Positions 1 through 32,000 of a stretch of DNA of 32,000 nt are shown in pieces. The translations under genes and the position numbers were made by a program. Source of the DNA: Lachnospiraceae bacterium (lineage in GTDB: Bacteria; Bacillota; Clostridia; Lachnospirales; Lachnospiraceae); NCBI GenBank assembly GCA_024405155.1, contig JAKSPC010000002.1:150194-182193 (forward strand). Reading direction: 5' to 3'. The notes beneath the pieces were generated by a model. The model was not told the origin of the DNA and searched no databases. It saw nothing but the letters and a program-made list of their open reading frames with translations. Each line of letters starts with the position of its first letter. Position 1 is the stretch's first letter.

Positions 1-242
1 CGCGCATCGGTCAGTGAGATCTCTACCTGATCCGCCTTACGGCAGGGACCAAGGATAGATACGTTGGCAAGTTCTCTCTTTGCGCCTACTACGGTGACTC
101 TTTCGTTGGACGCAAACTGTCCGGGCTGTGAAAGAGCTTTCTTCATGGTCAGCTCATATCCTTTTCCAAAAAGAGCCTCAAGGGTCTCCTTGGTTACGTG
201 TACGTGTCTTGCACTGGTCTCAACAATAAAATCTTTTGCCAT
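1..242 (-). CDS. pduL: Phosphate propanoyl/acetyl-transferase PduL, N-terminal ~80 codons; the gene runs off the left edge of the window
   Basis: Hand translation of the reverse strand from the ATG at 242-240 gives MAKDFIVETSARHVHVTKETLEALFGKGYELTMKKALSQPGQFASNERVTVVGAKRELANVSILGPCRKADQVEISLTDA. This carries the PduL repeat signature (SxRHVH ... LFG.GY.L ... LSQPGQFA ... LGP.R...QVEIS.TDA). A GGAGGA RBS lies at 250-255 (reverse complement). The ORF is absent from the ORF track because it is truncated by the window edge. Confidence 0.8.
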   Translation of the reverse strand, partial: MAKDFIVETSARHVHVTKETLEALFGKGYELTMKKALSQPGQFASNERVTVVGAKRELANVSILGPCRKADQVEISLTDA

Positions 243-262
243 TTTGGTATTCCTCCGGTTAT

Positions 263-595
263 TTAAAATTTTTCAAATCTTTCAACGTCTGTTACGAATA
301 CGGTAGCTCCGCCGATCTTTACCTTGACCGGTACCGTGGAACTGTTCATCATTCCCGTTCCGGAAATGTAGGGCATATTCACGGTGATATCCTGGCTCTG
401 ACCGCATTCTCTCTTTATGATGTCAATGATCTGCTCTACCTTGTCGTCTTCAGTCACGATCAGAAGCGTAACGTTTCCTTTTCTTAAAAAGCCACCCACG
501 GTGGAAAGCTTTGTAATATAGAAATGTTCCGCATTCAGAGCCGCAGTTACGTCATCTTCATTGTCGTTTCTTACGATCGCATATACGAGCTTCAT
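263..595 (-). CDS. darA: Cyclic-di-AMP receptor protein DarA/PstA (PII-like, YaaQ/DUF970 family)
   Basis: The 110-aa ORF is collinear with B. subtilis YaaQ/DarA. Shared elements are MKL..AIV at the N-terminus, TKL.T.GGFL..GN.T in the middle, and GGATVFV....F.KF at the C-terminus. The length is typical (109-110 aa). A GGAGG RBS lies just upstream. Confidence 0.9.
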   Translation of the reverse strand: MKLVYAIVRNDNEDDVTAALNAEHFYITKLSTVGGFLRKGNVTLLIVTEDDKVEQIIDIIKRECGQSQDITVNMPYISGTGMMNSSTVPVKVKIGGATVFVTDVERFEKF

Positions 596-619
596 AAAGA
601 CCTCCTTAAATATAGTCTA

Positions 620-648
620 TGCACACTATTCACACTTTGTGTTATAAT
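620..648 (+). promoter_or_regulatory. Putative sigma-A promoter for tmcAL
   Basis: -35 TGCACA (620-625), a 17-nt spacer, and an extended -10 TGtTATAAT (-10 hexamer 643-648). It lies ~42 nt upstream of the ATG at 691. No clear Shine-Dalgarno sequence precedes that ATG. Confidence 0.4.
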
Positions 649-690
649 ACCATAACGTAACTTATAAATCCATATGATTCCGAAAAAATC

Positions 691-1833
691 ATGAAAACCG
701 CAGCTATTATTTGTGAATATGATCCTTTCCACAACGGACATGCCTATCTGATCCGTAAAGCAAAAACGGAGCTTTGCTATGATCAGGTGATCTGCATCAT
801 GTCCGGCAATTTTGTGCAGAGAGGCGCGCCTGCCGTCTGCGACAAATATCAGCGTGCAAAATGGGCTCTTATGGCCGGTGCCGACCTGGTACTGGAGATC
901 CCGCCCGTCTTTGCCGCTTCTTCTGCCCGGGAATTTGCAGCCTGCGCAGTGCGCGCAGCTGTATCTTCCGGCATTGTGGACGGACTTCTGTTCGGTATCG
1001 AAGGTAACGTTTCTCTCGAGATGCTTAAGGAAGAAGCGAAAAAAGATATCTCTGCGGATTCCGAACAGATCAGAGATATGATGAAACAGGGAATGACTTA
1101 TCCCGAGGCACTCTCCGCTTCCGGGGAGTCCGGTCCGCAGTATTCTTCCAACAATATCCTTGCCGTGGAATACCTCAGGGAACTTGACAGACTTCACTCA
1201 TCCGTGACCCCCGTCCCCGTAAAGAGGATCGGCGATCCCTTTTCTTCCCGTGATCCCGCAGATAAGCGTTTTACTTCCGCAACGGCGATACGGGGACTGC
1301 TTACGGAAGGCGTGTCCGTTTCCTCTTACGTTCCCGGTTTTGTGGCCGCTGATCTGAAACGTCCGGTGGTTGCCGATGATCTGTCATCCATTCTCACCAA
1401 GGCACTTCTTACCGAGCCCGATCTTACCGTATTCCATGATGTTTCGCGTGAGATCGCCGGGCGTCTTGCCAACAGAAAAAACACGATCATGACTTTTACC
1501 GAAAGGATCGCAGATACGAAGACAAGGCAATACACTTATACCAGGATATCCCGGGCGCTCCTTCATATTTCGCTTGGTATGCGTGAAGATGAGTTTCTGA
1601 ACGCAAAAGAAAACGGTTATCTTCGATATCTTCGGATCCTCGGCCTCAGAAAGAACAGTCCTGTGTCATCTCTCCTCAAAAAAAACGCAGCCCTTCCCGT
1701 CATAGGAAGGACCGCGCAATATGCCGATCTGCTGGCCGGTGATATTTTGTACGACCAGATCTATTATTCCGTTTCCGGAGCAAAAGGGGAATTTGACCGC
1801 TCTCCCGTCGTCTTAGACTCTGACGATATCTGA
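691..1833 (+). CDS. tmcAL: tRNA(Met) cytidine acetate ligase TmcAL (YlbM/UPF0348 nucleotidyltransferase)
   Basis: The 380-aa ORF has motifs matching B. subtilis YlbM/TmcAL: EYDPFHNGH, MSGNFVQRGAPA, ADLVLEIP, NNILAVEYLRE, SATAIR, KTRQYTYTRISRALLHI and YLRILGL. Confidence 0.9.
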   Translation: MKTAAIICEYDPFHNGHAYLIRKAKTELCYDQVICIMSGNFVQRGAPAVCDKYQRAKWALMAGADLVLEIPPVFAASSAREFAACAVRAAVSSGIVDGLLFGIEGNVSLEMLKEEAKKDISADSEQIRDMMKQGMTYPEALSASGESGPQYSSNNILAVEYLRELDRLHSSVTPVPVKRIGDPFSSRDPADKRFTSATAIRGLLTEGVSVSSYVPGFVAADLKRPVVADDLSSILTKALLTEPDLTVFHDVSREIAGRLANRKNTIMTFTERIADTKTRQYTYTRISRALLHISLGMREDEFLNAKENGYLRYLRILGLRKNSPVSSLLKKNAALPVIGRTAQYADLLAGDILYDQIYYSVSGAKGEFDRSPVVLDSDDI

Positions 1834-2613
1834 AAGGCCGTTCTGCGGTGCGACTGTCACTCTGGTAAGTCCCGGGTGATACTCTGAAAGAACTTCCTGA
1901 AGCGCTGTCTGCGGTGTGTTGTTGGTCTCGGAAAGATGTCCCAGCAGCACGTGTTTCAGTCTGTCGGAATCGATCTCGCAAAGGAGCTGTCCGCAGCTGT
2001 AGTTGCTTGCGTGACCGCTGTCAGAAAAGATCCGTCTTTTCAAAAACATGGGGTACGGTCCTTCCATCAGCATCTCCGGATCGTGATTTGCCTCAATAAG
2101 CAAAGCGTCCAGTCCCGTGAGATTCTCTCTGATATAATCGTCATAGTGTCCGCAGTCCGTCATGACGCAGACTGCCACGTCTCTTCCGCATACGGCCTGT
2201 TCCTGTTCCAGCCGAAATCCCAGAGGCCCCATGGTATCGTGATAAATGCGGAACGGTCGGACAAGCGTGTTTCCGATATAGAAATCCGTATCGGCAGAGA
2301 TCAGCCGGATCCTGTCACCGCAGTAACGAAAGTATTCGTCCTTGGTAACGCCATACAGGCCGGAAGCCGTACCGTAAGAGGTATAGACGGGGATCCCGTA
2401 GGAATTCATCAGCCTTTTCAGTCCCCGGATATGATCCGCATGCTCGTGTGTCACCAGTACCGCATCTACCTCAGAGAGTGAAAGCCCCAGTTCCTTAAGC
2501 CCTTCGTCGATCTTTTTTGCGGTAATGCCGCAATCGATGAGAATGGTCTCCGTATCTGTTCTGACCAGTGTACAGTTGCCTTTGGAACCGCTGGAAAGGC
2601 TTACCATCATCAT
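1813..2613 (-). CDS. MBL-fold metallo-hydrolase (YycJ/WalJ-like beta-lactamase superfamily)
   Basis: The 266-aa ORF has SGSKGNC near the N-terminus and THEHADHIRG (the HxHxDH zinc motif). Its start codon overlaps the coaE stop (ATGA, 2610-2613). Confidence 0.85.
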   Translation of the reverse strand: MMMVSLSSGSKGNCTLVRTDTETILIDCGITAKKIDEGLKELGLSLSEVDAVLVTHEHADHIRGLKRLMNSYGIPVYTSYGTASGLYGVTKDEYFRYCGDRIRLISADTDFYIGNTLVRPFRIYHDTMGPLGFRLEQEQAVCGRDVAVCVMTDCGHYDDYIRENLTGLDALLIEANHDPEMLMEGPYPMFLKRRIFSDSGHASNYSCGQLLCEIDSDRLKHVLLGHLSETNNTPQTALQEVLSEYHPGLTRVTVAPQNGLSDIVRV

Positions 2614-3185
2614 AAGGCTTCCACCGCCTTTCTGATATTCTCTCTCAGTTCTTCCTGTCCCTCGCTGTTATCGATAACAACATCGGCAATGCTTTTCAGT
2701 TCGTCCTCGCTTTTTTGCCCGGAAATGACGGATTCCGCGTATTCTCTGGAATACCCGCGGGTTTTCATCAGACGCTCCACCCGCGTATCTTTGTCTGCCG
2801 TTACAAGAAGGATCCTGTCGCAGATACTGCAGAAATCCTTTCCCGGCAGCGCGGTCTCCACAAGATGATCCTTACCGGATTCTCCGGAAACGATCTTTTT
2901 TACCGCTTCCCATACCAGGGGATGAACGATGCTGTCGGAAATGTTCCTGTTCCGGTCCGAGCAGAATATCGTCTTCTTATAGTTTTCTTTGTCGATCTTT
3001 CCGTCCGGACCGTAGATCTCCGGTCCGAAAGCGTCCTTAAGAAGCCGTCTGCACTGATCGTTTTCATTCATGATCTGCTTTGCCAGTTCATCGGTACCTA
3101 TCGGAACGAAACCGTATTCATTTTTAAGAATATCGGCAGCGGTCGATTTTCCGCTGCCGATGCTTCCTGTAATACCAAGTACCAT
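2610..3185 (-). CDS. coaE: Dephospho-CoA kinase
   Basis: The 191-aa ORF has the P-loop GITGSIGSGKST at its N-terminus, and the overall CoaE length and layout. Confidence 0.9.
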   Translation of the reverse strand: MVLGITGSIGSGKSTAADILKNEYGFVPIGTDELAKQIMNENDQCRRLLKDAFGPEIYGPDGKIDKENYKKTIFCSDRNRNISDSIVHPLVWEAVKKIVSGESGKDHLVETALPGKDFCSICDRILLVTADKDTRVERLMKTRGYSREYAESVISGQKSEDELKSIADVVIDNSEGQEELRENIRKAVEAL

Positions 3186-3186
3186 A

Positions 3187-3894
3187 TTAAGTTCCCAGAT
3201 AAGCCTTTTTCACGTCTTCATTGTTCAGAAGCTCTTTTCCGGATCCCTGCATGGTGATGCGTCCTGTTTCCAGAACGTAGCCGATGTCTGCCGTTTTCAG
3301 TGCCATATTGGCATTCTGTTCCACCAGAAGGATCGTCACACCCTTTTCGTGAATGTCTCTGATAATGGAAAAGATATCCTGTACGATGATCGGTGCAAGT
3401 CCGAGCGAAGGCTCATCCATCATCAGCACTTCCGGTCTTGACATCAGCGCTCTTCCCACGGCAAGCATCTGCTGTTCACCGCCGGAAAGCGTACCGGCGT
3501 ACTGCCAGCTTCTTTCCTTCAGTCTGGGGAACAGATCGAATACCCACTTAAGGTCCTCTGTAAGGTCATCGTTTCTCAGATACGCTCCGATCTTCAGATT
3601 CTCCAGTACAGTCAGATCTGCGAAAACGCGTCTTCCTTCAGGCACCATGGTGATACCCTGTTTTACCACCTGATCGGAGGAAATACCGGTAATGTCCTTC
3701 CCGTTCCATTCAATATTGCCGCCCGAAGGTTTTACCAGACCGGAAATGGTGCGGAGAGTCGTTGACTTTCCGGCGCCGTTGGCTCCGATCAGAGTTACGA
3801 TCGATTTTTCGGGAACATCGAAGGTGATGCCCTTCACGGCTTCGATCCCGCCGTAGTTCACTCTTAAATCCCTGATCTTAAGCATCTTCTTCAC
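3187..3894 (-). CDS. livF: Branched-chain amino acid ABC transporter ATP-binding protein LivF
   Basis: The 235-aa ORF has Walker A GANGAGKST, signature LSGGEQQML and Walker B LMMDEPSLGLAP. It ends the five-gene liv-type cluster. Confidence 0.9.
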   Translation of the reverse strand: MKKMLKIRDLRVNYGGIEAVKGITFDVPEKSIVTLIGANGAGKSTTLRTISGLVKPSGGNIEWNGKDITGISSDQVVKQGITMVPEGRRVFADLTVLENLKIGAYLRNDDLTEDLKWVFDLFPRLKERSWQYAGTLSGGEQQMLAVGRALMSRPEVLMMDEPSLGLAPIIVQDIFSIIRDIHEKGVTILLVEQNANMALKTADIGYVLETGRITMQGSGKELLNNEDVKKAYLGT

Positions 3895-4768
3895 CTACTC
3901 CCAGATATGCGTTGATTACGTCTTCATTGTTCTGGATCTCCGTCGGAGTGCCTTCCGCGATCAGACGGCCGAACTCAAGCACGTAAATGCGCTCGGATAT
4001 ATTCATTACCAGATCCATATGATGCTCAATGATCAGAATGGTGTAATGATATTTGTCTCTGAGTTCACGGATAAACTCGGCAAGTTCCAGCGTTTCCTGG
4101 GGATTCATGCCTGCTGCGGGCTCATCCAGAAGCAGAAGCTCCGGATCGGTGGCCATGGCTCTGGCGATCTCCAGACGACGCTGTTTTCCGTAAGGAAGAC
4201 TGGTGGCCAGCTCGTCCTTTACGTCTTCCAGACCGACGACCCTCAGAAGTTCCAGGGAAGCTTCTCTCATCTGTGCTTCCTCGTCTTTGTTGAGTCCGAA
4301 GGTGGAAGTGAAATAATTGCTGGTCCTTCTTAAGTGTTTGGCTGTCAGGATGTTCTCAAATACGGTGCGGCTCTTGAAAAGCCGGATATTCTGGAACGTG
4401 CGGGCAATGCCCATTTGTGTGATCTTGTCGGGTGTCGGTTCCAGTACGGGAAGATTGATGTATTTTTCCGCATCTTTTCCGGAATACATCTTCTTCATCT
4501 TTCCCTGGGGATGATTCTGAATGATCTTCTTGCCCTTGAAATACACAGCGCCGTTTGTGGGTGCGTAAACGCCTGTAATGATATTGAAAGCCGTGGTCTT
4601 TCCCGCGCCGTTGGGGCCGATAAGAGAAACGATCTCTCCGTCATCCACATACATGTCAAGATCATTCACGGCGATCACACCGCCGAACTGGATCGTCGCG
4701 TTTTCCAGACGCAGCACGGAATCATTCAAATCATGCTGCTTGTTTACGTTCAGATGATTTCCTCCCAT
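3878..4768 (-). CDS. livG: Branched-chain amino acid ABC transporter ATP-binding protein LivG
   Basis: Walker A GPNGAGKTT, a LivG-type insertion, signature LPYGKQRRLEIARA and Walker B LLLDEPAAGMNP. The ORF track begins at 4849. The ATG at 4768-4766 is preceded by GGAGG at ~7 nt and overlaps the livM stop as TAATG, so I prefer it. The alternative start is 4849. Confidence 0.88.
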   Translation of the reverse strand: MGGNHLNVNKQHDLNDSVLRLENATIQFGGVIAVNDLDMYVDDGEIVSLIGPNGAGKTTAFNIITGVYAPTNGAVYFKGKKIIQNHPQGKMKKMYSGKDAEKYINLPVLEPTPDKITQMGIARTFQNIRLFKSRTVFENILTAKHLRRTSNYFTSTFGLNKDEEAQMREASLELLRVVGLEDVKDELATSLPYGKQRRLEIARAMATDPELLLLDEPAAGMNPQETLELAEFIRELRDKYHYTILIIEHHMDLVMNISERIYVLEFGRLIAEGTPTEIQNNEDVINAYLGVGEEDA

Positions 4769-5967
4769 TACTTCGCCTCCTTTTTGGAAAACAGAGACTT
4801 GATCTTCTTCGGGATCGAACGGATCCAGTTGAAGATATTCTTCGGCCACGCTTTTACCATTTCCAGCGTAAGCTCCTTGTCACCCATGATACCCTTCCGG
4901 AAGAACAGAACAACGATCATGATGATGACGGAGAATACAACGAGGCGGAAACCGTTCCGGAAGATCCCCGGCGCGCTGATGCCCAGCCATTTTCCGGAAT
5001 CCAGACCTCTGAGCCACCACTCTGAAGTGGAAATGAACAGGAAAGCGCCAATAACGGAACCGGAAATGGAACCGATACCGCCAAGCACTACCATGAGAAG
5101 GATCTCATAGGTCATTGCGGAACGGAAATTGGATGCCTGTGCGATGGAAAGCACCATTGCCATCATAGCTCCGGAAATGCCGGCAAAGAAGCTGGAGGTA
5201 CAGAAGGAAAGCATCTTGTGATGCGCCAGATCGATACCCATGGCTTCTGCAGCGATCTCATCGTCGCGGATCGCGACGAATGCTCTGCCGTATGTGGAAT
5301 TCTTAATAAGAACGATGATCCAGATGCATATGGTGGCGATCAGTACCGGTACAAACGTGGAAAGGGAAAGTGTGAAATCTCCTATCGCCAGCTTAAAGGT
5401 ACTGGTCCTTTCAAATCCTTTCAGAAGGTTGGAACCATTGGTAAGCGGTCCCAGCTTTGACCACTGGAAAATGGCTCGGATGATCTCCGCAAATCCCAGT
5501 GTTGCGATGGCCAGGTAGTCCGATTTCAGTTTCAGTACAGGAAGTCCGATCAGGTAAGCAAACAGACATGCGATCAGACCTGCAATGATCACGGCGATCA
5601 GCACGCCAAGTGCCGTTCCTGCAGGGCCTATCCCGTTGCTTAAGACTTCCGGAATGGAGAACCGGATCGCGGGATCATAGTACTGATAGACGTCTGCTCT
5701 AGCTGCGTCCGGAATGGTAAGCATGGCATACGTATAGGCACCGATCAGCATGAATCCTGCATGTCCAAGAGAAAACAGACCGGTAAAACCGTTCAGAAGG
5801 TTCATGGATACGGCAGCCAGCGCATAGACAGAACCCTTCTGAAGGACCGTAAGAAGCATGGACATGTTGTCCGTGGGCTTGATGACCTGATCCAGAAGGA
5901 GCACGATGCCTAAAAATACCAGAACGATAACGAGACTGATGAAGTTCTTTTTGTTATCTTTTTTCAT
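4768..5967 (-). CDS. livM: Branched-chain amino acid ABC transporter permease LivM
   Basis: The 399-aa polytopic hydrophobic ORF lies between livH and livG. Its layout is that of the LivM/BPD_transp_2 family. Confidence 0.88.
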   Translation of the reverse strand: MKKDNKKNFISLVIVLVFLGIVLLLDQVIKPTDNMSMLLTVLQKGSVYALAAVSMNLLNGFTGLFSLGHAGFMLIGAYTYAMLTIPDAARADVYQYYDPAIRFSIPEVLSNGIGPAGTALGVLIAVIIAGLIACLFAYLIGLPVLKLKSDYLAIATLGFAEIIRAIFQWSKLGPLTNGSNLLKGFERTSTFKLAIGDFTLSLSTFVPVLIATICIWIIVLIKNSTYGRAFVAIRDDEIAAEAMGIDLAHHKMLSFCTSSFFAGISGAMMAMVLSIAQASNFRSAMTYEILLMVVLGGIGSISGSVIGAFLFISTSEWWLRGLDSGKWLGISAPGIFRNGFRLVVFSVIIMIVVLFFRKGIMGDKELTLEMVKAWPKNIFNWIRSIPKKIKSLFSKKEAK

Positions 5968-5979
5968 AACGCACCTCCA

Positions 5980-6906
5980 TCAGACTTTGTCCGTCTGCTT
6001 CTCACCGAACAGGCCCATGGGTTTGAATACCAGGATGATGATAAGCAGAATGAACGTGAATGCATCAGAGAACGTTGCAAAACCGATCTGTTCCGCAATG
6101 ACTCCCTGAGACATAAGAATGGTATCCAGACCCTTTATGAGACTTTCGCAGATACCGATAATGAAAGCTCCGATCACGGCACCCGGGATGGATCCGATCC
6201 CTCCGAACACGGCTGCGACAAAGGCCTTCAGACCGGGCATGCCGCCGGAAGTGGGTACTACGCCGGGATAGTTGGTAAAGAACAGCATGGAACCGATGGC
6301 AGCCAGGAAGGAACCGATAATGAACGTGATGGAAATTACGTTATTTATCTTGATGCCCATCAGCTGTGCCGTTTCGAAGTCTTTGGAAACAGCGCGCATG
6401 GCCATGCCGATCTTGGTATGGTTGATCACCCATACAAGGATAAGCACAAGTGCAATGGTAACAAAAGGAGTGATCACGGTAACTCTGGTCGTCGTTGCGC
6501 CAAAGATGGTGATCTTGTCGGAGATCCAGGGGATCTCGGGATAGTTCTTGTTAAGTCCGCCGGTAATGTACAGTGCCAGATTCTGCAGCAGGTAACTTAC
6601 GCCAATGGCAGAGATCATAACGGACATTCTGGGTGCGGTCCTTAAAGGCTTGTACGCCACACGCTCAATGGTGAATCCCAAAGCAACAGTAAGAATGATC
6701 ATGACGGGGATCGCCAGATAGAGAGGCAGTGAAGCCGCCAGATAGACCATGGAAAGACCTGCTACCATGAACACGTCACCGTGTGCAAAGTTTATGAGAC
6801 GCAGGATACCGTATACCATGGTATATCCGATCGCGATCAGCGCATACTGACCGCCTACGGAAATTCCCGATAATATGTACGGGAATATTGTTTGCCATAA
6901 ACTCAT
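5980..6906 (-). CDS. livH: Branched-chain amino acid ABC transporter permease LivH
   Basis: The 308-aa polytopic ORF carries LivH-like motifs (GLNKNYP, INFAHGD, AFVAAVFGGIGSIPGA). Confidence 0.88.
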   Translation of the reverse strand: MSLWQTIFPYILSGISVGGQYALIAIGYTMVYGILRLINFAHGDVFMVAGLSMVYLAASLPLYLAIPVMIILTVALGFTIERVAYKPLRTAPRMSVMISAIGVSYLLQNLALYITGGLNKNYPEIPWISDKITIFGATTTRVTVITPFVTIALVLILVWVINHTKIGMAMRAVSKDFETAQLMGIKINNVISITFIIGSFLAAIGSMLFFTNYPGVVPTSGGMPGLKAFVAAVFGGIGSIPGAVIGAFIIGICESLIKGLDTILMSQGVIAEQIGFATFSDAFTFILLIIILVFKPMGLFGEKQTDKV

Positions 6907-6923
6907 ATTAAACCCTCTGATTT

Positions 6924-6954
6924 CAAAATGGCGGGAGCCTTTCAGGCCCCCGCC
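6924..6954 (-). terminator. Intra-operon hairpin (probable partial terminator or mRNA stabiliser) between livJ and livH
   Basis: The minus strand reads GGCGGGGGCC-TGAAA-GGCTCCCGCC. The stem is 10 positions long with one G:U pair and one mismatch, and is followed by ATTTTG. It lies 23 nt after the livJ stop. The U-tract is short, so read-through is expected. Confidence 0.5.
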
Positions 6955-6976
6955 TCAAAAACTTTGTTCTGAATAC

Positions 6977-8140
6977 TTACTGAGCCTTGGCTTCTGTTAC
7001 GAAATCCCAAACTCCTGTAGTTGTGTTGCATTTCTTAACGAATGCGGAATCTCTCTTTGCATCGCCGATCTCGTCGAATGCGATCGCTCCGGTAACGCCG
7101 GTGTACTCAAGTGAAGGAAGAACTTCCAGCACCTTTGCAGGATCTGTGGTACCTGCTTTCTTTACGGCTTCCAGAGCTACGTAGTAAGCGTCGTAACCCA
7201 TTGCGGTAACTGCAGCCAGCTCATCGTTTCCGCCGTTATTGGACTTTGCGGTAGCGTCGGAATTGATCCATGCCTTGATGCCGTTATCAAATTCGGGATT
7301 AGCACCTTCCTGATAGAAGGTCGTTACGTTGATGTCCAGATCGGAACCCTTTGCAGCTTCCAGGATAACGTTGGAATCCCAGGTGTCGCCGGCAAGGATG
7401 GGCATGCCCAGAGACTGTGCGGAAGCCTTCTTGATGATCTGTGCGGCAGCTTCTGTGGAAACGGGTGCAAAGAATACGTTGCAGCCCTGGTTCTGCGCAT
7501 TGGTCACATAAGTGGAGAAGTCGGAAGTATCAGCGGGGAACTGCTCATATACGCAGTTGTCAGCGCCGAATGCTTCGATAAAGTAGTTGCAGAGTCCGCC
7601 TGAATAGTCATCGCCCTGCTTTGCAAGGCAGTATGCCTTGGTTGCGCCGTTAGCCTTTGCAAAGTTTGCAAGTACGGTACCCTGGAAGGGATCCAGGAAG
7701 CAGATACGATAATATACGTCACAGCCGGAAGTGACCTGCGGGTTGGTGCAGGTAACGCCGATGGCCGGAACCTTTGCTGCAGAGAAGGTATCGCCTGCTG
7801 CAATGGAAACACCGGAACCATAGGAACCGAGTACCACGGATACACCGCCGGAGATCAGCGTCTGTGCTGCTGACGGAGCCTTATCATTTGAAGATGCATT
7901 ATCTGCATAAACGAGCTCAACTTTATAGGTCTCGCCGCCGATCTCTACGGTAGGAGTTTTGGTAAGTGCATACTGCATGCCAAGGATCTCCTGCTTTCCG
8001 CCGGCACCGTTGTCACCTGACTGCGGCTCGAAAACACCGATCTTAACTGTCTTTTCTGAACTTGATGATCCTGAACTGCAACCTACAAGTGCTGCAGCCA
8101 TCATGCAAAGTACCAGTCCGAGTGCTACAAAACGTTTCAT
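6977..8140 (-). CDS. livJ: Branched-chain amino acid ABC transporter substrate-binding lipoprotein (LivJ/K-type, Peripla_BP_6)
   Basis: The 387-aa ORF has a signal peptide with lipobox LVGC followed by SSGSSSS. It has the type I periplasmic binding fold pattern and is the first gene of the liv cluster. Confidence 0.85.
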   Translation of the reverse strand: MKRFVALGLVLCMMAAALVGCSSGSSSSEKTVKIGVFEPQSGDNGAGGKQEILGMQYALTKTPTVEIGGETYKVELVYADNASSNDKAPSAAQTLISGGVSVVLGSYGSGVSIAAGDTFSAAKVPAIGVTCTNPQVTSGCDVYYRICFLDPFQGTVLANFAKANGATKAYCLAKQGDDYSGGLCNYFIEAFGADNCVYEQFPADTSDFSTYVTNAQNQGCNVFFAPVSTEAAAQIIKKASAQSLGMPILAGDTWDSNVILEAAKGSDLDINVTTFYQEGANPEFDNGIKAWINSDATAKSNNGGNDELAAVTAMGYDAYYVALEAVKKAGTTDPAKVLEVLPSLEYTGVTGAIAFDEIGDAKRDSAFVKKCNTTTGVWDFVTEAKAQ

Positions 8141-8214
8141 AATTCAAATCCTCCAATTTACTTTTGTAAATTTTATCCCCCTGAACGAACGGGTTCATGG
8201 TTACATAATTCGGG

Positions 8215-8243
8215 ATTATAGCACTCTGCCTAATTAAAGTACA
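8215..8243 (-). promoter_or_regulatory. Possible promoter of the liv operon (extended -10)
   Basis: The minus strand has TGcTATAAT (-10 at 8220-8215, TG at 8223-8222). The -35 is weak (TGTACT, 8243-8238) and lies inside the 3' end of the upstream small ORF. Confidence 0.35.
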
Positions 8244-8533
8244 GCTTTTTCATTAAGATATTCTATTATTTTTTCAATTTCCTCATCGGAAAAACCGAAT
8301 TTTTGCTCAGTGAGCTCCTCTTTCGGCGTCACGTCGTAGGAAAACGGCGTAGTCCAGGTACTCACCAGGAGAAACTTTTTCACGTCTGGCTCCTCACCTT
8401 CCTGGATCTTTTCAATGCGGTACCGCAGTTTTCCTTTGGATCCCGTGTAGGGTGATTTCTTCAGAAATCCGATGGGAAGCAGATCATACTGCGTGATCTT
8501 ATCGTTGATAAATTCTTCTTTAATGACACTCAT
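8234..8533 (-). CDS. Hypothetical 99-aa protein (no family recognised)
   Basis: The ORF has a single possible ATG, which overlaps the polA stop by 14 nt. Its composition is protein-like (E/K-rich, with an aromatic core WTTPFSYD). It has no transmembrane segment, no signal peptide and no recognisable motif. Confidence 0.6.
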   Translation of the reverse strand: MSVIKEEFINDKITQYDLLPIGFLKKSPYTGSKGKLRYRIEKIQEGEEPDVKKFLLVSTWTTPFSYDVTPKEELTEQKFGFSDEEIEKIIEYLNEKAVL

Positions 8534-11201
8534 TCCAGTTACCGCCTGTCTTTATATCCACTTTCAGCTGCACGGAAAGATCCGCTGCCGTCTCCATGTC
8601 GCGCCTTAAGATCCGTTTCACTTCCTCTTCTTCCTCGGGTGCCGTCTCCACCAGCAGCTCATCATGTACCTGCAGCACCAGACGGGATCGCATTCCCATA
8701 AGATCTTCCGCCACTTTGTCCATGGCGATCTTCATGATGTCTGCCGCGGTGCCCTGTATCGGTGAGTTCATGGCGATCCGCTCTCCGAACTGTCTCTCCA
8801 TGTAATTGGAGGATCTCAGTTCCGGAATGGGACGGATCCGGCCGAACATTGTCTTTACGTATCCCTTCTCTTTCGCTTCTTTTACGGATATGTCCAGATA
8901 CTCTTTCACGCCCGGATATGTTTCGAAATACCTGTCGATATATTCCGTGGCCTCTTTTCTGGAAATGGAGAGATCCTCTCCCAGACCAAAGGCGGAGATG
9001 CCGTATACAATGCCGAAATTCACCGCCTTTGCGTTCCGCCGCATCTCCGGAGTTACCTCTTCCGGCGATACATGGAAGACTTCCGAAGCAGTCAGTGTAT
9101 GAATGTCCACGGAATCCCGGTAGGCACCGATCAGCTTTTCGTCCCCGGAAAGCGAAGCCAGGATCCTCAGTTCCACCTGGCTGTAGTCCGCATCTGTGAA
9201 CAGAAAACCTTCCTGCGGAATGAATACTTCTCTGATCTTTCTTCCGGCTTCCGTCCTTACGGGAATGTTCTGCAGGTTCGGATCGGCGGAAGAGATCCTT
9301 CCCGTGGCGGTGACTGTCTGATGGAACGTGCCGTGGATCCGGTTATCCGCGGATATATAGGCGGTCAGCCCCTCCGCGTACGTGGAGCGAAGCTTTCCGT
9401 AACCGCGGTATTCCAGCACGTCTCTTACGATATCATATTCGGGAGCAAGTTTTTCCAGCACGTCAGCAGCGGTGCTGTAACCGGTCTTCGTTTTTTTGCT
9501 TCCTTTGATCCCCAGCTTTTCAAACAGGATCATACCCAGCTGGGCGGGGGAATTGATGTTGAAGATCTCTCCGGCCTCCTTATAGATCTTCTCTTCCAGA
9601 GAACCGATCTTTTCTTTCAGATACTGACTGTACTTTGAAAGCGCCTCTCTGTCCACGCGGATCCCGGCGATCTCCATGTCGCACAAATGTCCGATCAGCG
9701 GATGTTCTACGGTATCATACAGAGCCTCCATCTGACCGTCTTTCAGTTTTTCTCTCAGGACGCTCACGGAGGAAGCCGCCGCAAAAGCCTTGAATGCCTG
9801 AGCGATATCGCTGACGCTTTCTCCCTTTTTCAGAAGTTCCTTTTCCGGACGGAGAACCATCCCCAGATGATCCATGGCGATGGTGTCGTAGGTATAGGAA
9901 TCACGGAGCGGATTCAAAAGATACGCAGCTACCGAAGGATCGAAAGTCTTTGCTTTCCGGATCTCGGGAAGGTCTTTCATGAGTCCCTTGAGACCGATCA
10001 CAGACACGGTATCCGCAAAGTTTTCGGCAAGATCTTCTGCCAGAGAAATAATATCTTTTGCCGGCATCTTCTCTCCGGAACGGATCACAACGGTATCTAT
10101 TCCGTCGGAAACGGAAAGTAACGCGGACCCCGGGCCTTTCTCATCTGCCATGTCAAACAGCGATATCTGTTCCGGCTCATCTTTCAGTTCGCTTACGGAA
10201 AGAGACATTCCGATAACAGGTACTTTATAAAAAGATGCTATTGCCTCTTTTGCCACGGTCAGTTCCGTGACGGTCACGAACTCCGGTTCCCCGCTTTTTT
10301 CCGCTTCCGTCGTTTTTTGGCAGGCAGATGAAAATCTTGCCGCCAGAGACTTCAATTCCAGTTCCCGAAGGATCGCCAGCGCTTCGCTCGTATAAATGTC
10401 AGCCGTATTGTTTTTTTCAAAGCAGCACAGATCTTTAGGGACAGGCACGTGGATATCGATGGTTGCCAGCTCTTTTGAAAGTTCTGCCAGATCAAAATTT
10501 TCCGAAAGCGCCCTGGAGGCACGGGGCGGTCTCACTTCATCGGCGTGTGCCCTTGCGTTTTCTATGGAACCATATGTTTCAATGATCTCACGTGCTGTCT
10601 TTTCTCCAACTCCGGGAAGACCCGGAATATTGTCGGACGTATCTCCCTGCAGCGCTTTCACGTCAATAAACTGAAGCGGTGTCACGCCGTATTCCCGTTT
10701 TACGTCTTCCGGATAATAGTGATACACCTCCGTATGCCCTTTGGATGTCTTGGGGATAGAGATCTTGATCTTCTCATCCGCCAGCTGCAGAAGATCCCTG
10801 TCACCCGAGAGGATCGTGACCTCCATTCCTTCTGCCTGTGCCTTTTTGGCGAGCGTCCCCAGAATGTCATCCGCCTCGTATCCCTCCATAGTGATCACGG
10901 GGATCCCCATGGCTTTCAGAAGTTCCTGCGCTTTACTTACCTGGACGTGCAGTTCCTGAGGCATCGGTTTTCTGGTACCTTTATACTGCGGATACAGTTG
11001 TGTCCTTTTCAGTTTGCTCCTGTCAAGATCGAATGCCGCGCAAACGTGATCCGCATGTTCGTCTTCCACCGCTTTCAGCAGTATGTTCATGAATCCGTAG
11101 ACGGCATTGGTGGGAAATCCGCTTCCCGTTGTCAGATTGGGTACACCAAAAAAAGCTCTCGACAGAATGCTGTGTCCGTCAACAAGTAGTAACTTCTCCA
11201 T
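8520..11201 (-). CDS. polA: DNA polymerase I
   Basis: The 893-aa ORF has a 5' nuclease domain (LLLVDGHS..., GDxSDNIPGxPGxGEKTA). It has polymerase motif A DYSQVELRILA, motif B RRNAKAVNFGIVYG and motif C QVHDELLVE. The central 3'-5' exonuclease-like domain lacks the DxE / NxxYD / YxxxD residues, as in Bst-type Firmicute Pol I. Confidence 0.97.
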   Translation of the reverse strand: MEKLLLVDGHSILSRAFFGVPNLTTGSGFPTNAVYGFMNILLKAVEDEHADHVCAAFDLDRSKLKRTQLYPQYKGTRKPMPQELHVQVSKAQELLKAMGIPVITMEGYEADDILGTLAKKAQAEGMEVTILSGDRDLLQLADEKIKISIPKTSKGHTEVYHYYPEDVKREYGVTPLQFIDVKALQGDTSDNIPGLPGVGEKTAREIIETYGSIENARAHADEVRPPRASRALSENFDLAELSKELATIDIHVPVPKDLCCFEKNNTADIYTSEALAILRELELKSLAARFSSACQKTTEAEKSGEPEFVTVTELTVAKEAIASFYKVPVIGMSLSVSELKDEPEQISLFDMADEKGPGSALLSVSDGIDTVVIRSGEKMPAKDIISLAEDLAENFADTVSVIGLKGLMKDLPEIRKAKTFDPSVAAYLLNPLRDSYTYDTIAMDHLGMVLRPEKELLKKGESVSDIAQAFKAFAAASSVSVLREKLKDGQMEALYDTVEHPLIGHLCDMEIAGIRVDREALSKYSQYLKEKIGSLEEKIYKEAGEIFNINSPAQLGMILFEKLGIKGSKKTKTGYSTAADVLEKLAPEYDIVRDVLEYRGYGKLRSTYAEGLTAYISADNRIHGTFHQTVTATGRISSADPNLQNIPVRTEAGRKIREVFIPQEGFLFTDADYSQVELRILASLSGDEKLIGAYRDSVDIHTLTASEVFHVSPEEVTPEMRRNAKAVNFGIVYGISAFGLGEDLSISRKEATEYIDRYFETYPGVKEYLDISVKEAKEKGYVKTMFGRIRPIPELRSSNYMERQFGERIAMNSPIQGTAADIMKIAMDKVAEDLMGMRSRLVLQVHDELLVETAPEEEEEVKRILRRDMETAADLSVQLKVDIKTGGNWNECH

Positions 11202-11205
11202 ATGT

Positions 11206-11544
11206 TTATCCTTGCGTGATGATGCCGATCACTTTGATCAGAGAAAAAAAGAGTGACCAGAAGACGAGCGTGTCCATAATGTAGCGAAGAACAAGGAATT
11301 TCTTCCGGAACCGGATGTATCGTCCGCCTTCTTCCAGATTTTCACGAAAGTTTGCGGTTATGTCATAGTCGGCACCGGGGGTGTCTATGATCTCCGGTCC
11401 TTTTTTGACGATGTATTCCAGTTCCAGCTCTTCCCTGCACTTTTCACAATGCTCCGTATGATTCAGAAAATCATTCAGATCTCTGTCCGATAAGTTTTCG
11501 GAAAGATAGGTGCCGATGGATTTTTGATATTCTCTGCATTCCAT
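11206..11544 (-). CDS. zf-HC2 (ZAS-motif) anti-sigma-factor-like small membrane protein
   Basis: The 112-aa ORF has C3-x25-H29-x3-C33-x2-C36 (MEC...HTEHCEKC), which is the Cx(23-26)Hx3Cx2C zinc anti-sigma motif. It has a C-terminal hydrophobic helix (LVFWSLFFSLIKVIGII). Its stop lies 4 nt before the polA ATG. Confidence 0.7.
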   Translation of the reverse strand: MECREYQKSIGTYLSENLSDRDLNDFLNHTEHCEKCREELELEYIVKKGPEIIDTPGADYDITANFRENLEEGGRYIRFRKKFLVLRYIMDTLVFWSLFFSLIKVIGIITQG

Positions 11545-11550
11545 ATAGCC

Positions 11551-11579
11551 ATTTTACCTGTAACGACTTGATATTTCAA
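11551..11579 (-). promoter_or_regulatory. Putative sigma-A promoter for the zf-HC2 gene and polA (possibly giving a leaderless mRNA)
   Basis: The minus strand has -35 TTGAAA (11579-11574), a 17-nt spacer and -10 TAAAAT (11556-11551). Only 6 nt (GGCTAT) separate the -10 from the ATG at 11544. No Shine-Dalgarno sequence is present at normal spacing. Confidence 0.5.
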
Positions 11580-11596
11580 GTTTCTTATGGTAGATT
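11568..11596 (+). promoter_or_regulatory. Putative sigma-A promoter for tRNA-Leu
   Basis: -35 TTGATA (11568-11573), a 17-nt spacer and an extended -10 TGgTAGATT (-10 at 11591-11596). The -10 ends 11 nt before the mature tRNA 5' end. Confidence 0.55.
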
Positions 11597-11607
11597 ATGG
11601 CACGAAG

Positions 11608-11687
11608 GCCGATATGGCGGAACTGGCAGACGCACATGACTCAAAATCATGCGGGAAACCATGCGGGTTCGAGTCCCGCTATCGGCA
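11608..11687 (+). tRNA. tRNA-Leu (anticodon CAA)
   Basis: Manual cloverleaf. The acceptor is GCCGATA/TATCGGC with discriminator A. The D-arm is GGCGGAACTGGCAGACGC. The anticodon stem is CATGA/TCATG with loop CTCAAAA. There is an 11-nt extra arm, and the T-arm is GCGGG-TTCGAGT-CCCGC. No CCA is encoded. Confidence 0.9.
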
Positions 11688-11720
11688 GAAAAAAGCTCCG
11701 GAGATCCCGGAGCTTTTTGT
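11688..11720. terminator. Bidirectional rho-independent terminator shared by tRNA-Leu (+) and upp (-)
   Basis: AAAAGCTCCGG-AGATC-CCGGAGCTTTT forms an 11-bp stem with A/T tracts on both sides. It lies between the two convergent genes. Confidence 0.8.
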
Positions 11721-11735
11721 ATTGCAGAAAATGTA

Positions 11736-12377
11736 TTATTTGGTACCGAAGATCCTGTCACCGGCGTCGCCGAGACCGGGGCAGATATATGCGTTTTCAT
11801 TCAGTTCTCTGTCGATGTGCCCGATGTATACCTGAACATCCGGATGCGCCTCGTGAAGCTTCTTAACGCCTTCGGGAGCCGCGATCATGCAGATGAATTT
11901 GATCTTCTTTCCGCCTTTGTTCTTGATCAGGTTGATGGCGTCCACTGCGGAACCGCCGGTAGCCAGCATGGGATCGGTCACTACGATGACTCTTTCCTCA
12001 ATGGGGCTGGGAAGCTTGCAGAAATACTCGTGGGGTTCGTGGGTAACTTCGTCACGGTACATGCCGATATGTCCTACCTTTGCCGAAGGGACCAGAGAAA
12101 GAACGCCGGGAACAAGGCCCAGGCCTGCTCTTAAAATGGGGACCACCGCCAGCTTTCTTCCGGCAAGTACGGGAGCTTTGCATTTTTCAATGGGTGTCTC
12201 GATCTCGATATCTTCTGTCTTTAAGTCGGCAAGTGCTTCATACCCCATCAGCATGCCCAGCTCTTCCACGATCTTACGGAACTCATTCGTTCCCGTTTCC
12301 TTCATGCGGAGCATGGTAAGCTTGTGCTGTACCAGCGGGTGTGTAAACTCATATACGTTGTCATAAATCTGTTTCAT
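11736..12377 (-). CDS. upp: Uracil phosphoribosyltransferase
   Basis: The sequence is Upp-like throughout ([18 protein letters not shown], a PRPP motif [12 protein letters not shown], and [17 protein letters not shown] at the C-terminus). The ORF track starts at a GTG at 12389. The ATG at 12377 has an AGGTGG RBS 8 nt upstream and gives the canonical ~209-213 aa length. Confidence 0.95.
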
Positions 12378-12404
12378 TCTCGGGACCACCTTTCTGAATA
12401 TATG

Positions 12405-13082
12405 TTAAAATTCACGCTTTTGAGCGATTTCTCCCTTATGCTTGTAAATGGAAGCGGCATTCACCGCGCCTCTTACGGAGGAAAGCGGATAAATGTTCGT
12501 ATTCCTTCCGATCACGGTACCCGGATTCAGTACGGAACCGCATCCGACTTCCACGAAGTCTCCGATCATGGCACCGAACTTCTTAAGGCCCGTCTCAACG
12601 TCACCGTCCTCAAAATGAACCGTTACAAGTTTCTTGTCACTCTTCACGTTGGACGTAATGGCGCCGGCTCCGGTATGGGACTTATATCCCAGGATGGAAT
12701 CTCCTACGTAATTATAATGCGGTGTCTGCACATTATCAAACAGAATTACGTTTTTTAATTCAGTGGAATTTCCGACGACGCAGTTCTCACCCACAAGTGC
12801 CGATCCGCGGATAAAGGCGCAGTGCCTTACTTCCGTTCCCGCGCCAATGATGCATGGCCCCGCAATATAGGCGCTGGGGAATACCTTTGCGGTCTTATGG
12901 ATCCAGACGTCATCCGCGGGATGATCGTATTCCTCCAAAGAAAGACCGGCTCCGGTCTTCAGAATAAACTCTTTGATCTTCGGAAGTGCTTCCCAGGGAT
13001 ATGTGACCGATTCTAAAAGTCCGGACGCCATCGTATGGGAAAGATCATACATTTCCGGTATCCTTGCGTTTTCCTTTTTCAT
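12405..13082 (-). CDS. Left-handed beta-helix (hexapeptide repeat) acyl/nucleotidyl-transferase-like protein, similar to the GlmU C-terminal domain
   Basis: The 225-aa ORF has repeated [LIV]-G-x4 hexapeptide units (IIGAGTEVRHCAFIRGSALVGENCVVGNSTELKNVILFDNV...IGDFVEVGCGSVLNPGTVIG). The substrate cannot be inferred from sequence. Confidence 0.75.
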   Translation of the reverse strand: MKKENARIPEMYDLSHTMASGLLESVTYPWEALPKIKEFILKTGAGLSLEEYDHPADDVWIHKTAKVFPSAYIAGPCIIGAGTEVRHCAFIRGSALVGENCVVGNSTELKNVILFDNVQTPHYNYVGDSILGYKSHTGAGAITSNVKSDKKLVTVHFEDGDVETGLKKFGAMIGDFVEVGCGSVLNPGTVIGRNTNIYPLSSVRGAVNAASIYKHKGEIAQKREF

Positions 13083-13086
13083 GGAC

Positions 13087-13962
13087 TTATCTCTCCTTTG
13101 CCTCGAAAAACAGGGAGTACGTACCCGGACCGATATGTGAACCGATCACGGGACCTACGTCCGTCGTCAGAAAGTCTTCCATGCCGTATTTCTCTCTGAG
13201 CCCTTTTCTTAAGAGTTCCGCGTACTCCGGGCAATCCGCATGGCAGAAGAATACAGTCCCCTTTCCCGGAGTCAGTGCCAGTTCATCGTACTTGTCCAGC
13301 AGTGTCTGCACGGCAGCCTTGATGCCTCTGGCCTTCCCCACGGCCACCAGTTTTCCGTTATTGTCCGTATGCAGGATAGGTTTGATGTTGAGTACCGTCG
13401 CAACGGCGGCAGATGCCGTGGAAAGCCTTCCGCCGCGTTTCAGATATTTGATGTCGTCTACGGAGAACCAGTGGGCAATATGCAGCTTTTCGGATTCCGC
13501 GTAATCTCTCGCTTCTTCGATGGAAGCTCCCGCATTCTTTCTGTCCACTGTTTTCTTTATCAGAAGACCAAGGCCGGCAGACTGTGCCAGCGTATCCACC
13601 AGATAGATCTTTCTTTCGGGAAACTCTTCCAGAAGTTCTTTTGCCACGAAACACGTGGTATCAAACGTGGAACTGAGTGCGGAAGAAAAACCCAGATGGA
13701 GAATGTCCTTTCCTTCCTTCAGAATGCTTCGGAACGTGCTTTCTACGGCAGAGCTGTTGGCTGCGGAAGTATTTACCATCCGACCGGCACGCATGTTTGC
13801 GTAAAACTCCGGCGCCGACATGGAGATGTCTTCTCTCTGAACCTCCGGTTCGTCTTCAAAACTGAATGAAAAGCAGGAAAACCTTACATCCCATTCTTTG
13901 AGGATGCGGGGGGCAATATCACATGTTGATTCTGTTGTAATGATATAATCCGCCACGATCAT
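13087..13962 (-). CDS. DegV family fatty-acid-binding protein
   Basis: The 291-aa ORF has DegV hallmarks: TTESTCDI near the N-terminus, YLKRGGR, and GPVIGSHIGPG near the C-terminus. Its start overlaps the parC stop (ATGA). Confidence 0.9.
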   Translation of the reverse strand: MIVADYIITTESTCDIAPRILKEWDVRFSCFSFSFEDEPEVQREDISMSAPEFYANMRAGRMVNTSAANSSAVESTFRSILKEGKDILHLGFSSALSSTFDTTCFVAKELLEEFPERKIYLVDTLAQSAGLGLLIKKTVDRKNAGASIEEARDYAESEKLHIAHWFSVDDIKYLKRGGRLSTASAAVATVLNIKPILHTDNNGKLVAVGKARGIKAAVQTLLDKYDELALTPGKGTVFFCHADCPEYAELLRKGLREKYGMEDFLTTDVGPVIGSHIGPGTYSLFFEAKER

Positions 13963-16202
13963 TTATCCTTCTGTCTGCTTCCGACACCGCCGCGCACGGC
14001 GATCTTCAGCGTATTCAAATGTACCTCATGACTTCCGTTTTTCACTACGGCGTCACCGTCCACCACTTTGGCTCCCAGAGCTAAGGCTCCTTTGGCCAGC
14101 TTCATGGCCCGCACGCCCTTGGAGTTCTTTTTCATGATGGGTATATCATCCAGTGCAAACCGGATGAAATTGCCGTTATCCGCCCAGCAGGCAACGGTGT
14201 TCATGCCGATCTCACTGACGGCTTCCATGGAAACGACTTTGTCGCCGTCTTCCAGTTTCGTTGCCTGCACCAGCCTGTTGTTGGTCTCGAACTCTTCGGC
14301 GGGCACAAGTTTGATGTTGGCAAAGGCTGTCATGAACATCAGAAGCTTTCCCTTAAGCGATGCGTCCGCATCCAGGAAAAGGATCTCTGATTCCGCCGCC
14401 TTGTACCGGGTCAGGTTATCTACGGGAAGACCTTTTTCACGGATCTTTTTAAAAGGCACCTGCGACATCTTCAAAAGATGCATGTCACCGGTATCCGTAA
14501 AGATAAGTATCTTTCCGCAGGTCGATGTGGAAACCACGTATCTGTTTTCTTCTTCCACGGTCTCGCGGTTCTTTTCGAACACTGCCGGGTCGCAAAGCTT
14601 GCAATAGCCCATTCTGTCCATCAGGAACACGCAGGGGATATCTTCCGGTTCGCTGTTTTCCACAACTACTGTTTCCGCATCTTCGATCTGCGTCCTTCTG
14701 GGATAACCGAACTTTGACTTAATATCTGAAAGATCTGCCTTAATAAGCTGTTCTCTCTTTGCCGGATCGCTGATGATCTGCGTATACTCCTTAATGGCCT
14801 TCATGGTCTCCTGATATGCCTTTTTCAGTTCCATGATCTCAAGACCTATCAGCTTGTAAAGCTGCATTTCCAGAATGGCCTTTGCCTGCCGGTCGGTAAA
14901 CCGCAGATTCATGGCGTCTTCTTTGAAAGACGGATCCCGGAAACTGATGCCGGATACGTCTCCCTTTGTCAGACAGTCTTCCGCGTCCTTCCTGTTTTTG
15001 GCGCCTCGGATCACGGCGATCACCAGATCCAGGATATTGTAGGCCGCGATCAGACCCTCCTGGATCTCACGCTTGTCCTGTTCCTTCTCCAGAAGCACTT
15101 TGTATTTCTTTTCCAGGATCGTGTGCTGGAAGGAAAGCCAGGAGGACAGGATGGCCTTAAGCGTCATCACTTCCGGTCTTCCCCCGGAAATGGCCAGCAT
15201 GTTCACACCGAAAGTGTCTTCCAGTTTTGTCTTCTTGTACAGGATATTGATGATCTTCTGAATATCGGCGTCCTTTTTCAGTTCCAGAAAGATGCTGATG
15301 CCGTCTTTATCGGAAGCGTTTCCGATGTCACTGATGTCGGTGATCTTTTTCGCTTCGATCAGGTCTGCCACGTCCTGCATGAAATTGCCGATGCCGGCAC
15401 CGATCATGGTATAGGGGATCTCCGTCACCACCAGTCTGTCCTTCTCGGATCTTTTCGCCGCGGGAACATATTCCACCTTTCCGCGGATCTTTATCTTTCC
15501 GGATCCCGTCCGATAGATGTCGGCCAGTTCCGATTTGTTGGCAACGATGCCGCCTGTGGGAAAATCCGGGCCCGGAAGGATCTCCATCATCTGTTCCAGC
15601 GTCATTTCCTTATTGTCCACATAAGCGCTGCAGAGATCACAGAGTTCCGAAAGGTTGTGGCAGGGCGTGGACGTGGTCATGCCGACGGCAATGCCCTCCG
15701 ATCCGTTCAGAAGGAAGTTCGGGATCCTCACCGGAAGGACTTCCGGTTCACCCTCCGTATTGGTGTATGCCTGCACATAATCCACGGCCTTGTCGATATC
15801 CTTAAGGAATACCTCATCCGTAAATCTTCTCAGTTTTGCTTCCGTATACCGGTAGGCAGCCGCGGAGTCTCCTTCTACGGAGCCGAAATTTCCTTTTCCG
15901 TCCACCAGAGGAACGCTCTTTTTGAAATCCTGGCTCATCACCACCATGGTCTCATAAATGGAGGAATCGCCGTGAGGATGGAACCGGCCCATGGTGTCAC
16001 CGCAGATACGGGCGGATTTCATTTCTTTTCTGTCATGATGCACGTGAAGATCGTCCATGTCATAAAGAAGACGTCTCTGCACGGGTTTCAGGCCGTCACG
16101 GATATCCGGTACTGCCCTGGCCGTGATGACGGACATGGAATAATCCAGATAAGACTTCTGCATCTCGTCGGTATATTCTGTTCTCAGTATCTTCTCAGCC
16201 AT
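13959..16202 (-). CDS. parC: Type IIA DNA topoisomerase subunit A, topoisomerase IV ParC/GrlA-like
   Basis: The 747-aa ORF has GLKPVQRR, HPHGD and the catalytic-Tyr motif AAYRYTEAKL. The C-terminal domain is short and I could not find a GyrA-box (QRRGGKG), which favours ParC over GyrA. Confidence 0.85.
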   Translation of the reverse strand: MAEKILRTEYTDEMQKSYLDYSMSVITARAVPDIRDGLKPVQRRLLYDMDDLHVHHDRKEMKSARICGDTMGRFHPHGDSSIYETMVVMSQDFKKSVPLVDGKGNFGSVEGDSAAAYRYTEAKLRRFTDEVFLKDIDKAVDYVQAYTNTEGEPEVLPVRIPNFLLNGSEGIAVGMTTSTPCHNLSELCDLCSAYVDNKEMTLEQMMEILPGPDFPTGGIVANKSELADIYRTGSGKIKIRGKVEYVPAAKRSEKDRLVVTEIPYTMIGAGIGNFMQDVADLIEAKKITDISDIGNASDKDGISIFLELKKDADIQKIINILYKKTKLEDTFGVNMLAISGGRPEVMTLKAILSSWLSFQHTILEKKYKVLLEKEQDKREIQEGLIAAYNILDLVIAVIRGAKNRKDAEDCLTKGDVSGISFRDPSFKEDAMNLRFTDRQAKAILEMQLYKLIGLEIMELKKAYQETMKAIKEYTQIISDPAKREQLIKADLSDIKSKFGYPRRTQIEDAETVVVENSEPEDIPCVFLMDRMGYCKLCDPAVFEKNRETVEEENRYVVSTSTCGKILIFTDTGDMHLLKMSQVPFKKIREKGLPVDNLTRYKAAESEILFLDADASLKGKLLMFMTAFANIKLVPAEEFETNNRLVQATKLEDGDKVVSMEAVSEIGMNTVACWADNGNFIRFALDDIPIMKKNSKGVRAMKLAKGALALGAKVVDGDAVVKNGSHEVHLNTLKIAVRGGVGSRQKDK

Positions 16203-18133
16203 TATGCATCGATCTCCGCTTCGTTGGCATGTTTATAGATAAAATCTCTTCTGGGAGCCACATCGGCACCCATCAGCATCTCCGTGACCTCCGACGCCAT
16301 CCTGGCATCTTCGATCTCCACCCGCTTCAGCACCCTTCTTTCCGGATCCAGCGTAGTGGCCCACAGATCCGGCGGATCCATCTCTCCCAGACCTTTGAAT
16401 CTCTTCAGTTCAAAAGTGGAGGGGTCATGTTTCTCTTCATACTTCTGCAGTGCCCTGTCGTCATAGAGGTACCTGGGCTCTTCACTCTTTTTCTTCGGAG
16501 TCACCAGATACAGAGGCGGCATGGAAATATAAACGTGACCGTCGTTGATAAGTTCCGGCATGAAACGGTAGAAGAAAGTGAGCAGCAGCGTGTCGATATG
16601 GCTTCCGTCCACGTCGGCATCCGTCATAAGAATGATCTTGTCATACCGCAGTTTGGAAATGTCGAAATCATTGCCGTACCCTTCGGAAAATCCGCAGCCG
16701 AAGGCATTGATCATTGTTTTGATCTCTGCGTTGGCAAGCACCTTGTCTATGGAAGCCTTCTCCACGTTAAGTATCTTTCCGCGGATGGGAAGGATGGCCT
16801 GGTACTCCCTGTTCCGCCCCGTTCCCGCGGAACCGCCTGCGGAATCTCCTTCTACGATAAATATCTCACATTTTTCCGCATCCCGGGAGGTGCATGCCTT
16901 GAGCTTTCCGTTGGAGTCAAAGGAATACTTTGACTTAGAAAGCAGGTTCGTCTTTGCTTTCTCTTCCGCTTTCCGGATCTTTGCCGATTTCTCGGAACAC
17001 TCTATGATCGCCTTGATGACTTCCACATTGCGGTCGAAATAATGCTCCAGCTTTTCCCCGGTAGCGGCGGAAACGGACTGGACCGCGTCGGCAGATGCCA
17101 GTTTCGTTTTCGTCTGCCCCTCAAAGATGGGATCCGGATGACGGATGGCGACCACCGCCGTCATTCCGTTTCTGGTATCGGGACCCGTAAAGTTCTGATC
17201 CTTATCCTTCAGTATGCCCAGCTGACGGGCATACATGTTTACGAGCTGGGTAAATCTTGTCTTGAAGCCCGTAATGTGGGTGCCGCCCTCCTGCGTGTAA
17301 ATGTTGTTGCAGAATCCGTGGATGTTCTCTTCAAAGGCATCCACGAACTGAAACGCGCATTCGATCTGCTGATCGTCCACGTCTGCATTGAAATAGATCA
17401 CAGGCGTAACGGCGTTCTGTCCTCTGTTCAGCTCCTGTACATATGCTTTGATCCCGTCAGGTTCATGGAACGTGATCTTTTCTTCGGATCCCGCTCTTTT
17501 GTCTTCATATTCGATCGTAAGTCCGGGATTCAGGTAAGCAGTCTCGTGCAGTCTGGATTTGATCCATTCTCCCTTGAATTCTGTCTTTTCAAAAATGGTA
17601 TCGTCGGGAAGGAAATTGATCTCCGTTCCCGTTCCTTTTGCCTTTGCCACTACGGGCAGAAGTCCTTTTTCCAGCTTGGTGGTCGCTTTGCCCCTGGAGT
17701 AGGAATCAAAGTAGACGCTGCCCCCTCTCGACACTTTTACCGTCATTTCCGATGAGAGGGCGTTCACCACTGCGGCTCCCACGCCGTGAAGTCCTCCGGA
17801 AGTTTTATAGGCGTTGTTGTCAAACTTTCCGCCTGCATGAAGTGTCGTCATAATGACACGCTCTGCGGAAACGCCCTTCTGATGCATGTCTACCGGAAGT
17901 CCTCGTCCGTTATCTTTTATCGTACAGGAACCGTTCTTTTCCAGCGTTACCCAGATGGTATCACAATAACCGGCCAGGTGCTCGTCCACGGAGTTGTCAA
18001 GGATCTCATAAACCAGATGATTGAGACCTTTGCTTCCCACACCGCCGATGTACATTCCGGGTCTGGTCCTTACCGGCTCCAGGCCTTCCAGTACGGTAAT
18101 ACTGTCTGCATTGTAATCGTTTGTTTTTCCCAT
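16202..18133 (-). CDS. parE: Type IIA DNA topoisomerase subunit B, topoisomerase IV ParE/GrlB-like
   Basis: The 643-aa ORF has a GHKL ATPase N-terminus (LEGLEPVRTRPGMYIGG, GGLHGVGA) and a Toprim region (EIFIVEGDSAGGSA, PIRGKILNV, IILMTDADVDGSHI). Its stop overlaps the parC start as TAATG. Confidence 0.88.
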   Translation of the reverse strand: MGKTNDYNADSITVLEGLEPVRTRPGMYIGGVGSKGLNHLVYEILDNSVDEHLAGYCDTIWVTLEKNGSCTIKDNGRGLPVDMHQKGVSAERVIMTTLHAGGKFDNNAYKTSGGLHGVGAAVVNALSSEMTVKVSRGGSVYFDSYSRGKATTKLEKGLLPVVAKAKGTGTEINFLPDDTIFEKTEFKGEWIKSRLHETAYLNPGLTIEYEDKRAGSEEKITFHEPDGIKAYVQELNRGQNAVTPVIYFNADVDDQQIECAFQFVDAFEENIHGFCNNIYTQEGGTHITGFKTRFTQLVNMYARQLGILKDKDQNFTGPDTRNGMTAVVAIRHPDPIFEGQTKTKLASADAVQSVSAATGEKLEHYFDRNVEVIKAIIECSEKSAKIRKAEEKAKTNLLSKSKYSFDSNGKLKACTSRDAEKCEIFIVEGDSAGGSAGTGRNREYQAILPIRGKILNVEKASIDKVLANAEIKTMINAFGCGFSEGYGNDFDISKLRYDKIILMTDADVDGSHIDTLLLTFFYRFMPELINDGHVYISMPPLYLVTPKKKSEEPRYLYDDRALQKYEEKHDPSTFELKRFKGLGEMDPPDLWATTLDPERRVLKRVEIEDARMASEVTEMLMGADVAPRRDFIYKHANEAEIDA

Positions 18134-18164
18134 GGTACCTCCGGGATATCTATAATCTGTAAAA

Positions 18165-18193
18165 TCATACCACAGAGTGTGGTTCGATTCAAG
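18165..18193 (-). promoter_or_regulatory. Putative sigma-A promoter of the parE-parC-degV-LbH-upp operon
   Basis: The minus strand has -35 TTGAAT (18193-18188), a 17-nt spacer and an extended -10 TGgTATGAT (-10 at 18170-18165). A GGAGG RBS precedes the ATG at 18133. Confidence 0.6.
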
Positions 18194-18231
18194 GTTTCTA
18201 CACTATTTAGTGGAGTTTTCGGAAAGCATGT

Positions 18232-18256
18232 AAAAAAAGCGGTCCGGGACCGCTTT
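18232..18256 (-). terminator. Rho-independent terminator ending the tRNA operon
   Basis: The minus strand reads AAAGCGGTCC-CGG-GACCGCTTT followed by TTTTTTTAC. It lies immediately 3' of tRNA-Thr. Confidence 0.8.
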
Positions 18257-18260
18257 CTTA

Positions 18261-18333
18261 AGCCAACGATGCGACTCGAACGCACGACCTGCTGATTACG
18301 AATCAGCTGCACTACCGACTGTGCTACGTTGGC
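18261..18333 (-). tRNA. tRNA-Thr (anticodon CGT)
   Basis: Manual cloverleaf of the reverse complement: GCCAACG TA GCAC AGTCGGTA GTGC A GCTGA TTCGTAA TCAGC AGGTC GTGCG TTCGAGT CGCAT CGTTGGC T. The acceptor stem is perfect, and the length is 73 nt. Confidence 0.92.
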
Positions 18334-18340
18334 ACGTATT

Positions 18341-18371
18341 AAATGAAAAGAACCATGTGGAGACATGGTTC
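18341..18371 (-). terminator. Terminator-like hairpin between tRNA-Glu and tRNA-Thr
   Basis: The minus strand reads GAACCATGT-CTCC-ACATGGTTC, a perfect 9-bp stem, followed by TTTTCATTT. It begins 2 nt after the tRNA-Glu discriminator. Confidence 0.6.
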
Positions 18372-18372
18372 A

Positions 18373-18444
18373 TGACCTCGCCGAGAATCGAACTCGGGTC
18401 TTCGCCGTGAGAGGGCGACGTCTTAGCCGCTTGACTACAAGGCC
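18373..18444 (-). tRNA. tRNA-Glu (anticodon CTC)
   Basis: Manual cloverleaf of the reverse complement: GGCCTTG TA GTC AAGCGGCTAA GAC G TCGCC CTCTCAC GGCGA AGAC CCGAG TTCGATT CTCGG CGAGGTC A. It has the Glu-type 3-bp D-stem and a G2:U71 wobble, as in B. subtilis tRNA-Glu. Confidence 0.88.
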
Positions 18445-18449
18445 CTAAA

Positions 18450-18523
18450 TCGAGGTGACAAGATTCGAACTTGCGACCTCTGCGTCCCGAACGCAGCGCT
18501 CTACCAAACTGAGCCACACCTCG
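18450..18523 (-). tRNA. tRNA-Pro (anticodon CGG)
   Basis: Manual cloverleaf of the reverse complement: CGAGGTG TG GCTC AGTTTGGTA GAGC G CTGCG TTCGGGA CGCAG AGGTC GCAAG TTCGAAT CTTGT CACCTCG A. The length is 74 nt. Confidence 0.92.
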
Positions 18524-18554
18524 AGATCTTGCTGTTACCTCAACAAGCTCCGCC

Positions 18555-18583
18555 ATTATAACGAATATCATCCGGAATGTCAA
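18555..18583 (-). promoter_or_regulatory. Consensus sigma-A promoter of the tRNA-Pro/Glu/Thr operon
   Basis: The minus strand has TTGACA (18583-18578), exactly 17 nt of spacer, then TATAAT (18560-18555). The -10 ends ~31 nt upstream of the tRNA-Pro 5' end. Confidence 0.75.
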
Positions 18584-18612
18584 TACATTCCGGAAAGAAA
18601 CTTTTCCGCTCC

Positions 18613-21600
18613 TTAATCCGCCATCATATCAAATATGCTCATCTGATTCGTATCTGTAAGATCACCCAGGAGTCCCAGCGCCTTAAGCTGTTCCGCATTT
18701 GTTTTTGAAACTTTGGTCCGCTGAATGAACTCTTCCACCGACAGATACGGTCCGTTTACCGCGTCCGCTTCAATAGCGGCGGCAGCATTGTCACCCAGAC
18801 CGGAAATGGAGTTCAGAGAAGGCATGACTCTACCGTCTTCTGTCAGCGTAAACTGCGTCGCCTTTGCCTTAAAGATGTCAATGGGAGCAAACTCCACGCC
18901 TCTCGCCATCATCTCTTCCACGATGCGGATATCCCTGAGTGCCAGCTTGTCGTTTGCCGTGGCGTTCCGGTTGCTTCCCACGTATTCCTTCAGCTCTTTT
19001 ATGGTCTGCCTGAGGATAGGAAGAGAAACGTTCATTTTTTCATAGTCGAATCCGCTGCCTTTTACGGTAAAGTAAGCGGCATAATACTCTTTGGGATAAT
19101 ATACCTTAAAGTAGGCAATGCGGAGTCCCATGACCACGTAGGCGGCGGCGTGTGCCTTCGGGAACATGTATTTGATCTTGTTGCAGGATTCTATGTACCA
19201 TTCCGGAACGTTATGGGCCCTCATCTCCGTCTTCCAGTCTTCCCAGGTGTCGCAGGCCCCTTTTGCCACTTTTCCCTTTCTTACGGCTTCCATGCTCTTA
19301 AAGGACATGGCCGGATCCAGCCCCATCTCGATAAGATACAGCATCATGTCGTCTCGGGTACAGATGGCCGTCTGAATGGTGCACTTTCCCTGTTCTATGA
19401 GCGTCTGCGCGTTGCCCAGCCATACATCGGTACCATGTGCCAGACCGGCGATCCGCACCAGATCGGATACATACTGGGGCTTCGCGTCCAGAAGCATGCC
19501 GATGGCGAAATCCGTGCCGAATTCGGGAATGCCAAGAGTGCCCAGCGGCGTCCCTCCGATATCTTCCGGAGAGATCCCCAGGCTCTTCGTGCTCTTGAAA
19601 AGTTCCAGAACTTCCGGTACGCCGATGGGCATGGTCATGGGATCCACGCCGGTCAGATCCTGAAGCATCCTAACCATGGAAGGATCATCCTTTCCCAGGA
19701 TATCCAGCTTCAGAAGGTTGTGATCGATGCTGTGATAATCAAAATGTGTGGTGACCGGACTTTCCATGTCGTTGGCCGGGTGCTGTATGGGAGTAAAGGT
19801 GTGGATCTCCTCTCCGTGAGGCAGAACGATGATGCCTCCGGGATGCTGGCCCGTAGTCCTTTTCACATCGGTACAGCCCAGAGCAAGGCGCGCCTTTTCC
19901 GCTTTCCGCATGCCGAACACGTTGTGATCCTCATTATAACGTTCCACGTATCCGAATGCCGTCTTGTCCTGCACTCTGCCGATGGTACCCGCCTTGAAAG
20001 TGTTTCCTTCGCCGAACAGCACGCCCGTATAAGCGTGTGCCTTCGGCTGATAATCGCCTGCGAAATTCAGATCGATATCAGGCTCCTTGTCCCCCTTGAA
20101 GCCAAGGAACGTTTCAAACGGGATACTGAAGCCGTCTTTGATCAGCGGTTTTCCGCAGACAGGGCATACCGCGTCCGGCATGTCGCATCCGGAATAGTCT
20201 CTGTATTTCATTACCGTCTCGCTGGTAAAGTCGGAATAATGACAGTTCTCGCAGCGGTAATGCGGCGGCAGAGGATTCACTTCGGAAATGTCTGCCATGG
20301 TAGCGACCAGGGAGGAACCGACAGAACCTCTGGATCCCACCAGATAACCATGGTCCATGGAATCCTTGATCAGTCTCTGGGCGATGATATACATTACGGA
20401 ATATCCGTTGGAAATGATGGAATTCAGTTCTTTGTCCAGTCTGGAAAGTACCACCTCGGGAATGGGATCTCCGTACATGCGCTTTGCCTTCGCATAGCAC
20501 ATGTCTTTCAGGTCCTGATCCGAATTCTCGATCACGGGAGGACATTTATCGGGACGTACCGGCGAGATCCTCTCGCACATGTCGCTGAGCATATGCGGAT
20601 TTCTGATCACGATCTCCTCTGCCGTCTCTCTGTCAAGATAGGAAAACTCTTCCAGCATTTCGTCTGTGGTCTTCAGATACAGAGGTGCGGTATATCTGTC
20701 TTCGTCAAAGGAAGCTCCTCTTCCTTTGGAAGCTGCCTCAAAATACCGGATGATCTTCCGGAATACCGCATCTTCCTTTTCCGGAAAACGAACGTCACCG
20801 GAGGCAACTACCGGGATCCCCAGTTTTCGCCCCACGGAAAGGATCCTGTTGTTTACACGAATGATGTCATCCATAGTATCTATGGAGGACTTGTCGTCAT
20901 GGTACAGATATTTCAGATTGCAGGGAGGAAGGATCTCCAGATAGTCGTAAAAGCTTGCGATCTCTTCCACTCTCTCGTCGGAAAGGTCACGGAACACGGC
21001 ATCGTAAAGCTCGCCTTCCTCATTTCCGCTTCCCAGCAGAAGTCCGTCACGGAGAGCCTGTACCATAGACTTCGGCATCCTGGCGTGCAGATAGAAATAA
21101 TCCACGAAAGAAGCGGATACCAGTCGGTACAGATTGGTCCTTCCCAGATCGTTCTTAATAAGAACGTCAAAGCTGTTTCCGTGCATCTTTTTGATGGTGG
21201 GGATGTCGATCACGTCATTCTTAAGTACTTCATCCAGGTCAGTGATCCCTTTTCCCTTAAGTATCTCCGCGCACTTTAAAAAGATCCCCGCCGTAGCTTC
21301 CGCATCATCCACGGCACGATGATGGAATCCCATGCTGATCCCCAGTTCTTTCGCCACGTTGTCCAGCTTGTTCCGATACAGATCCTTCAAAAGCATGTGG
21401 GCAAGTCCCAGCGTATCCACCACGGTCGGATCGAAACGTGTGCCCAGTTTTCTTGCGTAATGATCTACGAATCCCACATCGAAAAGCGCATTGTGACCTA
21501 CGGCCACACTGTCTCCGCAGAATTCCAGGAATCTGGGGATCCAGACCTCATAACCGCCCTGTCCCTGCACATCCTGGTCCTTAATGGAGGTAAGTTCCGT

Positions 21601-22752
21601 AATGTGCTGCGGAATGGGGAAACCGGGATCCACGAACTGGGAAAAACGGTCCACGATCTTTCCGTTTTTCACTTTTACGGCACCGATCTCAATGATCCTA
21701 CACTTTTCCTGGGAAAAGCCGGTGGTCTCCAGGTCAAATACCACGTATTCGTCATCAAGGCTCTGTCCCTTCGGACGATAAACGGCATCCGGCGTATCGT
21801 CCACCAGGTGACCGTTGATACCGAACAGAAGTTTCAGCTTGCTTCCCTTCGGCACCGCATGTGCTGCCGTAGGGAACGCCTGAACGGAATCCGTATCTGT
21901 AATGGCAATGCTGTCCCATCCCCATTTGTCGGCAAGCTTAATAAACTCGGAAATGTCTCCGATGGAATCCATTTCCGTAATATTGGAATGAAGTATCAGT
22001 TCCGTCCGCTTCTGCCCTTCGTGGGTATCCGATCTTTTGGTCCCGTCCGCAGAGATCTTTTTGATGTTTTTGATATTGGAGATGGTCAGTTCAGGATTGT
22101 ACTGATTCGGTGAAGTCACAAAGCCGGAAAGCATCACGTTCTGTCCTTCACTGAGGTTCTTTTCCAGGTCCTTAATGGCATTTTCATCACAGAACAGTTT
22201 GCAGGTAATGGAATCGGTCCTGTCGGTGATGTTGAAAGTGAGGATGTACTTTCCGTTTCTGGTGGTGATGGTCTCCGGAGAAAAGACCTTTCCCTGAATG
22301 ATCACTTCCCCCATACCTTCTTCCAGACTTTTGACGGAAAGCGGAGTCCCGGTAATGTCATAGCCGTAGATCACGTCCGGATTGTCTGATTTCTTGATCC
22401 TTCTTACGGAATACTCGTTTCTTGCCTCACGGTAGCCGGACTGGCCGTAGACTTTTTTCGGTTTTGTATTGTCTTTTGTCTGCTGTCTGTTTTCCTGCGA
22501 TGTTTCCTGCGTGGAAACGCCGGAGGTATCGATGATGGATACACGGACATTCTTTCCTTCAAAGATCTGCTCACGGATGGCGTTTTCCGCTGCCGTTACG
22601 GTAGCAGACGGGATCTTCTCATCTGCCTTCACGTAAATATCCAGGGAGCTTCTGTCTCCCGCCACCAAAAGCTTCAGAACGGAAGCACCGCTTAAGATCC
22701 TTCTGTCCGTACTGTCAAGTTCTATTTGAAATGCGTCATTGAATGAAGTCAT
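18613..22752 (-). CDS. polC: DNA polymerase III alpha subunit, PolC type (Gram-positive replicative polymerase with intrinsic proofreading exonuclease)
   Basis: The 1379-aa ORF has a DEDD exonuclease insert (VVFDLETTG ... HNALFDVGF ... HRAVDDAEA), a PHP domain, a Zn-finger (CENCHY...CPVCGKPL) and a polymerase core (GSRGSVGSSLVA, HPGGIIV). Confidence 0.97.
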   Translation of the reverse strand: MTSFNDAFQIELDSTDRRILSGASVLKLLVAGDRSSLDIYVKADEKIPSATVTAAENAIREQIFEGKNVRVSIIDTSGVSTQETSQENRQQTKDNTKPKKVYGQSGYREARNEYSVRRIKKSDNPDVIYGYDITGTPLSVKSLEEGMGEVIIQGKVFSPETITTRNGKYILTFNITDRTDSITCKLFCDENAIKDLEKNLSEGQNVMLSGFVTSPNQYNPELTISNIKNIKKISADGTKRSDTHEGQKRTELILHSNITEMDSIGDISEFIKLADKWGWDSIAITDTDSVQAFPTAAHAVPKGSKLKLLFGINGHLVDDTPDAVYRPKGQSLDDEYVVFDLETTGFSQEKCRIIEIGAVKVKNGKIVDRFSQFVDPGFPIPQHITELTSIKDQDVQGQGGYEVWIPRFLEFCGDSVAVGHNALFDVGFVDHYARKLGTRFDPTVVDTLGLAHMLLKDLYRNKLDNVAKELGISMGFHHRAVDDAEATAGIFLKCAEILKGKGITDLDEVLKNDVIDIPTIKKMHGNSFDVLIKNDLGRTNLYRLVSASFVDYFYLHARMPKSMVQALRDGLLLGSGNEEGELYDAVFRDLSDERVEEIASFYDYLEILPPCNLKYLYHDDKSSIDTMDDIIRVNNRILSVGRKLGIPVVASGDVRFPEKEDAVFRKIIRYFEAASKGRGASFDEDRYTAPLYLKTTDEMLEEFSYLDRETAEEIVIRNPHMLSDMCERISPVRPDKCPPVIENSDQDLKDMCYAKAKRMYGDPIPEVVLSRLDKELNSIISNGYSVMYIIAQRLIKDSMDHGYLVGSRGSVGSSLVATMADISEVNPLPPHYRCENCHYSDFTSETVMKYRDYSGCDMPDAVCPVCGKPLIKDGFSIPFETFLGFKGDKEPDIDLNFAGDYQPKAHAYTGVLFGEGNTFKAGTIGRVQDKTAFGYVERYNEDHNVFGMRKAEKARLALGCTDVKRTTGQHPGGIIVLPHGEEIHTFTPIQHPANDMESPVTTHFDYHSIDHNLLKLDILGKDDPSMVRMLQDLTGVDPMTMPIGVPEVLELFKSTKSLGISPEDIGGTPLGTLGIPEFGTDFAIGMLLDAKPQYVSDLVRIAGLAHGTDVWLGNAQTLIEQGKCTIQTAICTRDDMMLYLIEMGLDPAMSFKSMEAVRKGKVAKGACDTWEDWKTEMRAHNVPEWYIESCNKIKYMFPKAHAAAYVVMGLRIAYFKVYYPKEYYAAYFTVKGSGFDYEKMNVSLPILRQTIKELKEYVGSNRNATANDKLALRDIRIVEEMMARGVEFAPIDIFKAKATQFTLTEDGRVMPSLNSISGLGDNAAAAIEADAVNGPYLSVEEFIQRTKVSKTNAEQLKALGLLGDLTDTNQMSIFDMMAD

Positions 22753-23822
22753 GCTTTGATATATTGATCCAGTTCCTTTCGAAAAGCGTCCAGGAGCTCG
22801 TCTTCTTTTACTTTTTTAAGGATCTCTCCCTTTTTCAGGATCAGTCCCTCACCTTTTCCGCCGCAGATCGCCAGTTCTGCTTCTTTTGCCTCCCCGGGTC
22901 CGTTTACCACGCAGCCCATGCAGGCAACTTTCATGGTAAGAGCGCTGTATTTCGGCTCTGAAACCAGGCGGTTCACCTTTTCCGCCAGCATAATGAGATC
23001 GATGGACGTTCTTCCGCAGGTAGGGCAGCTTACCACTTCGATCCCTTCCCTGCGAAGACCCAGAGTTTTCAGTATCTGTTTTGCGGAGCGAACTTCCTCT
23101 GCAGGATCTCCGGTAAGACTCACGCGGATAGTATCCCCTATCCCTTCGTACAGAAGGATCCCCAGACCTACGGAGGATCTGATGTTGCCGGCCCAGGGTG
23201 TCCCTGCCTCTGTAATACCGATATGCAGCGGGTGATCCGTTCTTTCCCGTATCAGTTCATAGGCGCGTACACACATCATGGTATCGGAGGATTTGATGCT
23301 GATCACCAGATCTTCGTATCCCATTTCTTCTATCATCCGGCATTTTTCCAGAGCTGACTCCACCAGTCCTTCCGCTGTCACGTGTCCGCCGAACTTTGCC
23401 AGATACTCTTTTTCCAGGGAGCCGGAGTTGACGCCTACACGGATGGGAACGTGATATTCTGCCGCCGCATCCACTACCTGTTCCACTTTATCACGACCGC
23501 CGATATTGCCAGGATTGATGCGGATCTTGTCTGTTCCGTTTTTTATTGCGCGGATCGCCATGCGATAGTCGAAATGGATATCCGACACCAGCGGGATATG
23601 GATCCTCTTTTTGATCTCCGAAACAGCTTCCGCGCTGCTTTCGTCAGGAACGGTAACGCGGATAATCTCGCATCCGGCTTCTTCCAGGCTAAGGATCTGA
23701 GCCACCGTAGCTTCCACGTCATCGGTCTTTGTATTGCACATGCTCTGAATTGCGACAGGATTATTGCCGCCGATCCGCACGCCGCCGATATTTACTTCTC
23801 TTGTAGTCATCCGATCATTCAT
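22749..23822 (-). CDS. ispG: 4-hydroxy-3-methylbut-2-en-1-yl diphosphate synthase (flavodoxin), IspG/GcpE
   Basis: The 357-aa ORF has motifs of the GcpE family: IQSMCNT, RINPGNIG, GITEAG and the [4Fe-4S] cysteines CPTCGR ... GCVVNGPGE. An ATGA overlap is present at both ends. Confidence 0.95.
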   Translation of the reverse strand: MNDRMTTREVNIGGVRIGGNNPVAIQSMCNTKTDDVEATVAQILSLEEAGCEIIRVTVPDESSAEAVSEIKKRIHIPLVSDIHFDYRMAIRAIKNGTDKIRINPGNIGGRDKVEQVVDAAAEYHVPIRVGVNSGSLEKEYLAKFGGHVTAEGLVESALEKCRMIEEMGYEDLVISIKSSDTMMCVRAYELIRERTDHPLHIGITEAGTPWAGNIRSSVGLGILLYEGIGDTIRVSLTGDPAEEVRSAKQILKTLGLRREGIEVVSCPTCGRTSIDLIMLAEKVNRLVSEPKYSALTMKVACMGCVVNGPGEAKEAELAICGGKGEGLILKKGEILKKVKEDELLDAFRKELDQYIKA

Positions 23823-24931
23823 TTCCCAAGTACCAGCCAGATAATATCTTTAAACATGACAAGGACCATCAGCGCCAGAAGGATCATAAGTCCCGCAAAG
23901 TTGATGGCAGCTTCCAGTTTCTGCGGAAGTTTCTTCCTTGTGATCATTTCCACAAGCAAAAGAAGCAATCTTCCGCCGTCCAGTGCCGGAAGCGGCAGAA
24001 GGTTCATGGCTCCCATGGAACCGGAAAGAAGGATCGCCAGCTCCAGAAGCGTAAGAGCCGCCGCTTCGTTCCCGCCCTGCTCCCTGGCGGCTTCTACGGA
24101 TTCATCCATGACGGCAACGATCTGCACGGGACCCCCTATGCTTTCCGCCCCCAGATCTCCCCGGATCAGCATGCGTATGGATTCCACGGTCAACTGAATG
24201 GTATATTTCACCTGATGCACACTCATGCTCATCAGATCCCATACGTTGTCACAGGGCTCTGCCAGACGGGAATAAGAAAATCCAAACAGTGACTTTTTAT
24301 ATTCCTCGTTATAGACCGACGTCATTTCTCCGTTCTTTTCCGCCCCGTCGGAAGCGATCACTTTGAATCTCACGGGCTTTCCCGCGTCCACAAGCGACTG
24401 ATTGGCAAGAAAGAACAGCTGAATATCCCCGCCGGTACGGATACCGGAACGCATGCCGGAGACTTCCAGAGAGCGCACCCGGTCTCCTGCCCTTAATCCC
24501 GCTTCCCAGGCTGGACTCCCCTCTGTCACGTCTGCGATCACCGGTCTGTCGTATCCTACATTGAAAATGAACACCACGGCCAGCAGAAAAGCCAGAAGGA
24601 AATTGAAGAAAGGACCTGCAAAGATCACAAGGAACCTTTTCCAGGCAGGCTGGTTCTGAAAACCGGAACCTTCCGGAAACTCCGTCTTTTCTTCCCCCTC
24701 CGTTTCCTCATCTTCCCCGGATTCCTGATACATCACACAGGCGCCTCCGAAAGGAAGAGCTCTCAGGGAATACCTGGTACTTCCATGTTTTTTGGATACC
24801 AGAACGGGACCAAGGCCCACGGTGAACTCCACCACGGAGATGCCGAAAGCCTTTGCGGTGAGGAAATGCCCCAGTTCATGAAATATGACGATAAATCCCA
24901 ATGCAAGGATGGAAATGATTACCCTCAGCAT
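23819..24931 (-). CDS. rseP: RIP (site-2) zinc metalloprotease RseP/RasP, M50 family
   Basis: The 370-aa ORF has HELGHF in the first transmembrane helix, a central PDZ-like segment, a C-terminal NLLPLPALDGG motif, and several transmembrane helices. Confidence 0.92.
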   Translation of the reverse strand: MLRVIISILALGFIVIFHELGHFLTAKAFGISVVEFTVGLGPVLVSKKHGSTRYSLRALPFGGACVMYQESGEDEETEGEEKTEFPEGSGFQNQPAWKRFLVIFAGPFFNFLLAFLLAVVFIFNVGYDRPVIADVTEGSPAWEAGLRAGDRVRSLEVSGMRSGIRTGGDIQLFFLANQSLVDAGKPVRFKVIASDGAEKNGEMTSVYNEEYKKSLFGFSYSRLAEPCDNVWDLMSMSVHQVKYTIQLTVESIRMLIRGDLGAESIGGPVQIVAVMDESVEAAREQGGNEAAALTLLELAILLSGSMGAMNLLPLPALDGGRLLLLLVEMITRKKLPQKLEAAINFAGLMILLALMVLVMFKDIIWLVLGK

Positions 24932-26088
24932 GTAAGACCATATTCCTCTCTGATAAAGTTCCTGGCCCAGTCTTCCGTCTCAAAGACCGTCTCCAGTTCG
25001 GGAGCGTCCGTCCATACGTGGGCATGCATGGCTTTTTCAATGCCCTCCGCAATATCTGTGAATCCAATCTTTCCGGCAAGGAAAGCGGCCACCAGCTCTT
25101 CATTTGCCGCGTTGAATACCGTGGGCATCGTTCCGCCTTTTTTTCCTGCTTCAATGCCAAGATAAAGTCCCCGGAACACTTCCATGTCGGGAACACAGAA
25201 CTCTATGGAAGTAAGCGTGGTAAAGTCCAGCTTTTCCTCCCGGGGAAGTCTGTGCCTCTTCTCTTCATAAAGGGCGTATTCGATGGGAATCAGCATGCTG
25301 GGGACCCCCAGCTGTGCTTTTACGGCTCCGTCCACGAACTGTACCATACTGTGTATGATGGACTTTGGCTGCACCACCACCTGTATCCTGTCCACCGGAA
25401 CATCGAAGAGCCAGTGAGCCTCCATGACTTCCAGCGCTTTGTTGACCATGGTGGCACAATCAATGGTGATCTTTGCCCCCATGCTCCAGTTGGGATGCTT
25501 TAAGGCGTCGGCTGCCGTCACGTTCTTTATCTGATCTTTCGTATAGCCGCGGAAAGGCCCGCCGGATGCCGTCAGAAGGATCTTGTCGATCCCATCGTGA
25601 TCTTCCCCGGTAAGGCACTGATAAATGGCGCTGTGTTCGGAATCCACCGGCATCAGTTTCACGCCGTAGGCTTTTACCATGGGCATGATGATATGTCCGG
25701 CGGTCACCAGCGTTTCTTTATTGGCAAGCGCTATGTGTTTTCCTGCCCGGATGGCGGCGATGGTGGGGCGGATACCGATCATGCCCACAACGGATACCAC
25801 CACCGTATCGCAGTTCTTAAGAGACGCGCATCGTATCAGACCCTCCATCCCTGATACCACCTCCGGAACGTCTGCCTGACCGTTAAGCCTTTCTTTCAGT
25901 TCCTTTGCTTTCTTTTCGTCGTAAACACAAACAAGCTCCGGGTGAAACTCCCGGATCTGTTCTTCCAGCTTATCGATGTTTTTCAGTACGGCAAGAGCCG
26001 TCACTTTCATTTCCGGATCGGCTCTCAGGATCTCCAGCGTCTGTGTGCCGATGGAGCCTGTGCTTCCCAGGATCGAGAATCGTTTCAA
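24925..26088 (-). CDS. dxr: 1-deoxy-D-xylulose 5-phosphate reductoisomerase
   Basis: The 387-aa ORF has ILGSTGSIGTQTL (NADPH-binding N-terminus), LANKE, DSEHSAI, LTASGGPFR and NKALEVMEAHWLF. Confidence 0.96.
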   Translation of the reverse strand: MKRFSILGSTGSIGTQTLEILRADPEMKVTALAVLKNIDKLEEQIREFHPELVCVYDEKKAKELKERLNGQADVPEVVSGMEGLIRCASLKNCDTVVVSVVGMIGIRPTIAAIRAGKHIALANKETLVTAGHIIMPMVKAYGVKLMPVDSEHSAIYQCLTGEDHDGIDKILLTASGGPFRGYTKDQIKNVTAADALKHPNWSMGAKITIDCATMVNKALEVMEAHWLFDVPVDRIQVVVQPKSIIHSMVQFVDGAVKAQLGVPSMLIPIEYALYEEKRHRLPREEKLDFTTLTSIEFCVPDMEVFRGLYLGIEAGKKGGTMPTVFNAANEELVAAFLAGKIGFTDIAEGIEKAMHAHVWTDAPELETVFETEDWARNFIREEYGLTC

Positions 26089-26888
26089 TGCAGTTTCTCC
26101 AATACTTCAAATGCGAAATAAATGACCGGTGTGCAGAATATCATGGAATCGATCCGGTCCATCATGCCGCCGTGGCCGGGAAAGATCTTCCCGTAGTCTT
26201 TGATCCCGAAGGTGCGCTTTATGGCTGAAGCGAACAGATCTCCGGCCACGCCTGCAACGGAAGCCACGGCTGTCACGAGAGAGACGGAAAGGATCGGGGC
26301 AGGCAAAAGAGATAGCTTCTCCCGGAAGATAAGGGCGAAGACAATGGCAAGGACCACCGCGCCAAGGATCCCGCCGGCAAAACCTTCCCAGGTCTTTTTC
26401 GGGCTTAAGACAGGTGCCATTCTGTGTTTTCCGAATGCTCTTCCTGCAAAATAAGCGCAGGTATCACTGCCCCATGCCGCGATCAGCACGAAGATCACGT
26501 AATACAGGTTCTTTTCTCTCAAAAGGACAAACAGTGCCAGAATGACCGGAATATATACGTATCCCAGAAACGAAGCCGTCACATGCTCAAATCTGATCCG
26601 GTCAAATTTTATGACCATTGCCGCGGAAAGCAGAAGAAAACAGCAGATAGCACAAACTAACAGATACTCTTTTCCAAAAAGCTCCGTCAGCAAAAATGCA
26701 GCCGCAGACATCACGGCGCAAATCACGAACAGAGGTGTCTTCTCCAGCCCCAGACAACGCATGTATTCAAAAAGACCGATCACAGAAGCGGCAAAGATCA
26801 CCACTGCAAAAGGGATACCGCCGAAATACATGAGAAGCAGAATCAGGGGAAGCCCTATCACCGCAGTCAGTACTCTTTCCTTAAGCAT
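26085..26888 (-). CDS. cdsA: Phosphatidate cytidylyltransferase (CDP-diglyceride synthase)
   Basis: The 267-aa polytopic ORF has the CdsA signature SAIKRTFGIKDYGKIFPGHGGMMDRIDS. Confidence 0.93.
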   Translation of the reverse strand: MLKERVLTAVIGLPLILLLMYFGGIPFAVVIFAASVIGLFEYMRCLGLEKTPLFVICAVMSAAAFLLTELFGKEYLLVCAICCFLLLSAAMVIKFDRIRFEHVTASFLGYVYIPVILALFVLLREKNLYYVIFVLIAAWGSDTCAYFAGRAFGKHRMAPVLSPKKTWEGFAGGILGAVVLAIVFALIFREKLSLLPAPILSVSLVTAVASVAGVAGDLFASAIKRTFGIKDYGKIFPGHGGMMDRIDSMIFCTPVIYFAFEVLEKLH

Positions 26889-27603
26889 TTTTCACACCTC
26901 CAAAACGGCGGTTCCTGCCGTTAAACTCTCTGATACAGTTTAACAGCTCCTCTTTTGAAAAATCCGGCCAGAGCACGTCGGTAAAGACGAACTCCGCGTA
27001 GGCCGCCTGCCAGAGAAGGAAATTGCTGATACGTTCCTCTCCGGATGTACGTATTACCAGATCCGGATCAGGAATTCCTTCCGTATCCAGATACTTTGCA
27101 AGATCTGCTTCCGTGATCTCAGCCCCTGCTTTCCCGCTGCAGACGTCTGCCGCGTACTTCATGGCTGCTCTTCTGATCTCGTCACGTCCGCCGTAATTCG
27201 CGGCCATGATAAAAGTAAGGCCCTTGTTGTCCGCGGTCTCCGCTTCCAGCTTCCCTATGGCTTCCCGGATATCTTCCGGAAATCTTGCCCTGTCGCCGAT
27301 CATGCGGATCCTTACGTCGTTTTCCTTCGCACGCTTTAAAAGCTTTCCCGCATAGTAGCGGAAAAGATCCATAAGCGCGCCCACTTCTTCCGGGGAACGG
27401 TTCCAGTTCTCTGTGGAGAAGGCATATACCGTCAGATAACGGATGCCGATCTCTCCGGCATCCTGTATGATCTGCTCCACGACCTTACATCCTTCCTTGT
27501 GACCCATGGTGCGGGGAAGGTTTCTCTTTTGTGCCCAACGTCCGTTGCCATCCATAATGATGGCAACGGACGCCGGAATGTTTACTCCCTGATAATTTGT
27601 CAT
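26881..27603 (-). CDS. uppS: Isoprenyl transferase / undecaprenyl diphosphate synthase
   Basis: The 240-aa ORF has IIMDGNGRWA, LTVYAFSTENWNR, RTSGEERISNFLLWQ.AYAE and REFNGRNRRFG. Confidence 0.95.
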   Translation of the reverse strand: MTNYQGVNIPASVAIIMDGNGRWAQKRNLPRTMGHKEGCKVVEQIIQDAGEIGIRYLTVYAFSTENWNRSPEEVGALMDLFRYYAGKLLKRAKENDVRIRMIGDRARFPEDIREAIGKLEAETADNKGLTFIMAANYGGRDEIRRAAMKYAADVCSGKAGAEITEADLAKYLDTEGIPDPDLVIRTSGEERISNFLLWQAAYAEFVFTDVLWPDFSKEELLNCIREFNGRNRRFGGVKNA

Positions 27604-27612
27604 ACCAATTCC

Positions 27613-28167
27613 TTATACGGTCATGATCTCTTTGGTCTTTGCTTCCACTTCCTTGTCAATGCTCTCAATGGCCTTCTCCGTGAACTTGGTAATGTCCTTG
27701 TCGGCATCCTTCACGTCGTCCTCGGTCATCTCACCCAGCTTCTGAAGCTTCTTGGTCAGTTCATTGGCATCACGGCGGATATTTCTTACGGCTACCTTGG
27801 CATCTTCGCCAAGTTTCTTGATCTGCTTTGCCAGATCCTTACGTCTTTCCTCGGTAAGTTCCGGGAATACCAGACGGATCACGGATCCGTCATCCACGGG
27901 ATTGATGCCGATGTCTGCCATGTTGATAGCCTTGATGATCTCCTTCAGCAGGCTCTTCTCCCAGGGCTGGATCATGAGAACTCTTGCTTCGGGAACGGAA
28001 ATGTTTCCTACCTGCTGCAGCGGAGTAGCCGTTCCGTAGTAATCGACTTTGATCTTGTCAAGAAGATGGGGGTTGGCACGGCCGGCGCGGATACCCTTGT
28101 ACTCTTCCACAAGATTGTCGATGGTCTTCTGCATCTTCTGTTCATATACCTTCAGCTCATCAGTCAT
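27613..28167 (-). CDS. frr: Ribosome recycling factor
   Basis: The sequence is RRF-like throughout ([14 protein letters not shown]...I..PE.R...[12 protein letters not shown]). The ORF track begins at 28224. The ATG at 28167 has a GGAGGA RBS 8 nt upstream and gives the canonical ~184 aa. Confidence 0.95.
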
Positions 28168-28189
28168 GTTCTTATCCTCCACTTTTATT

Positions 28190-28903
28190 TTATACGGTAA
28201 CCGTCGTACCGCCTTTGATATCACCGTTCAGTGCTCTGGTAATGGCACCGGGTTCCTTTAAGGAAAATATCGCGATCGGCATCCGGTTTTCCAGACAGAG
28301 CGCAGCTGCCGTCAGGTCCATGAAGCCAAGCTGTTTTGTGATCACTTCCTTTAGAGATATGGTGTCAAATTTCTTTGCGTCGGGATTTTTCACGGGATCG
28401 GAATCATAAACGCCGTCCACGTTCTTTGCCATCAGGATGCTGTCGGCACCGATCTCAATGGCGCGAAGGGCAATGCCGGTATCCGTGGAAAAATAGGGGT
28501 GACCGGTACCTCCTGCAAAAAACACTACCTTGTGTTCCTCGCACAGTGCCTTCATTACATTATCTTTATCAAAGATGGGCATGATCCCGGGGATCTCAAA
28601 AGATCCGAACACTGCGGTCTTCATTCCCACGGTACGGAAATACTCTGATACGCAGAGGCAGTTCATCACCGTTGCCAGCATGCCGATCTGATCGGACTTC
28701 ACTCTGTCAAAGTTCTGGTTTTGTCTTCCCCGCCAGAAATTTCCGCCGCCTATCACAATGGCGATCTCCACGCCGTTATCCCAGGCTTCTTTCACTTCTT
28801 TAGCAACTTCCAGGATGTTCTCTTCACAGAGACCTTTCTTCAGATCTCCCGCCAGAGCTTCTCCGGAAAGTTTCAGCATGACTCTTCTTTTCTCAGACAT
28901 CAC
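28190..28903 (-). CDS. pyrH: UMP kinase
   Basis: The 237-aa ORF has [37 protein letters not shown] and VDGVYDSDP. Confidence 0.96.
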
Positions 28904-28929
28904 TTCATCTCCCGTGATTCGTTTTTTTC

Positions 28930-28938
28930 AGTATAACA
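28930..28938 (-). promoter_or_regulatory. Possible extended -10 promoter element upstream of pyrH
   Basis: The minus strand has TGtTATACT, ~26 nt upstream of the pyrH ATG. There is no convincing -35. No terminator hairpin lies between the upstream ORF and pyrH, so read-through is equally possible. Confidence 0.3.
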
Positions 28939-28966
28939 TATCGGCAACTTCATTACATCACCAAAT

Positions 28967-31633
28967 TTAGAACTTAAGTTTATTTTCAAGTTTTGGTGAT
29001 GTCTTGTCCGTGATCTCACGCACTTCTTCTTTTGTTTTTCTGACTTCTTCCCACAGTTCCCTTGCAGACATCCTTACTGCGCCTTCTCCGAAAACGATCA
29101 CTTGTTCCAATCCGTCAGAGGTTGCCACGGTCACGTTGTTTTTCCTTGCGATCTCATGAACGGTCTTTTCGATATAGGCGTCCGCGGTCTCCGCTTCTTT
29201 GGTATAGACCACGTGGATATTGTGATATTTCAGTATCGTTTCCTTTCCGCCCTTTACCCGGTAGGCATCAAAGACGGTGATCAGCGTCATTCCCTTAAAT
29301 CCCTGATAATCCGCCAGGATATTCAGCAAAGCTTCTCTGGCACTGTCCAGATTCGTCTTGGCCAGTTCGGAAAGTTCCTTCCATGCGTGGATGATATTAT
29401 ATCCGTCCACCAGCAGAAAATCCTTTTTCTTTTCCGGAAGGATGATATGACCTTCGTTATCATAGTTCACTTTTGACGAAGAGCGGAAATCCAGATCGGT
29501 CCTTACGGGGCCTTTTCGGTCATCTTTTTCTCTCCGGTTTCTGCTTAAGGTCTGTTGAAAATAGGATTCCAGTTCCTTTTCTTCCGCATAGCCGTGGCCC
29601 ATGTAATCGTAGCCGGAAGGAAGCGGCACTCCTTCTGCCTCTTCTTCCGGAATTTCCGGCTCTTCCGGAACAGTCGTTCTGCTGTTCTTTTCCGTGACCA
29701 GCGGAAGATGCATGTGATCTTCCACTTCCTGCCAGGGCACGTAGAAGCCGGCACCGTGTTCACAGAACACGGATCCGGTGGGATTCCTCAGATCCTCTTC
29801 CGGATCGTATGCCGCTTCCGAAACTACCCGTTCCGGGTCGTGGCAGGGATAATACCCGGCAGAGGAAAGTTCCAGCCTTCCGAAACCTTTGGTATATGCG
29901 GAAAGCTCCGCCGCATAATTCTGCAAGCATATCACAGGAGCTTTTCCCGTAAGCACGGAGTTCTTTCCGACGATCTCAGGGCCTGTAAAATCCGCGAACA
30001 GTTTTGTGGAAAGATCGCTCATGGCCCGTCCCGCATTTTCGGAAGGCACCGTCAGTTTGAATTCATAAAACGGTTCCAGGATCACCGTTTCGTTTTTCAT
30101 AAGCCCGTGTCTTATGGCACGATACGTAGCCTGGCGGAAATCGCCGCCCACGGTATGCTTGATATGGTGTTTCCCGGCGACCAGGGATATCTTTACATCC
30201 GTTAGCTCCGATCCGGTAAGGACTCCTCTGTGTCTTCTCTCCGTGAGGTGAGTAAGGACCAGCCTCTGATAGGAAAGCGGCAGTTCGTCCGTACTGAGAA
30301 GGGACTGTACCGTTATACCGCTGCCGTGTTCACCGGGCTCAATAAGAAGATGCACCTCCGCGTAATGACGAAGTGGCTCAAAATGTCCTACTCCCTCGGA
30401 ACAGGCATTTACCGTTTCCTTATAGATGATCCGGTTGTCCGTGAATGTCACGTCCATGGAATACCTGTCCTTAAGGATCCTTTTCAGGATCTCCGTCTGT
30501 ACCGTACCCATGAGACGGATCCGCACGTCACCTTTTTTTCCATAGGGATCCACGGAAAGTTCCGGCAGTTCCTCTTCCAGCTCTCTCAACTTCTGAAAAA
30601 GTACGGTGTTGTCCGTCCCTTCCGGCGGGACTGCCGTCACGGAAAACAGCGGCGTAAGTTTCCGATCCGTGCTGCCCGGATCCTCTCCCAGGCCTTCCCC
30701 GGCAAAAGATCCATCCAGTCCGGTAACGGCCACCACCATTCCGGCAGAAGCTTCCTGGACCGGTCGGAAGGACAGACCGGAAAACAGGCGGATCTGCTCG
30801 ATTTTCGTCTGATATACGGGATCTTCATCCGTTTCCGGATGCATACGGGTGACCTCGGCTTTTGCCCGGAGGGTGCCGCCGGTAACCTTCAGATGGCTCA
30901 ATCGTTCCCCTTTTTCCCGCGTTACCTTGTAAACCAGGGCAGAGAACCTGTCAGGGTATTCCTTTGCTCTCGTAAGGTCCCCCAGTGCCTTTACCAGCGT
31001 TTCGATCCCGTCTCTTTTTAAGGCAGAGCCGCTGTAGACAGGGTAAAGTTTCCCTTCGGCGATCAGCCGGATCACGTCATCTGTCTCAGGGGTTTCTCCG
31101 TTCAGAAACTTTTCCGTCAGTCCGTCATCCAGTAATGCGGTCTCTTCCCCGTAAAGATCACTTCCGGAAACGAACCCTTTGGAAAGTTCCCGGTTAAGCT
31201 CTTTGATCAGCGGATCTGTTCCGGAGTTTACCATATCACATTTATTGATAAATACGAACGTGGGGATGTGGCAGCTCCTCAAAAGCTTCCACAGTGTATA
31301 GACGTGACTCCGGATCCCTTCCGTAACGGAGATCACAAGGATCGCAAGATCCAGAACGGAAAGTGTCCGTTCCATTTCTGCGGAAAAATCCACGTGACCC
31401 GGAGTGTCCAGAAGCGTAAACCTTTTCTCACCGACCTGAAACAGAGCCTGACGGGAAAAGATGGTGATCCCCCGTTCACGCTCCTGGGCATCAGTATCCA
31501 GAAAAGTGTCTCCGTGATCCACTCGGCCGGTCTTCCGGATACTGCCGGTACAATATAAGATCTCTTCGGACAGTGTTGTCTTTCCGGCATCTACGTCTGC
31601 CAGGATCCCCAGCACCAGGTCATTTACGATCAT
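28967..31633 (-). CDS. Fusion protein: a TetM/EF-G-like translational GTPase (five-domain body) joined to a C-terminal Rae1/YacP-type NYN ribonuclease domain
   Basis: This is a single uninterrupted ORF. The track gives 896 aa from a TTG at 31657. I prefer the ATG at 31633 (888 aa), because MIVNDLVLGILADVDAGKTT then matches the short N-terminus of TetM-type proteins. The G-motifs are DVDAGKTT, RGITI, DTPGH, NKCD and GSALK. Domain IV and V strings are GGDFRQATYRAI and ILEPFYEFKLTVP...AAELSAYTKGFG. The C-terminus (LLVDGYNIIHAW...TVFDA...ETADAYIEK...VATSDGLEQ...GAVRMSAREL) is collinear with B. subtilis YacP/Rae1. Confidence 0.9.
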   Translation of the reverse strand: MIVNDLVLGILADVDAGKTTLSEEILYCTGSIRKTGRVDHGDTFLDTDAQERERGITIFSRQALFQVGEKRFTLLDTPGHVDFSAEMERTLSVLDLAILVISVTEGIRSHVYTLWKLLRSCHIPTFVFINKCDMVNSGTDPLIKELNRELSKGFVSGSDLYGEETALLDDGLTEKFLNGETPETDDVIRLIAEGKLYPVYSGSALKRDGIETLVKALGDLTRAKEYPDRFSALVYKVTREKGERLSHLKVTGGTLRAKAEVTRMHPETDEDPVYQTKIEQIRLFSGLSFRPVQEASAGMVVAVTGLDGSFAGEGLGEDPGSTDRKLTPLFSVTAVPPEGTDNTVLFQKLRELEEELPELSVDPYGKKGDVRIRLMGTVQTEILKRILKDRYSMDVTFTDNRIIYKETVNACSEGVGHFEPLRHYAEVHLLIEPGEHGSGITVQSLLSTDELPLSYQRLVLTHLTERRHRGVLTGSELTDVKISLVAGKHHIKHTVGGDFRQATYRAIRHGLMKNETVILEPFYEFKLTVPSENAGRAMSDLSTKLFADFTGPEIVGKNSVLTGKAPVICLQNYAAELSAYTKGFGRLELSSAGYYPCHDPERVVSEAAYDPEEDLRNPTGSVFCEHGAGFYVPWQEVEDHMHLPLVTEKNSRTTVPEEPEIPEEEAEGVPLPSGYDYMGHGYAEEKELESYFQQTLSRNRREKDDRKGPVRTDLDFRSSSKVNYDNEGHIILPEKKKDFLLVDGYNIIHAWKELSELAKTNLDSAREALLNILADYQGFKGMTLITVFDAYRVKGGKETILKYHNIHVVYTKEAETADAYIEKTVHEIARKNNVTVATSDGLEQVIVFGEGAVRMSARELWEEVRKTKEEVREITDKTSPKLENKLKF
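28970..29425 (-). other. Domain annotation: NYN (YacP/Rae1-like, PIN-related) nuclease domain of the fusion ORF
   Basis: The domain starts at KKDFLLVDGYN (around nt 29425). The four acidic positions expected for a NYN/PIN active site are present: the D in LVDGYN, the D in VFDA, the D in ETAD and the D in ATSD. Confidence 0.8.
29845..31633 (-). other. Domain annotation: translational GTPase body (G domain plus domains II-V) of the fusion ORF
   Basis: The motifs are those listed under the CDS entry. The body ends at about ...GRLELSSAGYYPC (around nt 29845). Confidence 0.8.
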
Positions 31634-31637
31634 TACG

Positions 31638-32000
31638 TTATTCTTCGGCCCAATCAAAGGAATGCTTTACTGCTTTTCTCCACATGCGGATCCGCTCTGC
31701 CCGTTCCGCTTCGCCGATGGCGGGTTCAAAGGTCCTGCTGATGGAATGGTTCTTCCGGATGTCATCCTTGTCTTTCCAGTAACCCACGGCAAGTCCTGCC
31801 AGATAGGCAGCGCCTGTGGCAGTCGTTTCCACGCAGGAAGGACGTCTTACTTCCAGTGCCGCAATATCCGCCTGGATCTGCATCAGAAGATCATTGGCAC
31901 TGGCGCCGCCGTCTACTTTCAGCGAGGTAAGTTCCATGCCGGCATCCGCTTTCATGGCTTCCAGCACGTCATTTGTGAGGAAACACAGGGACTCCAGCGT
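31638..32000 (-). CDS. glpK: Glycerol kinase, C-terminal ~120 codons; the gene runs off the right edge of the window
   Basis: The frame is open to the window edge and reads ...[41 protein letters not shown]....V.RP...[18 protein letters not shown]...D. This is the conserved GlpK C-terminus. Confidence 0.9.

Follow-up and report, generated by a model that had tools for sequence, protein, structure and literature searches.

A single gene in a Lachnospiraceae genome encodes a complete translational GTPase covalently joined to a Rae1-type endoribonuclease domain, and ribosome-associated RNA cleavage is the most economical reading of this fusion. The window, i.e. the whole 32,000-nt stretch of DNA analysed, contains an uninterrupted ORF on the reverse strand (28967–31657) that is listed as 896 aa if a TTG start at 31657 is used. 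Translation probably begins at the ATG at 31633, with a product of 888 aa (28967–31633, reverse strand; stop codon 28967–28969), because P0001, which is 99% identical, is 888 aa long, and because this ATG lies 4 nt past the stop codon of the upstream FGGY/glpK-like gene. With either start, the single ORF of ~890 aa reported in a preliminary description of this DNA is confirmed, and the three Pfam families expected from that description, GTP_EFTU, EFG_C and NYN_YacP, are all matched in one polypeptide. In the 896-aa numbering, used here for the Pfam spans, the matches are GTP_EFTU 16–227, EF-G_D2 238–319, EFG_III 336–405 (weak), EFG_IV 410–521, EFG_C 526–607 and NYN_YacP 748–893; motif positions are given in the 888-aa numbering. 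The architecture, whose novelty had been left conditional, was already reported by Atkinson 2015 (PMC4342817) and in the survey of Matelska et al. 2017 (PMC5499597). Our literature searches found no experimental study of the GTPase-NYN fusion, in agreement with the preliminary description.

The GTPase half is apparently active and has all five domains of a translational GTPase, each encoded on the reverse strand. The G domain, with a short G′ insertion, covers residues 8–219 (30977–31612; Pfam GTP_EFTU, E = 1.2e-48), domain II residues 230–311 (30701–30946; EF-G_D2, E = 2.5e-06, with beta-barrel strands in the AF2 model), and domain III residues 328–397 (30443–30652), where the EFG_III match (E = 4.3e-04) is under the gathering score and the fold is backed by Foldseek matches to full-length EF-G and TetM. 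Domain IV spans residues 402–513 (30095–30430; EFG_IV, E = 1.4e-15, and the TetO/TetM alignment), and domain V residues 518–599 (29837–30082; EFG_C, E = 3.5e-13, pLDDT >90 in a sub-model). All five G motifs described earlier, including the catalytic His, are present: DAGKTT (15–20), RGIT (54–57, with the switch I Thr as Thr57), DTPGH (76–80, with His80), NKCD (130–133) and GSA (202–204). The P-loop, RGIT, DTPGH, NKxD and GSA are kept in 198–199 of 199 fused relatives; in the window's clade, Asp replaces the otherwise universal His directly before the P-loop (ADVDAGKTT). Among solved structures, Tet(O) and Tet(M) match the N-terminal 600 aa best, aligned in one collinear stretch (E ~1e-63), and structures of EF-G and TetM bound to the ribosome are matched by the AF2 model (Foldseek E ~1e-49). 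The protein resembles EF-G in domain order, G motifs and these structural matches. However, the EF-G alignment splits into two stretches, the G′ insertion is ~55 aa shorter, TIGR00484 scores 215 bits versus 659, the domain-IV tip is distinct, and the fusion carries an extra C-terminal module.

Is this protein a tetracycline-resistance factor? The label "TetM/EF-G-like" given in the preliminary description is correct for the fold and the best match, but not for membership of the Tet family. Loop III of domain IV (YSPVSTP) of Tet(M) and Tet(O) dislodges tetracycline, and genes of this type are typically found on mobile elements. The fusion shares with Tet(M)/Tet(O) the EF-G-like five-domain fold, the short G′ insertion, an intact GTPase centre and the DFR segment of domain IV; tet_protect is its best NCBIfam model, Tet(O) and Tet(M) are its best PDB matches, and many members have been named "TetM/TetW/TetO/TetS family..." by NCBI. 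A ribosomal-protection protein with an accessory RNase that adds to resistance is a possibility raised by Atkinson 2015 (PMC4342817). We consider it very improbable, since the fusion falls below every Tet cut-off: tet_protect (NF012153) scores 396 bits versus a cut-off of 775, and the Tet allele models score 207–283 bits versus cut-offs of 900–1425 (NF033148, 249 versus 1100; Tet(Q), 242 versus 1425; Otr(A), 283 versus 900). Moreover, loop III, YYSPVSTP, is replaced by HHIKHTVG in the fusion, and only one of the 199 fused relatives, and none of the 114 unfused ones, has the Y[YF]SP motif of the TetM loop. The C-terminal module also differs from that of Tet(M)/Tet(O), and the gene is a core chromosomal, housekeeping gene that is apparently vertically inherited in hundreds of species, with no mobile context. 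Lachnospiraceae are dominant human-gut commensals. In public records, the name [quoted passage not shown] is attached to hundreds of these housekeeping genes, and name-based or low-stringency searches could therefore inflate gut-metagenome resistome estimates.

The N-terminal 645 aa belong instead to a distinct Firmicutes subfamily of EF-G/Tet-like GTPases, defined by its own domain-IV loops and C-terminal module. The tip loops of domain IV are GHFEPLRHYAEV at 416–427 and KHTVGGDFR at 492–500 (TetM counterpart, YYSPVSTPADFR), and are conserved in 197–199 of 199 fused relatives. The module (residues 596–645; 29699–29848, reverse strand), delimited by conservation and by AF2, is near-invariant (PCHDPERVV..YDPEEDLRNPTGSVFCEHGAGFYVPWQEVEDHMHL) and is predicted to fold as helix, beta-hairpin, helix, with a pLDDT of ~77–88 in the full-length model; C597, C624, H626 and H642 are invariant among fusions. 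Firmicutes also have unfused, NYN-less proteins of ~640–685 aa, annotated as "translation factor GTPase family protein", among them Sporosarcina pasteurii P0371, Tissierella P0282 and L. salivarius pMP118 LSL_RS10690. These belong to the same GTPase subfamily as the fusion, at 41–51% identity, and have the C-terminal module in common with it, as well as GH[FY]EPLxHY and H..GGDFR as loops of domain IV. The subfamily signatures GH[FY]EPLxHY, KH[TS]xGGDFR and ..SVFCxxG..F.V.W.E...MH (the module) lie at 416–427, 492–500 and 620–645 of the fusion; GH[FY]EPLxHY is found in 114 of 114 unfused relatives and KH[TS]xGGDFR in 111 of 114, and the module was recognised in them by inspection. In contrast to the fusion, the unfused GTPases stop 3–10 aa past the module, with neither tether nor NYN domain. 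Literature searches turned up no experimental work on these unfused proteins.

The 49 fused sequences group together as a single clade in a neighbour-joining tree, and none of the 114 unfused sequences, which are its sister group(s), falls within it. This monophyly points to a single origin: the fusion arose once, inside a large family of ~650-aa NYN-less Firmicutes GTPases.

The ~140-aa linker previously proposed between the two catalytic halves is composite. The acidic part of that linker is genuine, but the segment consists of the ~50-aa folded module (596–645) followed by a disordered tether (~646–737; 29423–29698, reverse strand). The tether is indel-rich and poorly conserved, with low pLDDT (<50 at 650–678 and 696–733 in the full-length AF2 model). 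Its first half is acidic (EEPEIPEEEAEG) and its second half basic, and it contains one moderately conserved helix (KELESYFQQTLSRN, ~685–699). Across the fused family (n = 199), tether length is 64–143 aa (median 86), the first half is net negative in 80% of members, and the second half is net positive in 99%.

The C-terminal 150 aa (residues 738–888; 28970–29422, reverse strand) are a catalytically intact, apparently active Rae1-type NYN endoribonuclease. The match to NYN_YacP (PF05991) scores 176.4 bits versus a gathering cut-off of 24.6 (E = 5.9e-52), and the alignment with B. subtilis YacP/Rae1 (PDB 5MQ8/5MQ9) is collinear, with 44% identity over 143 aa (E = 3e-30). The collinearity and the retention of four acidic positions, both noted from the sequence beforehand, are thus borne out: D743, D789, D818 and D840 align with Rae1 D7, D53, D81 and D104. 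All four are invariant in 80 aligned sequences, and their motifs are present in 198–199 of 199 fused relatives. Rae1 D7N D81N is a published catalytic mutant, and mutation of D7/D81 abolishes activity (PMC10351889). D743 and D818 correspond to these residues, and both activities, GTPase and nuclease, are apparently preserved. The window's clade lacks the C-terminal tail present in most relatives, and the last ~18 positions of the NYN_YacP Pfam model.

The same single ORF, 866–1009 aa long, is found in 77 of 77 complete loci, each from a different GTDB species, and the top 120 protein clusters all share one Pfam set with the window's fusion; no split version was seen in either set. A survey of the architecture, as suggested in the preliminary description, found it to be widespread, with at least 594 tblastn-confirmed matches, almost all in Lachnospiraceae. 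Fusion of adjacent genes through sequencing or assembly error has nothing in its favour beyond the a priori possibility, mentioned beforehand, of a frameshift or stop in 29426–29845. Such an artefact is refuted by the recurrence of the same single ORF in 77 species, each assembled independently, and in more than 120 protein clusters. Throughout Lachnospiraceae, and in a few other Clostridia, the fusion has been kept intact together with its two active sites; it is genuine and under selection.

In the window and close relatives, the gene order is rpsB-tsf-...-fusion-pyrH-frr-uppS-cdsA-dxr-rseP-ispG-polC, and the neighbours of the fusion in the window are glpK, pyrH and frr; elsewhere, its chromosomal contexts vary. 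The fusion sits in a core chromosomal setting that, in the window and the relatives examined, is free of transposon and plasmid genes. No conserved rescue neighbour (ssrA, smpB, mutS2, rqcH) was found in the gene neighbourhoods examined, and adjacency of rlmB and NYN was seen only for stand-alone NYN genes, e.g. in Listeria. Plasmid matches to the fusion are large chromosome-like replicons, and the "Bacteriophage sp." record MT835563 is an UNVERIFIED virome contig with bacterial housekeeping genes.

What might a GTPase gain from carrying a nuclease? The best explanation, in which we have moderate confidence, is that the fusion is a two-headed ribosome factor: Rae1 with its ribosome targeting hard-wired in cis. 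We propose that the GTPase head would dock at the factor-binding site (sarcin-ricin loop, GTPase-associated centre) and point domain IV at the A site of a ribosome that is unable to proceed. The substrate could be a stalled ribosome with a vacant A site, as for TetM-type factors, or the trailing, rotated ribosome of a collision, as for EF-G-type factors. The tether would give the NYN head access to mRNA beyond the A site; its length, at least 64 aa in every member, suggests that the nuclease acts some way off from the GTPase body. The most plausible target would be mRNA between collided ribosomes, at the stalled one or behind it, where free Rae1 reportedly cuts. GTP hydrolysis would release the factor, and the cut would leave upstream ribosomes on a truncated message, to be rescued by tmRNA. 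Such a GTPase is not an intrinsic requirement of Rae1-type cleavage, because B. subtilis Rae1 does without one.

The preliminary description had proposed a GTPase that brings an mRNA endonuclease to the A site, possibly for quality control of stalled ribosomes. The fusion and the ribosome-associated RNA cleavage survive from this proposal, but delivery of the NYN domain into the A site, for a GTP-gated cut of the A-site codon, finds no support, and we regard it as quite improbable even though the fusion partner is an A-site-directed factor. In established structures of EF-G/TetM-type factors, the A site is filled by domain IV, so that a 150-aa NYN domain could not fit there as well on the same ribosome; nor would reaching a neighbouring site call for a conserved tether of at least 64 aa. 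Rae1 had at first been docked in the A site, with RelE and Cue2 cited as precedents (described in PMC12407103), but is now reported to cut stalled ribosomes' mRNA 12 nt upstream of the A site (PMC12407103) and to act on collided ribosomes, in a collision-dependent manner that feeds tmRNA (2026 preprint, PMC13622287). A further reading is that the target is rRNA or tRNA, with the GTPase checking immature, damaged or hibernating ribosomes and the NYN domain trimming or inactivating rRNA in maturation, quality control or turnover. The first prediction for YacP was a role in rRNA/tRNA processing, based on the location of stand-alone yacP beside mrnC and rlmB (PMC5499597), and the basic second half of the tether could lie on rRNA. 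We think this unlikely: all experimentally defined Rae1 substrates are mRNAs, cut in a translation-dependent manner (PMC12407103, PMC10351889, PMC13622287), and the fusion is not adjacent to rRNA-processing genes in the window and relatives.

The fusion could also be a toxin-like effector or, as suggested earlier, an anti-phage one, which under infection or stress would shut off translation through cleavage of RNA on the ribosome. NYN/PIN nucleases are frequent in defence and toxin systems. The 2026 preprint also speculates that Rae1 acts on ribosome-stalling phage mRNAs (PMC13622287). However, no PADLOC-DB family was matched at E ≤ 0.01, the context is that of a housekeeping gene with no antitoxin-like or defence genes in the neighbourhoods examined, and conservation is vertical and family-wide, unlike the patchy spread of defence genes. 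MT835563, the "phage" record, is a bacterial contig, and the plasmid matches are chromosome-like. Such a role is highly unlikely.

Rae1 has been recast as the Gram-positive counterpart of SmrB, cutting mRNA on collided ribosomes for tmRNA rescue; a ribosome-bound structure is lacking because binding is transient (PMC13622287). For Lachnospiraceae, an ancient, strictly conserved Rae1-GTPase fusion offers a concrete, testable answer to how Rae1 finds collided ribosomes. Since the GTPase should be lockable on the ribosome, with GDPNP or a His80 mutant, the fusion could serve to capture a Rae1-type nuclease for structure determination. It also draws attention to Firmicutes translational GTPases of ~650 aa, an overlooked family whose members are now mostly mis-named as tetracycline-resistance proteins. 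On a "Rosetta stone" reading, which we offer only tentatively and which may well go too far, this whole Tet-like subfamily would be a dedicated factor for stalled or collided ribosomes, with Rae1 as its partner, supplied in cis in Lachnospiraceae but in trans in many Clostridia and in Bacilli. If true, the newly described Rae1-tmRNA (CART) rescue pathway would gain a step of sensing or release that depends on GTP.

Among the closest known systems is B. subtilis Rae1/YacP, to which the NYN domain is collinear and 44% identical, with the four active-site Asp; a ribosome-linked function is expected. Rae1, however, is a free 170-aa protein that binds the ribosome transiently and is encoded in an mrnC-rlmB-yacP operon, whereas the NYN domain of the fusion is the covalently tethered C-terminus of an 888-aa protein encoded outside any mrnC-rlmB-yacP(-sigH) neighbourhood. 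The proposed job is the same as that of the collision-dependent mRNA endonucleases SmrB in E. coli and Cue2 in yeast and of MutS2/RqcU in B. subtilis, which cut, or act on, mRNA at stalled or collided ribosomes for rescue; MutS2, like the fusion, combines an NTPase with a nuclease-type domain. There is no relation between the folds (SMR versus NYN; ABC ATPase versus translational GTPase), and whereas SmrB recognises the 30S-30S collision interface, the fusion would anchor at the factor-binding site.

The open reading frame of the fusion (window 28967..31657, minus strand) is uninterrupted and spans 896 aa from a TTG start. The true start is probably the ATG at 31633 (888 aa), because P0001, a relative that is 99% identical, is 888 aa long and this ATG lies 4 nt past the stop of the FGGY/glpK-like gene upstream. 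The preliminary description placed a translational GTPase and a Rae1-type NYN nuclease in one polypeptide, and expected GTP_EFTU, EFG_C and NYN_YacP in a single Pfam search. Both points are borne out. The Pfam matches comprise GTP_EFTU, EF-G domain 2, a weak domain III, domain IV, EFG_C and a C-terminal NYN_YacP (E=5.9e-52). All five G motifs are intact (in the 888-aa protein, DAGKTT at residues 15-20, RGIT at 54-57, DTPGH at 76-80, NKCD at 130-133 and GSA at 202-204), and the last 150 aa are collinear with the crystal sequence of B. subtilis YacP/Rae1 (5MQ8/5MQ9; E=3e-30, 44% identity). Asp743, Asp789, Asp818 and Asp840 of the fusion align with Rae1 Asp7, Asp53, Asp81 and Asp104; the catalytically dead Rae1 of the literature is D7N D81N (PMC10351889). 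A scan of window 28700-32000 for promoters and terminators found nothing exceeding shuffled expectation.

The fusion gene is real, and it is both old and widespread. All of the top 120 protein clusters share the domain set, at 48-99% identity and lengths of 856-1040 aa. With one genome per GTDB species, a search by the C-terminal 299 aa yielded at least 594 confirmed matches, the best 80 of which all cover the module that follows domain V as well as the NYN domain. In 77/77 loci uninterrupted by a contig end, the P-loop, DTPGH and NYN lie in a single ORF of 866-1009 aa, and no split version was seen among them; the possibility that two genes had been merged in the window is thereby answered. 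Among the matches listed, nearly every carrier belongs to the Lachnospiraceae (Blautia, Dorea, Roseburia, Anaerobutyricum, Agathobacter, Fusicatenibacter, Lachnospira, Herbinix, Kineothrix and others), with a few other Clostridia such as Monoglobus pectinilyticus. The closest GTDB species among these matches, a Candidatus Avilachnospira, is only 58% identical over the C-terminal part; the source is hence a Lachnospiraceae-like bacterium with no close GTDB species representative. Of 199 relatives, 198-199 keep each of the GTPase motifs and each of the four NYN aspartate motifs; judged from this conservation, both predicted activities, GTPase and nuclease, are under selection. In P0017, the 1040-aa relative, the domain IV-V region is internally duplicated, whether through misassembly or by a true tandem duplication.

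Two features set the window's clade apart. Residue 13, just before the P-loop (window 31595-31597, minus strand), is Asp (ADVDAGKTT) in place of an otherwise universal His (AHVDAGKTT). Fused proteins have 16 Asp, 2 Asn and 119 His at this position, unfused proteins and fragments have His in 123/123, and the Asp marks the clade of the window protein (P0001-P0016, at least 56% identical). Most family members also end in a C-terminal tail of ~25-35 aa (KNYLFD.L.EE.A..ME..RLG), whereas proteins of this clade lack it and end at ..KLENKLKF (window 28970-29050, minus strand); the NYN_YacP match in the window protein ends at model position 148/166.

A stretch between domain V and the NYN domain does exist, but it is not the single ~140-aa linker first described. 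It consists of a conserved module (residues 596-645; window 29699-29848, minus strand) and a disordered tether (residues 646-737). The module, ..PCHDPERVV..YDPEEDLRNPTGSVFCEHGAGFYVPWQEVEDHMHL, is near-invariant, and in the full-length AlphaFold model it is predicted to form a helix, a hairpin and a helix with pLDDT of ~77-88. When domain V and the module are modelled alone, module pLDDT is only 35-57, so the confident fold needs the full-length context. C597, C624, H626 and H642 do not vary among the fusions, a pattern suggestive of a metal site; a zinc site is weakened as a candidate, since many unfused relatives have Lys at H626. The tether has pLDDT below 50 except for one helix near KELExIF, and is indel-rich and poorly conserved. 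Across the family it is 64-143 aa long (median 86), with a first half that is net negative in 80% of proteins and a second half that is net positive in 99%.

Where did the module come from? A query made of the 142 residues that separate domain V from NYN matched only the fusion family and its fragments, including two proteins that end right after the module. One of these, P0248, in turn retrieved many GTPases of 640-685 aa that have no NYN domain (P0271-P0388; loci L091-L095), from Tissierella, Eubacterium, Paenibacillus, Lysinibacillus, Sporosarcina, Ureibacillus, Clostridium, Massiliimalia and other genera. L. salivarius megaplasmids encode such proteins as well. Like the fusion, these proteins have both domain-IV loops of the family and lack YSP, the part of the Tet(M) domain-IV loop that displaces tetracycline; unlike the fusion, they terminate 3-10 residues past their variant of the module. 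Because the unfused proteins end just after it, we take the module to be the native C-terminus of a Firmicutes GTPase subfamily, to which tether and NYN were appended. This subfamily, found in Bacilli and Clostridia, is apparently uncharacterised. Its NYN-less members are widely named [quoted passage not shown] despite the absent YSP loop. A neighbour-joining tree built on the GTPase with its module (163 sequences, 633 columns) groups all 49 fused sequences in one clade, with none of the 114 unfused sequences inside it, which indicates a single fusion event. No split pair, with a GTPase gene adjoining an NYN gene, was present at four loci with the unfused GTPase or on L. salivarius pMP118, and 33 matches in Ligilactobacillus are due to the module, not to NYN. 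On a 2.7-Mb Paenibacillus cellulosilyticus replicon, 458 kb separate an unfused GTPase gene from a stand-alone NYN gene. On pMP118 (locus L095, 6384-8902), the unfused GTPase gene is divergent from an rpsN paralogue (for ribosomal protein S14) and a “putative metal homeostasis protein”, an arrangement reminiscent of zinc-starvation (Zur-type) ribosomal paralogue loci.

In the window the fusion gene is located among core genes, in the order glpK, fusion, pyrH, frr, uppS, cdsA, dxr, rseP, ispG, polC, topoisomerase pair, degV, upp, polA. Relatives at 62-72% identity have the order rpsB-tsf-glgB-(glpK)-fusion-pyrH-frr, and more distant family members occupy other chromosomal contexts. The start abuts or overlaps the stop of unrelated upstream genes: it lies 4 nt past glpK in the window (31633-31640), and overlaps glgB and an isochorismatase gene by 4 nt at two relatives' loci (L005 and L006, both at 6001-6004). 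Such spacing hints that the gene is translationally coupled or has little expression of its own. The window also holds tRNA-Pro(cgg), tRNA-Glu(ctc) and tRNA-Thr(cgt) between polC and the topoisomerase genes (18261-18524, minus strand), tRNA-Leu(caa) upstream of upp on the opposite strand (11608-11687, plus strand), and a metallo-beta-lactamase-fold protein (1813-2613, minus strand) whose match to Anti-Pycsar Apyc1 falls short of the threshold (38 bits; cut-off 50) and which is probably an ordinary MBL hydrolase.

Two virome scaffolds labelled “UNVERIFIED: Bacteriophage sp.” (MT835563.1 and MT835514.1) bear the fusion gene. MT835563 also holds NAD(P)H-hydrate dehydratase, DAP epimerase and enolase-family genes; because of these housekeeping genes we regard it as bacterial DNA contaminating a virome data set, and reject it as a phage-borne copy. 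Apparent plasmid-borne copies are likewise rejected, the matches being large chromosome-like replicons of Agathobacter and Monoglobus. In the Monoglobus “plasmid” set, the neighbouring records checked for a second NYN gene were only fragments of 589 and 1030 bp.

Both earlier surveys of this architecture left its function open (Atkinson 2015, PMC4342817; Matelska et al. 2017, PMC5499597), the Rae1 papers of 2025 and 2026 are silent on a GTPase fusion, and a full-text literature search, whose coverage excluded some possibly relevant papers, found no experimental work on it. We therefore consider the architecture already catalogued yet uncharacterised. What is new here is the scale of the fusion, its single origin and its unfused parent family, together with the two-part linker, the arguments against resistance as its role, and a mechanism in line with current Rae1 data.

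How might such a protein act? EF-G/TetM-type factors dock at the GTPase-associated centre and place domain IV in or at the A site, and Rae1 is a translation-dependent mRNA endonuclease. Foldseek matches of the fusion model are ribosome-bound EF-G and TetM structures (E ~1e-49). Beyond domain content and conservation, our statements on function are inferred. With roughly even confidence, we propose that the fusion would cleave mRNA on ribosomes that have stalled or collided, and would do so outside the A site. The GTPase head would fix the protein to the factor site of a stuck ribosome, and the tether, with a contour length that we roughly estimate at ~230-515 Å (3.6 Å per residue), would allow the NYN head access to mRNA outside the A site. 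The mRNA entry side would be nearest to the factor site and, in a collision, the tail of the stalled leader would be located there. The trailing ribosome would be rotated, an EF-G-type substrate that is unable to translocate, and with such an arrangement the cut would fall where Rae1 is reported to cut, 12 nt upstream of the A site (PMC12407103). The fusion could equally bind at the vacant A site of the stalled leader. Rae1 is required for tmRNA tagging to rise upon collisions, and no structure of ribosome-bound Rae1 exists, since binding is transient (Tetreault et al. 2026, PMC13622287).

Other readings compete with mRNA cleavage outside the A site. The nuclease might target rRNA or tRNA, which we think unlikely. 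Delivery of the nuclease into the A site, the model of the preliminary description, is less probable again: the Rae1 literature has since moved away from A-site cleavage. The suggestion of an anti-phage effector, or of a defence or toxin role more generally, fares worse and is highly improbable; a PADLOC search gave no defence-system match to the fusion, on which ground a defence system is rejected, the gene has a core-gene setting, and the “phage” record that we examined is bacterial. An assembly or frameshift artefact, ruled out by the one ORF in all 77 complete loci, has a negligible chance of explaining the fusion.

Finally, the fusion is very probably not a tetracycline-resistance protein. 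The description “TetM-like” holds for the matched folds and for the top NCBIfam model, tet_protect, but the score is far below the cut-off (396 bits against 775), the YSP loop is absent, and the gene sits in a core-gene context; scores against the allele-specific NCBIfam Tet models are also far under their cut-offs. Loops at the tip of domain IV dislodge tetracycline (PMC4342817), and YSP occurs in 1/199 relatives. Where Tet(O)/Tet(M) have the domain-IV loop YYSPVSTPADFR, the aligned segment of the fusion is HHIKHTVGGDFR, and the family has domain-IV loops of its own, GH[FY]EPLxHYAEV and KHTxGGDFR, in 197-199 of 199 relatives.
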